This document shows, piece after piece, positions 1 through 64,000 of a stretch of DNA of 64,000 nucleotides (positions within the stretch are counted from its first letter, which is position 1; every line of letters begins with the position of its first letter). The notes beneath the pieces are model-generated. The model searched no databases. It saw only the letters and a program-made list of their open reading frames with translations, and was not told the origin of the DNA. The position numbers were made by a program, and so were the translations under genes. This stretch comes from Chitinophagales bacterium (GTDB taxonomy: Bacteria > Bacteroidota > Bacteroidia > Chitinophagales > CAIOSU01), in NCBI GenBank assembly GCA_026003335.1, contig BPHB01000003.1, forward strand, positions 129,013 to 193,012. Reading direction: 5' to 3'.

Positions 1-4
1 CCGT

Positions 5-769
5 TTAATCAGGGCCATCAGCCAGCCGGAAGGCTTGTTTGATATTATTGGCTACCACCAGAGCCAGCAAAGGGTTTTCAAACGTGGTTGTGTAATGATC
101 AGTGCGCAGATCAATTCCTTTAAGGAGCCGGATGAAATCAAATTCAACAGAGATAATCACGTGAGAGGATCCGGTAATTTCAAAACTTCGGTTGATGTGG
201 ATGGTGCGCAGCAGATTATCGCTGCCTGCGGTAAATTCAAAAGCAACGTCTGGTATTGCATCCGGGAGGTATGAAGTGTCAGCCATTCCTGTTGTTTTAA
301 AAAAAATATAGCCTTTAGCTGTATTGCCGTAGTGCATATTGTGATAGGAAGAAAGAAGGGATGTGTCTGCATATTGCGAAGGGTCAGCGTGATTAAGGGA
401 GGGATTGAGGCCGATGTCAAATTTTAGCCCTGAATAGTTTCCTGCAGGTGTAGCATCTACATACATGCGGCTACGTGTAAGGTTTTTGGCAAGAAGCACG
501 GTTCCTACAGAAACTTCTGAACTGTCCTGTTGTCTTATAAGACGGATGTTGGAGATATAGAAAGAAAGCTGGGAAACCGAAAACGACCGGTTGAAAAGAT
601 CTCTATAGGTTTTACCATATTCCAGAGGCTCATCATCCACCGTGGCGGAAAGTTCAAGGTAGAGGTGAAAACCGGAATCACCGGGAGGTATAACGGTATC
701 TTCACTACAGCCGAAAAGCGTGACTGCTATAAGTACAAAATTTAGCCACCTCCGGATGCTGAAGATCAT
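5..769 (-). CDS. putative lipoprotein, MbnP-like family candidate
   Basis: The ORF track gives 5..784 with a TTG start. The first ATG, at 769, gives MIFSIRRWLNFVLIAVTLFGC-SED, a lipoprotein-type signal. The beta-rich body (FSVSQLSFYISNIRLI, GLKFDIGLNP) recalls MbnP-family periplasmic proteins. The family call is from memory only. Confidence 0.4.
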   Translation of the reverse strand: MIFSIRRWLNFVLIAVTLFGCSEDTVIPPGDSGFHLYLELSATVDDEPLEYGKTYRDLFNRSFSVSQLSFYISNIRLIRQQDSSEVSVGTVLLAKNLTRSRMYVDATPAGNYSGLKFDIGLNPSLNHADPSQYADTSLLSSYHNMHYGNTAKGYIFFKTTGMADTSYLPDAIPDVAFEFTAGSDNLLRTIHINRSFEITGSSHVIISVEFDFIRLLKGIDLRTDHYTTTFENPLLALVVANNIKQAFRLADGPD

Positions 770-776
770 ACACGGC

Positions 777-1715
777 TCATGCAATGACGGCCATTTTATC
801 CAATACGTCCATCACTTCTCTTACGGAAGCAGCGGACTGGCGGAGCAGGGCCATTTCACTTTCATTCAGCTGCAATTCAATGACCTGTTCAATACCGTTT
901 CTGCCCAGCTTAACCGGCACTCCCAGGTAGATGTCTTTTAGTCCATATTCCCCATTGAGGAGAGCACAGCAGGGATAAATTCTTTTTTCATCCTTCACGA
1001 TAGACTCTACCATTTGTGCAGCAGCGGCTCCCGGGGCATACCATGCTGAAGTGCCCATGAGCTTAACCAGCTCTCCGCCACCGACTTTGGTTCGTTCAAT
1101 GATGGCATTCAGGCGGTCGGGTTTGACCAGTTCAGTAACCGGAATGCCTGAAACGGTAGTATAGCGTGGCAGGGGTACCATCGTGTCTCCATGACCACCC
1201 AGTAGCATAGCCTGAATGTCTTTTGGTGAGCAGTTCAGCTCTTCAGCAAGAAAAGCTTTATAACGAGCCGTATCCAGAATGCCTGCCATGCCAAATACGC
1301 GCCTGGATTCAAATTTGGATGTCAGATAAGCGCAATAGGTCATTACATCAAGGGGATTGGAAACGACTATGATGATGCAGTTGGGGGAGTGTTTGACAAC
1401 ATTTTCGGTAACAGTTTTCACAATGCCTGCATTGGTGGAAATGAGGTCATCGCGGCTCATGCCGGGCTTGCGAGGCATTCCGGAGGTTATCACCACCACA
1501 TCCGAGCCGGCAGTGGGGGCATAATCATTGGTTACCCCGCGCACACGGGTGCTGTAAAGATTTATAGGGGCTGTTTGCCAGATATCAAGTGCTTTTCCTT
1601 CGGCAATACCTTCTTTGATGTCCAGCAGAATGATTTCCTGCACAATATCATAATGTGCCAGTACATTTGCTACGGTGGCGCCTACATTTCCTGCGCCAAT
1701 CACGGATACTTTCAT
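777..1715 (-). CDS. mdh: malate dehydrogenase (LDH-like, NAD-dependent)
   Basis: 312 aa. N-terminal Rossmann motif MKVSVIGAGNVGATVA, plus GMPRKPGMSRDDL and GGHGDTMVP motifs typical of LDH-like MDH. Confidence 0.95.
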   Translation of the reverse strand: MKVSVIGAGNVGATVANVLAHYDIVQEIILLDIKEGIAEGKALDIWQTAPINLYSTRVRGVTNDYAPTAGSDVVVITSGMPRKPGMSRDDLISTNAGIVKTVTENVVKHSPNCIIIVVSNPLDVMTYCAYLTSKFESRRVFGMAGILDTARYKAFLAEELNCSPKDIQAMLLGGHGDTMVPLPRYTTVSGIPVTELVKPDRLNAIIERTKVGGGELVKLMGTSAWYAPGAAAAQMVESIVKDEKRIYPCCALLNGEYGLKDIYLGVPVKLGRNGIEQVIELQLNESEMALLRQSAASVREVMDVLDKMAVIA

Positions 1716-1793
1716 ACGTATTGTTTTTGGAGCTTAAAGTTATCAGTTAAAAATTTTTCTGCCAATTGTAGTTGCGTTCGGATAAAAATGTTT

Positions 1794-4742
1794 TTAATGT
1801 GTGGAAACATGTTCGGCTGCTTCCTGCGAGCTGTAGCTGTCAACGGGCGGACACGTACATACCAGATTCCGGTCACCGTAGGGGTTATTGACCCGGCTTA
1901 CCGGGGGCCAGAATTTATTGCTGCGTACAAAATCAAGCGGAAATGCTGCTTTTTGCCGGCTGTAGGGGTGGGTCCACTTGTCTGCGGTTACTTCATCCGC
2001 TGTATGGGGTGCATTTTTCAGCACATTGTCCTTTTCATCGGCTGAACGGTTTTCTATTTCCTGAATTTCTCTGCGGATATGAATAAGGGCATCGCAGAAG
2101 CGATCCAGTTCGTCTTTGCTTTCGCTCTCGGTAGGTTCAATCATCAGTGTGCCGGCAACGGGAAAAGATACCGTAGGTGCATGGAAACCGTAATCCATCA
2201 GGCGTTTAGCTACATCATCTACTTCAATGTTTGCCCGATATTTAAATTCCCGCAGGTCAATAATCAGTTCATGGGCCACCCGTCCGGTTTTGCCGGCATA
2301 CAACACTTTAAAGTGTTTTTCCAGTCGTGTTTTGATGTAGTTTGCATTCAGAATGGCATAACGCGAAGCATTGGTTATGCCCTCTTTTCCCAGCAGCCTA
2401 ATGTAGGCATAGGAGATAATGAGGATGCTGGCACTCCCCCAGGGAGCAGCCGAAACGGGAGTAATGGCTTTTGCACCTCCCGTTTTAACAAGAGGATGAC
2501 CAGGCAGATAGGGTGTCAGATGTGCGGCAACGCAGATGGGACCCATGCCAGGCCCTCCTCCTCCGTGAGGGATGCTGAACGTTTTGTGCAGATTGATATG
2601 ACATACATCTGCCCCTATGGAAGCGGGGCTCGTTAATCCAACCTGTGCATTCAGATTGGCTCCGTCCATATATACCTGGCCTCCGCAAGCGTGAATATAC
2701 GCACATACTTCACGGATATTTTCCTCAAAAACTCCATGTGTGCTGGGGTATGTGATCATCAGCACGCTCAGACGGTCTTTATAACGCTCGGCTTTTTCCT
2801 TCAGGTCAGCCAGATCAATATTTCCCATGGCATCGCATTTGACCACAACTACTTCCAATCCTGCCATGACGGCACTGGCGGGGTTGGTGCCATGGGCGGA
2901 TGAGGGTATGAGAGCCACATTGCGGTGTCCCTGACCGATATCATTCTGATAAGCCCTGATCACCATGAGGCCGGCATATTCGCCCTGGGCCCCGGAATTA
3001 GGTTGCAGGGATACCCCGCTGAAACGGGTAATCTCACGCAGGTAATTTTCCAGTTCACGGATAATCCGGGCATAGCCCTCAGCCTGTTCGGCGGGCACAA
3101 AGGGATGTATGTCGGCAAATTCACTCCAGCTAACAGGCATAAGCTGGGTAGCGGCATTCAGTTTCATAGTGCAGGAGCCCAGCGGTATCATGGAATGAGT
3201 CAGAGAAATGTCTTTGCGCTCAAGGGATTTGATATAGCGCATCATCTGGGTTTCAGAGTGATAGCTGTTGAAAACCGGATGAGTAAGAAAGGTACTCGTT
3301 CTTTGTAGTGCTGCCGGAATGGTTGAAGAGTAATTGGCAGTATCGGCTTCCAGGGGCAGGCGTTTGGCTTTTTTACGGGCACTAACAGCAAATACGTTGA
3401 CAATTTGCTCCAGGTCGGCAATCAGAACGGTTTCATCCAGTGCAATACCAATAAAGCCAGGGGCGTAGCGGAGGTTAATCCTGGCTTTCTCCGCTATTTG
3501 GCGAATTGCCTGTTGCTGCTGGTCTGTGGCAGCAATCTTTAATGTATCAAAATAGCTGGAGTTGAGTTGGCTATAGCCCAAATCTGTGAGCTCCTTTTCC
3601 AGGATGTTGGCCAGCAGGTGTATGCGGGAGGCTATCTTTTTCAGTCTGTGTGGGCCGTGATAGGCAGCATACATGCCGGCCATGATAGCCAGAAGAGCCT
3701 GAGCGGTGCAAATGTTGGAAGTAGCCTTTTCCCTTCGGATATGTTGTTCGCGGGTTTGCAGGGCCATGCGCAGAGCAGGTTTTTCCCGGCTGTCAATGGA
3801 AACGCCAATAATTCTGCCAGGCACAAGACGCTTGAATTCCTCTTTAACGGCAAAAAAGGCGGCATGGGGTCCGCCATAACCCAAAGGCACACCAAAGCGC
3901 TGTGCGCTGCCTACGGCAATGTCAGCTCCCAGTTCACCGGGTGGCTTGAGCAGAGTGAGGCTGAGCAGGTCTGCAGCCATCACCACGCTTACTCCGGCTG
4001 CGTGTGCCTCGGCTATCAAGCTGTGATAGTCGTTCACAGCACCGTCAGCATCCGGATATTGCAGCAACAATCCAAAAACCCCATGGGTAAATTCAAAAGC
4101 GGAGTAGTTGCCAATGTGTAATTGAATACCCAAAGGCAGCGCCCGTGTTTTAAGCACTTCAATAGTTTGCGGAAAGCATTTATCGGAAACCAGAAAAACC
4201 CGGGCATCGGCAGCTTTTTTCTGGCGGTTGTTATACAGCAATAGCATAGCTTCCGCAGCCGCAGTGGCTTCGTCCAGCAGTGATGCATTGGCCACGGGCA
4301 GACCTGTGAGGTCGCAAATCATGGTCTGGAAGTTGAGCAAGGCCTCCAGACGCCCCTGGGATATTTCAGCCTGATAGGGTGTGTACTGTGTATACCACCC
4401 CGGATTCTGAAAAATATTTCTCAGCAACACGGGTGGGGTGATGCAGTTGTAATAGCCCAGGCCTATATAGGATTTGTAGAGCCGGTTGAGGGCGGCAGTT
4501 TCCCGCAGTTCCCTTAAAAATTCATATTCACTGAGTGCATCAGGCAGGTTGAGCGGCTCCTTGAGGCGGATAGTTTCGGGAATGGTTTCCATGATGAGTG
4601 CATCCAGGCTTTCGGCATTCACCAGCCGGAGCATTTCCCTGGTTTCATGTGCCCGGGGACCGATATGTCTTTCTTCAAAAGAATCAGCAGAGTTGAGATG
4701 GATTGTCACCTGAAAAATTTTCGGCAAAGTTAAGGTTTGCAT
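1794..4742 (-). CDS. gcvP: glycine dehydrogenase (aminomethyl-transferring), glycine cleavage P protein
   Basis: 982 aa single-chain P protein. Motifs ERHIGP and [14 protein letters not shown], and a PLP-lysine region [16 protein letters not shown]. Confidence 0.95.
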
Positions 4743-4864
4743 CTATAATGCATATAACAACTTACAGAGCTATCGCGCACCTCGGGTACGCAGCCTTTGC
4801 TTTGCACGTGCCCGGCAAAGTCACTTCAATTGGGTAACTTAGCAGCTCATCTTTTTTATTTAAA

Positions 4865-5485
4865 ATGAAGCAAGTCTTTCTATTGCTGTGTGTTTTGCCT
4901 GCTTTGCTTTTTGCGCAAAAGGATGAAGACAGGCTCATTCAGTTGTCGGGTCTGGTTTTGACCAGCGACAGCCTGATAGGCATACCTTATGCAACCATTA
5001 TTATAAAGCATGAGGGGAGGGGTACGCTATCCAACTATGATGGTTTCTTTTCTCTGGTTGTTCTTCCCGGTGATTCGGTAAAGTTTTCAGCGGTAGGTTT
5101 CCGTCCGGAAATAATTGCTATTCCGGATACTTTTTCCAGAAAAAAATATTCGGTCATACAGTTGCTCACGCAGGATACCATTTACCTTCCGGAAACTATT
5201 ATTTACCCTTGGCCTACCAAGGAAGAGTTTCGCAAGGCATTTTTGTCGCTGAATATTCCGGATGATGACCTGGAGCGGGCGAGAAAGAATCTGGAGCGTG
5301 AGCGGCTCAAGGAGATAGGTAGCGTGATGGCTATGGATGCCAATGAAGCAACGGATTATTATTTCCGCACCGAAGCGCAGAAATTTTATTATGCCGGCCA
5401 GATGCCTCCGCAAAATATATTCAATCCCTTTGCATGGGCACAATTTATTGAAGCCTGGAAGCGGGGCGACTTTAGGCGCAAGTAA
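4865..5485 (+). CDS. carboxypeptidase-regulatory-like domain protein (secreted)
   Basis: 206 aa. Signal peptide MKQVFLLLCVLPALLFAQ. CarboxypepD_reg-like segment LSGLVLTSDSLIGIPYATIIIKHEGRGTLSNYDGFFSL. Confidence 0.6.
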   Translation: MKQVFLLLCVLPALLFAQKDEDRLIQLSGLVLTSDSLIGIPYATIIIKHEGRGTLSNYDGFFSLVVLPGDSVKFSAVGFRPEIIAIPDTFSRKKYSVIQLLTQDTIYLPETIIYPWPTKEEFRKAFLSLNIPDDDLERARKNLERERLKEIGSVMAMDANEATDYYFRTEAQKFYYAGQMPPQNIFNPFAWAQFIEAWKRGDFRRK

Positions 5486-5572
5486 TGTATGAATTCACCG
5501 GTGTGGATTTTTTGTAACCGCTCTGAATACTTATCTATAAAATATTTGTATTTTGAGTAAAGGACATTTCAA

Positions 5573-7270
5573 ATGCGGACACGATATTTTCTTATTTGCT
5601 GCCTGAGTGGAATTTTTTCATCCTGTGTGCACCTGCAGGCGCAAATGATTCCGGACAACACTAAGCCGATTATTCAAGACCGTTTTACGGGCAACAAGGG
5701 TATTAGCCCGAATGCAAGAACCCGCACCTGTGACCCCGACACCGTGTTATACGCTTTGGCGAAAGCCTCTGCTTTGCGCGGGCTTACAATAAATAATGTT
5801 ACTTCTGCTCAGAGAGTAGCACAATGGTTCCCGGCCCCTCAGCCGGTGACTATCCATGGAGCTACTTTTTTTGCATGGCAAAACAATGGCACTCCCAATC
5901 CGGTTACCGTTACCTGTAAGGTCATACTGGCGGGTAACGACTCTTTACCCACTGGTCCAACAGTAGCTACTGCCACTGTGAGCGTGGATACAGTATTTGG
6001 AGGCGGGCAGCTGAGTGTATTGGAAAAAACGGTGGCTTTTAATCCTCCGGTGACAGTTTCTTTTCCTTATCTGATCACGGTGGAAAATGTATCTGCCAAC
6101 AGTATTGCAATTGTAACATCGGCTTATGATTCCACTGATGGCAAACAGGAATGGCTGGCCATGGCCAACATCGGAGGAACCTGGCTGCATTCCTACGATA
6201 TCAATGTGGGCGGTGCCATATTTGATGCCGACTTTTTGCTGCAGCCGGTGGTTTCCTATACCATACATGCAGATTTTGCTACAGATACCAATTGTATTCT
6301 GAACGGAGGAACCATACAGTTTACCAACCTCACTGCGGACCCTATTATTCAGAGCAAGTTTTACAACCAGTATATCTTTGATAATACCCCTCAGCTTATT
6401 TATGTATGGAATTTTGATGATGGCTCACCTCTACATCTTGTGTTTGATACCTCTCACTTTTTTGCTCCGGGACTGAATTATGAGGTTACCCTAACAGTGA
6501 ACGTGGCCGGATGGTCTGCATCCTGTCAGGACGTGAAAACGGAGAACATCAACCCTTCCACAGAAAGTAATTTTACATGGACACAAAACGGACTTACAGC
6601 GCAGTTCAGCAATCAGTCATCCGGAAACGCATGGCTTTGGCTGTTTGGTGACGGGGATTCCAGTACCGACTTTGAACCTATCCATATCTATGCCGTGGAA
6701 GGCAACTATAATGTGGTACTCATTACTTATGGTACTTGCTATGCCGATACGGCAAAACAGCTCCTGCAGATGTGCAATCCTATCTCAAGCGATTTTACCT
6801 ATAGCAGCATAAATGACAGCGTATTTCAGTTTGTAGTGTCATCCATTACCGGAACGGGTTCTTATACATGGAATTTTGGTGATGGTAATGCCGGTTCCGG
6901 AGTTCAGGTAAACCACACCTACACAGCCCCGGGCAATTATACCGTATGCCTGAAAGTGACCAATGCCTGTACCTCAGATTCCACATGCAAAAACATAACC
7001 GTGAGTTTTCCTACAGGTGTGATCCGTTCTGTTCATTCCACCGCTACCATGTTAATACCGAATCCCGCAACTGGTTTTATCGTTGTGGAGGCAGCTTGTC
7101 CGGCTCAGGCACGCATTTTTAATCATTCGGGTAAAATAGTGCAGGAAACTTTTATGCATCCGGGTCGTGAAACGATAGACATAAGCCGGCTGCCTGCTGG
7201 GGTTTACTTTCTGCAGAGTGTGGGGTCCGGAGCCGCAGGTAAGCCTCATAGGTTTTGTGTTATCCGTTGA
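5573..7270 (+). CDS. PKD-repeat secreted protein with T9SS type-A C-terminal sorting domain
   Basis: 565 aa with a signal peptide. PKD-type motifs WNFDDGSP, WLFGDGDSS, WNFGDGNAG..YTVCLKVTN. C-terminal LIPNPATGFIVVEA...GVYFLQSV. Confidence 0.75.
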   Translation: MRTRYFLICCLSGIFSSCVHLQAQMIPDNTKPIIQDRFTGNKGISPNARTRTCDPDTVLYALAKASALRGLTINNVTSAQRVAQWFPAPQPVTIHGATFFAWQNNGTPNPVTVTCKVILAGNDSLPTGPTVATATVSVDTVFGGGQLSVLEKTVAFNPPVTVSFPYLITVENVSANSIAIVTSAYDSTDGKQEWLAMANIGGTWLHSYDINVGGAIFDADFLLQPVVSYTIHADFATDTNCILNGGTIQFTNLTADPIIQSKFYNQYIFDNTPQLIYVWNFDDGSPLHLVFDTSHFFAPGLNYEVTLTVNVAGWSASCQDVKTENINPSTESNFTWTQNGLTAQFSNQSSGNAWLWLFGDGDSSTDFEPIHIYAVEGNYNVVLITYGTCYADTAKQLLQMCNPISSDFTYSSINDSVFQFVVSSITGTGSYTWNFGDGNAGSGVQVNHTYTAPGNYTVCLKVTNACTSDSTCKNITVSFPTGVIRSVHSTATMLIPNPATGFIVVEAACPAQARIFNHSGKIVQETFMHPGRETIDISRLPAGVYFLQSVGSGAAGKPHRFCVIR

Positions 7271-7319
7271 GATAGGTTGTGTGTGGTTTGCAATCGGAGT
7301 CCGCTGGCGTCTGCAAAAT

Positions 7320-7341
7320 GTTGAAAATTTGTTGAAAATTT
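7320..7341. repeat. perfect 11-bp tandem direct repeat GTTGAAAATTT x2 in the intergenic region upstream of the 1560-aa gene
   Basis: Read directly: aaaatGTTGAAAATTTGTTGAAAATTTaatc. It lies about 100 nt upstream of the 7444 start. A regulatory role is inferred only. Confidence 0.85.
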
Positions 7342-7443
7342 AATCTGCTAATTTCCCGGAATTTCGTTTATGCCTTCTCCATTTCATTAAATTCGTGAGC
7401 CGCTGAAAGCGGTATTTTGTTTTAACCTCCAAAAGCATATCAT

Positions 7444-10400
7444 TTGCTATTGACCTGCAGCTTGGATTACGCCAAGTTTTATAGCTTTTACATTATTTGT
7501 TGCCTTTTACTATGGGGCGGACATGCATATTCTCAATGGAATCCGCATGCCGGAGTTGTGCCCTCTTTTGCTGCAGGCGCAACCGTCATCACCTCCTCAG
7601 GGGGCAATGGGGCATTAGCTATAGATGGCAACAACAATACAGCCTGGCAATCAGGGGGTGGTAATCCGGTTTTGCCAGTGGGCTACATCAGTCGGCCGGA
7701 TCTCAATATTCTGCTGGGTTTGGGTGCCACAGCACAGTACAGCAGTTCAGGTACAGTTGCTGCGGCCAAGACTACGGATGGCGACCTCAATACTGCGGCA
7801 CCCGTTAACCTGAGCTCCGGATCTGCCTGGGTCAGATACAGTTTTGCTGCACCCGTAAGCCTGCGTACGCTTACGGTCAAATGCGGATTAACCGCATCGG
7901 TCAACATCATTGCCTATCACCAGAATGGTGATTCTACGCTGATAGGAACTCTGGTGGCTCCTGCGGATAACTTTGCCATAAAAAAATTTACTCCCCTGCT
8001 GAGCAATGTTACTGCACTCAGGATGGTTTCTGCTGCTCAGCTTAGTGTTTTTGAGGTAGCAGCCATGAGCGGCTATCCGACAGAATATCTCATAGTGGAT
8101 TTAGGGCAGACCCGTCAGGTAGGATTTATTGAAACGCGTCATTGGTCTGACGGTAACGCCCGGAGCACAGCCATCTACCTAAGCAATGATTTCATCAACT
8201 GGACACTTGCAGGCTCTACCAATCCGGATGCTCTGTTGAGTATTATCACGCGTCCACCAACTCCGGTCAACGCGCGCTATGTAAAAATTGAACATACCCT
8301 TCATGAGGTAGATTACGCCAAGGGATATGTTTGGGAAGTGAAGATATATGACAAAAACGGACCGTTCGGGCCTTTTCCGGCTGCACGACCACATACTTCC
8401 TCTGTCCGCGATATTCTGGGTATAAATGGCATCTGGGGTTGGGGACACAATATGTTTACCAATTCTATTCCGCTGGGGCAAGGGGCTTCCCGTTTTAATC
8501 AAATTGCTACCCATGCACGCAATTATCATAACATGCACTGGGATGTAGATGACCCGGATGACATCCCCGATTATGCAAACATGCCATTTGGCTTAGCCGT
8601 GTGGTGGCTGGATTGGGATCGCGAATATCTGGCGTGGAATAACTACGGACTTAAAGTGCAGGCCAGCATTCAATTTAATGAATGGATTCCCCAAACCCGC
8701 ATGATTAAATGGGATGATCCCTACGGAGCCGCATACAATTACGGCTATGCCTTTGCCCGTCACTTTGGACCCACCTACGGAAACGGCTTGGTGGAAATTA
8801 TGGAAATTGGCAATGAGCCATGGACCTATCCGGCTTCTTTTTACCTGACCGTGTTTGAAGGTATGCTGCGCGGAGCCAAAGATGCTGACCCTAATATGAA
8901 GGTTCTGCCCTGTGCCTTACAGTCTCACGATCCGGGTGCTGAAAATGCAGTCGGTGGCAACTACATGGGCGCACGTCTTACACCTGCTCTGGCTGCTATG
9001 GTAGACGGCATTAATGTGCATCATTACAGCTACACTACCGATCAAAACGGGACACGCATAGCGGTACATCCTGAACATCCGGAATCTGAAATGCGCCACA
9101 TCGTCAATGATATCCGCTTCAGAGATGCCAACATGCCGGGTAAAAAAATTTATTTATCGGAATGGGGGTGGGACAGCGAAGGGGCAGGTGAGGGATGCAC
9201 CTTTGGCGAGTGCGTTTCAGAGTATGAACAAGCCGTGTATGCTGTGCGGGGGGCAATGATGTTTATGCGCCTGGGGATTGATCGCATCACCTGGTATTTT
9301 TACGGCAATCAGGCAAGCGGCAATATTTACAGCCGTTCAGGGCTGGAAGGAAATCCGCCCGACCACCTGGAAAAGAGGGCATACAAATCTTTCCGCTCGT
9401 TTGTCCACCTGCTGGGGGATAAGCGCTTTCTGGATGTATTGCATGAAGACGAGACTGCGTGGATTTATCTTTTCGGAGATGCAAGCAATCATCCTACGCA
9501 TTTGGTTGCCTGGCGTCCGATAGAAGGCGATGACCTCTCCACCCTGCAGTATAATCTGCCGACCAGTCTGCTCCCCGATTCGGCATGGATCATCTCGGGT
9601 TTGAACTACACCGGTGAAGCAGCGCCCCTGCCGCCTTACCAGTCAGGCACCATGCAGCTGACGCTCCGTTCTGCACCACTGGTGGTGAAAGTAACAGTGC
9701 CGCCTGCAACGGTGTATACATGGAGCGGCCACAGCTCCGATGAGTGGAATAACCCGTTGAACTGGTACAACTATTCCGTGCCAGGTCCGGGGGCACAGGT
9801 AATCATTCCGGGAGGCAGGCCGCACTATCCGGCCGCATACACTGCTCCTGTGGAAGTAGGGCGGTTGGTGTTAGAATCGGGCAGTCAAATGACACTTGTG
9901 CCCGGCAGTAATCTTACGGTAACCGACTCCCTTATTCTGAACGGGGGAACTTTGATTACTGCTTCAGTAGGAGGACTTTCACCGGAATTACATATCAAAG
10001 GACATTTCGTGCAAAAATCCGGTGCCTTTCAGCCGGGCACGTCCAAAGTTGTTATTAATGGAAGCGGCAATCAGACTATTTCCGGTACACTGCGGTTTCA
10101 CCATCTTATGGTGGAAAGCGGATCATCATTGGAGTTGTCGGGGCCAGTCACTGTATCCGGTATCATCAGCGTGATGACAGGTGCAACCCTATATACCAAC
10201 GGGTTGCTCACCATTGAATCAGGAGGTTCGTTAATGCATGGACTGAACACCCCGGGAGGCCAGGAGGGAGCAGTTATTGGAGATATTGCTATCAGGCGCC
10301 AGGGTAGCACTTCCCCCCATAAATACAACTTCTGGTCTTCTCCCGTGCAACAGGCACAGGTGAGCATACTGGGCAGCACTCCATACTATTATCACCCTTC

Positions 10401-12126
10401 TCAGGCCCAGGATACCAGTGAGCAAGGTATGCGTACCGGATGGATGCCAGCCAGCGGGCTTATGCAGCCGGGCAAAGGCTATATTTCCCAGGGTTCAGGG
10501 CTGGTTACTTTTTCTGGCACACCCAACAATGCCTCTGTGGCAGCCCCCATAGCCATACCGGTGAGCAAGAATGTCGGTGTACAAAATAATGTCCCCTACA
10601 ATCTGGTAGGCAATCCTTTTCCATCCGCTCTGGACGGGAAAAAATTTCTGGATGTAAACGGACCTTCCGGTCGTGGTATCATCACCGGAGCGCTCTACTT
10701 CTGGGATGATGACGGATCGGGAGGGGGCGGATGGAATACTGCTCAGGACTACGCAGTATGGAATGGTGCCGGATTGGTTGCGGGATACAACAGCGGGACA
10801 TTGTTTAAAGGATTTATTGCCTCCGGGCAAAGTTTCTTCGTGGAAAAGATTGCAGATGGCACCCATACCGTGCTCTTTGACAACTCCATGCGGGCCACAG
10901 ACAATCAAGCCTTCTTCCGTCAGTCGGCTATAAACCGTTTCTGGATAAGCTTAACAGATGCTGACAGCAATTATAACGAAACCCTTATTGCCTTTTTGCC
11001 TGACGCCAGCGATAGTGTAGACCTGCAATATGATGCCAAAAAGCTTGTTGGCAATGCTGCGCTGGCATTTTACTCCAGGCTTCTGGGGCGTAATTATGCC
11101 ATTCAATCGCTGGGAACTTTGCGCGAAACGAAATCCATACCATTGGGTTATCGCACGGCCATGGGAGGTATTCTCACCCTGTCATTAAAAAATCTGGAGG
11201 GGCTGGATGAAACAGTTGTGATCATTCTGGAAGACCGGCTTACCAGTACATTTACCAACCTTCGCCTGCATAATGCCTATACTTTTACTACCGCTGCCGG
11301 CACCTATGACCAGCGGTTTGTGCTGCATATTTATCCACCGCTTCAGGTAAACACTTTCCCGGAAGATTGTGAAGGCAATCCCGGCCATATCATGGTATCG
11401 GCTCCGGGCAGTTATGTGTGGACTTATGCAGTAAGAGACTCATTGGGGAGCACCTTGTATTCAGGTAATGCTCTGGCATCATTGAATATGTTTGCCCTTT
11501 CAGCCGGCCGTTATTCCCTTGGCCTGACGGATGCATTTAATTATACCTTGACCAAGCAGGTACAGGTGCCGGGCATGAAGAAAGTCAATGCCGGTTTTTT
11601 GCATAATTATCAGAACAGGGAGATCTATCCGCACACTCAAATCCGTTTTACGGATATCACTTCCGGAGCGTCATTCAACACCTGGGATTTTGGCGATGGT
11701 CAGTATGTTGCCAATAGCCCACAACCGGTTCATGCCTATAGTGATACCGGCACCTATGAGGTTGTGCTTCAGGCATGGAATGACGAGTGCGCGGATACAT
11801 GCATGGCATCGGTAACCGTCAAAGAAAACAAAAACGCTCCTTTCCCTCCGGCTTTCGTAACCGCCTCCGGAGGCCTGGAGCAGGCATATGGTGTTAAAGT
11901 GTGGCCTTACGGGGGGAGTTTGATAATCAAATTTCTATTTGAAGATGCTGAGCCTTCAGAGGTAATACTGACTGACATTACCGGCAGGGAATTAATAACT
12001 GCAACGCTGAGCACCGGGGGAACTCACCGTTTAGAGGTTTCCGGATTATCACCGGCACTTTACATCGTAAAGATTTCATCACCGGTAAAGACCTTTGCTT
12101 ACCGGCTGTTTTTTGACGGTCGTTAA
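7444..12126 (+). CDS. large secreted multidomain protein: discoidin-like modules, clan GH-A-like glycosidase core, PKD domain, T9SS CTD
   Basis: 1560 aa. TTG start, with no in-frame ATG near the signal peptide YSFYIICCLLLWGGHAYSQ. F5/8-type-C-like motifs AIDGNNNTAWQSGG and YLIVDLGQTRQV..ARYVKIEH. MEIGNEPW (acid/base-like) and YLSEWGW (nucleophile-like) motifs. PKD motif WDFGDGQY..GTYEVVLQAWN. CTD LYIVKISSPVKTFAYRLFF. Confidence 0.7.
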   Translation: MLLTCSLDYAKFYSFYIICCLLLWGGHAYSQWNPHAGVVPSFAAGATVITSSGGNGALAIDGNNNTAWQSGGGNPVLPVGYISRPDLNILLGLGATAQYSSSGTVAAAKTTDGDLNTAAPVNLSSGSAWVRYSFAAPVSLRTLTVKCGLTASVNIIAYHQNGDSTLIGTLVAPADNFAIKKFTPLLSNVTALRMVSAAQLSVFEVAAMSGYPTEYLIVDLGQTRQVGFIETRHWSDGNARSTAIYLSNDFINWTLAGSTNPDALLSIITRPPTPVNARYVKIEHTLHEVDYAKGYVWEVKIYDKNGPFGPFPAARPHTSSVRDILGINGIWGWGHNMFTNSIPLGQGASRFNQIATHARNYHNMHWDVDDPDDIPDYANMPFGLAVWWLDWDREYLAWNNYGLKVQASIQFNEWIPQTRMIKWDDPYGAAYNYGYAFARHFGPTYGNGLVEIMEIGNEPWTYPASFYLTVFEGMLRGAKDADPNMKVLPCALQSHDPGAENAVGGNYMGARLTPALAAMVDGINVHHYSYTTDQNGTRIAVHPEHPESEMRHIVNDIRFRDANMPGKKIYLSEWGWDSEGAGEGCTFGECVSEYEQAVYAVRGAMMFMRLGIDRITWYFYGNQASGNIYSRSGLEGNPPDHLEKRAYKSFRSFVHLLGDKRFLDVLHEDETAWIYLFGDASNHPTHLVAWRPIEGDDLSTLQYNLPTSLLPDSAWIISGLNYTGEAAPLPPYQSGTMQLTLRSAPLVVKVTVPPATVYTWSGHSSDEWNNPLNWYNYSVPGPGAQVIIPGGRPHYPAAYTAPVEVGRLVLESGSQMTLVPGSNLTVTDSLILNGGTLITASVGGLSPELHIKGHFVQKSGAFQPGTSKVVINGSGNQTISGTLRFHHLMVESGSSLELSGPVTVSGIISVMTGATLYTNGLLTIESGGSLMHGLNTPGGQEGAVIGDIAIRRQGSTSPHKYNFWSSPVQQAQVSILGSTPYYYHPSQAQDTSEQGMRTGWMPASGLMQPGKGYISQGSGLVTFSGTPNNASVAAPIAIPVSKNVGVQNNVPYNLVGNPFPSALDGKKFLDVNGPSGRGIITGALYFWDDDGSGGGGWNTAQDYAVWNGAGLVAGYNSGTLFKGFIASGQSFFVEKIADGTHTVLFDNSMRATDNQAFFRQSAINRFWISLTDADSNYNETLIAFLPDASDSVDLQYDAKKLVGNAALAFYSRLLGRNYAIQSLGTLRETKSIPLGYRTAMGGILTLSLKNLEGLDETVVIILEDRLTSTFTNLRLHNAYTFTTAAGTYDQRFVLHIYPPLQVNTFPEDCEGNPGHIMVSAPGSYVWTYAVRDSLGSTLYSGNALASLNMFALSAGRYSLGLTDAFNYTLTKQVQVPGMKKVNAGFLHNYQNREIYPHTQIRFTDITSGASFNTWDFGDGQYVANSPQPVHAYSDTGTYEVVLQAWNDECADTCMASVTVKENKNAPFPPAFVTASGGLEQAYGVKVWPYGGSLIIKFLFEDAEPSEVILTDITGRELITATLSTGGTHRLEVSGLSPALYIVKISSPVKTFAYRLFFDGR

Positions 12127-13436
12127 TGGCGTGCCAGAGCTTCTTTGTATGCCTGTAAAGCTCTTTTTACGGCAAGCTCATTGTCCACAATAGGAAGCGG
12201 ATATGCCGTAGTACCCAATTCCGGAATCCATTGGCGGATGTAGCGTTGCTGCGGATCAAACTTGCGTGCCTGCAACTGCGGATTAAAAATGCGGAAATAA
12301 GGAGCGGCATCGGTACCTGTGCCGGCAGCCCATTGCCATCCTCCATTGTTAGAAGCCAGTTCATAATCCAGCAGTTTGCGGGCGAAATAAGCCTCTCCCC
12401 AGCGCCAGTCAATAAGCAGTTGCTTGGTAAGAAAACTGGCTGTAATCATGCGCAGGCGATTATGCATGTAGCCGGTAGCATTTAATTCACGCATACCGGC
12501 ATCTACAATAGGAAAGCCGGTTTTGCCTTCACACCATTTTTGAAAATGAACTTCATTGTTAATCCAGGCTATACGGTCATACTGCGGCTTGAAGGAGGAA
12601 TGAACCACATGAGGAAACGAGTAAAGAATCATTTGATAAAATTCCCGCCAGATCAGTTCGTTGAGAAAAGTTTCATTAAGCTGCAAGGCCCTTGCTGCAA
12701 GCGCGCGAATACTGATGGTGCCGAAACGCAGGTGTACACTAAGCCTTGAAGTTCCATTCAAAAAGGGGAAGTCACGTGTTTTGTCATAATTGCGTATTCG
12801 TGCGTCAGATACCAGAGCAGGAGGAAAGGCACAGCCGGTGGCTTTGAATCCAATGTCTTTCAGGGAAGGAATGGCCTGAGATGGCGACTGAACAAAATTT
12901 CTGTAGTAGTTGTGACATGGATAGGGCTTCAAATAAAAATCGGAGAGTTTTTCTTTCCACTTTTTGCTGTAGGGAGTGAAGACCGTGTAGGGTTCCCCGT
13001 AGTCCTTTCTGATTTCCTCTTTTTCAAAAATTACCTGGTCTTTGTAGGTTTTAAAGGGAATTCCTTTTTCTTGCAGAAATCGCTTTATCGTGTTGTCCCG
13101 CTCTATGGCATAAGGCTCGTAATCATGATTGGCGACAACCAGCCCTATGCGATATTTTTCGGTGATCTTTTTGAAAGCATTCAAAGGTGTGTCATGCATT
13201 ACGGTAAGGGTGCTGCCCACATTATTGAGCTCTTCATTCAAACGCACAAGAGAGTGATGAATAAATTCTACTCTGCGGTCATCACGGTCCTGCAGGCGGT
13301 TTAATATGTGGATGTCAAAGACGAAAAGCGGTAAAACCTTAAGGCCGCTCCGCAGGGCGTGATAGAGACCGGCATTATCCTGTAAGCGCAGGTCGCGTCT
13401 GAACCAGAATATGCAAATCGGGCTGTTTGTTACCAT
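12123..13436 (-). CDS. phr: deoxyribodipyrimidine photolyase / cryptochrome family protein
   Basis: 437 aa. N-terminal FWFRRDLRLQDNAGL. FAD-binding C-terminal signature TGFPIVDAGMRELNATGYMHNRLRMITASFL..WGEAYF..LLDYELASNNGGWQWAAGTG. Confidence 0.88.
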   Translation of the reverse strand: MVTNSPICIFWFRRDLRLQDNAGLYHALRSGLKVLPLFVFDIHILNRLQDRDDRRVEFIHHSLVRLNEELNNVGSTLTVMHDTPLNAFKKITEKYRIGLVVANHDYEPYAIERDNTIKRFLQEKGIPFKTYKDQVIFEKEEIRKDYGEPYTVFTPYSKKWKEKLSDFYLKPYPCHNYYRNFVQSPSQAIPSLKDIGFKATGCAFPPALVSDARIRNYDKTRDFPFLNGTSRLSVHLRFGTISIRALAARALQLNETFLNELIWREFYQMILYSFPHVVHSSFKPQYDRIAWINNEVHFQKWCEGKTGFPIVDAGMRELNATGYMHNRLRMITASFLTKQLLIDWRWGEAYFARKLLDYELASNNGGWQWAAGTGTDAAPYFRIFNPQLQARKFDPQQRYIRQWIPELGTTAYPLPIVDNELAVKRALQAYKEALARH

Positions 13437-14284
13437 GATGAGGTGCGCAGTACCTGTGTTTGTAAAAGTGCAGAGAGCCGTGTGGCCAGCTCATGTCCAT
13501 AAGAATAGTTTTCAAAGTGCTTGACCCAACGGATTCCGCTCAAGGCATTGGTGAGAAAAACTTCATCAGCCTGTTTTAGCATTTGTGGTGTGATTTTTTT
13601 TTCTTTCACTGCGATGCCATTATCCTGCGCAAGGCGTATCACAATCCTGCGCATAATGCCATCCACGCAGCCCTCGCTGATCGGTGGTGTGAGAAGATGA
13701 TTTTTGGAAAGCAGAAAAATGTTTGAGCTGGAAGCCTCACAGATGTTTCCGGAGGTATTTACAATAATGCTGTCATCGGCTTTACGTTTACGGGCATAGA
13801 GTGCAGCAAGCACGTAAACCAATGCGCTGGTAGTTTTAAAAGGAGAGAGCAAACCCGGAGCTTTGCGTTGTCCTGAAAATATGCAGATGCGCAGACCTTC
13901 TTTGTTTAGGGCAAAAAGCTTTTGTTTGAGCGGCTCAGCTTCTATCAGAAACTCAGCATGGTGCGATTGTGGCTGATATTTGCCGTTACCCTTCCGGAAC
14001 ATTGTCAGCCGCACGGAAAACACAGGAGCGGATGCCTGATGTTTGAGTAAATCCAGAATAAGGTGTTCTATTGTTTTTAGCGAATAAGGCGAAGCGCACT
14101 GCATGGACAACACGAGCATACCTCGCTGCAACCTTTCACTATGTAATGTATAAAAAGGAATAGTATCAGGAAAAGCAATCATGGATTCAAAGAGACCATC
14201 TCCGTAACGAAAAGAGCGGTTGGTGTTTTCAAAAAGAGAAACATCGGCTTGCAGCAGTTTGCCGTTATGATTGACCCAACGCAT
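13430..14284 (-). CDS. class IV aminotransferase family protein (aminodeoxychorismate lyase-like)
   Basis: 284 aa. Motifs FRYGDGLFESM, CEASSSNIFLL and GCVDGIMR are typical of PLP fold-type IV enzymes. Overlaps the photolyase start by 7 nt. Confidence 0.7.
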   Translation of the reverse strand: MRWVNHNGKLLQADVSLFENTNRSFRYGDGLFESMIAFPDTIPFYTLHSERLQRGMLVLSMQCASPYSLKTIEHLILDLLKHQASAPVFSVRLTMFRKGNGKYQPQSHHAEFLIEAEPLKQKLFALNKEGLRICIFSGQRKAPGLLSPFKTTSALVYVLAALYARKRKADDSIIVNTSGNICEASSSNIFLLSKNHLLTPPISEGCVDGIMRRIVIRLAQDNGIAVKEKKITPQMLKQADEVFLTNALSGIRWVKHFENYSYGHELATRLSALLQTQVLRTSSW

Positions 14285-14286
14285 GC

Positions 14287-15414
14287 TCAGTTGGTCATTT
14301 CAATATTAGCCGGCAGGGTGTAGTCCCATTCGTCCATGGCAAATTTCCATCGCGCATAAATTTTTTCTACTATTTGGGGTGAAATATGATGCCTGTTTGT
14401 CCGGTAATTCCTTTGCTCTTTCACATGTTTTTCTATAGAAGGCAGAGCTCTTTCAAAACTCGGTAAGCATAGGGTAGAATAAATGTGCCGGATGGTGTCC
14501 ACCGGATTTTCTGCGAACTCTTCATAACTCACTTCAACCAGTTGGTTTTTAGGTATTAGATTGCGATCGCGCAGATAAGCCCGCATCATTCTCTCATAAA
14601 CCCATAAAATATTCTCCTCCAGTTGTGCATCGGTAATGTTATGCAGCTGCAGTGGCGGCAGAGAGGCTTTGAACATTTTTTTTGTGGAAATAAAAACATG
14701 TATCGGGTTGCGGTAAATATGAATGAAGCGTGCCTCGGGAAACATTTCAAGCAAAACCTTTATCCTGCCCGTATGCGGAGGGTTTTTAGAAATAAACCGC
14801 TTGCCTTTGGTGTAAATGAGTGCCTTCTTGACAATGCGGAGATATTTTTTCTTCCAGTAATTGCGCAGTTGTTCTGAAACCCCGCTGAATTCCACATATT
14901 TCTGATAATACTCTTTGGTTTTCTTCGGGTATATCATGAAGTTGTAAAAGCCATAGGGATGTGTGTTTGTGATTGCCACTTCGTCTTCCTGCGGAGAATC
15001 AGGTGCAATAGCCATATTGTCAAATGCCCTTTTCTCTGGTAATTTTTTTTGCATAAAACGCTTGAACAGCCACTGTCCGCCAAGCAGCAATTCCGGGAAC
15101 ACAGTTTGATATGTCGTGATATAGCCGGCTGTTGGATCTTCACAGAGCAGGTTATGCAAAAAAGTGGTACCGCTTCTCCAGTGGCCGAGAATGAATACGG
15201 GAGGCTCTTCAATACGGAAACGTTTCACCTGCCGGTCATAGCGGATATGCTCCCACCAGCGAAAAGGCTCACCTGCCAGGCTGAATGCAAGAGAATTAAA
15301 GGTTTTCAGATAGTAAGGTGGCTCAACACGGCTGTCCTTTATTATCCGAATTGCATTGCAGGTAGAACTCCCTGATATTACGGAAATATTGAAGTCAAAA
15401 TCACCTTTGCTCAT
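14287..15414 (-). CDS. sulfotransferase family protein
   Basis: 375 aa. PAPS 5'-phosphosulfate loop HWRSGTTFLHNLL and 3'-phosphate region HIYRNPIHVFIS. Confidence 0.75.
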   Translation of the reverse strand: MSKGDFDFNISVISGSSTCNAIRIIKDSRVEPPYYLKTFNSLAFSLAGEPFRWWEHIRYDRQVKRFRIEEPPVFILGHWRSGTTFLHNLLCEDPTAGYITTYQTVFPELLLGGQWLFKRFMQKKLPEKRAFDNMAIAPDSPQEDEVAITNTHPYGFYNFMIYPKKTKEYYQKYVEFSGVSEQLRNYWKKKYLRIVKKALIYTKGKRFISKNPPHTGRIKVLLEMFPEARFIHIYRNPIHVFISTKKMFKASLPPLQLHNITDAQLEENILWVYERMMRAYLRDRNLIPKNQLVEVSYEEFAENPVDTIRHIYSTLCLPSFERALPSIEKHVKEQRNYRTNRHHISPQIVEKIYARWKFAMDEWDYTLPANIEMTN

Positions 15415-15439
15415 AAGAGCCTCATTTTACTCTTAATAT

Positions 15440-16057
15440 TTATTCTGATTCTGTTGGGGCAGACCCACGCAAAATTAATACACTATCCGGTCCGAGATTG
15501 AATAACAGGTCAACGATGCTGAGCTCTTCTATAAAGCCAGTTCGTTCAATGAAAACCTGCGGATAAGGCGGAGAGGAAACCGGTAATGGTTTTCCCCGAT
15601 AATCAGAATACTGCGGGGGTGCATGTTTCCGGTAGTTTTCCGTAAAAGTCAACGGCACAGTGATATGCAGCAGGCGCAGGATAGTTTTGAGCAATTCCAG
15701 ATTAAAGGCAAACAGAGAATCACATTTTTCACGGTAAAAAGAAGCCAGATGCTCTTCATAATATTCAAAGTATGGGGAGCTGCGATAGCATGCGCAAAGA
15801 CTGTTCCAGTGGATTCTTTGCCACGGAATATCATAAGAGATGCGCACGTCTGCATATTTTCTGCGCTGGCTACGTCCGTGCAGCAGCGGAATGGTCAGGC
15901 GAAGCCTCCCTTCAGGGCTGGCTATGTAGCACCGGTTGCGGTAGGTTGACTTTACAAAATGCTCATGCTGCTCCAGGCAAACCGACTCATGCCGGAGTGC
16001 AAGAGCAAACCAGGATACAGGGGGTAAGTAGTACAGTTCTGTCAGCAAGACGCTCAT
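15440..16057 (-). CDS. WbqC-like family protein
   Basis: The ORF track extends to 16174. The ATG at 16057 (MSVLLTELYYLPPVSWFAL) avoids overlap with the divergent gene at 16098 and gives about 205 aa, the WbqC-typical length and N-terminus. Confidence 0.6.
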   Translation of the reverse strand: MSVLLTELYYLPPVSWFALALRHESVCLEQHEHFVKSTYRNRCYIASPEGRLRLTIPLLHGRSQRRKYADVRISYDIPWQRIHWNSLCACYRSSPYFEYYEEHLASFYREKCDSLFAFNLELLKTILRLLHITVPLTFTENYRKHAPPQYSDYRGKPLPVSSPPYPQVFIERTGFIEELSIVDLLFNLGPDSVLILRGSAPTESE

Positions 16058-16097
16058 TGCTTCAATAGATTGCCTAAATTTATAGGACATTTGGATC

Positions 16098-17612
16098 ATG
16101 CAATCATTTTCATTACGTTTTCTGTTGTCTTTGTTCCTGGCTGCCGGTTCAGGAGTTTGGTCTTTGGCAGCCATTCAGCCGTTTGTTAATGTCAATGTGT
16201 TTTATGCTCCTGGCATTGGGACTTATGTAGAGACCGATATCCTAATTCTGGGAAATGGACCGAAATATGTTTTGCTTGACAATGGTAACTATAAATGTAC
16301 GGTGGAAATCACTTTGCTGATGAAACAGGATTCTTCGGTGGTAGCTTTTGAAAAATATCGCCTTCACAGTGCAGAGTCAGCAGATACGGCCATACTGGCT
16401 GCACAAGGGCTGCTTGATCGCAGGCGGTTTGTGCTACAACCGGGTGTTTATGCCCTGGAAGCGACATTCACAGATATCAATAACCCCAAAGACACATTTA
16501 GCTATACAGAACCCGTTCTTATTGACTACGATTCCCTGAAGCCTTCCATTTCGGATATTGTGCTGCTGGATGCATATGAAAAACAAGACGACACCACCCT
16601 ATACCTATATGTGAAAAATGGCTACAGGATGATTCCCCGTGTAGTCAATTATTATCCGCGTGCCAACAACCGGCTATCTTTTTACGCAGAAATATATCAT
16701 GTAGATAAAATGCCTGACGGGCTGGCACTGGTTGTATCTTCGGTCAAAACATTCAGAGAAGCTTCGGTGGCAGGCAATTTGATTTCCTATCAGAAATTAT
16801 CTGGCAGTTCGGTTAATCCCCTCCTGCTGGAGTTTGATATTTCGCGGCTGTTCACCGGCAATTACAACCTGGTTATAGAATTGCGGGATAAAAACAACAC
16901 GCTGCTTGCCATGCGTAAACTCTTTTTCCAGAGATACAACCAGCCTGAAGAAATTACCCAGGATGAAATGCAGCACTATTTTGTTGAAAACACTTTTGTG
17001 GAGAAATTACAAATTCCGGAGCTGGAATACCATCTCAAATCGCTGCTGCCAATTGCCAATGCAGCTGAAGCAAACACAATTGGTAATCTTACCCGCGGTA
17101 AAACCCGCGATCGTCAGGCGATGCAACGTTTTTTACTTTACTTCTGGTCGGTGCGCAATCCGGATAAGCCCATGGATGCCTGGAAAAACTATCAGGAAAG
17201 GGTGAAGGAAGTAAATGATAATTTCGGCACTCCCTTGCTTTATGGTTTTATGACTGACCGGGGGCGCGTGTATCTGCAATACGGACCTCCCACTGACCGC
17301 AGGGAAATGCCCCGCGAGCCGGGAGCCAAGCCTTATGAGATATGGCAATATAATGCAACCGAAACCGGAGAGCTGAATGTGCGATTTATTTTTTACAATC
17401 CTGACCTGGTTTCCAATGATTACATCCTGCTGCATTCCACAGCGAGTGGTGAGGTTAAAAATGAACAATGGCAGAGCGTGATTTACGGATCATTTACCGG
17501 AGGAGAAAACCCTGTGAACTCCGGTCGTCCTATGTGGTTTCATTTCGGTTCGCGCACGGATGAATTTTTCCGTGAGGAAAACAATGATATGTTTCAAAGA
17601 AGAGTGGAATGA
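16098..17612 (+). CDS. GWxTD domain-containing protein (secreted)
   Basis: 504 aa. Signal peptide MQSFSLRFLLSLFLAAGSGVWSLAA. GWxTD-type motif YGFMTDRGRVYLQYGPPTDR. Confidence 0.75.
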   Translation: MQSFSLRFLLSLFLAAGSGVWSLAAIQPFVNVNVFYAPGIGTYVETDILILGNGPKYVLLDNGNYKCTVEITLLMKQDSSVVAFEKYRLHSAESADTAILAAQGLLDRRRFVLQPGVYALEATFTDINNPKDTFSYTEPVLIDYDSLKPSISDIVLLDAYEKQDDTTLYLYVKNGYRMIPRVVNYYPRANNRLSFYAEIYHVDKMPDGLALVVSSVKTFREASVAGNLISYQKLSGSSVNPLLLEFDISRLFTGNYNLVIELRDKNNTLLAMRKLFFQRYNQPEEITQDEMQHYFVENTFVEKLQIPELEYHLKSLLPIANAAEANTIGNLTRGKTRDRQAMQRFLLYFWSVRNPDKPMDAWKNYQERVKEVNDNFGTPLLYGFMTDRGRVYLQYGPPTDRREMPREPGAKPYEIWQYNATETGELNVRFIFYNPDLVSNDYILLHSTASGEVKNEQWQSVIYGSFTGGENPVNSGRPMWFHFGSRTDEFFREENNDMFQRRVE

Positions 17613-18502
17613 GGCAGCTTGTCTTCCTGGCGGTGCGCGCAATACAAACATTGTTAATCCCTCTCTCGTTGTTGCCTTATCCGATACTGTTTGTTTTGTC
17701 AGATGTTCTGTTTGTGGTGATTTTTTACGTGGTCCGCTATCGCAGAAAAGTCGTGTTTGAAAACTTGCGTCTCTGTTTTCCCGATAAGAATGAGGCCGAA
17801 ATAAAAAAAATTGCAAAAGCATATTATCACCATCTGTGCGACCTGATGGTGGAAAATATCAAACTATTCACGCTTTCATCAAAACAGATCATGCACAGGT
17901 GCCTCATTTCCGGAACGGAAATCATTGACTGGCATTTTAGTCAGGGCAAAAGTGTGGTGGTAGCTCTTGGACATTGTGGCAACTGGGAGCTGGCAGGTCT
18001 GGCAACAAGCCTGCATTTTAGGCAACGCGCTGTTGCCCTGTACAAGCCGATAAAGAATCAATATGCCGACCTGCTTATGCTGCGTTTACGTTCAAAATTC
18101 GGAATGATGCTCATTCCCCTTTCTAGGGTGCGCAGCCTCTGGCGCAGGATGAACGGGCAGCCCTATCTGTTTATTTTTATTACGGATCAGTCACCTTCCA
18201 ACAGCGAAACTGCTTACTGGACACGTTTCCTCAACCGCGACACGGCAGTGTACAGGGGAGTGGAAAGATTTGCCCGCATGGAGGGCATGCCGGTGCTCTT
18301 TGCTGACATTCGCAAAATCAAACGGGGGTATTATCATATTCAAGTTGTGCCCATTAGTGACGATGCTGCCCAGGCAAGAGAAGGGGAGGTCACTGAAAAA
18401 TTTATGCGGGAGCTGGAAAAGGCCATATTAAGAGATCCGACCATCTGGCTCTGGTCACACCGCAGGTGGAAGCGCACGCGTCCTGCCATACCGGCTGATT
18501 AA
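17609..18502 (+). CDS. lysophospholipid / lipid A biosynthesis acyltransferase family protein (LpxL/HtrB-like)
   Basis: 297 aa. N-terminal TM segment and HCGNWELAG (HX4E/D acyltransferase motif). ATGA overlap with the preceding stop. Confidence 0.75.
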   Translation: MRQLVFLAVRAIQTLLIPLSLLPYPILFVLSDVLFVVIFYVVRYRRKVVFENLRLCFPDKNEAEIKKIAKAYYHHLCDLMVENIKLFTLSSKQIMHRCLISGTEIIDWHFSQGKSVVVALGHCGNWELAGLATSLHFRQRAVALYKPIKNQYADLLMLRLRSKFGMMLIPLSRVRSLWRRMNGQPYLFIFITDQSPSNSETAYWTRFLNRDTAVYRGVERFARMEGMPVLFADIRKIKRGYYHIQVVPISDDAAQAREGEVTEKFMRELEKAILRDPTIWLWSHRRWKRTRPAIPAD

Positions 18503-18536
18503 AAAAAGTGCCAGCTGATCATTAGGTTTGCGGTCC

Positions 18537-19595
18537 ATGCATACACAGCTTCCTTTTGTTGCCGTTGTGATATTGAGCTGGAACGGCAAAAAATATCTGC
18601 AACAGTTTCTTCCGGCTCTTTTACGGACTACATATCCCAATGCCCGTTTTTATGTGGCTGATAATGCCTCCGGAGATGGTACGGATGCATTTGTCCGAGA
18701 GCACTTTCCTTCAGTTCATCTGCTGAGGTTGCAAAAGAATAATGGCTTTGCTGGCGGCTATAACCTTGCCTTGGCACAAATAGAAGCAGATTATTATGTG
18801 CTGCTGAATCAGGATGTGGAAGTTACTCCCGGATGGATTGAGCCCGTTGTTTCCCTCATGCAAGCAGACAGCCTTATTGCAGCCGCCCAACCCAAAATAA
18901 GAGCATTTCATCAGAGGTCATTTTTTGAATATGCCGGTGCTGCAGGCGGCTTTCTTGACCGGCACGGATTCGCCTTTTGCCGCGGACGTTTTTTCAATAT
19001 GGTTGAAGAAGACCATGGTCAGTATGATGAAGAGACTGAAATTGTGTGGGCTACAGGGGCTGCCTTGTTTATCAAGGCCAACATATTCCACCGGCTGGGA
19101 GGACTGGATGCGGATTTTTTCGCGCACTTTGAAGAGATTGACCTCTGCTGGCGTATAAAAAATGCGGGATATAAAGTGTATTGTTGCCCCCGTTCAGTAG
19201 TTTATCATGTGGGCGGAGGCAGCCTTCCGCCTACCAATCCCCGAAAAACCTATCTCAACTACAGAAACAACCTGAGTGCAATAGTGAAAAACACGACAGG
19301 AAGTCAACTTTTCCCCGTGCTGCTGGTCCGCCTGTTGCTGGATATACTCTCTGCCCTTAAACTATTGTTTACAGGGAAGGTACAAGACTTTCTGGCTGTG
19401 CTTCGGGCACATGCTTTTTTTATCACACATCTGCATCAGCTTCTCGGTAAAAGAAAAGAGGCATGGTGTGTAGTGCACATGCACAGGATAGGTGTGCCAA
19501 ACCGCAAAGGCTTTTACCGGGGCAGTATTATCTGGGCTCACTTTGTGGAGGGCAAAAACTGCTTCAGCGAGCTTTTGAGGGAAAAATTCTTTTGA
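18537..19595 (+). CDS. family 2 glycosyltransferase
   Basis: ATG at 18537 (the track starts at TTG 18528). VAVVILSWNGKKYLQQFLP, NNGFAGGYN and LNQDVE motifs of the GT-A fold. Confidence 0.8.
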   Translation: MHTQLPFVAVVILSWNGKKYLQQFLPALLRTTYPNARFYVADNASGDGTDAFVREHFPSVHLLRLQKNNGFAGGYNLALAQIEADYYVLLNQDVEVTPGWIEPVVSLMQADSLIAAAQPKIRAFHQRSFFEYAGAAGGFLDRHGFAFCRGRFFNMVEEDHGQYDEETEIVWATGAALFIKANIFHRLGGLDADFFAHFEEIDLCWRIKNAGYKVYCCPRSVVYHVGGGSLPPTNPRKTYLNYRNNLSAIVKNTTGSQLFPVLLVRLLLDILSALKLLFTGKVQDFLAVLRAHAFFITHLHQLLGKRKEAWCVVHMHRIGVPNRKGFYRGSIIWAHFVEGKNCFSELLREKFF

Positions 19596-20487
19596 CTTGT
19601 CCTCCGGGAGCAGAGGTCGCAGAGCCATTCAGACTGAACTGCAGAAAATGCTGGCGCATTAAAAGCCGGTCGTAGAGATAAAACATGGCAATAATTAGAA
19701 AAACAATGATAAGGCCTTCGGTTGGGGTAAGCACATGATAAATAATATCGGAATTGCGGAGCTGCAGCCAGAAAGGCAGCGGGTCAGGATATTTGCTCAG
19801 GGTGAGCCAGGCCTGTCCTGTGCCGCGCGCATAGAGTTCCATGCGACCTGTTTGAAGCATCCAGGTGATAGCTATTGCCAGCAATGCAGTGATGTGCAGT
19901 TCGGGCAGCCGATACCATTGTTTTACATCTAATGGACGTGTGGGGACTCCGGCTATACTGATTAAAACCAGTGCGATTCCGATGCCCAGTTGATTGATGA
20001 CTATATCATTAAAGTCAAAGTAGTCTGCTCCGAGAGAATGCCACACCTTGTACTGAAAAAATTCGTCTAATGCACCCAACAGCGTGCAGTAAAACATGGT
20101 GCGGCCATGGCTTTGCGTCAAAGGATAAATCAGTAGGGCCAGAAAACCAAATTGAAAAGCATGGATAATTTCGATATTGACAACAAAGAGCGCCTGCATG
20201 TGCAGGATGATTAAGCAGATCATAGCTGTAAAAAATGCAGTTTTGATACCGGAGGATTGCCGATAGTGCCGGAGTTTTTTTTTGACATACCATACCAGCA
20301 GAGCAAGCACTGAAAAACTGCCAATTGCCACCGCAAGGTTGTAGCGGTCAGCATTGATTTTTTCCATAATCCATACGGATAAGGCCACAAACGTATCGTG
20401 CATCACCAGAATGAAAACCATATAGACTGCCACAAGTGTGGCAGTGAGCATCTTTCTGTTCTTCAGCCAGGTTATGAGTGTGTACAT
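19564..20487 (-). CDS. polytopic membrane protein, VanZ-like motif
   Basis: 307 aa with multiple hydrophobic helices. GALDEFFQY...DFNDIVINQLGIGIAL resembles the VanZ signature. The 3' end overlaps the convergent GT2 gene by 32 nt. Confidence 0.45.
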   Translation of the reverse strand: MYTLITWLKNRKMLTATLVAVYMVFILVMHDTFVALSVWIMEKINADRYNLAVAIGSFSVLALLVWYVKKKLRHYRQSSGIKTAFFTAMICLIILHMQALFVVNIEIIHAFQFGFLALLIYPLTQSHGRTMFYCTLLGALDEFFQYKVWHSLGADYFDFNDIVINQLGIGIALVLISIAGVPTRPLDVKQWYRLPELHITALLAIAITWMLQTGRMELYARGTGQAWLTLSKYPDPLPFWLQLRNSDIIYHVLTPTEGLIIVFLIIAMFYLYDRLLMRQHFLQFSLNGSATSAPGGQVKRIFPSKAR

Positions 20488-20547
20488 AAACTGATCCTCA
20501 AATTAATGGATCAGGGTTTTGATTTCCAGTGTTTGTACGATACAGCT

Positions 20548-20967
20548 TCATTTTTTCAGGAAGCTCAGTATGGCTAAGCGGTAGCCATCAAGTCCAAGTC
20601 CGGCTATTATGCCCTTGCAAACGGGAGAGAGAAGCGATTTGTGGCGAAATTCTTCCCGCGCATACGGATTGGAGATATGCACTTCCACCACAGGTGTGGA
20701 AACCGCAGCCACCGCATCAGCCAAAGCAACCGAGGTGTGGGTATATCCTCCGGCATTCAATATAATGCCATCATAAGAGAAACCCACCTCGTGCAGTTTG
20801 TTAATCAGTTCGCCTTCCACATTGCTCTGATAGTATGCAAGATGAATAGAGGAAAATTCGTCTTTAAGTTTCCGGTAATAATCGTCAAAAGAAACGTTGC
20901 CATAGATTTCCGGCTGTCTTTTCCCCAACAAATTCAGATTGGGTCCGTTGATAATAATCAGCTTCAT
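20548..20967 (-). CDS. aroQ: type II 3-dehydroquinate dehydratase
   Basis: 139 aa. MKLIIINGPNLNLLGKRQPEIYG and HISNPYAREEFR motifs. Confidence 0.92.
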   Translation of the reverse strand: MKLIIINGPNLNLLGKRQPEIYGNVSFDDYYRKLKDEFSSIHLAYYQSNVEGELINKLHEVGFSYDGIILNAGGYTHTSVALADAVAAVSTPVVEVHISNPYAREEFRHKSLLSPVCKGIIAGLGLDGYRLAILSFLKK

Positions 20968-21010
20968 ATTTACCTCTAAAGTTAATTTTCATCCTGTAAA
21001 CTTTGGTAAC

Positions 21011-21925
21011 ATGGCATGGACGAGCAGCATAAAGGGTTTTACTGCTTATCTGAAGCTGGAGCGTTCTCTTTCAAAAAACACGGTTGCTGCCTATGAGCGG
21101 GATATCCAATTGCTGGAGGATTTTCTTAAAGAAAAAGAATATGCCGTCACCCCGCAGGAAATTACCCCTGCCTTGTTGCGGGAGTTCATCACCTGGATAA
21201 GTGAAAGAGGTTTTAAAGATCGCTCGCAGGCGCGCATCCTTTCGGGGGTAAGGGCTTTTTACAAATACCTGCTTACAGAAGATATGACCGATAAAAATCC
21301 TACTCTGCTGGTAGAAGGTCCCAAGTTGAGTCGTAAGCTGCCTGATGTATTAAGTTATGAAGAGATAAATGCCATCATTGATGCTATTGACTTGAGCAAG
21401 CCGGAGGGCATGCGCAACAAAGCCATGCTGGAAACTTTGTATAGCTGCGGCTTGCGTGTCTCCGAGCTGATTAATCTGAAAATTTCCAATCTTCATCTCA
21501 ATCTGAATTATATCAAAGTAACCGGTAAGGGGAATAAGGAGCGTTTGGTGCCCATCGGGGATGTAGCGGTAAAATACATTCAGATTTACCGACAGGAGGT
21601 GCGCTCCCATATCCGCGTAAAAAAGGGCTGTGAAGATATTTTATTCCTGAACAGGTGGGGAGGGAAGTTGTCGCGTATAATGGTGTTTTTGCTCATCAAA
21701 CAACTGGCGCTTCAGGCTGGAATCAAAAAGAACATCAGTCCGCATACATTCAGGCATTCATTTGCTACGCATCTGGTTGAGGGTGGGGCCAATCTGCGGG
21801 CTGTGCAGGAAATGCTGGGACACGCTTCTATCACTACCACTGAAATATATACCCACCTGGATCGTCATTACCTGCGTGATACCGTACTCCGGTTTCATCC
21901 GCGCTATAATCAAAGCGGACTGTAA
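21011..21925 (+). CDS. xerD: site-specific tyrosine recombinase XerD
   Basis: ATG at 21011 (MAWTSSIKGFTAYLKLERSLS). The N-terminal SAM-like domain, the catalytic residues R..HxxR..Y (HTFRHSFATHL, TTEIYTH), and the divergent aroQ neighbour are all typical. Confidence 0.85.
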   Translation: MAWTSSIKGFTAYLKLERSLSKNTVAAYERDIQLLEDFLKEKEYAVTPQEITPALLREFITWISERGFKDRSQARILSGVRAFYKYLLTEDMTDKNPTLLVEGPKLSRKLPDVLSYEEINAIIDAIDLSKPEGMRNKAMLETLYSCGLRVSELINLKISNLHLNLNYIKVTGKGNKERLVPIGDVAVKYIQIYRQEVRSHIRVKKGCEDILFLNRWGGKLSRIMVFLLIKQLALQAGIKKNISPHTFRHSFATHLVEGGANLRAVQEMLGHASITTTEIYTHLDRHYLRDTVLRFHPRYNQSGL

Positions 21926-21932
21926 ACAGGTA

Positions 21933-22877
21933 TTAATTTAAATCGCTGATTTTACCGGCCAGCAGAAAAAGCACCGCCATGCGGATAGCCACACCATTTT
22001 CCACTTGCTGAAGAATGATAGAACGGCCGGGATCATCGGCTACATCGGACGAGAGTTCAATGCCTCGGTTAATGGGGCCGGGATGCATGATGACAATTTC
22101 TTTTTTCAAGGCATCCAGACGTGCCCTGGTTATACCGTAATAGAGTGCATACTCCCGCAGGGAGGGAAAGTAATGGCTTCTTTGCCGCTCAAGTTGAATA
22201 CGCAACACATTGGCCACATCGCACCATTGCAAGGCCTGCGAAACCTTGTATTCCACCTTTACGCCCAGCGAAGTGATGTATTTGGGAATAAGCGTTGGCG
22301 GACCGCACACCATGACTTCAGCGCCCAGCTTTTGCAGGCAGAAAATGTTAGACAATGCTACACGGGAGTGTAATATATCGCCAAAGATGCATACCCGAAG
22401 CCCTTTGAATGACTTCAGTTTGAGCTTCTCTCTTATGGAATAGGCATCCAGTAAAGCCTGAGTAGGGTGCTCGTGTGTTCCGTCACCGGCATTGATTATT
22501 TGGGCATTGACGTGCTTGGACAGGAAAATGCAGGCTCCCGGGCTGGAATGCCGGATAACTATCATATCCACCCGCATGGCCAGTATGTTGTTGACTGTAT
22601 CAATCAGCGTTTCACCTTTTTTTACGGAGGAGGACGAGGAGGAAAAATTGATGATATCGGCTGAAAGGCGTTTTTCAGCAAGTTCAAAGGATATGCGTGT
22701 GCGGGTAGAATTTTCAAAAAACAGGTTCGCTATAGTAATGTCGCGTAGGGAGGGTACTTTTTTGATCGGGCGGCTCAATACCTCTTTAAAGCGGTCAGTT
22801 GTGGTAAGAATGAGCTCTATGTCTTCACGGGTAAGGTTTTGAATACCCAGCAGGTGTCTGACGCTGAGCGCACTCAT
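21933..22877 (-). CDS. pyrB: aspartate carbamoyltransferase catalytic subunit
   Basis: 314 aa. Motifs FFENSTRTR, HPTQALLD and HPGPINRG. Confidence 0.93.
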   Translation of the reverse strand: MSALSVRHLLGIQNLTREDIELILTTTDRFKEVLSRPIKKVPSLRDITIANLFFENSTRTRISFELAEKRLSADIINFSSSSSSVKKGETLIDTVNNILAMRVDMIVIRHSSPGACIFLSKHVNAQIINAGDGTHEHPTQALLDAYSIREKLKLKSFKGLRVCIFGDILHSRVALSNIFCLQKLGAEVMVCGPPTLIPKYITSLGVKVEYKVSQALQWCDVANVLRIQLERQRSHYFPSLREYALYYGITRARLDALKKEIVIMHPGPINRGIELSSDVADDPGRSIILQQVENGVAIRMAVLFLLAGKISDLN

Positions 22878-22941
22878 TTTGCATCTGCGGTTTTAACAGG
22901 TTCCGGTGTATAGATTTTCAGAGTTGCCTTCATTGACTTGC

Positions 22942-23487
22942 TTAATCTTTTTTTTGCATTATCCACACGCGGTCTTGTCCATCTGTTTCTTTCCAGTCCA
23001 CTTTTACATATTCTGATTCAATGGCATCAATGGTTTTGCCCACATAGTTGGCCTGAATGGGCATGTGGCGGCTGAGGCGCCTGTCAATGAGTACCAACAG
23101 CTCCACGATAGATGGCCTGCCAAAGTCCAGCAGGGCATCAAAGGCTGCACGCACGGTACGGGCAGTGTATAGCACATCGTCTATGAGGACCACCTTTCTA
23201 CCCTCAATGGAAAAATCAATTATGGTGTCATTGGCCGTATGCACCTTTTCGCTTCTGCGAAAGTCATCACGGTAGAAAGTAATGTCCAGCACTCCATAAT
23301 AGAGGGGGTGGTTGCGGCTGATTTCCTTGAGGCGGCTGTTTATCCGCCTGGATAAATGGATGCCCCTGGGCTGAATGCCGATGAGTGCGGTGTCTGAAAA
23401 ATCTTTGTGGTTTTCAATAAGCTGATAGCACAAACGGTCAATGGTGAGCGCAAACTTCTTGCTGTCTAAAATTACCCTTGCCGGCAT
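22942..23487 (-). CDS. pyrR: bifunctional pyr regulator / uracil phosphoribosyltransferase PyrR
   Basis: 181 aa. PRPP-binding loop VVLIDDVLYTARTVRAA. Lies directly upstream of pyrB. Confidence 0.9.
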   Translation of the reverse strand: MPARVILDSKKFALTIDRLCYQLIENHKDFSDTALIGIQPRGIHLSRRINSRLKEISRNHPLYYGVLDITFYRDDFRRSEKVHTANDTIIDFSIEGRKVVLIDDVLYTARTVRAAFDALLDFGRPSIVELLVLIDRRLSRHMPIQANYVGKTIDAIESEYVKVDWKETDGQDRVWIMQKKD

Positions 23488-23503
23488 TTAGGTTACTGGC
23501 AGG

Positions 23504-23511
23504 CAAATATA
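23504..23511 (-). promoter_or_regulatory. candidate Bacteroidota -7 promoter box TATATTTG upstream of pyrR
   Basis: The minus strand reads ...attatccctTATATTTGcctgccagtaacctaaATG, an exact match to TAnnTTTG, 16 nt before the pyrR ATG. No clear -33 TTG was seen. Confidence 0.3.
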
Positions 23512-23581
23512 AGGGATAATTGGTTTCTGCAGTATATTTTGCGCAATAGGCCGGTTATTTATATAAAACAAAGGTTGTTTT

Positions 23582-24784
23582 TTATGTTTCTGTAGCACAG
23601 ACTATACATTGTGGATCGCGGGATACTTTGGCGCCATACCAGCGCAGGATACCGGGTTGGGTAAAGCCATACCCCATCTTGGGCCATTGAGCATAAATAT
23701 TTTCTCTCCGGTTGGCCCAGATATAAAAATCAGCAGTAAGATCCTCTTCCAGACTCCGTATGCCGGTATCCATCCCTCTGGAAAGCTCTACCAGAGCCAG
23801 CTTGACCATCAGGTTGGCAATAGGAGCAATATCTGATGAGAGGCCTACCTGTACCAGGGCATGCCGATCCTCTTCACTGGTATAGGCCGGTAGCAGTTTT
23901 TTAGCCTGCTTCATCTGTGATATTTCTTCGTCATCGCTGCCTGCCTGCCGGATATTCTGTGAGTAAAGGCAATTGTAACACGGACCGGTGAAAGGTCTTA
24001 CCCGGAGCACATCGCCACCGGCAGCCCGGGTGAGGGCTCGTCCGTAGATGGCTGTAATTTTCAGGTTCAGCGATATATCATTAATCATAAAGCGGCTGCG
24101 GTCATTATCGGTGGCTGCTATAAGGAGGTCTGCCTGGCTGAGGTAGGGTAGGCATGCATCGCGGTGCTGTACAATGTCTTTTTCCAGCGCGATGACCGAG
24201 GCAAATGGGTTTTTCTGCAGCAACAGATCTTTTACTGCCCATGTTTTATATCGGCCCAGGTCTTGAATACCGCAGATGTGTCGGGCGATATTGGAAGCTT
24301 CCAGGCGGTCATAATCTATAAGGATAAATTTACCTATGCCGGCTTTTGCCAACTCCAGAGCAATAGCCGAACCTCCACTGCCCAGGCCAATAACAGCAAC
24401 CGTTTTTGCCGCCAGTGCATCCGTTTCCAGGAGGCCTTCGCTGCGTGCAGATAATGCTTTGCCGTTGCTGATAATTATTAATGTGCATTCGGTGATGGAT
24501 GCACCATTTTTATAAAAAGCTTTGCCGTTTAATTTTCCTTCGTTGTTACAGTAGTGAATAATAATAGCTTCTTTTTCGCTCTGTTCAGCCGGATTCATTG
24601 ACGATATGCCCGAATAAAGTAGACAGGTTAATGGTTTGCCGTATGGATTTGCAAGATGATCCGGATAGGCGTGGAATACCGTATTTTCATCCAGGGCAAA
24701 GGCTATGCCTATAAGCGGTTCAGGGGTTGTGTTTTCGACAAGTTCATTGGTATGCAGCAGAAAGAGATAAACGCAGGGAAGCAT
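23582..24784 (-). CDS. ThiF/MoeB/E1-like adenylyltransferase with about 125-aa N-terminal extension
   Basis: 400 aa. Nucleotide loop VAVIGLGSGGSAIALELAKAGIGKFILIDYDRLEASNIARH and the ATDNDRSR motif. Two CxxC pairs (C269/C272, C393/C396). Confidence 0.85.
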   Translation of the reverse strand: MLPCVYLFLLHTNELVENTTPEPLIGIAFALDENTVFHAYPDHLANPYGKPLTCLLYSGISSMNPAEQSEKEAIIIHYCNNEGKLNGKAFYKNGASITECTLIIISNGKALSARSEGLLETDALAAKTVAVIGLGSGGSAIALELAKAGIGKFILIDYDRLEASNIARHICGIQDLGRYKTWAVKDLLLQKNPFASVIALEKDIVQHRDACLPYLSQADLLIAATDNDRSRFMINDISLNLKITAIYGRALTRAAGGDVLRVRPFTGPCYNCLYSQNIRQAGSDDEEISQMKQAKKLLPAYTSEEDRHALVQVGLSSDIAPIANLMVKLALVELSRGMDTGIRSLEEDLTADFYIWANRRENIYAQWPKMGYGFTQPGILRWYGAKVSRDPQCIVCATET

Positions 24785-24792
24785 GTAAGGAG

Positions 24793-24978
24793 TTAGAAGA
24801 ATCCGTCTTTATAGATCTGGTCAACGATAATTTCATTGGGCTTTAGCGTTTCATCTTCAGCGGGTTTGATGATGAGCTCTCCTGTTGTGGGATCAAAGGT
24901 GAGCTTCTTCTGAGAAGAATCCGAGTTTTTCTTCGCCATTTCTTCGGCTACTTTTTTGGGGTCTGATTCCTTGGTCAT
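24793..24978 (-). CDS. 61-aa charged small protein of unknown function (candidate modifier or substrate of the E1/E2/JAB cassette)
   Basis: ATG-initiated ORF that exactly fills the E2-E1 gap (10 nt and 8 nt spacers). Sequence MTKESDPKKVAEEMAKKNSDSSQKKLTFDPTTGELIIKPAEDETLKPNEIIVDQIYKDGFF. Coding status is inferred from its placement. Confidence 0.55.
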   Translation of the reverse strand: MTKESDPKKVAEEMAKKNSDSSQKKLTFDPTTGELIIKPAEDETLKPNEIIVDQIYKDGFF

Positions 24979-24988
24979 AATCCTAAAG

Positions 24989-25435
24989 TTAATACTGATG
25001 TTTTAAATAGTAATCAATGGGTTTTCCACTGATACGGTGTCCCTCATAAGCTTCCAGCCACATGCGGGCTTTGATGAGCACATTATAAAAAGTAAGGTTG
25101 GGATGCCAGTGACTGGGCTTAAAGGTGCACAGGGAAGGGAAGCCGTCACGTGGCTTGAGGAGGTGCATGTGCATATCCTGCTGATAATCGGAGAGTTTTT
25201 TCCCGTGATAGTCTGTAAGGCTTCCCGGATAGGTGATTACTACTTCAGGAATGGAATTGGGCATATCAGCGGGCACATACAGACGAATCAGATATCTATT
25301 CTTCAGGTTGGTGGTCATCCATCCTTCCAGCAGAATCTGTTGGAACAGGTATCGGGGTTTAAAGGAAGGGAAATAAATATGGAGCAGCTCCAATTCTTTT
25401 TCCAGACGTTTTTGCTGTGCCGGTGTCCAGATCAT
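24989..25435 (-). CDS. prokaryotic E2/UBC-like protein
   Basis: 148 aa. N-terminal helix QQKRLEKELELL, flap YLIRLYVPADMPNSIPEVV, then HMH-x12-C103-TFKPSHWHP, mirroring the E2 pattern HPN..C..W.P. C103 is the only cysteine. Confidence 0.7.
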   Translation of the reverse strand: MIWTPAQQKRLEKELELLHIYFPSFKPRYLFQQILLEGWMTTNLKNRYLIRLYVPADMPNSIPEVVITYPGSLTDYHGKKLSDYQQDMHMHLLKPRDGFPSLCTFKPSHWHPNLTFYNVLIKARMWLEAYEGHRISGKPIDYYLKHQY

Positions 25436-25438
25436 GAT

Positions 25439-26374
25439 TTAATCAAACAGTTTGAGACTTTGCATCAGCCGGCTTATGCGGCTTTTCCGCCTTTTCTCGG
25501 AGCGAAACACATTCAGCAGCTCCTGGAACCCCACCTTTTCTACCACATCCGGTTTGCTTTCGGGGAAGTTATGAGGGAAGCGTATTTCATAGCGTGCGCT
25601 ATCATGACTGAAGGAGATAGCAATGCGCTTATCGGCAAGCTGCAGCAGTTCCACATTCTGAAGGTCTTTGCGCTCCCTGAGTTTGTCAAATACCTCTCGC
25701 AGATAGCGCTGTCCTTCGGCTTTAGTCCAGAAAGAATCTGCGGGAAGATCCGGCTTTCCCGGATTTTTAAGGATCGTTTCAGGGGGCATTTGCTCAGGTG
25801 CAACTAAACTGCAGGACACCTGATCTGCAGCGGTATGGGGATGACGAAAATGTTTTTCCATGTCCGAAGGAAGGCTTTGCCTGACAGGACTGGTTCCTTC
25901 CAGTACCTGCCAGCTGCAGCGGTGATGCCGGTCAAGATTATCGCGCAAGAAAAGGAATGCCCCTAGTGAAACCTCTGCCTGCTCATCCATATTGACAATG
26001 CAGATAACAAAACGGGAAAATCCCGTGCCGCGCAGAGCATTTCTCATGGTGAGGATATCCCCAGGACTCGGTTCATTAAAACGCAAGTGGTGGTGGGAGT
26101 GCCAGGCTCCGATATGTTCCAGTCCATGGGCATGATGCAGCAGTGCACCCCACTGGTGCAGATAACCTATGTCCTGATTAAAATGAGCCCGCCCATGGAT
26201 GGCCTTTTGTCCAGGACCGATGGCAAACTCTACCACCGGAAATCCCTCCTTAGTCCACAAACCGAACAGATCGCCTCCGGTCTCGGCTTCAGGAAAGTCT
26301 ATTACATAACGACTGATATACTGCAATTCACTCTCATAAATAAATATTTTTCCTAATTGTATAGGGTCATGCAT
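25439..26374 (-). CDS. JAB/MPN+ (JAMM) metalloprotease with C-terminal extension
   Basis: 311 aa. Catalytic Glu context PEAETGGDLFG and JAMM motif WHSHHHLRFNEPSPGD. Its stop is 3 nt from the E2 start (TAAatcATG). Confidence 0.8.
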   Translation of the reverse strand: MHDPIQLGKIFIYESELQYISRYVIDFPEAETGGDLFGLWTKEGFPVVEFAIGPGQKAIHGRAHFNQDIGYLHQWGALLHHAHGLEHIGAWHSHHHLRFNEPSPGDILTMRNALRGTGFSRFVICIVNMDEQAEVSLGAFLFLRDNLDRHHRCSWQVLEGTSPVRQSLPSDMEKHFRHPHTAADQVSCSLVAPEQMPPETILKNPGKPDLPADSFWTKAEGQRYLREVFDKLRERKDLQNVELLQLADKRIAISFSHDSARYEIRFPHNFPESKPDVVEKVGFQELLNVFRSEKRRKSRISRLMQSLKLFD

Positions 26375-26498
26375 AGAGCCGAAATTTGAGAATTTTAAAC
26401 GGAAAAAAAATGCAGTTTTCAGAAAAGCGGTTTTTCCGCCTAAGCGGGAAAAGAGGGTGTAAGAAAATCATCTTACGATCTGTGCCCGGAAAATAAGG

Positions 26499-27914
26499 TT
26501 AATGCCGTATGTGACGGATAAAGATATCTTTCAGCTCGCTGGCTGAATATTTCCGGCTGTAATCCAGAATCGTTTCCGGGTTGCTGTCCAAAAGGATACG
26601 AAAAAAGTCTTCGTGTAAAGCATCATCCATGAGCTGTTCCGTTTCACGGATACGCTGAAAGGTGAGCTTTTTATCCTGGTCGCGGTCTTGCAGGTAGGCT
26701 GCAATTTTACTGAGCGCCTTTTGTTTGGTAGAATCCTCATCCCGGATGATGATGGCATCTTGTTGCTGCTCCCGTTCACGCGCCTGAAGCAGCCAGGTTT
26801 TTATTTGCTGGTGCACGAGGTTATTGTATGTTGTGATATTGTAATTGTAAATAGCCTTATCTCCGCCAGAAAAAGCATCCAGCGGAGCTTCAGCCAGCGA
26901 AGTATATATTTCCTGCAATTTGCTGGCGGGCAAACTCCAAAGGGCTTGTTCGGCAGGTTTTACAATGGTATTAAACCAGATATGGATATTGTAGCGATTC
27001 ACGAAATTCACAAACAGGGGCATCTCTTGCCAGTTTTGGCGAAGGGGATTGACCATAATGCATAATGTGCGCTGATGGTCTTTGCAATAGCGCAGGAAGA
27101 ATTGGAAATTCTGCATCAGCTTTTCAAAACTGCCGTTTATCCGTATGCGTTCATAGGTTCGTGCCGTGGCCCCATCCATGGAAATATTAAAATGAAAATT
27201 TCCTCTGGAGAGGTATTCTTTTACTTTATCGTTAAGCACGGTGCCGTTGGTGGCAATTACCATTTTAAGATCGGGATTGAGTTCAAAAACCATATCCCAT
27301 ATTTTATAGTAGAGCTTGATCAGAAAAGGCTCTCCACCATTGAAACGCGCTTCGTGCAGATGAGGAATAAACTCCCGCAGCTCGTTTAAAAATTTGTCCC
27401 CGTATGGCGATTTGAGCGGAGGAAGCTTCTCCCGGTCACGTCTGATAACGGAGCTGAGCATACCGTTGCACATGGTGCAGGCGAGATTGCAGGTGTTGCT
27501 CAGTTCAAACTCAATGATGGAGGGATAGTCCGTTTTCGGAAAATCATTATCATATGCTTTAGCCAAAATGTTGGTGAAGTTATTTTCAAGCAGATGATTC
27601 CGGCAGGTCTGGCAGCCATACTCCAACTGATGGTTTTTTATGCCTTCACGAATGCGATTAAAGTTGGGACTGTTCCAGATTTCTTTGATAGACTTATTTT
27701 CAGTATACTTCTCTGCACGATGAAAGGTTTGCCAGCAGAGGGCTACATCACCCTCTGTGTTGAAATACAGGTTGGAGAAAGGAGCGTGACAGAGCAAACG
27801 GGTGTCGCGAACGATACGGGTTTGATTATAGCGGGCAATTTTTTTGTCCAATGAGGAACGATAACGCGGCACAAAAGGATTAAGCCGGCCTAATATTGCT
27901 TTGATGCGGGACAT
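26499..27914 (-). CDS. radical SAM protein with N-terminal SPASM/twitch-like Cys motif
   Basis: 471 aa. Radical SAM triad C142-NLA-C146-TM-C149 (ELSNTCNLACTMCNG), and GGEPFL. Upstream of it are C42-x12-G-x4-C60 and C101-QT-C104. Confidence 0.8.
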   Translation of the reverse strand: MSRIKAILGRLNPFVPRYRSSLDKKIARYNQTRIVRDTRLLCHAPFSNLYFNTEGDVALCWQTFHRAEKYTENKSIKEIWNSPNFNRIREGIKNHQLEYGCQTCRNHLLENNFTNILAKAYDNDFPKTDYPSIIEFELSNTCNLACTMCNGMLSSVIRRDREKLPPLKSPYGDKFLNELREFIPHLHEARFNGGEPFLIKLYYKIWDMVFELNPDLKMVIATNGTVLNDKVKEYLSRGNFHFNISMDGATARTYERIRINGSFEKLMQNFQFFLRYCKDHQRTLCIMVNPLRQNWQEMPLFVNFVNRYNIHIWFNTIVKPAEQALWSLPASKLQEIYTSLAEAPLDAFSGGDKAIYNYNITTYNNLVHQQIKTWLLQAREREQQQDAIIIRDEDSTKQKALSKIAAYLQDRDQDKKLTFQRIRETEQLMDDALHEDFFRILLDSNPETILDYSRKYSASELKDIFIRHIRH

Positions 27915-27999
27915 AACTTAAAGTTAATGCAATATTGCAAGCTGAAAAGATATTAGCCGGTCTGTTTATGGTTTAGACAGAAGCCTTCTTGTTAAATAT

Positions 28000-29292
28000 A
28001 TGTCTCAATACAAGAAAATTCTGATTGCAATAGTTCTTGTGCTGCTTCTGACAGTGTTATTGCCGGAGGGGATTTATCAGTTCCGCACCGGCATCGGACA
28101 ATGGCAGATGCTTCTGCTCACGCATCGGATGGCACTGATGCTGCATGTGCTGGGCTGGACGGTGATATTGTGGTGTTTTCATTTTTTACTAAAAAGGTTT
28201 ACTGACTTATCATCCGGCAGTCGCAGAAACTGGATGCTTGCGGCTGCAACAGTTGCTCTTGCATTTGTCGGGGCAGAAGCTGTTGTACGCTTCAGCGGTC
28301 ATATGTCGGGGTATATGGAAAAGCGCTTTGGGTTTTACTGGCCGGTATACCACGCAGGTCCACGCAGCGCCTACCATGTCCGGTGCAAAACCTGTGCTGT
28401 AAGTCTGAAGGGAAAAGACTTTACTTTTGAACGCACCACCAATAGTTTGGGGATAGCATTTCCGGAGCCACCCTTGCAGAAAGATACCAATGAGATACGC
28501 ATACTTGCCTTGGGCGATTCTTTTACCGAAGGTGACGGTGCCCCGCAGGACAGTACATGGGTGAAAGCCATGGAACGAAAACTGCAGCAATTTTACCCGG
28601 CATGGAAGATAACTTGCATCAATGCCGGAGTATCGGGCAGCGATCCGGTATTTGAATACCATTTGCTGAAGAACAAGTTGTTGCAGTATCAACCTGATGT
28701 GGTCATAGTAGGCATTAATGCTTCCGATGTGGAGGATATCATCGTCAGGGGAGGTCTGGAGCGTTTTGTCAGTGAGGACACCTGTGTTTTTAAAAAAGGC
28801 CCCTGGTGGGATAAGCTCTACGCTGTGAGCCATATATTCAGGATGCTGGTGCACCTGCATTACAATCATTTATTGCTGACCGCAAAAGAATATCAACAAG
28901 CTCAGCAAAAGGCCATAGCCATCATCACCGACATATTAAATCGCTATGCAGAGCTGGGCAGGCAGAATGACTTTCGTTTTATTTCGCTGCTGATGCCGGT
29001 ACGTAGTGACTTTGAAAGGCAGCGTTTTGAAAGCTTGCAGGCTCTTGCGGAATCTCTGACGGCACAAGATAGTTTGCCTGTGATAAATCTTTATGATGCT
29101 TTGGTAGCTGACAGCAGCATTTCCGCACGTGATGCTAAAAATTTTTACTGGGAAGAGGGGCATCCTAACTCTGCGGGATATATACTGTTCGGGCAAAAGA
29201 TTGCGGAGAGTTTGATTGGAAATCGGGTGCCGGATAAGTTTAACGGCTCCACCGCAGATATTTTCTCAGAATATTCCCGCCTCCGTCATTGA
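28000..29292 (+). CDS. membrane-anchored SGNH/GDSL hydrolase family protein
   Basis: 430 aa with N-terminal TM helices. Block I ILALGDSFTEGDG, with GVSGSD and a later EGHPN-like block. Confidence 0.7.
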   Translation: MSQYKKILIAIVLVLLLTVLLPEGIYQFRTGIGQWQMLLLTHRMALMLHVLGWTVILWCFHFLLKRFTDLSSGSRRNWMLAAATVALAFVGAEAVVRFSGHMSGYMEKRFGFYWPVYHAGPRSAYHVRCKTCAVSLKGKDFTFERTTNSLGIAFPEPPLQKDTNEIRILALGDSFTEGDGAPQDSTWVKAMERKLQQFYPAWKITCINAGVSGSDPVFEYHLLKNKLLQYQPDVVIVGINASDVEDIIVRGGLERFVSEDTCVFKKGPWWDKLYAVSHIFRMLVHLHYNHLLLTAKEYQQAQQKAIAIITDILNRYAELGRQNDFRFISLLMPVRSDFERQRFESLQALAESLTAQDSLPVINLYDALVADSSISARDAKNFYWEEGHPNSAGYILFGQKIAESLIGNRVPDKFNGSTADIFSEYSRLRH

Positions 29293-29340
29293 AATTCAAA
29301 AAGACATTCACTAATTTTCTCCAAATAAAACCTTGTGCCC

Positions 29341-30582
29341 ATGGATGCCAATTTCCTGCTTGCTTTCCCCTTTTTCTTTCTGCTTATCGGACTGGAATGG
29401 TGGATTTCTAAAAAGAGAAAGGAGGAATACTATCGTTTTAATGATGCTATTACCGATTTGAATATAGGGGTAGGAAATCAGGTAATCGGATTATTCGTGA
29501 AGATAATTATTCTGGGAGCTTACTATTACATATATGAACATTGGGCTTTATTTCAAATCAAAACCAGTGTTTGGTCGTGGCTTGGCTGTCTGATTTTGTT
29601 TGATTTTATCTTCTACTGGGCCCACCGCTGGGGTCACGAAGTGAATATTTTCTGGGGTGCGCACGTAGTGCATCATTCCAGCGAAGATTTTAATCTGGCT
29701 GTTGCACTGCGGCAGCCCTGGTTTCACAATCTTATAGCTTTCTTTCTTTTCCTGCCGATTCCGATTCTGGGTTTCGAGCCGGTGGTTTTCCTGAGTGCTG
29801 CCGCTTTTCACACGTTATACCAATTCTGGATTCACACAAAAGCCATTGGCAAACTATGGTGGCCGATTGAATACTTGTTCAATACTCCCAGTCATCATCG
29901 TGTGCATCATGCCGTTGACCCTAAATACATTGATAAGAATCATGCCGGTTTTCTGATGATCTGGGATCGCATGTTCGGCACCTTTAAGGAAGAAGAGGAA
30001 GAGCCAACTTATGGCATCACCACGCAATTACACAGCTGGAATCCGGTATGGGCCAATATACACTATTACGTAGAAATGATTCGTAAAGCCCGACAGATGA
30101 CCAGCTGGAAAGACAGAATAAAATTAATCTTTGCACGCCCCGGATGGCTGCCTCCGGAGCTTGGTGGCTATCAGGCGCCACGTAAGGTGGACAAATCTAC
30201 CTATAAAAAGTATGATACGCGGACTACCCGATGGCTTAATTATTATGTGCTGATTCAGTTTATGCTGATAGTAGCAGCCACTTCGGCTTTCATGTATTAC
30301 TTTGACACGATAAGCTGGTTTTACAGAGTGGCATTCGCGGTAATTCTGGTTTTATCGCTGATGATTTGCGGTGCTATCTTTGAAAATAAAAGATGGGTGA
30401 AATATGCCGAGTATCTCAGGCTGATAGTGGTTATTTTTACCCTCAATTCATTCTATTACTTCTGGTATATAGAGTGGTTTTTTGTGATGCTTACTGCTTC
30501 GTTGATAGGGTATGTGGTGTTTAATATGTGGTTTACCCTTTCCCTTCTGTACGGTAACAAAAAACAGCCCGCCCTGGTCTGA
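29341..30582 (+). CDS. fatty acid hydroxylase superfamily protein, alkylglycerol monooxygenase-like, with extra C-terminal TM domain
   Basis: ATG at 29341. Histidine boxes HRWGHE, HVVHHSSEDFNLAVALRQPW and HHRVHH. The C-terminal 130 or so aa form additional hydrophobic helices. Confidence 0.75.
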   Translation: MDANFLLAFPFFFLLIGLEWWISKKRKEEYYRFNDAITDLNIGVGNQVIGLFVKIIILGAYYYIYEHWALFQIKTSVWSWLGCLILFDFIFYWAHRWGHEVNIFWGAHVVHHSSEDFNLAVALRQPWFHNLIAFFLFLPIPILGFEPVVFLSAAAFHTLYQFWIHTKAIGKLWWPIEYLFNTPSHHRVHHAVDPKYIDKNHAGFLMIWDRMFGTFKEEEEEPTYGITTQLHSWNPVWANIHYYVEMIRKARQMTSWKDRIKLIFARPGWLPPELGGYQAPRKVDKSTYKKYDTRTTRWLNYYVLIQFMLIVAATSAFMYYFDTISWFYRVAFAVILVLSLMICGAIFENKRWVKYAEYLRLIVVIFTLNSFYYFWYIEWFFVMLTASLIGYVVFNMWFTLSLLYGNKKQPALV

Positions 30583-30592
30583 TGATTACTCA

Positions 30593-31165
30593 TTAGAAGA
30601 GTATGGTATCGTTCTGCGCAACAAAAAGAAGGTTTCGGGAGCCTTTGTCGTACACCAGTTGCAACAGATTGTCGGTGATGTAATACCGCTCGGTAGATTC
30701 CAGCGCCCGATGAAACTTTTGCTGAAAGCGCTCAATGGGTTCTGTGCCGTTTACTCGTGATTTGATTGTTTCAGACAGTTTTATGGTGTTGCTGCTATCG
30801 GCAACATAGGTACCCACAAAACTATTAATCAGCGTGCGCCCCTGAAACAGATAAGGATAACGGAAAGCTGCACCCTCCCGTGCTGGCATGGAGTCTGAGA
30901 ATATGATAAAGGTTTCATTATCCCCGCAAGGCGGATATTCCATGCTGCGGGTTTCCAATGATTCAAATCCAACAAATTTCCACTTGCCGGTGAGTGTGTA
31001 TTGCTGGTCTTTTTCTATCTTATACTCAACAGGGCATACAGGTTCCGGGTGATTTTCATTGCAGTGAAAATTGCTTACTGCCAGGTTGCTGGCAAGCAGG
31101 GCAATGACAAATAGTTTAAGGTTAGACGGGAACCGGTAAAGGGATTCCCATTTCCGTTTCAGCAT
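30593..31165 (-). CDS. secreted/lipoprotein hypothetical protein, META(HslJ)-like pattern
   Basis: 190 aa with a signal sequence. LTGKWKFVGFES...INSFVGTYV...TIKLSE...YYITDNLLQLVY resembles a META domain. Weak call. Confidence 0.35.
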   Translation of the reverse strand: MLKRKWESLYRFPSNLKLFVIALLASNLAVSNFHCNENHPEPVCPVEYKIEKDQQYTLTGKWKFVGFESLETRSMEYPPCGDNETFIIFSDSMPAREGAAFRYPYLFQGRTLINSFVGTYVADSSNTIKLSETIKSRVNGTEPIERFQQKFHRALESTERYYITDNLLQLVYDKGSRNLLFVAQNDTILF

Positions 31166-31222
31166 GGTGTTAAGTTGTGGCTTTTTTATACGGCTAAAGG
31201 ACGGAGAAGGTTCAGTTAGATA

Positions 31223-32326
31223 TCAATCATTTCCCGTCATTTGATCGGTGAGCTCCTGCACAACCTTAAACTGACTGAAAAATTCCCTTGCCAAAAGGCG
31301 TAATATAGTATAAACGGGCACAGCAAGTACCATTCCGGCTATTCCACCTACCGTTCCTCCGGCAAGAATTACAAGAAAGATTTCCAGCGGATGAGCTTTT
31401 ACGCTGGAAGAAAAAATAAAAGGCTGCAGCAAATAGTTGTCAATGAGCTGGGCTATAACAAACACGGCAGCGGTTTTGATGATAAGCCAAAGCATTTCGG
31501 GCGAAGCATCCACTGTCAGCGAGGAAGTAACACTGAGCATAATTGCCATCATGCCACCCAAAGCAGGACCCAGATAAGGAATGATGTTGAACAAACCCGC
31601 GAAAAAAGCAATAAGCAGGGCATTAGGTATGCCGGCAACTGACAGCCCAGCCCATATAATCAGGGATAAAAGAATAATTTGCAGAATGACCCCTCTCACA
31701 TAACGGGCAAGAATTATGCGGCTTTCGCGAAAAACAGTTTCCATTTTTTTTTCGCTGCCCGAAGGAGTAAGGGCAATGATAATCCGGTAAAAAAGATCTT
31801 TTTCTTTCAGAAAGAAAAAAAGAATAAAGGTAACAGATGCGAAGGCGATGAAAAGATCGCCCAGCGCTCCAAAAAAATTATTTAAAAGCTGGGTAACGTT
31901 ACTGAAGCTTAACATGTCATAAAGACGTGATTGAATGTAGTGTTGCAAGGTTTCATCTTTTAGTAAGCCCAGCCGATGGAGGTATGATTCAACTTTTGTG
32001 AGCGGCTCCCGGAGCAGACCGATAAGCTCCTGCATGTCCATGGATGATATGATCTGTGCTTGCCGTGTAATCAGAGGAATAAATATGGACGCAAATAATG
32101 TGCTTATCAGTAGCATGATCGTCATGGTGAGCAGGGCGGCTATACTGCGAGGAATCCTGAACTTGATAATTTTTTTTCCGGCAAGCAATTCCATAAGGGG
32201 CTGACCAACCACTGACAGCACCCCGGCTATCAGCAGGTAGGCTACAATGTTTTTGAAATACCATGCAACAGCAGCAAAAACAATTATGCTGATGAGTAGT
32301 GCGAGCCACCGTGGAGGAGTATTCAT
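31223..32326 (-). CDS. AI-2E family transporter (PerM/UPF0118)
   Basis: 367 aa with about 8 TM helices. The conserved C-terminal block NIIPYLGPALGG...AQLIDNYLLQPFIFS is typical of the family. Confidence 0.8.
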   Translation of the reverse strand: MNTPPRWLALLISIIVFAAVAWYFKNIVAYLLIAGVLSVVGQPLMELLAGKKIIKFRIPRSIAALLTMTIMLLISTLFASIFIPLITRQAQIISSMDMQELIGLLREPLTKVESYLHRLGLLKDETLQHYIQSRLYDMLSFSNVTQLLNNFFGALGDLFIAFASVTFILFFFLKEKDLFYRIIIALTPSGSEKKMETVFRESRIILARYVRGVILQIILLSLIIWAGLSVAGIPNALLIAFFAGLFNIIPYLGPALGGMMAIMLSVTSSLTVDASPEMLWLIIKTAAVFVIAQLIDNYLLQPFIFSSSVKAHPLEIFLVILAGGTVGGIAGMVLAVPVYTILRLLAREFFSQFKVVQELTDQMTGND

Positions 32327-32332
32327 ATAGGG

Positions 32333-33679
32333 TTACCAAGGTTGACGACCTGTATAATTGAAAGGCGTGATGGCCTTTAATTCCTTTTTTACCTGCTCGG
32401 AAATATGCAGGCTATCAATAAATGCGTGCAGCTGCTCTTTCCCAATGGAATCCCGGGTGCGGGTAAGTGCTTTCAGTTTTTCATAGGGCTTTTCAACGCC
32501 CTCTCTGCGCAGAATGGTTTGTATGGCCTCGGCAACAACTGTCCAGTGCCTGTTCAGGTCATCATGGATAGCCTTCCGGTTGACAATAAGCTTATCCAAC
32601 CCTTTTAATAAAGCATCAAATGCGATGAGCGAATGAGCAAAAGGCACCCCCAGGTTTCTTAATACGGTAGAGTCTGAGAGGTCACGCTGCAACCGGGATA
32701 CCGGCAGTTTTGAAGCAAAGTGTTCAAGCAGGGCATTGGCCACTCCGAGATTACCTTCGGCATTTTCAAAATCAATGGGGTTTACTTTATGCGGCATAGC
32801 TGAGGAACCTACTTCATTCTTTTTGGTTTTCTGGTGAAAGTATTCAAAGGAAATATAGAGCCATATATCACGGCACAAGTCCAGCAGAATGTTGTTGATG
32901 CGTTTCATTGCGTCCATCTGAGCGGCAAGATAATCGTAGTGTTCAATCTGGGTTGTAAAGCGGCTTCTTTGCAGGCCAAGCGTTTTACCAACAAAGTGGT
33001 CGGCAAATTTTATCCAGTTCGTGCGCGGATAAGCAGCGTAATGTGCATTAAAACTGCCTGTAGCTCCCCCGAATTTGGCTGCGTGGGGCGTACGCTGAAG
33101 CATCTCAAGCTGATTTTGCAGCCGTTCAACAAAAACCATCATTTCTTTACCCAGCGTAGTAGGAGAGGCAGGCTGTCCGTGCGTGCGGGCGAGCATGGCA
33201 ATATTTTTCCATCGCACAGCAAGCCTGCGGAGCGTGCCGATTATTTTTTTTAACTGCGGATAATACACCTGCTGCAGGGCATCTTTGACGGCAAGCGGTA
33301 TAGCCGTGTTATTAATATCCTGTGAGGTAAGCCCGAAATGGATAAACTCACTGTAGCGCTGCAACCCGTGCTTCTGAAAAAAATCTTTCAGAAAATACTC
33401 TACTGCTTTTATATCGTGGTTTGTGATTTTTTCCAGCAGTTTTATTTTCTTCGCATCCGCAGCAGAAAAATCCTGAATAAGCTTTTCCAGTATCCGCAGT
33501 TTTGAAGCGGGGAAACTATTCAGCGGGGGTAATCGTAATTTAGTCAGCGCAATGAAGTATTTTATTTCAACTGTGATGCGATATTTGAAGAGTGCATATT
33601 CTGAAAAATATTCGGACAGCGGAAGAGTTTTGTCATGATATCTTCCGTCTACCGGGGAAATAGCATGGAGCGGATTCAA
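32333..33679 (-). CDS. purB: adenylosuccinate lyase
   Basis: 448 aa. Fumarate lyase signature GSSAMPHKVNP and a typical N-terminus SPVDGRY. Confidence 0.93.
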   Translation of the reverse strand: MNPLHAISPVDGRYHDKTLPLSEYFSEYALFKYRITVEIKYFIALTKLRLPPLNSFPASKLRILEKLIQDFSAADAKKIKLLEKITNHDIKAVEYFLKDFFQKHGLQRYSEFIHFGLTSQDINNTAIPLAVKDALQQVYYPQLKKIIGTLRRLAVRWKNIAMLARTHGQPASPTTLGKEMMVFVERLQNQLEMLQRTPHAAKFGGATGSFNAHYAAYPRTNWIKFADHFVGKTLGLQRSRFTTQIEHYDYLAAQMDAMKRINNILLDLCRDIWLYISFEYFHQKTKKNEVGSSAMPHKVNPIDFENAEGNLGVANALLEHFASKLPVSRLQRDLSDSTVLRNLGVPFAHSLIAFDALLKGLDKLIVNRKAIHDDLNRHWTVVAEAIQTILRREGVEKPYEKLKALTRTRDSIGKEQLHAFIDSLHISEQVKKELKAITPFNYTGRQPW

Positions 33680-33793
33680 GTTTGTACGGTTTGTCCAAAA
33701 ATAATAAATGCAGTCTGATCTGAGAGAAGGGTTTCGCGGGGCAGCAATATCAAAAAACAGTATTTTTCAATTTATTAAAAGCACAACAAGATT

Positions 33794-36121
33794 ATGGGGC
33801 AAAAGCTACTCATTGTGGAATCACCGGCAAAAGCCAAAACCATTGAGAAAATTTTAGGCAAAGAGTTTAGGGTGGCTTCCAGCAATGGGCATATACGCGA
33901 TCTGGTTAAAGAGGGTATGGGCATTGACGTGGAGCACAATTACACTCCCACTTATGCCATTCCGGAAGAAAAGGCAGGTGTGGTGGCCCAGCTGAAAAAA
34001 CTGGCCGAGGAAGCCGAAGAGATATGGCTTGCTACAGATGAAGATCGTGAAGGCGAAGCCATAAGCTGGCATCTCTGCGAAGTGCTGGGTCTGGATCCTG
34101 AAAAAACCAAGCGTATTGTTTTTCACGAAATTACCCGTCCGGCTATTGAAGAAGCTGTGAAGAATCCCAGAAAAATTGATTTAAACCTTGTAAATGCTCA
34201 ACAGGCACGCAGGGTGCTTGATCGCCTGGTGGGATTTGAGCTTTCGCCCATACTTTGGAGAAAGGTGCGCACCAACCTTTCTGCTGGCCGGGTGCAATCA
34301 GTAGCTGTGCGTCTCATAGTAGAGCGTGAAAGGGAAATTAATGCATTCACGCCTGCTTCTTATTTTAAAATATCCGCTCTTTTTAATGCTTCAGCCATCG
34401 GACCAACAGCTCGCCTGAAGGCTGAGTTGCCCAGAAAGGTTGAAGAAGAAAGTGCGGCTTCCCGTTTTCTGGAGGAAGCAAAAGACGCTGTTTTCAGGAT
34501 TACCGATGTGCAGAAAAAACCTTCCAGAAAATCTCCCGCACCGCCATTCACTACCTCTACTCTGCAGCAGGAAGCCAGCCGTAAGCTCGGATTTTCGGTA
34601 ATCAAAACCATGATGATTGCACAGCGGCTCTACGAATCCGGATACATTACCTACATGCGTACCGATTCGGTAAATCTATCGCAGACAGCCATTGAAGAAG
34701 CAGCCAAAGAAATAGTGCAATCTTTCGGGAAAAAATATTCCGAACCACGTCAATACAAAACCAAATCCAGCAGTGCCCAGGAAGCCCATGAATGTATTCG
34801 GCCCACCTCTTTCTCAAGGCGCGAGGTGGAAGGCGAGCGTGATGACCAGCGCCTCTATGAGCTTATCTGGAAACGAGCCCTCGCCTCGCAGATGAGCGAT
34901 GCCGTTCTGGAAAAAACTACCGTGAAAATTGAGATATCCAGCAATAAGGAAGAGCTGGTAGCTCAGGGGGAAGTGCTGTTGTTTGATGGCTTTTTAAAAC
35001 TCTACACCGAATCGGCAGATGAGGAGCCCGATGAGGAAGTAAGTGGCATGCTCCCGCCAGTGAAAAAAGGCCAGACCCTGGAGCTGTTAGAGATGACCGC
35101 AAGACAGCGGTTCACCAAAGCGCCCCCCCGTTATAATGAAGCTTCACTTGTGAAAAAATTGGAAGAACTAGGTATCGGCAGGCCCTCTACCTATGCGCCT
35201 ACGATCACCACTATTCAAAAACGCGGATATGTGGAAAAAAGAGATAAAGAAGGCGTGGAACGACCCTACACAGTTTTAAAACTTACCGGCAACAATATCA
35301 CCAAAACCACAGAAACAGAAATCATCGGAGCCGAAAAAGCCAAGCTGTTCCCCACCGACATAGGCGCTGTGGTAAATGACTTTCTGGGCGCCAACTTTGA
35401 AAATGTCATGGATTACAACTTCACGGCCCGCATAGAAGAAGAATTTGATGAAATTGCCAGCGGTAAGCGGGAGTGGGTGCACATGATAGACGAGTTTTAC
35501 AGACCCTTTCATAAGCTCGTTGAACACACAACCGAAAAAGCGGAGCGCGTATCGGGAGAAAAAGAACTGGGCATTGACCCCGAAAGCGGTAAACCTGTCA
35601 TCGTGCGGATAGGCAAGTATGGACCCATGGCTCAGATCGGACGCAACGAAGATGAAGAAAAACCACGCTACGCAAGACTCAGAAAAGAACAGTCCATTGA
35701 AACCATCACCCTGGAGGAAGCCTTGCAGCTTTTCAAACTACCCCGCTCACTGGGAGAATACGAAGGCAAAGAAGTAGTTGCAGCAATCGGACGTTTCGGC
35801 CCTTACATCCGGCATGACGGTAAATTCGTTTCTATCCCAAAAGAAATGGATGTATATGAAATCGGGCTGGATGAAGCCATTACTCTCATTGAGAACAAAA
35901 GAAAGTTTGAAGCCGAAAGGCATATAAAGGATTTTCCGGAAGCAGATATTCAGGTGCTCAAAGGGCGGTTTGGACCATACATTAAGGCCGGAGACAAAAA
36001 CTATAAAATCCCCAAAGAAAAAGATCCTTATAAACTGACGCTGGAAGACTGCAGACGCATAATAGCTCAAAACCCTGAATCCAAAAAACGGGGCAGAAAA
36101 ACATCATCAAAGAAAAAGTAG
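33794..36121 (+). CDS. topA: DNA topoisomerase I (type IA)
   Basis: 775 aa. Toprim LLIVESPAKAKTIEK and DREGEAISWH, active-site Tyr context GYITYMRTDS, and C-terminal repeats KYGPM, RFGPYI, RFGPYI. Confidence 0.95.
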   Translation: MGQKLLIVESPAKAKTIEKILGKEFRVASSNGHIRDLVKEGMGIDVEHNYTPTYAIPEEKAGVVAQLKKLAEEAEEIWLATDEDREGEAISWHLCEVLGLDPEKTKRIVFHEITRPAIEEAVKNPRKIDLNLVNAQQARRVLDRLVGFELSPILWRKVRTNLSAGRVQSVAVRLIVEREREINAFTPASYFKISALFNASAIGPTARLKAELPRKVEEESAASRFLEEAKDAVFRITDVQKKPSRKSPAPPFTTSTLQQEASRKLGFSVIKTMMIAQRLYESGYITYMRTDSVNLSQTAIEEAAKEIVQSFGKKYSEPRQYKTKSSSAQEAHECIRPTSFSRREVEGERDDQRLYELIWKRALASQMSDAVLEKTTVKIEISSNKEELVAQGEVLLFDGFLKLYTESADEEPDEEVSGMLPPVKKGQTLELLEMTARQRFTKAPPRYNEASLVKKLEELGIGRPSTYAPTITTIQKRGYVEKRDKEGVERPYTVLKLTGNNITKTTETEIIGAEKAKLFPTDIGAVVNDFLGANFENVMDYNFTARIEEEFDEIASGKREWVHMIDEFYRPFHKLVEHTTEKAERVSGEKELGIDPESGKPVIVRIGKYGPMAQIGRNEDEEKPRYARLRKEQSIETITLEEALQLFKLPRSLGEYEGKEVVAAIGRFGPYIRHDGKFVSIPKEMDVYEIGLDEAITLIENKRKFEAERHIKDFPEADIQVLKGRFGPYIKAGDKNYKIPKEKDPYKLTLEDCRRIIAQNPESKKRGRKTSSKKK

Positions 36122-36122
36122 C

Positions 36123-36980
36123 ATGGAAAACAGGGAGCTTTCGGCACTGATTGCCTTACTGGATGATCCGGATGCAGAAGTCTACACTCAGGTATGCAGC
36201 AGGTTGCTTGCCTATGGCACGGAAATAATACCCCGCCTGGAAAATGCCTGGGAACGTACCATGGACCCCAGTGTGCAGAAACGCATTGAGGAAGTAGTGC
36301 ATAAAATACAATACAAGAGCCTTCAAAAAGACTTCAGAACCTGGGCTGAAAGCAACTCTTCCAACCTGTTGAATGGAGCTTATCTGGTGACAAGATATCA
36401 GTATCCAACCTTTGACGTCAAAGCAGCGGATGAGAAGATTGAACGCATCAGACGCACAATCTGGCTGGAGCTTAGTCATCACCTGTCGCCCCTGGAGCAG
36501 ATAAACATCTTTAATCATATTTTTTATACCGTTCTGGAATTTACTCCCAAGGCATCGTCTCAGAATTATTTTATTCATAGAACCCTGGAAAACAAATGTG
36601 GTAACGGATTGATGCTCGGCCTGCTGTATCTTATCATCGGCCAGGATTTGGATATTCCGGTCTATGGGGTAAGCTTACCGGGCAGGTTTTTCCTTACCTA
36701 TGCCCGTGAGCCTCTCCAGGCAACCGATAAGGATGGCGCACTGAGGGGGAAACTGCTTTTCTACATTAATCCACTTACCCGCGGCACTATTTACAGCCGC
36801 AGCGAGCTCATCATGGAACTGAAAAAAGTGGGTGAACGCATTGAACCTTCAGACCTTGTCCCCTGCGATAACAAAACCATTATCTCCCTGCTGCTGGAAA
36901 ACCTGATTGACATTTACCGGCAGGATGCACTTGTAAGCCGGATGGAAGAAATCCGCCAGCTGCTGAGAATTATTTCCTGA
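36123..36980 (+). CDS. SirB1/transglutaminase-like fold protein (UPF0162-like)
   Basis: 285 aa. Segment CGNGLMLGLLYLIIGQDLDIPVYGVSLPGRFFL resembles the SirB1 N-terminal transglutaminase-like family. Starts 1 nt after the topA stop. Confidence 0.5.
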   Translation: MENRELSALIALLDDPDAEVYTQVCSRLLAYGTEIIPRLENAWERTMDPSVQKRIEEVVHKIQYKSLQKDFRTWAESNSSNLLNGAYLVTRYQYPTFDVKAADEKIERIRRTIWLELSHHLSPLEQINIFNHIFYTVLEFTPKASSQNYFIHRTLENKCGNGLMLGLLYLIIGQDLDIPVYGVSLPGRFFLTYAREPLQATDKDGALRGKLLFYINPLTRGTIYSRSELIMELKKVGERIEPSDLVPCDNKTIISLLLENLIDIYRQDALVSRMEEIRQLLRIIS

Positions 36981-36992
36981 TGTCCGTTTTAC

Positions 36993-37739
36993 TCAGGAAA
37001 GACTTCCCCGTTTAATTACTTGTCCTGCAATTTTAAACTGCTGCATCAAAGCAGGTAACAGACCAAAGTGTTCTCGGGTGATGTGAAATCTTTCGGTGAC
37101 GGCAAGCCAGCGGTTGCGCGCTGAATAGCCGCCTTCCAGAAAATAACAAAAGGGAATATTCAGAAAAAGGGTGGTGCGGCACTGCTTTAGCACACGAATG
37201 CTCCAGTCAATATCATTGGCAATTTTCCATTTCAAATTAAATTCCGGTGCCAGTGATTTTTTTACAATCATGCTTTGATGACAAATTACCATGCCGTTTA
37301 TAAAACTGCGGGCGGTTAATTTCCCCTGTGGCGGGATGGGCTTATGCCATTTTCTTTCGTTCCCGTTTTCATCAATGCGTACAACATTGCCGTAGATGAA
37401 GTCTTCATTATGGCTGTCTCGGAAAATCTGCTTTACCGTTTGCGGACCATAAATACGGTCGCCCGCATTCATAAACCACAGGTAATCACCGGTAGCCATG
37501 CGCATACCCTTGTTCATGGCATCATACAAGCCTTGGTCAGGTTCGCTGTGCCATCGGCCTATGTGCCTCTCGTATTTTTTTATGACCGAAAGAGTGCCGT
37601 CTGTTGACCCGCCATCCACAAGGATATATTCCAGATGGGGATAGGTTTGTGAAACAATACTCTCTATGGTGCGCTCCAGAAATTGTTCTGCGTTAAAGCA
37701 CACCGTGATAATGGAAAGTTTCGGATTGTTGCCAGCCAT
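36993..37739 (-). CDS. family 2 glycosyltransferase
   Basis: 248 aa. LSIITVCFNAEQFLERTIESIVSQTY, VDGGSTDGT and NAGD motifs. Confidence 0.8.
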   Translation of the reverse strand: MAGNNPKLSIITVCFNAEQFLERTIESIVSQTYPHLEYILVDGGSTDGTLSVIKKYERHIGRWHSEPDQGLYDAMNKGMRMATGDYLWFMNAGDRIYGPQTVKQIFRDSHNEDFIYGNVVRIDENGNERKWHKPIPPQGKLTARSFINGMVICHQSMIVKKSLAPEFNLKWKIANDIDWSIRVLKQCRTTLFLNIPFCYFLEGGYSARNRWLAVTERFHITREHFGLLPALMQQFKIAGQVIKRGSLS

Positions 37740-37913
37740 TCGGGACGAAGTTAGCTGATGTGAGGCTTCATAAGGCAGGGCTTGTCAGACAAAAGGGAAT
37801 TCATGCTCTCATGTTGACGACCCAGCAGCAGGGTAACAGTCAGTGCATCAGCGTATCTTTGCCGTCACGCTTACAAAGCAGAATTACACGGCAGACTCCG
37901 GGCTTTCACAGAG

Positions 37914-39110
37914 TCATACATTTTCCGTTTTCCTGGGTTTTATGAATGTTTTACGATGTGTCACCTCATCCACCACCAGCTTGCTGATAATCTCATGCAT
38001 CACTTCAGTAGTGCCAGCGCCAATAGTCATCAGTCTGGTGTCACGGAAAGCGCGGGCAATGCCGTAATCCTCATGATAGCCCCAACCGCCATGAATCTGA
38101 AGTGCCTCATTCACCACTTTAAAACATTCTTCGGAAACAAACGCTTTTGCCATGGTGACTATTTTAATGGCTTCTGGTCCTTTCTCGATATACTCCTGAA
38201 CAGCGCGGAAAGTAATGGAGCGACACACTTCCACGCTGATGGCCATTTGAGCCAGCTTATGCCGGATGACCTGAAATTTGTTGATAGGTTTTCCGAAGGC
38301 TGAGCGTTCACGGGCATATTGTTTGGCTTTTTCCAGAGCAGCTTCCGCGCCATAGGTGCCCATGACAGCCGCAATGAGTCGCTCCTCCTGTATGTTATTC
38401 ATGCAGTAGTAAAAACCCATGTTTTCTTCACCGATGAGTGCCGATTTGGGTACTTTGCAGTTTTCAAAAAACAGCTGACCTGTATCTGAAGTGTGCATGC
38501 CCAACTTGTCATGCACCGGTATGGCTGAAAAACCCGGTGTTTGGGTATCAAAGAGTAAAAAACTCAGGTTGTAGCCTTCTCCGGTGCGCACAAGCAGTAC
38601 AACAAAATCAGCCATTGTGCCATTAGTAATCCACATTTTGGCACCGTTTACTAGGTAGTAGTCCCCTTTATCTTCTGCGCGTGTTTTAATTCCGCCCAGG
38701 TCAGATCCTACATCCGGCTCGGTAAGACCCAAGGCAGCAATCTTTTTCCCTTGCAGGGCAGGTTTGAGGTAGTTTTCTTTCTGCTCCGGTGTGCCAAGCG
38801 CATTGATCAGGGGCAATGGCAAGTAGGTATGTGCATAGAGTGACATGGACAATCCGCCCAATCCCGAATATGCCAGCTCCGAGGAAATAACCACCGCTGC
38901 CCACAGGTCCATTCCGCTGCCTCCCACTTCCTTGGGGAAGCTGACACCAAAAAAACCTAGTTCGCCCATGCGCTCAAAAATGTGGCGTGGGCATACCTTG
39001 TTCTTTTCCCATTCCCGTGCGTAAGGACTGATTTCAGTTTCCATAAATTGCCGAAACGACTGCCGCAGCAGTTCATGCTCTTCGGTAAATGGATTGGTCA
39101 GCGAGGTCAT
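37914..39110 (-). CDS. acyl-CoA dehydrogenase family protein
   Basis: 398 aa. GLTEPDVGSDL, WITNG and QIHGGWGY motifs. Catalytic Glu context IGAGTTEV. Confidence 0.88.
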   Translation of the reverse strand: MTSLTNPFTEEHELLRQSFRQFMETEISPYAREWEKNKVCPRHIFERMGELGFFGVSFPKEVGGSGMDLWAAVVISSELAYSGLGGLSMSLYAHTYLPLPLINALGTPEQKENYLKPALQGKKIAALGLTEPDVGSDLGGIKTRAEDKGDYYLVNGAKMWITNGTMADFVVLLVRTGEGYNLSFLLFDTQTPGFSAIPVHDKLGMHTSDTGQLFFENCKVPKSALIGEENMGFYYCMNNIQEERLIAAVMGTYGAEAALEKAKQYARERSAFGKPINKFQVIRHKLAQMAISVEVCRSITFRAVQEYIEKGPEAIKIVTMAKAFVSEECFKVVNEALQIHGGWGYHEDYGIARAFRDTRLMTIGAGTTEVMHEIISKLVVDEVTHRKTFIKPRKTENV

Positions 39111-39312
39111 AACTCTTTTTTTTATGCTAAGCTAATGATTTATTCGGAACCTCCTGAAGCGCCTGCAGGAAAGCATACTGCTATGCATGGCATAGGAAAG
39201 CGGTAGTATGATTTTGGTTTATGGTTGTTTTGTAAAAGTGTAGCTGATGTCCCGGCATATCCGCCCCTGCATATATTCCCCTGAAAATGCTATTTTTTAA
39301 AAAAATAAATGT

Positions 39313-41013
39313 ATGTCTGCCAGGCTGATTGTCTGGTTATCACTACTGCTTATCTTAAGGTACCCGGTTATCGGACAAAACTGTTTTTTCCCGCGTTATC
39401 TTGATTTCGTTGCTTCTGATGTGCTCATCTATACGGACATTCCGTTTGCCACGGTGAATCCTTATGGCATTATTCAGTCTCAGGAACTGAAACTGGATTT
39501 TTATGAGCCTTTCGGAGATACCCTTGCCCAAAGGCCGCTCATCATCTTTTCCTTTGGTGGGGCATTTCTCATTGGCGATAAGAGCCAGCCTTTCATTCCT
39601 GAGTTCTGTAAATTTTTTGCTAAACACGGCTATGCCGTTGCCGCTATCAACTACCGTACCGGCTTCAACACACTGGATCAGGGCAGTGCAGAGCGCGCTG
39701 CCTATCGTGCTGTGCAGGATATCAGGGCAGCAATGCGGTTTTTTGCTGAACTGTGGCAAACCTTCCGCATTGACACGAATTATATCTTCCTTGCCGGCAC
39801 CAGTGCCGGCTGTGTTGCCTCGCTGCATTCCACGTTTATGACCGAACAGCAAAGGCCTGCTTCTACGTACGGCACCTTGCTGGAACCCTCCGATCTGGGT
39901 TGCCCCGACTGCTCCGGAAACCACTTCTATGGCAACCGCGAGGTGCGGGTAAAGGGCATTATCAACTGCTGGGGCGCCATACTGGATACCCTCTATATTG
40001 ATGACCTGACGCGCGACAGCGTGCCGGTGATTTCCTTTCATGGAACGAATGACCTTATCGTTCCCTATACTTATGGCAATCCTTTTCAACTGCCCATCTT
40101 TCCCCCGATGTATGGCAGTCTGCTGATTCATCAAAGACTGGATAATATGAATATTTATAACACACTGCGTCCGTTTCCGGGTGCAGGTCATGAACCTGAA
40201 CTGCTGAATAGCTGGGCCTATGCAGATACCCTTTTTGAGGAAACCAAAAACTTTCTTTACAAGATTTTGAAACCCAACACTTCTCTTATTGACGGTCCCT
40301 TGACGGTTTGTGCTGGAGATACAGCAAGCTACAGCATAGTGCCGCATTCGGGAAGTCAGTATTGCTGGAATATTTCCGGAGGAATCATCCTGTCTCAAAA
40401 CGCGCATAGTGTCACCGTACTCTGGGATAACATCGGGCTGCAACAAATCTCTGTTCAGGAAAAAAACAGTCTGGGAGCAACAGGTGATTGGGTTATTTCA
40501 GCCTTAACTGTCGTTGCATTACCTCACGCTGATTTTCATTTTCAGCAGCATGACGGCCTTGTTTACTTTACCAATCATTCCAACGGCTCAGTAAAGTATT
40601 ACTGGGATTTTGGAGATGGACACTCCAGCCAGGAATATTCCCCTGCTCATATTTTTGCACCGGGAGTGTATCCTGTGCTTCTCATTGCTGAAAACAGTGC
40701 CGGATGCAGGGATAGCGTGGAGAAAATTATTGAAGTAGCACTTCCCACTTTCATTCCCGATGAAGAAGCCCCACCCACTTTGGATATATATCCAAACCCC
40801 GCCAGCTCAGCGTTTTTAATCCGATGCAGTGCCGGCACTCAACGACTATATACCCTAAGCCTTTACGATGTGGCCGGAAGAATGGTCTTGCGAAAAGACT
40901 TGATTGGCGATGAAAAAAAGGTGATTCACATAGCTCACTTACCGGCAGGTATCTATCAGGCTAAAGTGCAAACCCATAATAAGACTTTTTTCTGCAAGCT
41001 GATCAGGTTGTAA
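39313..41013 (+). CDS. secreted alpha/beta-hydrolase (esterase) with PKD domain and T9SS CTD
   Basis: 566 aa with a signal peptide. LDFYEP..PLIIFSFGGAFLIGDK and nucleophile elbow GTSAG. PKD motif WDFGDGHSS. CTD IYPNPASSAFLI...GIYQAKV. Confidence 0.75.
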   Translation: MSARLIVWLSLLLILRYPVIGQNCFFPRYLDFVASDVLIYTDIPFATVNPYGIIQSQELKLDFYEPFGDTLAQRPLIIFSFGGAFLIGDKSQPFIPEFCKFFAKHGYAVAAINYRTGFNTLDQGSAERAAYRAVQDIRAAMRFFAELWQTFRIDTNYIFLAGTSAGCVASLHSTFMTEQQRPASTYGTLLEPSDLGCPDCSGNHFYGNREVRVKGIINCWGAILDTLYIDDLTRDSVPVISFHGTNDLIVPYTYGNPFQLPIFPPMYGSLLIHQRLDNMNIYNTLRPFPGAGHEPELLNSWAYADTLFEETKNFLYKILKPNTSLIDGPLTVCAGDTASYSIVPHSGSQYCWNISGGIILSQNAHSVTVLWDNIGLQQISVQEKNSLGATGDWVISALTVVALPHADFHFQQHDGLVYFTNHSNGSVKYYWDFGDGHSSQEYSPAHIFAPGVYPVLLIAENSAGCRDSVEKIIEVALPTFIPDEEAPPTLDIYPNPASSAFLIRCSAGTQRLYTLSLYDVAGRMVLRKDLIGDEKKVIHIAHLPAGIYQAKVQTHNKTFFCKLIRL

Positions 41014-41502
41014 TCTACTGTGGTGCACGGGCAAGGCTTTTTGTGCGTTTACTTGCATGTTCTTTGCGCAAGCATGGCCGAGTATCGGAGTCTATGACTA
41101 AAAAACGATATCAGAATGTGGCCGAAAAGCAGGGGATAAAAGAGAGGTACAACGGCAAGGCAGCCTCCTGCAATCAATGGTCAGAAAGCCGCAGTTTGTG
41201 AAGCCGAAAATAAGGGAAGGTGCAGAAAGAGCAAGACTTTTACTCACTTATCTGTGCGGACACTTACGGCAGCGTTTGCCTGTTTTATAACTTTTGCAGC
41301 ATTTATGTTTTTTCTTCTTGAAAACAAAATTGGCAGCAAGTCGTTGAAGGGGGCACGGTGCCGGAGAAAAAGCTGAGGAGTGCATGATTTGCAAATATTG
41401 CACCTTTCAGTCTGATTTGCATTTCAGAAGATTAAAATACCTATGGGTAGTGAGTTACACTATTCTTTCAGATACTGCAACAATGTCATAAAGCAAATGT
41501 GC

Positions 41503-43647
41503 TTACAGTATGCATATTTTCCGTATGGTCACGGATTGATTTCCCGCCAGTTTAAGCAGGTAAAAACCGCCCGGAAGATCTCTGATATCAAGCGTAAAGG
41601 GCGATTTTCCTGAAGAAGTAAGAACAACCTCACGGCATACGTTGCCGGAGATATCAATGAGCTGTATCCGGTTAAAGTTTTCCCGTGCAAGTTCTATCTG
41701 CACGGTTTCCCTAGATGGATTAGGATATATCCTAACATCAGCAGAAGAAAGGGTAGGGGCTCCGGTTACGGACAGCTCTACGCGTATGTCGTCCAGGTAG
41801 AGCCGGTTGCCATACTGCGAATAGTTTTCAAATTTGAACTTCACTTTGTAATGTGCTGCAAGATGCATCACGGGTGCCCAGTCTTCACGCCACTCGTTTT
41901 GCTGAGGGATAAAAGCCTGTGTTTGAGGGGGCGCGGTTGCCAGTGCAGCTCCGCCACTGGCGTAAATGCGTGTCCAGGAGTAGCCGCAGTCAAGCGAGTA
42001 ATACACGATTAAAGAATCAGTGGAGTTGGAAATCCTTTGTGCATAAGCTACTTTAAAAGTAAGGTAAGGATAGAGGCTTGTGCGGAAATCATATTCCGGG
42101 GTGATGAGGCCGTCACGTTTCCCGGTGGGGTTTGTTCCGGTGTTGATGAAATTGTCAAAAACCATGGAGCCATTGGAACCTCCGTAGCCTATGCTGCTTA
42201 TATAAGCCCAGGTGCGGTCCCCATCAGAATTTTGAATATCCCACAGTACAGGCAGGCCGCCTGATTCAAAAGGTTCTGCTGTGGGAATGGGGTTGCCAAT
42301 ACCTATGGAGGAAATATTAAAAGTAATTTCCGCCCCGTCATTGGTGGCATTTTGGTCATTGCTTCCATTGACTCCGCTGACAAAGATGACTATTTCATGC
42401 ATTCCGAAAGCAAGATTCTGCACCGGCAGCTGGATGATTTGCCGGCTCAGGGAAGGAATCCAGCCATTCCATTCATATTGCTTCAGCGGGCCACCGTCAA
42501 TCTGATAGCTGAACGTAATGCTGGAGGCAGGCGAGCCACCGATGTTCCATACTTCTATAGTAGGAACCACATTCTCAACGCAGATATCCGCAGTGGGATA
42601 GATTAGCCGGGTGATAGCTACATCACGTGCATTCACCGTGGTGGGCACACAGCCATCGCTGGATAAAATGGAGCTTCTGAGGCTTTGCAACAGCAGGCTG
42701 GCCCTTGTTTTTTGCCCTGTGGTAAACATAGCGGAGCAGGCGTCATCGGTGTAGTCCATATAGTTCATAAACATATCGCCATTAGGGCCATTATTGCAGG
42801 AGATGTGAGGAAACTCAGGACAGCCATAGTTTTCAGAAGCCTGTACGGGCGTATCAGGGACCTGATCATCCTGATTACATGCGCCATTATCGTCTCCCCA
42901 GATGTGGAATAAGCCCAGCCAGTGCCCTACCTCATGAGTGGTTGTTTTGCCTCCCTCGTGTCCGGCAAGCAGATTGCCGGTGGTGCCAAAAGCTTTGTAG
43001 TCAATCACAATGCCATTAATGCTGTCGGCATCCCACGGGAAAGTGGCATAGCCGAGAGTGCCGGAGCTGGTGCCTCCCAGGCGCATGACCCAAATGTTGA
43101 GATAACGCTTCGGATCCCATATAGTGGAAGGTTTAAACTGATCAGCCTGGGTGATGTTCCAGATATTTCGCCCTCCGTTAATCCGCTGAATGCCGCTTGT
43201 AGGGAACCCTTGCGGGTCACGGGCAGCAAGGCAGAATTCCATTTCAAAATCAGCAATGAGCGGTTGAAATACGGCCGGTACCTGAGAAATGTTTACATCT
43301 TGCTTCTGAAAGTGCAGGTTCAGGGCTTCTATCTGAGATAAAATCTGGCTGTCGGGAATGTTTTCATCTACACCTAAAGAATCGCCATTATGTACTACGT
43401 GTACAACCACCGGAATGGTAACCCGTGCTTGCGGCCCTTTCCAGAGGGTATTTTGTTTTTCCTTCAGATTTTTTTCAATATGCGCATAGCGCCTGGCATA
43501 AACTGTATCCTGCTGCAGTCTTTCCCGAAAACGCGAGTCTGCAGCGCACCAGCCGGTAGATTGAGCCGATACCGGAGAATGATGTAAAAACAGAATGCTA
43601 CTAATTGCTGCATAGGAAAGAATCTGCAATAGGGTCGGGCGTATCAT
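41503..43647 (-). CDS. M43 (pappalysin/ulilysin-like) zinc metalloprotease with MAM-like domain and T9SS CTD, paralog 1
   Basis: ATG at 43647 (MIRPTLLQILSYAAISSILFL..AQS). Zincin motif HEVGHWLGLFHIWGDD. CTD IYPNPSRETVQIEL..GFYLLKL. Confidence 0.8.
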   Translation of the reverse strand: MIRPTLLQILSYAAISSILFLHHSPVSAQSTGWCAADSRFRERLQQDTVYARRYAHIEKNLKEKQNTLWKGPQARVTIPVVVHVVHNGDSLGVDENIPDSQILSQIEALNLHFQKQDVNISQVPAVFQPLIADFEMEFCLAARDPQGFPTSGIQRINGGRNIWNITQADQFKPSTIWDPKRYLNIWVMRLGGTSSGTLGYATFPWDADSINGIVIDYKAFGTTGNLLAGHEGGKTTTHEVGHWLGLFHIWGDDNGACNQDDQVPDTPVQASENYGCPEFPHISCNNGPNGDMFMNYMDYTDDACSAMFTTGQKTRASLLLQSLRSSILSSDGCVPTTVNARDVAITRLIYPTADICVENVVPTIEVWNIGGSPASSITFSYQIDGGPLKQYEWNGWIPSLSRQIIQLPVQNLAFGMHEIVIFVSGVNGSNDQNATNDGAEITFNISSIGIGNPIPTAEPFESGGLPVLWDIQNSDGDRTWAYISSIGYGGSNGSMVFDNFINTGTNPTGKRDGLITPEYDFRTSLYPYLTFKVAYAQRISNSTDSLIVYYSLDCGYSWTRIYASGGAALATAPPQTQAFIPQQNEWREDWAPVMHLAAHYKVKFKFENYSQYGNRLYLDDIRVELSVTGAPTLSSADVRIYPNPSRETVQIELARENFNRIQLIDISGNVCREVVLTSSGKSPFTLDIRDLPGGFYLLKLAGNQSVTIRKICIL

Positions 43648-43961
43648 GATTGTCTTTTGGGTTGAAGACTGAGTATCATTTTCGGACAAAAATACCGCTT
43701 GTGTCTTTAAGGCGCACACCGTTAGCACCGCCAAGGCATTTCGTGACGATATTTCCATGTTGAAACTCAGTTTTCCGCAATGCAATTGGGGGATTATGCA
43801 CAACGTTGAACGCAAAAGTCAGGAGGGGTTCTTTACACATCAGGCCAATAACCATTGCCCAATAAGGATAGATCAAATGAAATGCTGCTGTCGGTGCAGT
43901 GTGCCGAAACGAAACGCTGAATTGCTTTTGGTTTGAAAAGGATATCAAGAACGATAGTCCG

Positions 43962-44296
43962 CTACCTCATCACCGTCACGCTGCATTTTTTCATCACCTC
44001 CGCACCGTTGCGGCAAAGGGCGCGCACGTAATAGACGTACACCTCGGCCATCGCATTGCTCCCCCGCCCTGAATTCCATAGGGTGTTGTGGTAAAGGCCC
44101 GTCCACCCGTCCGGATAAGTTCCGTCCCACCCTTCATCAGTCCGGTTTGATTGGTAAACCTGATTGCCCCAGCAGTTAAATATTCTGAAGTCTTTGAGCG
44201 TGATACCATCGGCAGCGCGTACAAACAACTTGTATTCCGCTCATCACCATGGGGGGTGAAGGCATGAGGCACAAAAATATTGCTTGCATGATGCTT
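43962..44296 (-). pseudogene. orphan, frameshifted T9SS type-B (gliding-motility-associated) C-terminal domain remnant
   Basis: One frame reads NIFVPHAFTPHGDE, preceded by a stop at 44297-44299. The next frame, after two TGA codons, reads AEYKLFVRAADGITLKDFRIFNCWGNQVYQS..GWDGTY..VYVYYV..CSVTVMR. Together these match the CTD consensus (FTPNGDG..F.IFNRWG..GWDG..G.VTLIR) without any upstream protein body. Confidence 0.65.
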
Positions 44297-44544
44297 TTAC
44301 AGGTCCCGTAAAAAGGATAACCCACACCTGAAAGTCCACGAACGATGGAAACCCCGCTGCGAATGAAAGGTGACCTTGTATGATGTATGAAAAATTACGG
44401 TACATGTCAGAAGAAACTTTGATAGTGATATGTTTAAGAGAACATCCTTTTTTCTGACTTGTAAAGCGAAAAAGGAAACAAAAAATCAGTTTTATCAACT
44501 ATCCTGCCTTTCAGCTTTTTGTGTAAATATAAATACGTGCGGGT

Positions 44545-45212
44545 TGAATTACCGGATGACCACAATGCGGGTTACAGCGGTGAAAGCCTGAGTTTTTATT
44601 TTGAGCAGATACAAGCCGGTAGGAACATCCGGTAAGGGCAGGGTATGTTGTCCGGCCGGGAGATGAATGGTTTCAGAGGAGAGCTGTCTTCCTGTTTGCT
44701 CATAGAAGGTGATGAGGAGTTGGTTTTGTTGCGGTATGTGTAAAGAGATATACACTTTTCCGGAGGAGGGGTTGGGGAAAACCGAAAACACCAGATTATC
44801 GGAGAAGAGATGAGAAATGCCTACCGTGTTGTCAGGCACATAGGATACCGAAAAGGAAGCGGTAGCCGAACATCCATTGACGTCAGTAACCGTCAGCAGA
44901 TAATCTCCGGCAAAGAGGTTGTGGAGAGCGGGCGTAGTAGCTCCATTGCTCCAGAGAAAAGCATAGGGAGGAGAGCCACCGGTAACGGTGACAGAGATAC
45001 TGCCTGTTGCCAGGCCGGCACTGTCAGGTGTTACAGAAAAAGAGCTGATAGAAACGCCCGGACCAGCATCAACAATAATGGATTGAGAGACAGAGCAGCC
45101 GTTGGCATCGGTAACGGTAACGGCATGAGAGCCTTTATTCAGGTTGGTGACCGTAGAAGAAGTAGAGTTGTTGGACCACAGGAAAGAGTAGGGAGGGGTG
45201 CCCCCTGAAACT
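44545..45212. repeat. 668-bp direct repeat, copy A (3' end of M43 paralog 2)
   Basis: Aligned by eye, base for base, with 49250..49917 (offset 4705); no mismatch seen. It covers the last two SprB repeats, the T9SS CTD, the stop codon and 4 nt beyond. Confidence 0.9.
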
Positions 45213-48200
45213 ACAGCTATTGCCTCCACCAGTATCGTTCCACAGGAATCTTCTTCGGTGATAATATGCAAACCGAGCGGAGGGGGCTCTGGAATAGTAA
45301 AGGTATCTGTAAACTGACAGCCCGCTGAATCTGTAACTTCTAAAGTATAAATGCCAGCTGCTACTCCTGAAACATCCTGGCTGAGCGACCCGTCTGACCA
45401 GAAATAGTCGTAAGGTGGGAAGCCTCCGGCAACTTCTACATCAATTGCCCCATTATGGCTACCAAAACAGCTTACCGGCAGAATGGTGAAACCGATTTGC
45501 AGCGATGAGTTAATGTGAGCAATAGTGGCTGTTGCCACCTTGGCGCAGCCTTTCTTATCGGTGACCGTCAGGGTATAGCTCCCAGCCGCAAGGTGTGATA
45601 ATACGGATGAATCAGCTCCATTACTCCAAACATACGTATAAGGCGGAGTGCCTCCGGAAACGGAGGTTATCACGCTGCCGCTGGCGTTTCCGCAATATGC
45701 AGGAAATGTTGTGAATGAAAGGCTCAAATCTGCCGGGGTTTGCAAAGAAAACAGTGCTGTGGCAGAACACTGATTGCTATCCTGAACCGTAACACCGTAA
45801 TTTCCAGCAGAGAGAGTTACGGCCGTGGGGGATCCCTGCCCATTACTCCAATAATAAGAATATGGGGGCGTACCACCGGATATCCAGGCCTGCGCCTCTC
45901 CATCTGATGCACCAAAGCAGGAGGGATCAGTTGTTTGTATGCTGTCTATGGATGGTTTTGCGAAAACGGTAATCCATGCATTTCGTATTAAGGTATCGCT
46001 CCCGGACGCATTGCTCACAATGAGAGTGACCGGATATACACCAGGAGCCGGATACACTACCTGTGGAGCAGGCACAGAGGAAAATGAGGGAGTGCCGCCC
46101 GGAAAGCTCCACTGCCACTGAACCGGATTATTTTCGCTGCTATCCGTAAAAGTGACCGACAGCGGAGCGCAGCCCGCTGAAATGTTTTGAGTAAATGCTG
46201 CGATGGGTTTGGGTAAAGGACTTGTGCAAATACCACTTACAAGAATGTTGTCCAGATACAGATTATTGCATTGATTATTATAAGATTCAAATTTCAGCTT
46301 CACATCTGCATAGCCATCAAAGGCGCTCAGGTCAACGGTAAAGCAGGGTGCGCCAATGCCTCCGGAAAAACACCAGTCATCAGCCGTTGCAGGAATGAAA
46401 GAGGTTGTAGTTGTGGTGTTGGTGGCAAAAGTACCCGCTCCGGTTTCAGCCGCTGCAAACACCTTAAAGGGAAAAGTAAGCCCGTCATCAGTAGATACAT
46501 AAATAATTAGCGAATCGCGTATCGCTGTGGATGACCTCCGATAAGCATGGTCAAAGGTGAGGGTAGTGTTGGCGATTCGTGACAGGTTCAGGGGGGGAGA
46601 GATAAGGCCATCCCTTTGGCCTATCGCTGAATAACTAAAGAGCTGTATGCCGGCAGCGGTGTTTCCGGAAGTGGAACCACCTACTGTTGTCAGCGACCAT
46701 GTAATTCCGCTATCGGGGTTTGTAAGGGTCCAGCCTTGCGTATTTAGCGAGCCGGATTCAAAGTCTTCCGAAAAAACCGTAACCGGCAGTCCCGAAGTTA
46801 TCGTGACAAAGCCAGGTTTGGTAATACTTTGTAGGCCGTTGGGTGTAGTTATGGACAATGTTACATCAAAGGTACCCTCAAAGGGATATTCCACTACCGG
46901 ATTGGGTGTACTGGCGGTTGCCGGATTGCCGCCCGGAAAACTCCAGGCATAGGAGGTTGGTGTGCAGGTAGTCTGATCGGCAAACCGAATAATCAAGCCC
47001 GGACATCCCTGCCTGATATCGGCACTGAAGTTGGGTATATAATTTTGAATAGAGATGAAGTTTATTCGGGTGAGGGTGTCTGCCCTGGTGTTGTCCTGCA
47101 CGATGAGTGTTACAGAATAACTGCCGGCTGCAGCATAAGAAACAGCAGGGTTCATGTCTGAAGAGGAGGAAGGTATTCCCCCGGGAAAATACCATTGATA
47201 AGAAACGATATTGCCTGTGGATTGGCTGGTAAAGGTAATGGAAGTGCCAGGGCAGCCTGTGTTTTGGCTGGCAGTAAATTGAGCACGCAGGTCAGGGAGC
47301 GAATCCACTACGCGAAAAAGGTCAAAAGCGGCTTCTACAATATGACCGCTTCCTGTCCGGTCGGCTGTTTCCAGTAGCAGCATCATTGCCGAGGTTGGAG
47401 TAAGAAAATCCCTTATGCGAAAATTCCGGAAATTCCACTGATTAGGGTTGGCAGTGGAGGGGGTAACGGTTTCCAGGATTGCCGAAGTTATTCCGTTGTA
47501 AAGGCGTATGTATAACGTATCATTAGGGTTGCCTGAGCCGCCAGCATTGTAAAACCAGCGATAAAAGTGTACGTACGGATCATGGTAGCCTGAAAGGTCA
47601 AATACCGGAGATGTAAGAATGGTATTGCCGTCATCTACATCATCATTTCCTGCAGCACCTCCTCCATTGCCCGTAACAAAGCACTCGTTTCCGAAATCAT
47701 TGGATACATCGGCTCCCGGATTACTGGGTACACCGTTAAAGAGAGTGCCCACAGGCACACCTCGCTCCCACTGGCCGGTAGATGCTGTGCCACTGACTGT
47801 CCATGAATAGTCCAGGACGAAGTCATCATAATACCCTTTGTCAAGCTGAATAATAAGCGGAGCAGTGGAGGAATCCACCTGTACGGTCTGAATACTGGCG
47901 GTGATGTAACTCCATTTGCCGGCATACAGAGTGTAAGTGCCTTCAAAAACGTTGGTGATTACAAAATTGCCGTTTACATCGGTCTGTGCCTCGTAGTTGA
48001 AAGCACTGTTAGTCAAACGCACTTTAGCCTGTGTAACCCCCAGGTTGTTCGTTGCATCCTGCACCTGGCCAATGATATTATACCGGTTAAATTGCTGACA
48101 CACGATGGAGCTGATTAATTCCATTCTTCGCGGACTATTCTGCATCACGGTGAGCATACGTGTTTTCTGACAGAGCGTAAATAAATTCATGCAGGCATCA

Positions 48201-49144
48201 TTGGAGTAGTCCATGTAATTCTGCACCATGTCTACCGTGCCACAGGAAACATGAGACGGATCGCAACCGGAGTTAGAAGCGTCAGACTCGGGTGTATCAG
48301 AGCAATAGTCATCTGTGCCACAGCCGCCATCTCCCCAGATGTGTCTGAGGCCCAGCCAGTGACCGGTTTCATGAGTAGCCGTCCGGCCGCGGTTGTAAGG
48401 TGCCGTCACGTTGCCCACTCTGCCAAAAGCATCATAACGGCAAACGATGCCATCGGTTAAAGCATTCTGAGCTCCGGCTGGCATTCCTGCAAGACCCGAA
48501 CCTTCAGGGAACTGGGCATAACCCAGCAGAGAAGAGCCACTACCAAAGTTGACCGTCCAGATGTTGAAATAGCGGGTGGGATCCCAGATGGTTGCCGGTT
48601 TCAGGTTATTATCAATATCGGTAGTGCTGCTCCAGGTTGCCTGTCCCATGTTTACGCGGTGAATGCCGGGCTCAGCAAGCAGGTTGCCATCCGGATCTAC
48701 CAGGGCAGGGCAAAACTCTATCTCCACATCAGCTGCTACAGGCCTGAAAGCTGCTGGCGTATTAACAGTATCTGCATTCAATCTTCTGAAATCTTCATTG
48801 AGTACTTCCAATTGCGACATAACCTGTGCCTGGCTGATGTTTTCGTTGGTACCTACCGGATCTCCATTGTGTATGACGTGTACGATAACCGGAATTGTGA
48901 TGACAGATTTTCGGGCAGCAAGTCCGGCTGCAGCGGATTGATTCATCTTCTGTTGCAGCCAGTTTTCAAAATCGGCCAGTGTCGGGGCTCCGGGGATTTT
49001 AGATCGCAACACACTGTCCGCGTACATCGTGCCGCAACGATCATGCTGGGCATACATTCCCACGGGGAGAGTCAGCAACAGGATGGTGAGAAAAAAATAC
49101 CGGATGCTGACAGCAGCCACTTTACGATGATTATGATTATGCAA
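44549..49144 (-). CDS. M43 zinc metalloprotease with PKD, MAM-like and six SprB-type repeats plus T9SS CTD, paralog 2
   Basis: 1531 aa as tracked. The start is ambiguous: TTG at 49144 gives MHNHNHRK, and GTG at 49120 gives VAAVSIRYFFLTILLL. Motif HETGHWLGLRHIWGD (about 48330-48377). PKD motifs. SprB repeats of the type CFGASDGEA..GGTPPYSYYWSNG. CTD VFPNPSSGKVYISL..GLYLLKI. Confidence 0.8.
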   Translation of the reverse strand: MHNHNHRKVAAVSIRYFFLTILLLTLPVGMYAQHDRCGTMYADSVLRSKIPGAPTLADFENWLQQKMNQSAAAGLAARKSVITIPVIVHVIHNGDPVGTNENISQAQVMSQLEVLNEDFRRLNADTVNTPAAFRPVAADVEIEFCPALVDPDGNLLAEPGIHRVNMGQATWSSTTDIDNNLKPATIWDPTRYFNIWTVNFGSGSSLLGYAQFPEGSGLAGMPAGAQNALTDGIVCRYDAFGRVGNVTAPYNRGRTATHETGHWLGLRHIWGDGGCGTDDYCSDTPESDASNSGCDPSHVSCGTVDMVQNYMDYSNDACMNLFTLCQKTRMLTVMQNSPRRMELISSIVCQQFNRYNIIGQVQDATNNLGVTQAKVRLTNSAFNYEAQTDVNGNFVITNVFEGTYTLYAGKWSYITASIQTVQVDSSTAPLIIQLDKGYYDDFVLDYSWTVSGTASTGQWERGVPVGTLFNGVPSNPGADVSNDFGNECFVTGNGGGAAGNDDVDDGNTILTSPVFDLSGYHDPYVHFYRWFYNAGGSGNPNDTLYIRLYNGITSAILETVTPSTANPNQWNFRNFRIRDFLTPTSAMMLLLETADRTGSGHIVEAAFDLFRVVDSLPDLRAQFTASQNTGCPGTSITFTSQSTGNIVSYQWYFPGGIPSSSSDMNPAVSYAAAGSYSVTLIVQDNTRADTLTRINFISIQNYIPNFSADIRQGCPGLIIRFADQTTCTPTSYAWSFPGGNPATASTPNPVVEYPFEGTFDVTLSITTPNGLQSITKPGFVTITSGLPVTVFSEDFESGSLNTQGWTLTNPDSGITWSLTTVGGSTSGNTAAGIQLFSYSAIGQRDGLISPPLNLSRIANTTLTFDHAYRRSSTAIRDSLIIYVSTDDGLTFPFKVFAAAETGAGTFATNTTTTTSFIPATADDWCFSGGIGAPCFTVDLSAFDGYADVKLKFESYNNQCNNLYLDNILVSGICTSPLPKPIAAFTQNISAGCAPLSVTFTDSSENNPVQWQWSFPGGTPSFSSVPAPQVVYPAPGVYPVTLIVSNASGSDTLIRNAWITVFAKPSIDSIQTTDPSCFGASDGEAQAWISGGTPPYSYYWSNGQGSPTAVTLSAGNYGVTVQDSNQCSATALFSLQTPADLSLSFTTFPAYCGNASGSVITSVSGGTPPYTYVWSNGADSSVLSHLAAGSYTLTVTDKKGCAKVATATIAHINSSLQIGFTILPVSCFGSHNGAIDVEVAGGFPPYDYFWSDGSLSQDVSGVAAGIYTLEVTDSAGCQFTDTFTIPEPPPLGLHIITEEDSCGTILVEAIAVVSGGTPPYSFLWSNNSTSSTVTNLNKGSHAVTVTDANGCSVSQSIIVDAGPGVSISSFSVTPDSAGLATGSISVTVTGGSPPYAFLWSNGATTPALHNLFAGDYLLTVTDVNGCSATASFSVSYVPDNTVGISHLFSDNLVFSVFPNPSSGKVYISLHIPQQNQLLITFYEQTGRQLSSETIHLPAGQHTLPLPDVPTGLYLLKIKTQAFTAVTRIVVIR
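44850..45945 (-). repeat. array of six SprB-type protein repeats (about 75-80 aa each) inside paralog 2; approximate bounds
   Basis: Recurrent ..C.G...G......GG.PPY.Y.WS.G......L.AG.Y...V.D..GC.. units in the translated ORF. Confidence 0.6.
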
Positions 49145-49249
49145 ACGAGCCTTTTAGGCTTAAGGGACAATATACAAAAAAGCTGTCAATGGGCTTGTTC
49201 TTTTTTGTAAAATGCAAAGGCAAACCGGGGCATTGTGTGAAGATAAAAG

Positions 49250-49917
49250 TGAATTACCGGATGACCACAATGCGGGTTACAGCGGTGAAAGCCTGAGTTT
49301 TTATTTTGAGCAGATACAAGCCGGTAGGAACATCCGGTAAGGGCAGGGTATGTTGTCCGGCCGGGAGATGAATGGTTTCAGAGGAGAGCTGTCTTCCTGT
49401 TTGCTCATAGAAGGTGATGAGGAGTTGGTTTTGTTGCGGTATGTGTAAAGAGATATACACTTTTCCGGAGGAGGGGTTGGGGAAAACCGAAAACACCAGA
49501 TTATCGGAGAAGAGATGAGAAATGCCTACCGTGTTGTCAGGCACATAGGATACCGAAAAGGAAGCGGTAGCCGAACATCCATTGACGTCAGTAACCGTCA
49601 GCAGATAATCTCCGGCAAAGAGGTTGTGGAGAGCGGGCGTAGTAGCTCCATTGCTCCAGAGAAAAGCATAGGGAGGAGAGCCACCGGTAACGGTGACAGA
49701 GATACTGCCTGTTGCCAGGCCGGCACTGTCAGGTGTTACAGAAAAAGAGCTGATAGAAACGCCCGGACCAGCATCAACAATAATGGATTGAGAGACAGAG
49801 CAGCCGTTGGCATCGGTAACGGTAACGGCATGAGAGCCTTTATTCAGGTTGGTGACCGTAGAAGAAGTAGAGTTGTTGGACCACAGGAAAGAGTAGGGAG
49901 GGGTGCCCCCTGAAACT
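49250..49917. repeat. 668-bp direct repeat, copy B (3' end of M43 paralog 3)
   Basis: Same as copy A. Identical antisense ORFs 44810..45208 and 49515..49913 in the track confirm the identity. Confidence 0.9.
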
Positions 49918-52055
49918 GAGGCCGAAGCGCTTCCATCGTTCACACCCGGACAGGAGGCGTCTGTCTTTGACAGGCTTACCGATGGCAGAGGATGAACGAT
50001 GATGTAGTCATTTTGGGAGGTGGCGTTGCTTCCATAGGTATTAGATACGGTAAGCTGCACATCATATTGGCCGGGAGCACTATAAGTCACCACAGGATTT
50101 TGTTGTGAAGAGGAAGACGGATTGCCTCCCGGGAATTGCCAGTTCCAACTGCTGGGATTGCCGGTTGACTGATCTGTAAACTGCACGGTGAGTGAGCCGC
50201 AGCCTCCGGTTGTATTGGCCGTGAAGGCAGAAACAGGCGCCTGGCCGCCCGGAGCCGTGCATATAGCCGTAACCTGAATATTGTCAATATAAATATTGTT
50301 GCCATAGTCATTATAGGTTTCAAATTTCAGGCGCAGATTAGGCATGCCGTCAAAGGCGCTCAGATCTATGGATGGACAGCTGGCTCCTATTGTGGTGGCA
50401 AAACACCAGTCTTCTGCAACCGTGGGAACAAAGTCCACATTGCCGATGATATAGCCGGTGGCAAAGCTGCCGGTGCCGTTTTCTGCATTTGCATATACAC
50501 GATAAGGAAAGGTAGTGCCCCCATTTGTGGAAACGTAAATGATCAGGGAGTCATGTTCATTGGAGGAATAGCGTCTGTGTGCATGTTGAAGCTCCAGGCG
50601 TGCAGAAGATTTTCCTGCCAGACTGAATACCGGTGAAATCAGTCCGTCACGCTGGCCTACCGAATTGTAGTTGTAGATATTGACCCTTGCCGCCTTATTG
50701 CCGGGATAGTTGCCGCTTACGGTGACAACTTCCCATGTAATGGAATTATCCGGATTCAATACACTCCAGCCGGTCAAGGAGCTTTCAAAGTTTTCGCTCA
50801 GTATAATTTCAGTGGCGCCCGTGCCTACAGTGATGTAATTGGTTTTCGTCTCTGTGTCTGAACCAAATGCATTGGTTGTGGTGAGCGTAACCGAATAGGA
50901 GCCTGGAGTGTTATAGGTGACCGTTGGGTTTTGCTGGGTGGAAGAAGAGGGTATAGCTCCCGGGAACGACCATTGCCAGGAGGTGGGATTATTGGCAGAA
51001 TTGTCTCTGAAAGAGACCTGTGTGCCGGGGCATACGTTCAAAAAAGAAGCATAGAAATCCGTTGCAGGCGCAGCATTAATGGCCTGACAACCGTTGTTGG
51101 AGTTGATTAAAGAGGCACGGGCGCCCGTTAGTACATTTAGCATTACAGTTTTCTGGCCTAGCGTGAACATAGCCGGGCAATAGGAATAATCCATGTAGTT
51201 TTCAATCATATCAGGCAGGTCACCGGCACCGGTATTGCAGCTATTGGTGGAGTAGTTGCAGCCGTAATTGGCTGATGCCGATACCGGAGTATCGCTGATG
51301 CCATCATCATTGGAACAACCACCCGAAGTGCCCCATATATGATAAAGACCCAGGTAATGCCCCATCTCGTGCGTGAGGGAGCGATCACTGGGTCCGAAGC
51401 CCAGTTGAAAATCCAAGACGATACCGTCTTCCGGATCACCGTGAATGAAGGAAGAGCCGATATAAGCATAGCCGGCTGTTCCGCCAAACTGGGAGCCCAC
51501 AATGTCCACAATCCATACATTTACATATTTGGAAGGATTCCATGCGTTAATACCACCCGATGAGGTGAACTTCATGTCATCGGTTTCGGTATCCGGATCC
51601 CAGGGACCATGTGTGGTTAGGGTACGCGTGATGCCGGTGGTGCCGTTGCCGTTTGGGTCACGGGTAGCTAAACAGAACTGTATTTCAATGTCTGCTGCAA
51701 GAGGCTTAAATATACTCCGGATGGAAGTAGTGTCGGCATTTAATTTCCTGAAGTCCTTATTGAGAGTTTCCAGCTGGGCAATAATTTCAGCATCGGTTAC
51801 GGAGTTAAGCAGGCTTTGCGAATTGAGCACCACATGAAACACAATCGGTATGGTATATACCTGCCTGCGGTTGCCGCTCTGGTCAGGGGGCTGTGCCCAT
51901 TGCTGCATAGCTTGGAGGCGTGCGTCCAGTTCGGCTGCATAGGACGGATTGTCCTGCCGCTTTTTATATACCACTACATCTGTATAACAACGTTGAGCCA
52001 CGGCAAGGTCGGCAATCATGCCTATAGCCGTCAGCAGAAGAACAATACGATACAT
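49254..52055 (-). CDS. M43 zinc metalloprotease with PKD, MAM-like, three SprB-type repeats and T9SS CTD, paralog 3
   Basis: 933 aa. ATG at 52055 and signal MYRIVLLLTAIGMIADLAVAQ. Motif HEMGHYLGLYHIWG. The C-terminal 220 or so aa are identical to paralog 2. Confidence 0.85.
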   Translation of the reverse strand: MYRIVLLLTAIGMIADLAVAQRCYTDVVVYKKRQDNPSYAAELDARLQAMQQWAQPPDQSGNRRQVYTIPIVFHVVLNSQSLLNSVTDAEIIAQLETLNKDFRKLNADTTSIRSIFKPLAADIEIQFCLATRDPNGNGTTGITRTLTTHGPWDPDTETDDMKFTSSGGINAWNPSKYVNVWIVDIVGSQFGGTAGYAYIGSSFIHGDPEDGIVLDFQLGFGPSDRSLTHEMGHYLGLYHIWGTSGGCSNDDGISDTPVSASANYGCNYSTNSCNTGAGDLPDMIENYMDYSYCPAMFTLGQKTVMLNVLTGARASLINSNNGCQAINAAPATDFYASFLNVCPGTQVSFRDNSANNPTSWQWSFPGAIPSSSTQQNPTVTYNTPGSYSVTLTTTNAFGSDTETKTNYITVGTGATEIILSENFESSLTGWSVLNPDNSITWEVVTVSGNYPGNKAARVNIYNYNSVGQRDGLISPVFSLAGKSSARLELQHAHRRYSSNEHDSLIIYVSTNGGTTFPYRVYANAENGTGSFATGYIIGNVDFVPTVAEDWCFATTIGASCPSIDLSAFDGMPNLRLKFETYNDYGNNIYIDNIQVTAICTAPGGQAPVSAFTANTTGGCGSLTVQFTDQSTGNPSSWNWQFPGGNPSSSSQQNPVVTYSAPGQYDVQLTVSNTYGSNATSQNDYIIVHPLPSVSLSKTDASCPGVNDGSASASVSGGTPPYSFLWSNNSTSSTVTNLNKGSHAVTVTDANGCSVSQSIIVDAGPGVSISSFSVTPDSAGLATGSISVTVTGGSPPYAFLWSNGATTPALHNLFAGDYLLTVTDVNGCSATASFSVSYVPDNTVGISHLFSDNLVFSVFPNPSSGKVYISLHIPQQNQLLITFYEQTGRQLSSETIHLPAGQHTLPLPDVPTGLYLLKIKTQAFTAVTRIVVIR

Positions 52056-52276
52056 ACGTAAAAAATATTTCAGTGAAAGCAGGTTACCCCTGACAACTAC
52101 AACTACAACCGATAATTTCCTTCAGTGTTTATACTCTATCAATGATTTCTTCGGTCAAAAGTAACCTGAATGGACTTTAATTTATAGAAATTTGATTTAA
52201 CTGAAAAAAAACTAAAAATTCCGGGGAGTTTTCAGCTCTTATAAAATTTTCTAAATTGCCCGCGGATAGATGCGGT

Positions 52277-52849
52277 ATGCACACCATTGAACCTTTCTAC
52301 AACTGGCGCAAATATTATATCGCTTCGGAAGACGAACGCTCTCCGTTTTACCGGCAGGGAGTTTTTTCTTCCATGCAACCCAAACAGATTTACAACTTCA
52401 TTATTCATCCGGAGTGGGACGACATAGGGTCAAGTACGCTTTATGTAAAGGTATTGTATGTAAGCTACAGGGAATCCTTTGCCGTAATTGAATTGATGGG
52501 TGAGTGGAATGACTGCATTCATAATGATATCATGTATCTGAAGCGAAATCTGATAGACGGTATGGTGAAAAATGGCATTTACAGATACATACTGGTAGGA
52601 GAAAATGTACTCAATTTTCATTGCTCTGATGACTGCTATTATGAGGAATGGCTGGAAGATGTGATGGAGGAAGGAGGTTGGATAGCGGCAATTAACTTTC
52701 GTCAGCACGTACTGGATGAGATGAAACTGGGCAAATTACATCACTATATCAATTTTGGCGGGGGATTAAACAACCTGCTCTGGCGGAAACTTCCGCCTCT
52801 GGTGCTTCTGAGAGTAGTGGATGAGATGATTATTAAGGCATTGCGTTAA
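52277..52849 (+). CDS. hypothetical protein
   Basis: In-frame ATG at 52277 (MHTIEPFYNWRKYY). 190 aa, no recognised motif. Coding is inferred from its length and its position at the head of a co-directional gene string. Confidence 0.5.
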   Translation: MHTIEPFYNWRKYYIASEDERSPFYRQGVFSSMQPKQIYNFIIHPEWDDIGSSTLYVKVLYVSYRESFAVIELMGEWNDCIHNDIMYLKRNLIDGMVKNGIYRYILVGENVLNFHCSDDCYYEEWLEDVMEEGGWIAAINFRQHVLDEMKLGKLHHYINFGGGLNNLLWRKLPPLVLLRVVDEMIIKALR

Positions 52850-52938
52850 GGAAATTTTTCCTCAGCCGATGACGCGGTAGCGGGAAATATGCAATTTTGC
52901 CAACTGCAGCCAAAAAGCCCCTGCATAATCTGATTTAT

Positions 52939-53430
52939 ATGGCAATCATGGTGTTCGTTACCGGAGGTACTTTTGATAAAGAGTATGATGAGATTAATGG
53001 CCGGCTCTATTTCAAAGACACCCATCTGCCTGAAATGTTTCAGCTGGGCCGTTGTACGCTTGACATTCGTATTCGCACGCTGATGATGATTGACAGTCTG
53101 GAAATGACCGATGGCGACAGAGATGTTATCATACAGCATTGTAAAAGGTGTAATGAAGACAGGATAGTTATCACACACGGCACAGACACGATGGTGAAAA
53201 CGGCTCAGGCGCTGGAGAAGGAAAACATCCAAAAAACCATCGTACTTACCGGAGCCATGATTCCATACAAGTTTGGCAGCTCTGATGGGTTCTTCAATCT
53301 CGGCAGTGCGCTGGCTTTTGTACAAACCCTGCCGGCCGGAGTTTACATTGCCATGCACGGGAGATATTTTCAGGCTGGTAATGTCGTAAAGAATAAGCGA
53401 ACCGGATATTTTGAGGAACTAAGTGATTGA
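52939..53430 (+). CDS. asparaginase-domain protein (N-terminal catalytic domain only)
   Basis: ATG at 52939 (MAIMVFVTGGTFDK). Nucleophile motif TGGT and second motif ITHGTDTM. Only about 163 aa. Confidence 0.65.
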   Translation: MAIMVFVTGGTFDKEYDEINGRLYFKDTHLPEMFQLGRCTLDIRIRTLMMIDSLEMTDGDRDVIIQHCKRCNEDRIVITHGTDTMVKTAQALEKENIQKTIVLTGAMIPYKFGSSDGFFNLGSALAFVQTLPAGVYIAMHGRYFQAGNVVKNKRTGYFEELSD

Positions 53431-53453
53431 AACAGCGTTATTAGCTCTCGGGT

Positions 53454-54128
53454 ATGGAACAAAATTTTGAACAATATCTGCAACCGGGAAAATATATTGA
53501 TAGCGATCATCCCGAAGTAAGGGCCTTTGCCTTTAAGCACAAGGGTGATAGTGCGGATTTGCTCCGGCAAGCAGTGAGTTTATATTATGCCGTTCGTGAT
53601 GGTTTTATCTATGACCCTTTTCACGTAGACCTGTCTGAAGAGCACCTCAAGGCCAGCGCATTGCTTGCACGGGGAAGGGGCTTTTGTGTGGAAAAAGCTG
53701 CATTGCTGGCGGCCTGTGCAAGAGTTATCGGTATTCCCAGTCGTATAGGCCTGGCCGATGTACGGAATCATCTCGGAGCTGAGCGGCTTCAAAAAATATT
53801 GCAGTCGGATGTTTTTGCATGTCATGGCTTTACTGAACTGTTTCTTGAAGGACGCTGGGTCAAGGCTACCCCTGCCTTCAACAAATCACTGTGCGAGAAA
53901 CTGGGGGTGAATCCGCTGGAATTTGACGGGAAAAAAGATTCCATATTTCAGGAGTATGACGGTCATAACGGTAACGAGCGCAAGTTTATGGAATACCTGA
54001 CCGATCATGGGTCATTCAGCGATGTTCCGCGTGCCTTTATTATCCAAACGTTGCATACCCATTACCCACATCTGTTTGAACATCCCGATTCAGAAGCCAT
54101 CAAATCCACTCTCCATCTGCGCTTATAA
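53454..54128 (+). CDS. transglutaminase-like (cysteine protease fold) domain protein
   Basis: 224 aa. Core Cys context RGRGFCVEKAALLAACARVIGIPSRI, followed by a downstream CHGFTE His region. Confidence 0.65.
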   Translation: MEQNFEQYLQPGKYIDSDHPEVRAFAFKHKGDSADLLRQAVSLYYAVRDGFIYDPFHVDLSEEHLKASALLARGRGFCVEKAALLAACARVIGIPSRIGLADVRNHLGAERLQKILQSDVFACHGFTELFLEGRWVKATPAFNKSLCEKLGVNPLEFDGKKDSIFQEYDGHNGNERKFMEYLTDHGSFSDVPRAFIIQTLHTHYPHLFEHPDSEAIKSTLHLRL

Positions 54129-54174
54129 CAACCAATTTCCAGTGAATAGATGTCTTTCCCTTCCAACTAGGTGT

Positions 54175-55386
54175 ATGGCAAAAGATAATTTTTTTGCCCC
54201 ATCCGTTGCTGCACCTTCGGTCAGATTTTACAGTTCCATAGTTACAGCCAGAAACGAATGGGATAAAATACTCCCAGCAGGCCATACCCTTATGGGAAGC
54301 AATTATCTGGAGGCCCTGGAAACTGCCATCGGAAAAGATGTGCGGTTTTTTTATACGATAAATGAACTGGATAACGAAGCAGTTGCGTTGGGGGTATTTC
54401 AGCTTATCACCTTCAGCGGAGCTCATATAGAAAAGAACGGAACCCCAACGGAGGTATCTCTGAAAAACCTGTTATACAAAGCTGTACGAATCGCTCTGAT
54501 TAGCGTGGTTAACCAAATATCTCTGAAACTGCTCGTAAGCGGCAACAGCTTTGTAACCGGTGACTACGGCTTCTATCTCACACCGGAAGTGCGTACTACC
54601 CCAATGGTTGACACGGTGATTAACAACTCCATCCGCGAGGTTATTTTGCGAAGCAAGCAAAAGGTTGATGGTATTCTTATCAAAGATTATTATGAGAAGG
54701 ACAAGGCTTTGCTGCAGAAGCTGGTTAGTCACGGATACCTTGAATTCAGGGTAAATCCTAATATGATTCTGCAGATCCGCCCGCACTGGCATACTTTTGT
54801 TGATTACCTGGAGGATATGGTTTCCAAATACCGTACCCGCATGCGTAAAGCCTTGAAAAGGGCCTCCGCTCTTCAGGTGCGGGAAATGAATGTTGCAGAG
54901 ATTCAAAAACGCCTGCCAGAAATCCGGATACTGTACAATAATGTTCTCAATGAAGCAGCTTTCAAATTGGGCTCCTTACCACCCGAAGTATTTTTCGCAA
55001 TAAAAAGTAATCTGAAAGAGAAATTCGGCATGATAGGGTTTTTCGAGGCCGACAGGATGGTAGCTTTCATCACTTATTATCTGCATAAAGAAGATTTGGT
55101 GGCCGGTTACATGGGTATAGATCGCACCGTCAATCAGCAATATGACCTATATCTGAATATCCTGCTCAGGCTGGCAGAAACTGCCATTCTGAGAAAAATG
55201 AAGCGGGTTATATATGGGCGCACTGCCATGGAAATAAAAAGCTCCGTAGGAGCCGAGCCCTATCCGATGTATTTGTATGTCAAACATCGGTCAGTTTTGA
55301 TAAATAAGATTATCCGGCAAGTGATAAAATTCCTCTCCCGCGAAGAAAAATGGACCAAGAGAAACCCCTTTAAATCCGACCGCTGA
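54175..55386 (+). CDS. GNAT-fold acyltransferase, FemAB/BioF2-like
   Basis: ATG at 54175 (MAKDNFFAPS). The upstream track extension overlaps the previous gene. The C-terminal half (FFEADRMVAFITYYLHKEDLVAGYMGID..YLNILLRLAE) resembles FemAB-like acetyltransferase folds. Moderate call. Confidence 0.5.
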   Translation: MAKDNFFAPSVAAPSVRFYSSIVTARNEWDKILPAGHTLMGSNYLEALETAIGKDVRFFYTINELDNEAVALGVFQLITFSGAHIEKNGTPTEVSLKNLLYKAVRIALISVVNQISLKLLVSGNSFVTGDYGFYLTPEVRTTPMVDTVINNSIREVILRSKQKVDGILIKDYYEKDKALLQKLVSHGYLEFRVNPNMILQIRPHWHTFVDYLEDMVSKYRTRMRKALKRASALQVREMNVAEIQKRLPEIRILYNNVLNEAAFKLGSLPPEVFFAIKSNLKEKFGMIGFFEADRMVAFITYYLHKEDLVAGYMGIDRTVNQQYDLYLNILLRLAETAILRKMKRVIYGRTAMEIKSSVGAEPYPMYLYVKHRSVLINKIIRQVIKFLSREEKWTKRNPFKSDR

Positions 55387-55469
55387 CGGATGGAGCATCG
55401 GGGTTATTTCTCATTATTGCGGGAAATGTTGATTCATCACGGTTATTTTGATTGTCTTGCTTTTGGGTG

Positions 55470-56000
55470 ATGAGACTATTGGTTGCCTTCCTTATAGTTT
55501 TTCTGTTTGCTGTGCTGCTTTTGTGGCACTACCTGCCGGTTTTGCTCGTGAAATCGTTGTCCGGAGAAACTGCCGTACAGATAGTACCAGACCATGTGCG
55601 TACACCCGTCACACAAGAGATTGAGCGCATGCCGGGGCTATTGGACGAACTACGTCAGGAAGGTATTGAGTTAACTCTGGATGACCTTATTGAAGCTATA
55701 GATAAAGCCAGCGTGGCAGAAATAACCGCTGTGATGAGCGAACTGGAAAAAAAACAGATAACCAGTCGGAGTCAGCTGGTGGAGATACTACTGAAAAACA
55801 TGCATCTTGGTAAGCTCCATGATAAAAAAATCCTTATGGAAGTATTGCAAAAAGTGGAAATGCAGGCTATTCAAAAATGGGTGCAACTAACCCGGGATTA
55901 TGGCAAGCCTTATCCCCTTACGGTGCCGCTGGCAAAAGAAACCCTGAAGGGCCTTCTCATTGCCAGAAAAAAGGAAGTTGAACGGCAACTGAATCGGTAA
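55470..56000 (+). CDS. membrane-anchored hypothetical protein
   Basis: ATG at 55470 (MRLLVAFLIVFLFAVLLLW), followed by a helical charged domain. No family recognised. Confidence 0.5.
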   Translation: MRLLVAFLIVFLFAVLLLWHYLPVLLVKSLSGETAVQIVPDHVRTPVTQEIERMPGLLDELRQEGIELTLDDLIEAIDKASVAEITAVMSELEKKQITSRSQLVEILLKNMHLGKLHDKKILMEVLQKVEMQAIQKWVQLTRDYGKPYPLTVPLAKETLKGLLIARKKEVERQLNR

Positions 56001-56082
56001 TGATGATGGTTAAAATGTGGATAACCACGAAATCGAAAAAAAAATATAAACCGTAATAGTCGCTTTTGTCCCCCTCTTTTGT

Positions 56083-56090
56083 TACATTTG
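56083..56090 (+). promoter_or_regulatory. candidate Bacteroidota -7 promoter box TACATTTG
   Basis: Exact TAnnTTTG match 38 nt upstream of the ATG at 56129. A TTG at 56066-56068 has non-consensus spacing. Confidence 0.4.
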
Positions 56091-56128
56091 TGCCATTGCT
56101 AACTATCAAAAAAAAACGACTTAACACC

Positions 56129-57799
56129 ATGCAGAAGAGTTTTACATTTTTGAGCCTGTTGATCTTTATGGGAGGAACCTGGTTACCGGGATATTCCCAA
56201 TCTACTTTTAGCACGATTCGGAGTATAGTACAGGCAAAGTGTGCTACCTCCGGTTGCCATGATGGCAGTGTGGCTGGCGCTTTTGATGCAACCGTATCTG
56301 CCGGTGATCTTTACGACATGCTCATAAACGGCATTCCCGAAAATCAAACTGCAGTTCAAAAAGGAAACAAACTCGTAGAACCCGGACACCCCTACAACAG
56401 CTTTTTCCTCAGAAAAATAGCCGGTCCGGAATTTGACCCCTTCATGACCCTGGATGCCGGTGAATCAGATAATAAGCATGCTTACAATGCCTCCGCCCCC
56501 CTATTGGAAAAATATGAGATTGAGCTCATCCGGCAATGGATTATCAAAGGCGCACCGGAAACGGGGAATGCAGTAAACTATCCATTGCTGCAGGACTATT
56601 ACATCAATGGGGGCACACCCTTTATTCCTGTACCACCGGCACCTCAGGCAGGAAAAGGAATTCAATTCAGAATGGGACCGATTTTCCTTGCTCCTGGAGA
56701 AGAGATTGAAGTAATGAAAAAAGAGTATGTACGCAATCAAAGCGTGGCTAAAATTTCTCGCATGAGTGGGTATATGACCACGCAGTCACACCATCTTTTA
56801 TTGTTTAAAATGGATGACAATGGCAGAAGCACCCGCGAAGGCACCCGGGTCGTTCCTTTGGAAGGACAACCTTTCAACAACGGAACCCTTACCGGTGCAT
56901 GGCAGGATGATGGAGACCTAAATCTGCCCGAAGGCACTGCGTTTATCTGGGATGCCAATACAGTACTGGATTTTGATTACCATATCACCAACCGGGGCAA
57001 CAATGAAATTCTCCCTGCGGACTTCTATTTAAATATTGAGTTCTATGATCTGCCCTCGCCACCCATAGAAATGCATGCCCAGCTGGAAAATGTCATAGCG
57101 CTCCTGCTTCCTATGGGCGAATCTGTCAGAACAGACGTGCACCGCCCGGGCGGAGGTACCCGTTACATCTGGCTTATCACCACCCATACCCACAAATTCG
57201 GAACGGATTATGACATCTATCTGCGCAATCCTGATGGAAGCCGCGGAGAACAGATATATGAGGGCTTCTATGACGTGAATTATGAATATCCGGTAGGATA
57301 TTACGACTGGGAGCATCCTCCAATCAGAAAATTTGAACCCGAACTGAAACCATTTAACGGCTCTGACGGACTGATTTTTGAAACCAGATGGGATGTAACA
57401 GGTCCCTGTACCCTGCCTTCTTTTCTGGGGTGCGTGTCCTTTGGCCTTACAACTGCTGATGAGATGCAGCTTTTCACGTATCTGTACACCAATGAACCTG
57501 TGCCCGCCAAGCCCACCAGCGTGCAGACTTTGGGAAGTGATGTACAATATCTGACCGTTTACCCCAATCCGGCAAGTGACCATGCTGTGGTTACCTATAC
57601 GGTTGAAAAGCCGGCTCAGGTAAGCGTAGAACTGTTTGATGTGATGGGCAAAAAAATAGCCACCCTGCAAGATGAGAAACAAACTGCAGGCACCTACAAT
57701 CTTCAGATGCCTACCCAACAGATGAGTCGGGGGGTATATTTTGTTTCACTCAGTGTAGACGGAAAAGTCATCGGTACACGCAAAGTAACTTTGCTGTGA
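56129..57799 (+). CDS. copper type II ascorbate-dependent monooxygenase (PHM/DBH)-like protein with T9SS CTD
   Basis: ATG at 56129 and signal MQKSFTFLSLLIFMGGTWLPGYSQ. SHHLLLF (56789-56794 encodes HH), DYHITN, THTHKFG (57185-57193) and TADEMQLF (Met at 57464-57466) mirror the PHM copper ligands HH..H / HxH..M. CTD VYPNPASDHAVV..GVYFVSL. Confidence 0.65.
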   Translation: MQKSFTFLSLLIFMGGTWLPGYSQSTFSTIRSIVQAKCATSGCHDGSVAGAFDATVSAGDLYDMLINGIPENQTAVQKGNKLVEPGHPYNSFFLRKIAGPEFDPFMTLDAGESDNKHAYNASAPLLEKYEIELIRQWIIKGAPETGNAVNYPLLQDYYINGGTPFIPVPPAPQAGKGIQFRMGPIFLAPGEEIEVMKKEYVRNQSVAKISRMSGYMTTQSHHLLLFKMDDNGRSTREGTRVVPLEGQPFNNGTLTGAWQDDGDLNLPEGTAFIWDANTVLDFDYHITNRGNNEILPADFYLNIEFYDLPSPPIEMHAQLENVIALLLPMGESVRTDVHRPGGGTRYIWLITTHTHKFGTDYDIYLRNPDGSRGEQIYEGFYDVNYEYPVGYYDWEHPPIRKFEPELKPFNGSDGLIFETRWDVTGPCTLPSFLGCVSFGLTTADEMQLFTYLYTNEPVPAKPTSVQTLGSDVQYLTVYPNPASDHAVVTYTVEKPAQVSVELFDVMGKKIATLQDEKQTAGTYNLQMPTQQMSRGVYFVSLSVDGKVIGTRKVTLL

Positions 57800-57820
57800 C
57801 CGAAAACCGACCGAAAACAT

Positions 57821-57859
57821 AAGCCGCCGGGAATAAGCCTGAGGCGGCTTTTGTTTTTT
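57821..57859 (+). terminator. rho-independent terminator
   Basis: AAGCCGCC (57821-57828), a 14-nt loop, GGCGGCTT (57843-57850), then TTGTTTTTT. It starts 22 nt after the stop at 57799. Confidence 0.75.
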
Positions 57860-57949
57860 AATGACTACACCGCCTCGGCCTACGGATGCCTTACCACACC
57901 AGGTGCCTACGAAATAAAATTTTTAATTTTACCGAAGAGCAGAGCAGCT

Positions 57950-59104
57950 ATGCACTATCATACCCTTGGGAAGATACCTCCTAAACGACACACCCAATTT
58001 AAAAAGCCAGAAGGGGGATTATATGCCGAGCAATTGGTATCAACAGAAGGCTTCTCTGACATCTACTCGCTTTTCTATCATATTCATCCTCCAACTCAAG
58101 TCCTTAAGGTGGATAAGCCCTATTCCGTTGCTCCGCAGATTGCTGAGGAAGGCAACATGCAACACCGTGCCTTTGAAGGGTTTCTTGTGAAGCCCCAGAA
58201 AGATTACCTGAAAAGCAGGGTTCCCGTGCTGGTAAATGCTGACTGTCAGATATCTCTGGCTGCACCTACGCACTCATTTGACAAAAATTTCTTTAAAAAT
58301 TCCTCCGCAGATGAACTCATCTTTGTGCACGAGGGTGGGGGTACCTTAAAAACACCCTACGGCAGCCTCCGTTTCCGCTCAGGAGATTATCTGATTATTC
58401 CGCGCGGGACGATATACCAGATTACATTTGATGATAAAAATAACCGCCTGCTCATCGTTGAATCCTTCAGCCCTATAAGAACTCCTAAACGTTATCGTAA
58501 CGCTTTTGGTCAGTTGCTGGAACATGCCCCGTACTGCGAAAGAGACATACGCAAACCCGCAAATCTGGAAACTTTTGATCAACGGGGTGACTTTCTCATC
58601 TACATAAAAAAACAACATCTCATTTATCCCTACCATTATGCTACACATCCGTTTGATGTGGTAGGATGGGACGGCTACCTGTATCCGTATGCTTTTTCTA
58701 TTCATGACTTTGAGCCCATTACAGGTCGTATTCATCAGCCTCCTCCGGTGCATCAGACTTTTGAAGCAAGAAATTTTGTTGTTTGTTCATTCGTGCCGCG
58801 CATGTATGATTATCACCCATTAGCTATACCTGCTCCCTATAATCATAGTAATGTGGATTCGGATGAAGTGCTTTATTATGTGGAGGGAGAGTTTATGAGC
58901 CGTAAACATGTAAGCCGTGGCATGATATCTCTGCATCCTATCGGCATTCCGCATGGCCCGCATCCCGGTGCGGTTGAAAGAAGCATAGGAGCGAAAGAAA
59001 CACGCGAACTTGCAGTGATGATTGATACATTCCGCCCGCTTAAACTAACCCGGCAGGCGTTAGATATAGAAATAAAGAACTATTATAAAAGCTGGGTGGA
59101 ATGA
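57950..59104 (+). CDS. hmgA: homogentisate 1,2-dioxygenase
   Basis: ATG at 57950 (MHYHTLGKIPPKRHTQF). The tracked upstream extension would run through the terminator. About 384 aa, of the cupin-type HGD class found in Bacteroidota. Lies directly upstream of hppD. Confidence 0.8.
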   Translation: MHYHTLGKIPPKRHTQFKKPEGGLYAEQLVSTEGFSDIYSLFYHIHPPTQVLKVDKPYSVAPQIAEEGNMQHRAFEGFLVKPQKDYLKSRVPVLVNADCQISLAAPTHSFDKNFFKNSSADELIFVHEGGGTLKTPYGSLRFRSGDYLIIPRGTIYQITFDDKNNRLLIVESFSPIRTPKRYRNAFGQLLEHAPYCERDIRKPANLETFDQRGDFLIYIKKQHLIYPYHYATHPFDVVGWDGYLYPYAFSIHDFEPITGRIHQPPPVHQTFEARNFVVCSFVPRMYDYHPLAIPAPYNHSNVDSDEVLYYVEGEFMSRKHVSRGMISLHPIGIPHGPHPGAVERSIGAKETRELAVMIDTFRPLKLTRQALDIEIKNYYKSWVE

Positions 59105-59153
59105 GTAAAACGGATAACAGCGCAATACAACATCAGCTAAAAAATTCTAAACC

Positions 59154-60287
59154 ATGGCAGTCCTTAAAGAACAAACAAAAAAAGTGTCTGCAGCCGAAGA
59201 AGATTTTTTACCAATCCACGGAACCGACTATGTAGAGTTTTATGTAGGAAATGCCAAACAGGCAGCCTACTTCTATGCGCATGCCTTCGGTTTTCAGCCT
59301 CTGGCCTATGCAGGTCTGGAAACAGGCTCAAAGGATAAAGCGTCCTACGTGCTGAGGCAAGGTAAAATAACGCTGGTGTTGACCACCAGCCTGACTCCGG
59401 ATAGCAGCATAGCGCAGCATCATCTCAAGCATGGCGATGGAGTAAAGGTCATTGCCCTTGAGGTGGACGATGCCGTACGCTCTTTTCAGGAAACAGTGAA
59501 ACGCGGTGCCCGGCCCTATCTGCAACCCGAAGTGCTGGAAGATGAAGAAGGAAAGTTAGTACGCTCCGGTATCCATACCTACGGTGATACGGTGCATCTT
59601 TTTATTGAACGCAAAGAATATAAAGGAATATTTATGCCGGGCTACCGGCCCTGGAAGGCTCCTTATGTTGTGCAACCTGTCGGATTAAAGTATATTGATC
59701 ACATGGTTGGCAATGTAGAACTCGGTAAGATGAATTACTGGGTTGAATTCTATAAAAATGTGATGGGATTCAAACAACTCGTATCTTTTGATGATAAGGA
59801 CATTTCCACCGAATATACTGCTCTGATGAGTAAGGTGATGGCTAATGGGAATGACAGAATCAAATTTCCGATTAACGAACCGGCTCGGGGCAAGAAAAAA
59901 TCACAGATAGAAGAATATCTGGACTTTTACCAGGGGCCTGGCGTTCAGCATATAGCCATGGCTACCGAGGACATTATTTTCACTGTGAGTGAGCTTAGAA
60001 GGAGAGGCGTTGAATTCCTTTACGTGCCAGACAACTATTATGACACAGTAGCTGAACGCTGCGGCACCATTGATGAACCGGTTGAAGAGCTTAAAAAACT
60101 GAATATCCTGGTGGATCGGGATGACGAGGGGTATTTATTGCAGATATTCACAAAACCTGTTGAAGACAGACCTACCGTTTTCTATGAAATCATTCAACGC
60201 AAGGGAGCTCGTTCATTCGGGAAAGGTAATTTCAAGGCACTCTTTGAATCCATTGAACGGGAACAGCAACTGCGGGGTACGCTGTAA
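59154..60287 (+). CDS. hppD: 4-hydroxyphenylpyruvate dioxygenase
   Basis: 377 aa with two VOC modules. GVQHIAMATEDI and FYEIIQRKG..FGKGNFKALFESIEREQ signatures. Confidence 0.92.
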   Translation: MAVLKEQTKKVSAAEEDFLPIHGTDYVEFYVGNAKQAAYFYAHAFGFQPLAYAGLETGSKDKASYVLRQGKITLVLTTSLTPDSSIAQHHLKHGDGVKVIALEVDDAVRSFQETVKRGARPYLQPEVLEDEEGKLVRSGIHTYGDTVHLFIERKEYKGIFMPGYRPWKAPYVVQPVGLKYIDHMVGNVELGKMNYWVEFYKNVMGFKQLVSFDDKDISTEYTALMSKVMANGNDRIKFPINEPARGKKKSQIEEYLDFYQGPGVQHIAMATEDIIFTVSELRRRGVEFLYVPDNYYDTVAERCGTIDEPVEELKKLNILVDRDDEGYLLQIFTKPVEDRPTVFYEIIQRKGARSFGKGNFKALFESIEREQQLRGTL

Positions 60288-60439
60288 AACTGCTTTATTT
60301 ACTTCCTATATCCTGTATTCATGTGCACTCACTCGTATTAACCTGCACATAAGCAGGCATAGCTCTATGGTTAACCATTATGGAATAAAAATAAAGCCAG
60401 TAGGGAATAAACGGCATTTTTATTATCTTGGATTAGAAT

Positions 60440-60619
60440 ATGATTGCCGTTTGGATACTTCAAAATATTCTAGCCGTTGCTCTGCTGGAAATTTACGAGC
60501 CTGAGCAATACATTGAGAAGCTTCTTTATGAATATTGGTATATAGTTCTTCCTCTTCTGGCAATCTTTTTATTTCTGGTCATCCGTTGGCGCATACGCAA
60601 GATTGAATCCGGTGATTAA
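60440..60619 (+). CDS. possible 59-aa small membrane protein (below the ORF-track cutoff)
   Basis: Hand translation: MIAVWILQNILAVALLEIYEPEQYIEKLLYEYWYIVLPLLAIFLFLVIRWRIRKIESGD. It has a hydrophobic helix followed by a positive cluster and sits in an otherwise empty 373-nt gap. Confidence 0.3.
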   Translation: MIAVWILQNILAVALLEIYEPEQYIEKLLYEYWYIVLPLLAIFLFLVIRWRIRKIESGD

Positions 60620-60660
60620 TATACAGAGCTATTTTACGGAACCGTAAATTCGCATCCGGA

Positions 60661-61377
60661 ATGGAATACTATTTCATTACCGGTAGCAGTCGTGGCATAG
60701 GCAAAGCGCTGGTAACGGCCCTTTTGGAGAAAAAAGGTGTTCACATAACCGGTATATCCCGCAACAACACACTTGTACATTCAGCCTACAACCACGTCAG
60801 TATGGATTTAGCCGATGTAGAGTCTGTGGCTGCTTACCGTTTTCCCGAATATACAGATGCTACCCGCCTTGTACTTGTAAACAATGCTGCTACCCTGGAA
60901 GAAGTTAAGCATCTCGGACATCTGGCCCCGCAGACTATCATCCGTGAATACACAATTAATCTTATCGCGCCTGCCTTATTGATGAACGCCTTCATCCATA
61001 CCTATCAGGATTATACATGCAGAAAGCTTATCATAAACATTACTTCCGGAGCCGCACAAAATCCTTATGACGGCTGGGCGGTGTACTGTTCATCCAAGGC
61101 TGGCTTAGATATGCTCACCCGGGTTGCCGCCACTGAACAGGCCTCAGGCAAAAGGCATCCGATAAACGTGCGGGCCATTGCGCCCGGGGTGGTTGAAACT
61201 GCCATGCAGGAAAAACTGCGGCAAGCGGATGCGGAGCATTTCTCCGCAAAACAAAAATTTATTGATCTCTATGTTCAGCAGAAATTATATGATCCACGGG
61301 ATGTGGCCACCCGGCTGATGCAGATCATGGAACACCCTGAGCATGTGCGGGATATAGTATCCCGTATTGTACTTTAA
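60661..61377 (+). CDS. short-chain dehydrogenase/reductase (SDR) family oxidoreductase
   Basis: 238 aa. ITGSSRGIGKAL cofactor motif, NNAA, and catalytic Y-x3-K (YCSSK). Confidence 0.85.
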   Translation: MEYYFITGSSRGIGKALVTALLEKKGVHITGISRNNTLVHSAYNHVSMDLADVESVAAYRFPEYTDATRLVLVNNAATLEEVKHLGHLAPQTIIREYTINLIAPALLMNAFIHTYQDYTCRKLIINITSGAAQNPYDGWAVYCSSKAGLDMLTRVAATEQASGKRHPINVRAIAPGVVETAMQEKLRQADAEHFSAKQKFIDLYVQQKLYDPRDVATRLMQIMEHPEHVRDIVSRIVL

Positions 61378-62369
61378 CCTGCAAGTAGGTTGCAACCGCG
61401 CAACTCTGCTGTATCCATTCGGCCTAATACTTCAAAGGTTCCATCCGGATAAAGCTTACCCAGGTCTCCGGTTTGAATGAAGCTGCAGGAATACACATTC
61501 GTCAAATCAATAACATTGATGGCTCCGGTTTTACCATAGGGCAGAAAAGAAGCCGGGTCGTAAGGGTCTCTTATCAGGATGCGCATCCATGGAGGACATC
61601 GGAACAATCCGTTTTTCAGAGCGTAGGCCTGGGAAAGCAGTTCAGTCATTCCATATTCTGAACAGATGCGATCCGTGCCGAAACTTTTCATGAGGCGCTC
61701 ATGCAGTTCAGCACGGGTGATTTCTTTGCCGCGCCCTTTCATACCTCCGGTTTCCATTACGGTGGTGTGGCGCAACGGAAGCGGAAATTGTTCGGCAAAG
61801 TCAAGCAGGGCAAACGAAACGCCTAAAAGGAGCGTTTTCTGAGAACACTCTTCAAGCTCCAGCAAGCTCTGGTGCAATTGATCAAAGGCATAAAGAAAAA
61901 AGCCCTGTTTCGGATGTGCACTCAATTGCATCAGATGATTTACCATGTAAACCAGTGACGAGTGCGACCGATCAAGATAAGAAGGCAACAGGGCAAGAAT
62001 GCAGAAATCCTTCGGGTTGCCCAAAAAAATATGGAACGCTGCGGTAAGACTTTTTTCATAAAGTGATTTATCAGCAATGTAATGGCGGGAAGGGGTTTGA
62101 CCAGTGGTGCCACTGCTTTCAAAAACAAGCTCTACAGGACGGGTGCCCGTGATGATGCGGTGGGTTTTAAAAAATTCAATAGGCAGAAATGGAATTTCTT
62201 CTATGCGCGAGACAGATGCCGGTGTTTTTCCGAGCAGCCTGATAAACTCTCCGTAAACAGCATTTTGAGCAGCCTGCAGCCGGAAAATGTCCAGAGCCAC
62301 CTTGGTGAATTCCTCTTCACTGCCTATGGCAAAAATGCGGGGTATTAGTGCAAAAGTTTGTTTATCCAA
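61374..62369 (-). CDS. LuxE-like acyl-protein synthetase / adenylate-forming family protein
   Basis: 331 aa. FESSGTTGQTPSRHY and METGGMKGRGKE motifs. Confidence 0.7.
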   Translation of the reverse strand: MDKQTFALIPRIFAIGSEEEFTKVALDIFRLQAAQNAVYGEFIRLLGKTPASVSRIEEIPFLPIEFFKTHRIITGTRPVELVFESSGTTGQTPSRHYIADKSLYEKSLTAAFHIFLGNPKDFCILALLPSYLDRSHSSLVYMVNHLMQLSAHPKQGFFLYAFDQLHQSLLELEECSQKTLLLGVSFALLDFAEQFPLPLRHTTVMETGGMKGRGKEITRAELHERLMKSFGTDRICSEYGMTELLSQAYALKNGLFRCPPWMRILIRDPYDPASFLPYGKTGAINVIDLTNVYSCSFIQTGDLGKLYPDGTFEVLGRMDTAELRGCNLLAG

Positions 62370-62418
62370 ATGCCGGATGAGTTATGGTAAAATGCTAATA
62401 TTGGTAATCAGATTTGCT

Positions 62419-62955
62419 GTGAAGAAAATTAAAACTTATTGGATGATTGGGCTTATGGCCTTTGCTGCCGGGTGCTCCAATCCGCCTGACTATCCGGTGG
62501 AGCCTGTATTAAAGCTGGTATCGTTATCGCGTAATGTAATCTATCAAAATCCCACCGGCAGTAGCCCGGGCGATTCGGTAAGGGTGATTTTTGAGTTTAC
62601 TGATGGCGATGGCGATTTGGGGTTTGAAAACTATCAGTCTGAAAGCTGTAACTTGTGTGACACTCTGGATTGCTATGAACACAGCACTTTGAGTTTGTTT
62701 TTATTTGATAACCGACAGCCCGGATGTCTTATTCCCTATAATTTACCATACATTCCTCCGCGGGGGAGTTCAGATGCTATTTCCGGAACCATTGACCTGG
62801 TTATTTCCTCCATTTGCTGCATTAAGAATTCTTTTCCCTGTCTTCCGTACCCTGGACAAACCGATACGGTAATTTATTCAGTGCAAATCAGGGATCGCGC
62901 AGGAAACCGGAGCAGCCGCCTTGAATTGCCCCCGATAACCATCATTTGTAACTGA
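62419..62955 (+). CDS. lipoprotein, hypothetical
   Basis: A GTG at 62419 gives (M)KKIKTYWMIGLMAFAAGC-SNPP, a lipobox. Alternative starts are 62377 and 62443. No family recognised. Confidence 0.5.
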   Translation: MKKIKTYWMIGLMAFAAGCSNPPDYPVEPVLKLVSLSRNVIYQNPTGSSPGDSVRVIFEFTDGDGDLGFENYQSESCNLCDTLDCYEHSTLSLFLFDNRQPGCLIPYNLPYIPPRGSSDAISGTIDLVISSICCIKNSFPCLPYPGQTDTVIYSVQIRDRAGNRSSRLELPPITIICN

Positions 62956-63000
62956 TTGTCTGATCAGGAGCTGAAGCTATAGGCTGCTTTTTATCCATAT

Positions 63001-63450
63001 TTAGTTAATGATGAAAGTACCGCAGTACAAATTGCTGCCGCTACTGATTTTGTAGATGTAGGTGCCTGCTTCCAGCATTTCATTGCCCAGTGTGATGGTT
63101 CTGCTGGATGGATTTACCACAGAAGCAACCCAGCCATTGGTTAGGCTATAGATATCTACCTGATTGATGGGAAGTGTGTTTTCCAGGCTAATGGTAATCT
63201 GGTTACCGACTGCAGTTTCTTTAACGGAACCATACCTGCTGAGAAGTTCTTCTTCATTTACCCGGGTACGAATATTTAGGGCTTTCAGGTAAGCGTCAAT
63301 ATCATGATCCTTGCCAGCCTCCGATTGATCTGTTAAAACCATATGTATATCTGCAGACGTATTAACACAGTCTTTTGCATAAAGTCTGGCATAGAGTGCC
63401 ATTTGAACGATGAGAAGTACAAAGAGGAGAATTGCAATTTTTTTCAGCAT
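63001..63450 (-). CDS. small secreted protein with T9SS type-A CTD
   Basis: 149 aa. Signal MLKKIAILLFVLLIVQMALYA. C-terminal VDIYSLTNGW...GTYIYKISSGSNLYCGTFIIN. Confidence 0.6.
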   Translation of the reverse strand: MLKKIAILLFVLLIVQMALYARLYAKDCVNTSADIHMVLTDQSEAGKDHDIDAYLKALNIRTRVNEEELLSRYGSVKETAVGNQITISLENTLPINQVDIYSLTNGWVASVVNPSSRTITLGNEMLEAGTYIYKISSGSNLYCGTFIIN

Positions 63451-63576
63451 AGCTAAGTGTTTTAATTGTTGGAGACCTATTCTAAATCTGCAGAGAGGGA
63501 AACCAGAGAGTGGAAACGATTGATGAGGGTAATGTAATACAAAGGTCCAGTGCTGTCAAATTTTTTTTTAAATGAT

Positions 63577-64000
63577 TTATTGAAAAATAATTTTACCTGT
63601 GAGCAGGGTCTGTTTCCCCGAAATATGATAATAATAAATACCAGGGGACAGATCTTCCCGATGAAGAACTATTGTTGATGTGTGGATATTCTCAATCCAC
63701 CGGCAAAGCTTACCTGAAGCATCTTGTAATTTCAGCGAGTAACTTTCTGCCTCCATGTTTTTCATATCTAGAATTACCGAATGCTTTGCGGGTACGGGAA
63801 ATACATGAACTCCCTTTTCCCGGGTTATCCTGGAAGGCGTGTATGTGCTCAGGAGAGTATCCATAAGAATATCGGGTTTTATCTCAGCAGGAAAGGACTC
63901 CGCAATATCAAACGTGGTTACATATAATCGCGATGGATAGCTATGGTATCCTGCCAGCACAAAGTGCTGTGCATCCTTAGTGTGAAAGTCGCGTAGCACA
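63577..64000 (-). CDS. T9SS CTD-containing protein, 3' part only (gene continues beyond the window)
   Basis: The frame is open to the window edge. C-terminal VFPVPAKHSVILDM...GIYYYHISGKQTLLTGKIIFQ. Confidence 0.6.
   Translation of the reverse strand, partial: VLRDFHTKDAQHFVLAGYHSYPSRLYVTTFDIAESFPAEIKPDILMDTLLSTYTPSRITREKGVHVFPVPAKHSVILDMKNMEAESYSLKLQDASGKLCRWIENIHTSTIVLHREDLSPGIYYYHISGKQTLLTGKIIFQ

Follow-up and report, generated by a model that had tools for sequence, protein, structure and literature searches.

A bacterial JAB, E2, and E1 cassette with a candidate 61-residue modifier outside the beta-grasp fold

A recurrent four-gene cassette and its genomic settings

The DNA analyzed here, a 64,000-nt stretch of a Chitinophagales bacterium genome (contig BPHB01000003.1; hereafter the window), carries at positions 23582-26374 four tightly packed minus-strand genes, in the order JAB protease, E2-like conjugating enzyme, 61-aa ORF, and E1 adenylating enzyme, separated by intergenic gaps of 3, 10, and 8 nt. 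A preliminary description of the window had listed these four ORFs, and we reproduced all of its coordinates and gap lengths. We found the same order, with intergenic distances just as short, at over 25 independent loci distributed among Bacteroidota, Verrucomicrobiota, Cyanobacteria, Chloroflexota, Myxococcota, and Cryosericota; because it recurs in so many independent loci at protein identities down to ~35-50%, the cassette is no chance arrangement. The preliminary description had proposed comparing gene neighborhoods across Bacteroidota, and the four-gene order thus proves to extend beyond that phylum. It had also presented E1 and E2 as separate proteins, and they are indeed encoded by separate genes both here and in all related loci. 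No E3 is encoded in the cassette.

The family is not rare, comprising ~95 clusters of the candidate tag at 50% identity, many E1 relatives, and a range of at least six phyla. Its proteins are annotated as 'hypothetical' or 'ThiF family', and the cassette has no name in Pfam, NCBIfam, or PADLOC. No description of it was found in protein families, defense libraries, or the accessible literature, an earlier one being possible in subscription papers, which lay outside our scope. The suggestion that this is a distinct, possibly uncharacterized variant is borne out to the extent that the cassette, besides being unnamed in these databases, maps onto none of CBASS, Bil, Bub, or 6A-MBL. We found no copies on viral contigs, which argues neither way.

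What surrounds the cassette differs between genomes and is never shared between lineages. In the window its neighbors are a radical SAM/SPASM gene, 124 nt upstream on the same strand, and pyrR (which follows E1), pyrB, xerD, and aroQ. The core genes and radical SAM gene singled out in the preliminary description are therefore present, but the radical SAM and pyrR/pyrB neighbors are specific to this genome and occur at none of the other loci, where defense genes are often found. Septu PtuAB genes lie directly downstream of E1 in 8 related loci (the ATPase PtuA matches at 4e-98 and 7e-114, the HNH nuclease PtuB at 2e-37 and 1e-86) and are absent from the window. Other flanks in related loci include ThsB-TIR, Mrr, patatin, NACHT, BrxC/D, toxin-antitoxin pairs, a resolvase, and a conjugative plasmid. 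The window encodes no CD-NTase or effector, as previously described, and the annotated related loci contain no CD-NTase either.

Domain architecture of the three enzymes

The first gene (25439-26374, minus strand) encodes a 311-aa protein in which a variable linker connects an N-terminal JAMM/MPN+ metalloprotease to a C-terminal UEV-like domain. PADLOC JAB profiles match residues 9-147 at 1e-12, and the Cap3-type model TIGR02256 matches at 2.2e-5, below that model's cutoff. Both motifs by which the protein was originally recognized, PEAETGG (containing E31, codon 26282-26284) and WHSHHHLRFNEPSPGD, are present. The core JAMM motif H92-S-H94...S103-x-x-D106 (26057-26101, minus strand), which holds the zinc ligands and catalytic Ser and has Glu31 as its partner, is complete, with E31, H92, S93, H94, S103, and D106 invariant in an alignment of 26 orthologues. 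Assignment as a JAMM protease, made on the motifs, is thus upheld by both the profile match and the invariant active site.

The C-terminal domain of this protein (approximately residues 205-311; 25442-25762, minus strand) contains a helix, strands, and an 'FPxxFPxxxP' flap, and has no conserved Cys. Searched against the PDB, its profile matched the VPS37A UEV-like domain at 1.4e-3, followed by the BABAM2/BRE UEV, UBE2L3, and UBE2D2, and all inspected entries among the 60 PDB matches listed have the UBC/UEV fold. When hhalign was used to compare it with the E2 family of the cassette itself, E-values were 8e-4 to 3e-3, and helix 1, the strands, and the flap aligned in register. Judged by sequence profiles, the domain is UEV-like, that is, a predicted catalytically inactive E2 fold. 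Its presence on the JAB protein had been missed in the preliminary description.

The second gene (24989-25435, minus strand) encodes a 148-aa E2-like conjugating enzyme with a predicted catalytic Cys103 (codon 25127-25129). The motif YLIRLYVPADMPNSIPEV and the single Cys103, on which the E2 assignment was first based, are both found in the protein, and the PADLOC E2 profile matches it over nearly its full length at 2.7e-5. An AF2 model (pLDDT 91.2, pTM 0.86) places Cys103 at the end of a beta-hairpin formed by strands 92-96 and 99-102. When this model was compared with the PDB by Foldseek, the top 50 matches were UEV/UBC proteins without exception (among them Tsg101, UbcA1, Cdc34, and UBE2D2), at a probability of ~1 and TM 0.4-0.57. 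Across 20 homologues, C103, H91, W110, and H133 do not vary. Profile and structure searches that might have shown the protein not to be of the UBC fold therefore returned UBC/UEV, and together with the invariant Cys103 they uphold the assignment.

The fourth gene (23582-24784, minus strand) encodes a 400-aa Cap2/ATG7-like E1 with a single adenylation domain. It matches ThiF at 3e-33 and the PADLOC CBASS 'E1-E2' profiles at up to 1.8e-36, and its PDB sequence matches comprise ThiF, MoeB, MccB, UBA5, Cap2, and BubCD. Foldseek on a model of a 49%-identical orthologue ranked Cap2 first (7to3_A, 2.9e-11, 418 aligned columns) and BubCD second, with Atg7-Atg3 also among the fold matches. The adenylation domain (residues 119-400; 23585-24430, minus strand) contains a nucleotide loop, catalytic residues, and a zinc site: G133-x-G135-S-x-G138, D157/D159, N165, R168, K180, and D226, as well as C269-x-x-C272 ... 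C393-x-x-C396, are invariant across 36 homologues, and with these intact adenylation residues and the ThiF match the original call of a ThiF-type E1 stands. Outside the zinc site the same 36 homologues share no invariant Cys, C171 being only ~90% conserved, whereas two crossover-region residues, S289 and Y301, never vary among them.

The N-terminal domain of E1 (residues 1-118; 24431-24784, minus strand) is an alpha/beta domain conserved in 36 aligned E1s, with D32 and H38 invariant in 36/36 and a pLDDT of ~90 in the orthologue model. The Foldseek alignment with Cap2 is longer than the adenylation domain alone, and the N-terminal domain may correspond to the Cap2 linker and the ATG7 N-terminal E2-docking domain, a homology that we only infer, because the domain by itself has no sequence match in the PDB or PADLOC. 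This Cap2/ATG7-like extra domain also went unremarked in the preliminary description.

A candidate mini-modifier

What do these enzymes conjugate? The third gene (24793-24978, minus strand) encodes a 61-aa protein with a charged N-terminal helix, a 'KLTFDPTTGELIIK' hairpin, and then 'VVDQIYKDGFF'. In this genome the conserved GFF (codons 24796-24804) forms the very end of the protein, which would thus need no trimming here. The ORF was detected by phmmer in 24/32 loci, and its alignment is conserved from Bacteroidota to Cyanobacteria and Myxococcota. DGFF is present in all close homologues (62/62), with 0-17 residues after it; among ~95 small-protein representatives at 50% identity, 58 have DGFF, 11 DGFA, 7 EGFF, and 4 TGFF, and the tails after (D/E)GF(F/A) run from 0 to 36 residues and are non-conserved and mutually unrelated. 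Four independent natural in-frame fusions join the small protein to E1 (P0162, P0167, P0291, and P0309), one of them in a three-gene Spirulina locus lacking a stand-alone small gene, and another natural fusion joins it to JAB (P0315), with the motif lying at the junction in every case. One Muribaculaceae locus has two paralogues of the small protein in the same slot.

A conserved motif followed by a variable tail is, as far as sequence can tell, the pattern of a ubiquitin-type precursor. The conservation of the slot across phyla, the C-terminal motif with its variable tail, and the fusions to E1 and JAB make the 61-aa ORF the best modifier candidate, most likely a tag attached by the cassette enzymes. 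It is not a beta-grasp Ubl, an identity that we rejected: family profile searches gave no Ubl family match, the elements predicted for it (a hairpin and two helices, the second of them short) are not those of a beta-grasp, and it ends in GF(F/A). The headline of the preliminary description, that the cassette has no recognizable beta-grasp modifier, is therefore literally true, as the 61-aa protein lacks that fold, but it overlooked the ORF as a modifier in its own right. E1 substrates usually end in Gly or Ala, and we know of no precedent among them for a bulky Phe-Phe C-terminus; nor did the accessible literature contain a description of a tiny non-ubiquitin-fold protein ending in Phe-Phe for E1/E2 chemistry. 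In an AF2 model of a fusion, the small-protein part is of low confidence (pLDDT 53-66), with no E1 docking demonstrable.

Could the ORF instead have an adaptor, regulatory, or inhibitory function, say as a pseudo-substrate occupying E1 or JAB, while the protein truly conjugated, the counterpart of cGAS for Cap2, is encoded elsewhere and is perhaps PtuA/PtuB or a phage protein whose C-terminus is suitable? The substrate of the CBASS E1/E2 is an enzyme rather than a small tag, the small protein is non-beta-grasp and models poorly, Septu genes follow E1 in 8 loci, and in some E1 orthologues a C-terminal extension terminates in ...(D/E)N(I/F)F(A/G/R), a sequence reminiscent of the tag end that hints at possible other substrates. 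However, an adaptor would not be expected to hold an invariant C-terminal motif ahead of a tail of arbitrary length and sequence, nor to be fused to E1 or JAB with the motif exactly at the junction, and the core four genes are accompanied by no constant fifth gene in related loci. We consider an adaptor unlikely.

Proposed mechanism, role, and known relatives

We think it rather probable that the cassette is a self-contained, horizontally mobile conjugation system related to Cap2/Cap3, with the dedicated non-beta-grasp 61-aa mini-modifier as its substrate, probably serving in conflict or defense. The small protein would be made with a ...(D/E)GF(F/A) end and a dispensable tail, elsewhere as an E1 fusion, a JAB fusion, or in tandem, and JAB-UEV would cleave immediately behind the motif, freeing the carboxylate of the terminal Phe for adenylation by E1 with ATP. 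Since an invariant catalytic Cys is missing from E1, transfer of the acyl group to E2 Cys103 would be either direct or by way of the invariant Ser289 or Tyr301. The E2, probably docked on the E1 N-terminal domain, would form a thioester to be resolved by an amine, most likely that of a target-protein Lys. JAB would also strip the tag from targets, and its UEV-like domain may recognize the tag or provide docking to E1 or E2. All of these chemical steps, and the target, we infer from domains, active sites, gene order, the motif-tail arrangement, and the fusions.

The role of such a system would be anti-phage or anti-mobile-element defense, sometimes coupled to the Septu PtuAB nuclease module, a reading that draws on neighborhood impressions across ~35 loci rather than on a statistical enrichment test. 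The recurrent Septu pairing and the siting among defense genes suggest an unrecognized anti-phage mechanism. Besides the non-beta-grasp character, low-confidence model, and Phe-Phe end of the small protein, points against our best reading as a whole are the lack of a strictly conserved catalytic Cys in E1 and, in the window, housekeeping neighbors with no target or effector encoded.

Conjugation might alternatively serve a housekeeping or stress-regulatory function, with the small protein in a role like that of Pup, SAMP, or UBact. The pyrR/pyrB, aroQ, and xerD neighbors in the window would fit such a role, as would the flanks of Cryosericum-type loci, which include serine dehydratase and EamA transporters, and in GC content the cassette does not stand out. 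Set against this, the cassette occurs patchily among distant phyla with no conserved synteny beyond its own genes, known defense genes are frequently adjacent, copies occur on conjugative plasmids and beside IS elements and some have decayed, and the closest relatives of the enzymes are defense proteins, which leaves a housekeeping tag quite improbable. We find it very unlikely that the cassette instead matures a RiPP-like peptide, with E1 modifying or cyclizing the peptide C-terminus as MccB/PaaA does, JAB trimming it, the E2-like and UEV-like parts acting as scaffolds, and the radical SAM/SPASM enzyme adding modifications. In its favor, MccB and PaaA, with N-terminal extensions of similar length, are among the E1 PDB sequence and fold matches, which cover the adenylation domain only, and a member of an enzyme class that often matures peptides is encoded 124 nt upstream on the same strand. 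Against it, the radical SAM gene is beside the cassette only in this genome, and transporter, immunity, and export genes show no conserved association with the cassette across related loci. By sequence, the E1 N-terminal domain matched none of the peptide-clamp domains. The invariant Cys of the E2 in its confident UBC-type fold would be superfluous for a scaffold, and the whole peptide is conserved with the variable part after the motif, whereas the usual layout is a conserved leader and a variable core.

If the mini-modifier is confirmed, the ubiquitin fold would not be required for E1/E2 conjugation and a bulky C-terminus would be acceptable to the adenylation pocket. It would also provide a very compact, genetically encodable tagging system, consisting of three enzymes and a tag of ~35-60 aa, and a testable entry point into the origin of ATG7-type E1/E2 pairs. 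A stronger version of our reading, to which we would give slightly less than an even chance, is that the 61-aa protein is the first dedicated non-beta-grasp tag under genuine E1/E2 chemistry, with a Phe-Phe end matured by JAB-UEV from tailed, tandem, or fused precursors, and that the split ATG7-like E1 and hairpin-Cys E2 form a free-standing bacterial counterpart of autophagy conjugation, used in phage defense and sometimes wired to Septu.

The characterized bacterial ubiquitination-like systems in the accessible literature (CBASS Cap2/Cap3, Bil, and Bub) tag with beta-grasp proteins or conjugate an enzyme. Membership in 6A-MBL, an E2-E1-JAB triple fusion with a metallo-beta-lactamase, was rejected, the cassette having separate genes and no MBL gene; matches of NF058523 to the cassette were partial and sub-threshold (56 and 15 bits versus a cutoff of 320). 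Pup and UBact are, like the candidate here, small dedicated tags of ~60 aa, largely unstructured and joined to targets via their C-terminal end. Pup, however, is attached through a side-chain carboxylate by the glutamine-synthetase-like ligase PafA, not by E1/E2 chemistry on the main-chain C-terminus, and the cassette encodes no PafA-like ligase. A resemblance to eukaryotic ATG7 with ATG3/ATG10 is suggested by the Cap2 paper (10.1101/2022.03.31.486616), the Cys103 hairpin of the E2 model, and the Atg7-Atg3 fold matches. In that system, however, the modifiers (ATG8 and ATG12) have the beta-grasp fold and a terminal Gly, and the ATG7 N-terminal domain is only a putative homologue of that of the cassette E1.

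Bil systems (BilABCD, types I and II), which have a demonstrated defense role, resemble the cassette in having four separate genes for modifier, E2, JAB, and E1 and no E3. In Bil Ubls a non-conserved tail of up to 9 residues comes after a conserved Gly (PMC10557695), an arrangement like that at the C-terminus of the small protein. The Bil modifier, however, is a beta-grasp Ubl of one to three domains ending in Gly rather than GF(F/A), the Bil gene order is Ubl, E2, JAB, E1 rather than JAB, E2, small ORF, E1, and the cassette E1 has a single ThiF adenylation domain in its 400 aa; on these grounds Bil membership was rejected. No Bil proteins are among the PDB sequence matches of the cassette E1. 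In Bub (6E/DUF6527), the BubAB fusion is cleaved by the Bub JAB domain after a conserved Gly, and the Bub E1 lacks a catalytic Cys, with Ser and Tyr oxyester intermediates (PMC11601596). The JAB-cleavable modifier fusion thus parallels the small-protein fusions, and neither E1 has an invariant catalytic Cys. By contrast, the Ubls of Bub are beta-grasp proteins, its E2 relies on Ser in place of Cys, and it includes a DUF6527 serine protease; with no DUF6527 gene in the cassette and an invariant E2 Cys103, we rejected Bub membership as well.

The closest sequence and fold relatives of the cassette enzymes are Cap2 and Cap3 of type II CBASS. Membership in type II CBASS was rejected on the lack of a CD-NTase or effector and on the unfused E1 and E2, Cap2 being an E2-E1 fusion. 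Further differences are that the candidate substrate is a dedicated ~60-aa protein ending in Phe-Phe, that JAB has an extra UEV-like domain, and that the cassette E1 has no invariant crossover-loop Cys. Like CBASS, the cassette nevertheless encodes no E3 and would conjugate a non-beta-grasp substrate through its C-terminus, with a JAB protein as antagonist or processing enzyme, and for Cap2 and cGAS it has been reported that E1/E2 chemistry acts on a non-beta-grasp substrate and that the E1 Cys can be dispensable (10.1101/2022.03.31.486616).

Enzymes of the cassette

ORF calls bear out four minus-strand genes at the positions and spacing reported in the preliminary description: JAB (311 aa, 25439-26374), E2 (148 aa, 24989-25435), the small ORF (61 aa, 24793-24978) and E1 (400 aa, 23582-24784), with intergenic gaps of 3, 10 and 8 nt. 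The source of the window is a Chitinophagales MAG, in which the cassette proteins are annotated as hypothetical. On the opposite strand, a 256-aa ORF (25037-25807, plus) overlaps the E2 and JAB genes; we regard it as most probably a non-coding shadow ORF. The three enzyme assignments made at the outset were right, as ThiF and PADLOC matches, a model of E2 and invariant active-site residues indicate, and that reading overlooked two further domains, one UEV-like on JAB and one at the N-terminus of E1.

E1 matches ThiF in a domain search (3e-33) and the PADLOC CBASS 'E1-E2' profiles (up to 1.8e-36), and its sequence relatives in the PDB are ThiF, MoeB, MccB, UBA5 and the SUMO E1, with Cap2 and BubCD weaker. 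Invariant across 36 E1 homologues are the glycines of the nucleotide loop (G133, G135, G138), D157, N165, R168, K180 and D226, together with a four-cysteine zinc site (C269, C272, C393, C396). Outside this site the homologues have no invariant cysteine, C171 being about 90% conserved; S289 and Y301 are invariant, and both lie where the catalytic residues of E1s are usually found. The same homologues share an N-terminal alpha/beta domain of ~118 aa, which an AF2 model of an orthologue with 49% identity predicts confidently (pLDDT ~90). In Foldseek, the best fold match of this whole model is Cap2, over 418 aligned columns, more than the adenylation domain alone would span. The corresponding linker of Cap2, a homologue of the N-terminal domain of ATG7, positions E2 (10.1101/2022.03.31.486616). 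Searched by itself, the E1 N-terminal domain gave no sequence-level match to the Cap2 linker, the ATG7 N-terminal domain or peptide-clamp domains, and we infer from the model that it may be equivalent to the first two. In some E1 orthologues, mostly cyanobacterial (P0125, P0149, P0162, P0167 and P0168 in the E1 alignment A2), the C-terminus is extended and finishes in ...(D/E)N(I/F)F(A/G/R). This ending is similar to the DGFF-x terminus of the small protein, and the extension might act as a tail for autoinhibition or self-conjugation.

E2 has no match in Pfam or NCBIfam, and is recognized over nearly its full length by a PADLOC E2 profile (2.7e-5); two of its homologues carry a precomputed PF26395 tag. 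Sequence and profile searches against the PDB returned nothing significant, Ubc13 and RWD appearing at E ~0.8 with the flap and the cysteine aligned. For a model built from a 20-sequence alignment (pLDDT 91.2, pTM 0.86), all of the top 50 PDB matches in Foldseek are UEV or UBC proteins (probability ~1, TM 0.4-0.57). The model puts Cys103, invariant in the 20 homologues, at the end of a beta-hairpin, an arrangement described for Cap2, ATG3 and ATG10 (10.1101/2022.03.31.486616).

JAB matches the PADLOC JAB profiles (1e-12) and, weakly, the Cap3-type model TIGR02256, and its JAMM residues (E31, H92, H94, S103, D106) are invariant in 26 orthologues. Its C-terminal domain (~residues 205-311) is also conserved in these orthologues, with a helix, strands and an 'FPxxFPxxxP' flap, and has no conserved cysteine. 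The top PDB matches of the profile of this domain are consistently UBC/UEV-fold proteins, led by the VPS37A UEV-like domain (1.4e-3) and followed by BABAM2/BRE, UBE2L3 and UBE2D2, and it aligns in register with the E2 family of the cassette itself (E = 8e-4 to 3e-3). We interpret it, from these profile matches, as an E2 domain of UEV-like type that is catalytically inactive.

The small protein as candidate modifier

What would such enzymes conjugate? The cassette had been described as a conjugation module without a recognisable beta-grasp modifier. The small protein is not a beta-grasp fold, a low-confidence model hinting at one helix, one hairpin and a short helix; the 'missing' modifier is nevertheless most likely the 61-aa ORF itself, given its conserved motif with a variable tail and its natural fusions.

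Homology of the small protein is detectable across the phyla that bear the cassette. Each of the 62 close homologues has the sequence ...VVDQIYKDGFF and then 0-17 unconserved residues, with tails of 0 (8 proteins), 1 (23), 2 (5), 3 (7), 4 (12) and up to 17. A natural tailed form of 78 aa is encoded in L009. Searching 1.84 billion representative proteins with a profile gave 134 matches, ~95 of which are small proteins of the same architecture, with a variable N-terminus, an 'xFDPxTGELxV' hairpin and 'P(D/N)xxVVDQIxx', then a terminal motif that is DGFF (58), DGFA (11), EGFF (7), TGFF (4) or a close variant, and a tail of 0-36 residues. A constant motif with a variable tail is, at the level of sequence, the signature of ubiquitin-type precursors; in the Ubls of type II Bil systems, as many as nine non-conserved residues come after a conserved Gly (PMC10557695). 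The small gene in the window stops exactly at GFF, and this copy is thus 'pre-matured'. We took the RibLong and YPDG matches of the small ORF, like the long multi-repeat proteins that the profile search returned, to resemble it at the motif level in the 'FDPxTGEL' hairpin and did not count them as homologues.

Fusions locate the motif at a boundary. Four independent proteins join the small protein in frame to E1 (P0162, P0167, P0291, P0309), and the Spirulina locus that encodes P0167 (L034:9001-10488) has no separate small gene. P0315 joins it to JAB (...KDGFF/VQEKVIIYESELERIA...ETGG, the slash marking the junction), and P0301 and P0363 are tandem or repeat forms. Because GF(F/A) stands at the junction in every fused or tandem form, release would require a cut directly after the motif, the same kind of cut that BubCD makes in the BubAB fusion (PMC11601596). 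Confidence in our model of the P0167 fusion (mean pLDDT 68.7) is low over the small protein and over much of the adenylation domain (pLDDT 53-66), and for this reason no docking interface between small protein and E1 is claimed from it.

On this evidence we consider it fairly probable that the small protein is the conjugated modifier. It could instead be an adaptor or pseudo-substrate, with a different protein conjugated; this seems unlikely to us, as it sits poorly with the pattern of motif plus tail and with fusions joined precisely at the motif.

Several variants add detail. In a Muribaculaceae locus (L028:6302-7005) the slot between E2 and E1 holds two paralogous small genes, whose products end in ...DGGWAAV and ...KDGFAA; the two genes flank a 60-aa ORF with a 'YDPRTGEFV' motif and a hydrophobic C-terminus. 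Tails that follow DGFF and end in ...AA (AKAA, KIAA, ARKAA, GRAA, CKAA) recur in one subclade of small proteins (P0235, P0243, P0251, P0254, P0264, P0267, P0273, P0275, P0306, P0312, P0321), many of them with N-terminal extensions that bring the total length to as much as 100-150 aa. In P0286 the small protein is fused, with the motif at the junction, to a C-terminal region with hydrophobic stretches that is possibly membrane-spanning.

Distribution and genomic neighbourhood

Scanning one genome per species with an E2 profile, together with look-ups of individual homologues, gathered ~38 loci. With the four window proteins as phmmer queries, the tightly spaced order JAB, E2, small ORF, E1 recurs across taxa: in Bacteroidota among Chitinophagales, Cyclobacteriaceae, Mucilaginibacter, Bacteroidales, Crocinitomicaceae, Saprospiraceae and Chryseobacterium, and outside it in Verrucomicrobiia, Cyanobacteria (Microcoleus, Hormoscilla, Prochloron, Trichodesmium), Myxococcales and Cryosericum. 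Exceptions to this order are contig ends, decayed copies (L024, L032) and fusion, tandem or paralogue variants. The decayed copy on an Actinomycetota contig (L032:7144-8240) consists of scrambled E1 and E2 fragments, and another, on plasmid pREB3 of Acaryochloris marina (L039:5063-7565), has an IS630 inserted directly after E2. The conjugative plasmid pBb323S2b of Bradyrhizobium barranii (L040:4844-11214) carries a distant three-gene variant encoding an MPN protein, an E2-like protein and a 483-aa ThiF protein whose N-terminal part resembles a small modifier that has been fused and has diverged; downstream lie genes for a dsDNA-nuclease-domain protein and a TIR protein. The viral contigs searched contained no relatives of the cassette, and its GC content is unremarkable.

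The immediate neighbours in the window do not belong to the system: neither the radical SAM/SPASM gene nor pyrR or pyrB has a homologue in any other locus. The radical SAM/SPASM gene, tried as a component and rejected on this basis, encodes 471 aa with a charged C-terminal extension of ~100 aa and sits 124 nt upstream of JAB, also on the minus strand (26499-27914). On the other side, a gene for a XerD-like tyrosine recombinase (20939-21925, plus strand), beside pyrB and aroQ and ~1.7 kb from the cassette, is probably housekeeping xerD and not a mobile-element integrase; L027 likewise has a distant homologue of it close to the cassette.

The flanks vary among the other genomes and hold many conflict genes (RadC, ThsB-TIR, Mrr, patatin, HNH, NACHT/NB-ARC, PemK, resolvase, VapE, BrxC/D, TerB). 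In eight related loci (L002:9905-11849, L010, L011, L012, L015, L035:10239-12372, L036:9286-11312 and L037:9234-11272), a Septu pair lies directly downstream of E1 on the same strand, with matches to the ATPase PtuA of 4e-98 or 7e-114 and to the HNH nuclease PtuB of 2e-37 or 1e-86; the PtuA proteins fall into at least two subtypes. The window has no Septu pair. This adjacency suggests either functional coupling or strong co-location in defence islands.

The role of the cassette is probably defence, a conclusion we hold with less confidence than that the small protein is the modifier. The same conjugation chemistry in the service of a housekeeping role appears improbable in view of the patchy distribution and the defence genes that adjoin the cassette. 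RiPP-like maturation is quite improbable, given the invariant E2 cysteine, the lack of transporters and a radical SAM gene that is not conserved with the cassette.

Proposed pathway and relation to known systems

If the small protein is the modifier, JAB-UEV would trim the precursor directly after GF(F/A), and the C-terminal Phe would be adenylated by the Cap2/ATG7-like E1. The acyl group could then pass to E2 Cys103, either directly, by analogy with Cap2, which tolerates loss of the E1 Cys in vitro (10.1101/2022.03.31.486616), or through E1 Ser289 or Tyr301, by analogy with Bub oxyesters (PMC11601596). E2 would transfer the tag to an amine on the target without an E3, and JAB might reverse the modification.

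The cassette is uncharacterised, as first suspected: Pfam, NCBIfam and PADLOC hold no model naming its proteins, and we found no description of it in the literature searched, an earlier mention in subscription work being possible. Of the preliminary description, then, the enzymes and the uncharacterised status stand and the absence of a modifier most likely does not. The cassette differs from Bil systems in lacking a beta-grasp Ubl and in its gene order and E1 architecture, from Bub in lacking DUF6527 and a Ser-type E2, and from 6A-MBL in lacking the triple fusion and the MBL partner. It matches none of classes 6a-6d in the accessible portion of the 2006 classification, whose class 6e, the Bub family, is likewise excluded. 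Although it falls outside type II CBASS, having no CD-NTase, effector or E2-E1 fusion, the CBASS proteins Cap2 and Cap3 are the nearest enzymes to those of the cassette.

Follow-up and report, generated by a model that had tools for sequence, protein, structure and literature searches.

Organization of the locus

The window, by which we mean the whole 64,000-nucleotide stretch of Chitinophagales DNA that was analysed, contains a cassette of four genes, all on the minus strand, with the layout JAB(+inactive E2-like domain)-E2-S-E1, in which S denotes a 61-residue protein encoded between an E2-like and an E1-like enzyme. The features of the cassette are as follows.

25895..26374, minus strand: JAB/JAMM domain, aa 1-160 of a 311-aa protein; E31, H92-S-H94, S103 and D106 intact
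25442..25789, minus strand: E2-like domain (UEV/RWD-like) without Cys, aa 196-311 at the C-terminus of the JAB protein; fPxxfP motif
24989..25435, minus strand: E2-like conjugating enzyme, 148 aa; Cys103 (codon 25127-25129) and His91; PADLOC E2 match at 2.7e-5
24793..24978, minus strand: gene S, candidate modifier, 61 aa, ATG start and TAA stop codon, the latter included in the coordinates
24865..24903, minus strand: S codons 26-38, LTFDPTTGELIIK, β-hairpin motif LxFDPxTGELxV; proposed docking element
24796..24810, minus strand: S codons 57-61, KDGFF, the G-Phi-Phi motif; proposed E1 activation site
23582..24784, minus strand: E1-like adenylating enzyme, 400 aa; N-terminal domain (aa 1-118) followed by a ThiF-type adenylation domain
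24368..24388, minus strand: E1 codons 133-139, GLGSGGS, glycine-rich nucleotide loop; residue 137 covaries with the end of S

The end of the JAB gene (26374..25439) is separated by 3 nt from the E2 gene (25435..24989), S starts 10 nt past the stop of the latter, and the E1 gene (24784..23582) starts 8 nt beyond the end of S. The translation of S is MTKESDPKKVAEEMAKKNSDSSQKKLTFDPTTGELIIKPAEDETLKPNEIIVDQIYKDGFF (61 codons plus TAA); it contains 10 Lys and no Cys, and the TAA at 24793-24795 directly follows the KDGFF codons. A Lys-rich ORF of 61 aa ending in Gly-Phe-Phe, with Gly59, Phe60 and Phe61 as its last residues, is thus confirmed between E2 and E1, as described in a first-pass annotation of this DNA, and the E1, E2 and JAB identities given there to the neighbours hold in view of their Pfam and PADLOC matches. 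The cassette is flanked by a radical-SAM/SPASM gene and pyrR. A sigma-70 promoter and terminator scan of the operon, a method ill-suited to Bacteroidota, returned promoter counts not clearly above those of shuffled sequences.

The E1-, E2- and JAB-like enzymes

The E1-like protein matches Pfam ThiF (3.2e-33) and the PADLOC CBASS E1-E2 model (1.8e-36). Comparison with PDB sequences placed ThiF, MoeB and MccB first (MccB at E 2.8e-10) and then Cap2, with PaaA at E 1.7e-7 and BubCD as a distant match at E 1.3e-4, and the top Foldseek match was Cap2 (7to3_A, E 5e-17). Adenylation motifs are invariant in the homologue alignment, and two CxxC zinc motifs are present (C269/C272 and C393/C396). No conserved catalytic Cys was found in E1, which has no equivalent of Cap2 C513. 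The N-terminal domain (aa 1-118) is probably a “wing” of the Cap2/Atg7 type, as suggested by Foldseek matches to Cap2 and Atg7 and by a review description (PMC12355090). A relationship of this domain to JAB or E2 was rejected, with hhalign probabilities below 1%. Some E1s of the cyanobacterial clade themselves end in a tail that resembles that of S (...DGFFG, ...NIFA).

Cys103 and His91 of the E2-like protein are conserved in 97% of 85 homologues. The JAB domain, which matches PADLOC JAB at 1e-12 and Pfam Prok-JAB at 7e-4, has five catalytic residues that are 100% conserved in 77 homologues. The E2-like C-terminal domain of the JAB protein is found in 74 homologues and aligns with the E2 family of the same cassette by hhalign (probability 90.5%, E 1.3e-6, E2 residues 4-67). 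Judged by these residues, E1, E2 and JAB look catalytically active.

Conservation and fold of S

Close homologues of S number 62, share 57-100% identity and are all about 60-70 aa long, and of 134 profile-search matches at E<=1e-3 roughly 115 are additional small relatives. The first-pass annotation had suggested looking for a conserved small ORF at the same position in related loci, for selection, in terms of dN/dS, and for retention of the C-terminal Gly, and all three were found. An S homologue, either a small ORF or a fused domain, lies directly upstream of E1 in 83 of the 84 loci for which DNA upstream of E1 was available. The codons of S are under purifying selection (pN about 0.19 with saturated pS; pN/pS about 0.21), the third codon position being variable in 60/60 columns and the second in only 21. 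In an alignment of 66 diverse relatives only Gly59 is invariant, and F28, G33, L35 and F60 are each at least 90% conserved. S is a real gene, far beyond a chance ORF. Its conserved core, of about 38 aa, comprises the hairpin LxFDPxTGELxV and the tail VVDQIYKDGFF, and the N-terminal region outside this core is long and variable. In some clades, further proteins encoded in the operon carry the hairpin motif at the N-terminus.

Searches of Pfam, NCBIfam and PADLOC assigned no family to S, and its profile matched nothing among PDB sequences better than E 0.57. A match to Pfam RibLong was rejected as sub-threshold (E 9.8e-4, 20 bits vs a cutoff of 27) and probably stems from the FDPxTGE hairpin. 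The AF2 model of S, of low confidence (mean pLDDT 62), displays a helix at residues 7-19 and strands at 24-29, 34-39 and 50-55, in rough agreement, at that level of confidence, with the few short strands guessed earlier from the sequence. The earlier view that S is too short for a β-grasp is borne out by the core size and by an α-β-β-β order of elements, which is wrong for that fold. Foldseek with the same model (pLDDT 62) found no β-grasp match, the best E being 1.5; a β-grasp or any other known fold was set aside on element order, core size, PDB profile and Foldseek, with the pLDDT of the model being low. In an AF2 model of a natural S-E1 fusion (P0314) the S part is likewise of low confidence, with a pLDDT of 52-71.

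Locus architecture across genomes

The E1 family comprises at least 1,369 database proteins at E<=1e-20. The cassette is found in Bacteroidota, gut Bacteroidales included, Caldisericota, Cyanobacteria, Actinobacteria, Verrucomicrobia, Myxococcota and Chloroflexi, and related S-E1 loci span at least 8 phyla. Cultured carriers include Flavobacterium spp., among them F. aciduliphilum DSM 25663, Segatella copri, with strain OF03-3, Anabaena, Spirulina, with S. subsalsa FACHB-351, Actinoplanes and Nocardia, so that the predictions made below are directly testable. Most of 88 loci display the order J-Jc-E2-S-E1, and in the window and nearly all loci E2 and E1 are separate genes with S between them. 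Three actinobacterial loci and a Lujinxingia S-E1 fusion are rearranged to S-E1-J-Jc-E2, with S still directly before E1. In-frame S-E1 fusions occur in cyanobacteria, Segatella copri, Lujinxingia and Bacteroidales UBA MAGs, and one in-frame S-JAB fusion was identified (P0124); S is always the N-terminal partner and the junction falls 3-8 residues past G-Phi-Phi. Three cases (P0096/L078, L069 and P0181) contain tandem S-S copies reminiscent of polyubiquitin. All complete cassettes include JAB, those with an S that stops right at GFF among them. The functional tie between the ORF and E1, E2 and JAB that the first-pass annotation had supposed is supported by synteny across phyla, by adjacency maintained through rearrangement and by the S-E1 and S-JAB fusions.

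Clustering of all neighbour ORFs of the 88 loci yielded J, E2, S and E1 as the only families in common. Annotated neighbours in other genomes include PtuAB-like (Septu-like) proteins, ClpB-like AAA+ proteins, DUF4407, CHAT and STAND. Variable modules of this kind suggest that the cassette works in defence or conflict, in a role that PADLOC and NCBIfam do not yet cover, and such a setting, judged from neighbours in other genomes, is probable. A phage search gave no matches to the cassette, and plasmids gave only 3, one of them a lone E1.

The C-terminal end of S

The end motif of S is DGFF in 120 proteins, DGFA in 9 and EGFF in 9, with others besides, and conforms to G-[FWY]-[FAML], position 61 being limited to F, A, M, L or Y. 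Conservation stops abruptly after G-Phi-Phi, beyond which there are 0-20 variable residues, a second S copy, or in-frame E1 or JAB; tails of 0, 1, 2, 3 and 4 residues were counted in 18, 34, 13, 22 and 21 proteins, respectively. Many members, the window copy included, end exactly at G-Phi-Phi, and none of about 150 family members ends at G or G+1. Such a sharp boundary, with variable tails and fusions beyond it, is what marks a modifier that undergoes C-terminal processing. In two divergent ORFs of the E2-E1 gap, Val replaces Gly and the aromatic pair is retained (DVFY, AVWY).

The size of S residue 61 covaries reciprocally with that of E1 residue 137, in the glycine-rich loop. Position 137 is Gly in 51/51 loci in which S ends in GFF or GYF, and in 117/119 database E1s with a readable loop motif, and is Phe in 27/27 loci with a GFA-ending S, which form one clade, and in the P0130 fusion. 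In a second, independent lineage, GWA pairs with Val137 and GFA with Ile137, so the covariation represents only two independent evolutionary events. For S ending in GFM or GFL, the only contig found (L092) has no E1 and looks phage-like. Given that no member ends at Gly and that E1 residue 137 changes in step with residue 61 of S, it is probably Phe61 and not Gly59 that is offered to E1 for adenylation, in which case the window copy would probably need no trimming. The covariation also lends support to activation of S by E1.

Proposed mechanism and alternatives

On balance the evidence favours S as the dedicated small tag of a widespread four-gene, ubiquitin-like cassette, with a G-Phe-Phe end that would be activated by E1. 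The first-pass annotation had raised an atypical modifier that is processed and activated at its C-terminus, and this is the best reading of the fusions, the tandem poly-S genes and the conservation boundary with its variable tails. The enzyme set would correspond to a “split Cap2”, consisting of a separate E2 and an E1 made of wing and adenylation domain, together with a Cap3-like JAB bearing an extra inactive E2-like domain. JAB would cut just past G-Phi-Phi where S is tailed, in tandem, or fused to E1 or JAB, a cut that the window copy, already ending in Gly59-Phe60-Phe61, would not require. The hairpin LxFDPxTGELxV may dock S onto the enzyme complex while the extended C-terminal strand, with the tail, inserts into the adenylation pocket of E1; there Phe61 would pack, by its side chain, on position 137 of the ATP loop and the C-terminal carboxylate would be adenylated. 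S would subsequently be handed to Cys103 of E2 as a thioester and, as E1 has no conserved catalytic Cys, this transfer would be either direct or via another nucleophile. From E2, S would be moved onto amino groups of targets, and JAB would also undo the conjugation. We infer every one of these chemical steps, the cleavage site and the targets from sequence.

To our knowledge, a C-terminal Gly, or Ala in the case of Cap2, is the site of action of every protein-conjugating E1 and JAMM deconjugase characterised so far, and a C-terminal Phe as the target of an E1 would be unprecedented. Cap2 activates the tail of a non-β-grasp protein ending in Gly or Ala (PMC10097602; PMC12355090), and conjugation is abolished when the last residue is swapped to Val or Trp (PMC10097602). 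Full-text literature, including the Corbett work on Bil and Bub, Iyer 2006 and Jenson 2023, and with Ledvina 2023 outside its scope, contained no account of the cassette or of a GFF-ending modifier. CBASS type II, Bil and Bub were recently shown to be true protein-conjugation systems, in which either a β-grasp Ubl or an enzyme tail ending in Gly/Ala is conjugated. If S is indeed a dedicated non-β-grasp tag with a Gly-Phe-Phe end, E1-E2 machinery can operate without the ubiquitin fold, the specificity chemistry of E1 and JAMM enzymes is wider, with a bulky C-terminal residue accommodated by a matching “hole” in the ATP loop, and S offers a minimal, engineerable conjugation tag. We advance tentatively, as plausible if short of probable, the broader proposal that S represents a new tag class: a non-β-grasp module of ~40 residues that folds on binding, has an aromatic or Ala end adenylated by a Cap2/Atg7-type E1, is conjugated via a Cys-E2 and is matured and removed by a JAMM enzyme. 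This class would be represented in more than 1,000 operons from at least 8 phyla, including human-gut Bacteroidales, in which a ClpB-like unfoldase suggests a tag-and-unfold or defence function analogous to ubiquitin and Pup yet independent of both.

A different view of the same end takes S, as the first-pass annotation did, for a precursor, here an obligate one, that JAB cuts between Gly59 and Phe60. The conserved Phe-Phe would serve for recognition or as a “safety cap”, and Gly59 would be the residue that E1 activates, in the manner of ubiquitin, Atg8 and CD-NTases. This view is retained as a rival because Gly59 is the only invariant residue among the 66 diverse relatives, an observation that a cut after Gly59 would explain just as well. 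Obligatory maturation would also explain why JAB accompanies even those S proteins that end in GFF, and known E1s and JAMM proteases use a C-terminal Gly or Ala, with bulky substitutions eliminating Cap2 activity (PMC10097602). However, residues on the P' side of Ubl precursors are normally unconserved, whereas here conservation extends through the restricted position 61, and the distribution of tails begins exactly at G+2, with none shorter than two residues past Gly. Removal of residue 61 before E1 binding would not readily account for its covariation with the ATP loop of E1, the divergent gap ORFs keep the aromatic pair with Val for Gly, and the GFA clades end in Ala, a residue accepted by Cap2-type E1s (PMC10097602). 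Trimming to Gly59 is considered unlikely.

The proposal that S is a non-covalent subunit or regulator, either a pseudo-substrate whose GFF end plugs E1 or JAB or an adaptor, with the C-terminus of another protein as the true substrate, as in CBASS, appears quite improbable. Operon linkage and the E1 and JAB fusions would be equally expected of a stoichiometric subunit, and an inhibitor occupying the site would also produce the ATP-loop covariation. The S-like tails of cyanobacterial-clade E1s suggest a role as intramolecular ligand, and hairpins on the N-termini of other operon proteins are as expected of a docking peptide. Nevertheless, the conservation cliff, the variable tails and tandem S-S constitute the pattern of a processed modifier and not of a subunit. 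In addition, the universal genes of the 88 loci are J, E2, S and E1, with no other candidate substrate conserved, and the window cassette has no additional partner gene.

An RiPP-like precursor, the C-terminus of which a ThiF-type enzyme would convert by MccB-like peptidyl-nucleotide formation or PaaA-like cyclisation into a secreted product, is scarcely credible: MccB and PaaA are among the PDB relatives of E1 and share with it an extra N-terminal domain, and S is short and probably disordered, but MccB chemistry needs a C-terminal Asn, which none of about 150 members has at the conserved end, a Cys-active E2 and an intact JAB, without a role in Mcc/Paa pathways, are always present, the 88 loci conserve no transporter, export, immunity or tailoring genes, E1 is structurally nearest Cap2 and its MccB alignment spans the adenylation domain only, and S, with its long variable N-terminal region ahead of a ~38-aa core, does not resemble MccA, the peptides of which are 7-42 aa long. 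This alternative of the first-pass annotation is not supported.

Comparison with known conjugation systems

The modifier reading of S invites comparison with type II CBASS, with which the cassette shares an E1 adenylation domain closest to Cap2 by PADLOC and Foldseek, an N-terminal domain preceding it, an E2 catalytic Cys, a Cap3-type JAB (PADLOC JAB down to 1e-12) and a non-β-grasp candidate substrate with a flexible C-terminal tail that would be fed into E1. S of the GFA clades ends in Ala, as do some CD-NTases (PMC10097602). In contrast with Cap2, in which E1 and E2 are fused, E2 is here encoded by its own gene (148 aa) next to an E1 of 400 aa that has no counterpart of C513, and the cassette JAB carries the additional inactive E2-like domain. 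The substrate would be a dedicated protein of ~60 aa ending in G-Phe-Phe as opposed to Gly/Ala, and no CD-NTase or cyclic-nucleotide effector is present in the window flanks or conserved in the 88 loci.

Bil and Bub similarly comprise four components (modifier, E2, JAB-type peptidase and E1), include tandem-domain modifiers and have a likely defence context, and in BubAB the modifier is made as a fusion and freed by the peptidase (PMC11601596). Their modifiers consist of one to three β-grasp domains ending in Gly, whereas S has no detectable β-grasp. The Bil E1 is a multidomain IAD-AAD-CYS protein (PMC11601596), in contrast with the single adenylation domain of the 400-aa cassette E1, and no Bil E1 was found among the PDB sequence matches of the latter. 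Bub employs Ser/Tyr oxyesters (E2 Ser, E1 Tyr) and a DUF6527 serine protease, while the cassette E2 has Cys (97%); a Pfam scan of six window and nine neighbour proteins detected no DUF6527.

The earlier suggestion of a Pup-like tag is sustained for size and probable disorder, since Pup and UBact tags are also ~60 aa, and S is probably disordered alone and would fold on enzyme binding, and fails for the remaining features of Pup. The Pup ligase is PafA, a glutamine-synthetase-like enzyme that attaches Pup through the side chain of its C-terminal Glu, and E1, E2 and JAB have no part in this pathway. S is encoded with all three and ends in GFF, not in GGQ or GGE, motifs that are absent from the C-termini of the S family. 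The linkage of some cassette clades to a ClpB-like AAA+ unfoldase resembles the pairing of Pup with Mpa.

MccA/MccB and PaaP/PaaA, like the cassette, combine a short gene-encoded peptide with a ThiF-family enzyme that bears an extra N-terminal domain, and differ from the cassette in that S lacks a terminal Asn, E2 and JAB are present, export and immunity genes are missing and E1 is closer to Cap2. Atg8/LC3 is a β-grasp protein with the order Phe-Gly, in which Gly becomes the last residue after cleavage by a Cys protease (Atg4), while the cassette has the order Gly-Phe-Phe and a JAMM metalloenzyme as protease. The two systems are alike in using a non-canonical E1 of the Atg7/Cap2 type with a wing-like N-domain, and in a precursor with a short, variable C-terminal extension and an aromatic residue beside the conserved Gly.

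Organisation of the cassette and conservation of S

S, the 61-aa candidate modifier gene, lies on the minus strand of the window within a four-gene cassette, JAB (with an inactive E2-like C-terminal domain)-E2-S-E1.

Genes of the cassette in the window
26374..25439, minus strand: JAB gene, 311 aa, ending 3 nt before E2
25435..24989, minus strand: E2-like gene, 148 aa; S starts 10 nt downstream
24978..24793, minus strand: S ORF, ATG start, 61 codons, TAA stop
24784..23582, minus strand: ThiF/E1 gene, 400 aa; S ends 8 nt upstream

The S translation, MTKESDPKKVAEEMAKKNSDSSQKKLTFDPTTGELIIKPAEDETLKPNEIIVDQIYKDGFF, contains 10 Lys and no Cys, and an identical protein is present in the database as a hypothetical protein from a Chitinophagales MAG. 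E1 matches Pfam ThiF (3.2e-33) and the PADLOC CBASS "E1-E2" models (best 1.8e-36), JAB the PADLOC JAB models (best 1e-12), and E2 a PADLOC E2 model at 2.7e-5, with no Pfam match. PADLOC 2.0, Pfam and NCBIfam release 20 hold no model for S and none above threshold for E2. The gene after the window E1 is pyrR (23487..22942). Upstream of the cassette, 26499-27914 (-) encodes a 471-aa radical-SAM protein with weak viperin-model matches, in which a SPASM-type Fe-S domain (aa 42-104) precedes the radical-SAM core (aa 137-304); a radical-SAM gene adjoining the cassette is not conserved in other loci.

A word-indexed search revealed 62 S homologues with 57-100% identity, nearly all of 60-70 aa, while a full search of 1.84 billion representatives with the S HMM gave 134 matches, ~115 of them small proteins (48-250 aa) covering the whole profile. 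Over 13 DNA homologues the nonsynonymous p-distance is ~0.19 with synonymous sites saturated, the median pN/pS is 0.21, and the third codon position varies in 60/60 columns, the second in only 21.

Using the E1 alignment as query, with one genome per species, 80 E1 loci were collected from Bacteroidota, Caldisericota (Cryosericum), Cyanobacteria, Actinobacteria, Verrucomicrobia, Myxococcota, Chloroflexi and gut Muribaculaceae/Segatella; an HMM scan covered these, 7 metagenomic loci and the window. The great majority display the one-strand order JAB, JAB C-domain, E2, S, E1. Three actinobacterial loci are ordered S-E1-JAB-E2, and Lujinxingia, which carries an S-E1 fusion, also begins S-E1-JAB, after which the contig ends; S therefore remains directly before E1 in the rearranged loci. 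Ten loci gave no S HMM match at first: in four the contig begins within E1 or at its very edge, three turn out to be in-frame S-E1 fusions, in two the gap holds a divergent small ORF (with the ends ...DVFYSRAV and ...KAVWY), and the last has an E1 alone, on a plasmid of Acaryochloris. S is present in 83 of the 84 informative loci and, together with its homologues and pN/pS, this establishes the ORF of the first-pass annotation as a real gene.

The lone E1, on the Acaryochloris marina conjugative plasmid pREB3 (L088:4097-6275), has no S, E2 or JAB and adjoins a HEAT-repeat protein; this could be a remnant or an arrangement of another kind. No E1 was found on phages, and only three on plasmids. 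An S-like gene, P0179, ending ...EDGFMYN, is located (L092:1613-1819) on a contig of 3.2 kb that carries small genes together with a DnaQ-like exonuclease and lacks E1, E2 and JAB. This contig may come from a phage, and P0179 may act as a mimic of the modifier or as a decoy.

Anatomy and fold of S

Among 66 diverse relatives (26-66% identity), Gly59 is the sole invariant residue of S, and F28, G33, L35 and F60 are conserved in at least 90%. S comprises an N-terminal region that is charged, variable and 0 to about 100 aa long, with a helix predicted in the window protein, a hairpin, LxFDPxTGELxV, and a variable loop followed by a strand and tail, VVDQIYKDGFF. The AF2 model (39-sequence alignment; mean pLDDT 62) presents a helix at residues 7-19 and strands at 24-29, 34-39 and 50-55; a beta-grasp was rejected because the order of elements differs at this level of confidence. 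No relative was identified by PDB profile search (best E 0.57) or Foldseek (best E 1.5).

The conserved end motif G-Phi-Phi (Gly59-Phe60-Phe61 in the window) occurs as DGFF in 120 proteins, DGFA in 9, EGFF in 9 and TGFF in 5, with GYF, GWA, GFM and GFL as rare forms. Conservation breaks off sharply past the motif, which is followed by 0 residues in 18 proteins, 1 in 34, 2 in 13, 3 in 22, 4 in 21 and more in a few; none in this tally terminates at G or G+1. Many genomic copies, including that of the window and most from gut Bacteroidales, end exactly at GFF/GFA. In one subfamily (P0069, P0074, P0084, P0094, P0100, P0102, P0104, P0138, P0144, P0145) the tails end in Ala-Ala (...GFFAKAA, ...GFFCNEKIAA, ...GFFARKAA), resembling ssrA-type degradation tags, and unprocessed S precursors may, by this analogy, be degraded.

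Fusions and tandem copies

In-frame fusions with S N-terminal to E1 were observed in several cyanobacteria (among them Spirulina subsalsa P0314, and L035-L038), Segatella copri, Lujinxingia and Bacteroidales UBA MAGs, and S is likewise fused N-terminally to a JAB protein (P0124); in every S-E1 and S-JAB case the partner starts 3-8 residues past G-Phi-Phi. Tandem S-S proteins (P0096/L078, L069, P0181) have each copy closed by GFA or GFF. S thus shares with ubiquitin-family precursors and with BubAB, which is cleaved after Gly by the Bub JAB domain (PMC11601596), the same sharp conservation boundary, variable tails, head-to-tail repeats and N-terminal fusions to enzymes of its own pathway. These comparisons strongly favour the earlier proposal of an atypical modifier and support S as the modifier of a bacterial E1/E2/JAB conjugation system, the chemistry of which we infer throughout from sequence. 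The tandem genes are located at L078:6080-6829 and L069:6612-6935 (Chloroherpetonaceae, Bacteroidales), and some genomes (Cuspidothrix, Nostoc) encode both a free S and an S-E1 fusion (L036:6341-8209, L038:6395-8209).

The E1, E2 and JAB enzymes

E2 Cys103 and His91 are 97% conserved (85 homologues), and JAB E31, H92-S-H94, S103 and D106 are 100% conserved (77 homologues). The JAB C-terminal domain is aligned by hhalign (probability 90.5%, E 1.3e-6) with the first half of the E2 encoded in its own operon and, because it lacks the E2 Cys region, is assigned as an inactive UEV/RWD-like domain. In E1, two CxxC zinc motifs and the motifs for adenylation are invariant. In a 38-sequence E1 alignment no conserved Cys was found in the crossover region, the location of the catalytic Cys in ThiF and Cap2, and E286-E287-x-S289-Q is invariant at the site of the ThiF Cys.

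23906-23980, minus strand: E1 residues 269-293, no conserved Cys at the catalytic position

Such an E1 may pass the adenylate directly to E2, or may form a Ser oxyester as in Bub. Its nearest solved relatives by sequence are ThiF, MoeB and MccB, then Cap2; the predicted structure best matches Cap2 (7to3_A, E 5e-17), followed by BubCD, UBA5, ThiF and Atg7. The E1 N-terminal domain is modelled at pLDDT >90. According to a review, Cap2 is made up of an E2 domain, a "wing" domain like the N-terminal domain of Atg7, and an adenylation domain by which the tail of the CD-NTase, not a Ubl, is steered into the active site (PMC12355090). From these matches and this architecture, the best reading of the window E1 is a wing and an adenylation domain, the E2 being split off as a separate gene. 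S-like tails (...NDGFFG, ...DDNFFG, ...DNIFG, ...NIFA, ...NIFSS) close several E1 proteins of a cyanobacterial and related clade (P0312, P0314, P0309, P0272, P0296, P0311, P0315), where they could be a pseudo-substrate or self-conjugation site.

The activated residue of S

Cap2 requires Gly or Ala at the C-terminus of its substrate, and conjugation is lost with Ser, Val, Arg or Trp in that place (Jenson et al., PMC10097602); Gly59, to which JAB had been proposed to trim S, is therefore the reactive residue expected from prior knowledge. However, the S tail lengths begin at G+2 and conservation extends through residue 61, both divergent gap ORFs retain the aromatic pair with Val at the Gly position, and S residue 61 covaries with E1 residue 137, the fifth position of the GxGxxG loop (G133-L-G-S-x137-G-S). 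Residue 137 is Gly in 51/51 loci with S ending GFF or GYF, as in 117 of 119 database E1s with a readable loop motif, and Phe in 27/27 loci with S ending GFA and in the S-E1 fusion P0130. E1 proteins P0272 and P0308 present Val (S ending GWA) and Ile (S ending GFA), respectively. In a neighbour-joining tree the 28 Phe137 E1s form one clade, and the Val/Ile137 pair constitutes a second, independent origin inside the Gly137 E1s. Sizes are reciprocal, a large S61 accompanying Gly137 and a small S61 a bulky E1 residue, which is suggestive, over two independent events only, of direct packing of S61 against E1 137 beside the ATP phosphates. Phe61 is thus probably the activated residue, and trimming to Gly59 the less likely mechanism. 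If Phe61 is activated, the window S would require no trimming, and its JAB would serve mainly for deconjugation.

Comparison with known systems

The cassette would work in like manner to Cap2/Cap3 but differs from CBASS in its unfused E2 and in having neither CD-NTase nor effector. Bil, Bub, microcin C and Pup were each tried as its identity and rejected on their membership tests, and with microcin C falls the first-pass alternative of an MccB/RiPP-like substrate peptide. In literature searches and in the key Bil, Bub, CBASS and Aravind papers, neither the cassette nor a modifier ending in GFF was found described; bacterial E1/E2/JAB conjugation systems being already known, it is the type of modifier that we rate as probably new.

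Partner modules and a hairpin motif in neighbouring proteins

Neighbour clustering revealed JAB, E2, S and E1 as the only genes common to all loci. Directly after E1, nine loci from several phyla encode a PtuA-like AAA_15/AAA_21 ATPase (about 463 aa) and a 187-aa weakly PtuB-like (HNH) protein, a Septu-like pair that is absent after the window E1. In gut Muribaculaceae/Bacteroidales the cassette runs on into genes for a ClpB-like double AAA+ protein (856 aa), a 336-aa protein that is Ig-like and a membrane protein with DUF4407.

Partner modules in other genomes
L001:7447-9391, L004:7437-9384, L005:9450-11382: Septu-like pair
L066:3737-8831, L064:8246-13355: ClpB-like/Ig-like/DUF4407 module, cassette strand, tightly packed

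S with the ClpB-like protein recalls the tag and unfoldase of Pup-Mpa. The L001 neighbours also include ThsB-TIR and RadC domains, Segatella copri (L071) encodes a DnaJ-zinc-finger membrane protein and a TPR-CHAT protease, and cyanobacterial loci a divergently transcribed STAND ATPase. Such modularity of partners is typical of defence or conflict systems, and by analogy we infer a role of this kind.

A motif like the S hairpin (VFNPQTGEF, LVYNETTGNF, LIFDPETGEL, KYNDRTGEF) was also observed at the very start of other proteins whose genes closely follow E1 (L056:8260-9045, L066:6313-7323, L060:1707-2639, L071:7954-8691; none in the window), namely Ig-like 261/336-aa proteins, a HEAT-repeat protein and a DnaJ-zinc-finger membrane protein. 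When 886 ORFs of at least 150 aa from all loci were scanned with a regular expression for the hairpin, matches were confined to S fusions and three of the four groups; the protein at L071 falls outside the expression and was recognised by eye. The hairpin may be a docking peptide common to S and its neighbours. Proteins P0125, P0161, P0162, P0170, P0174 and P0064-P0068, unrelated-looking otherwise and some >3,000 aa, contain 3-14 tandem FDPxTGE-type motifs, their match being restricted to the hairpin part of the S profile.
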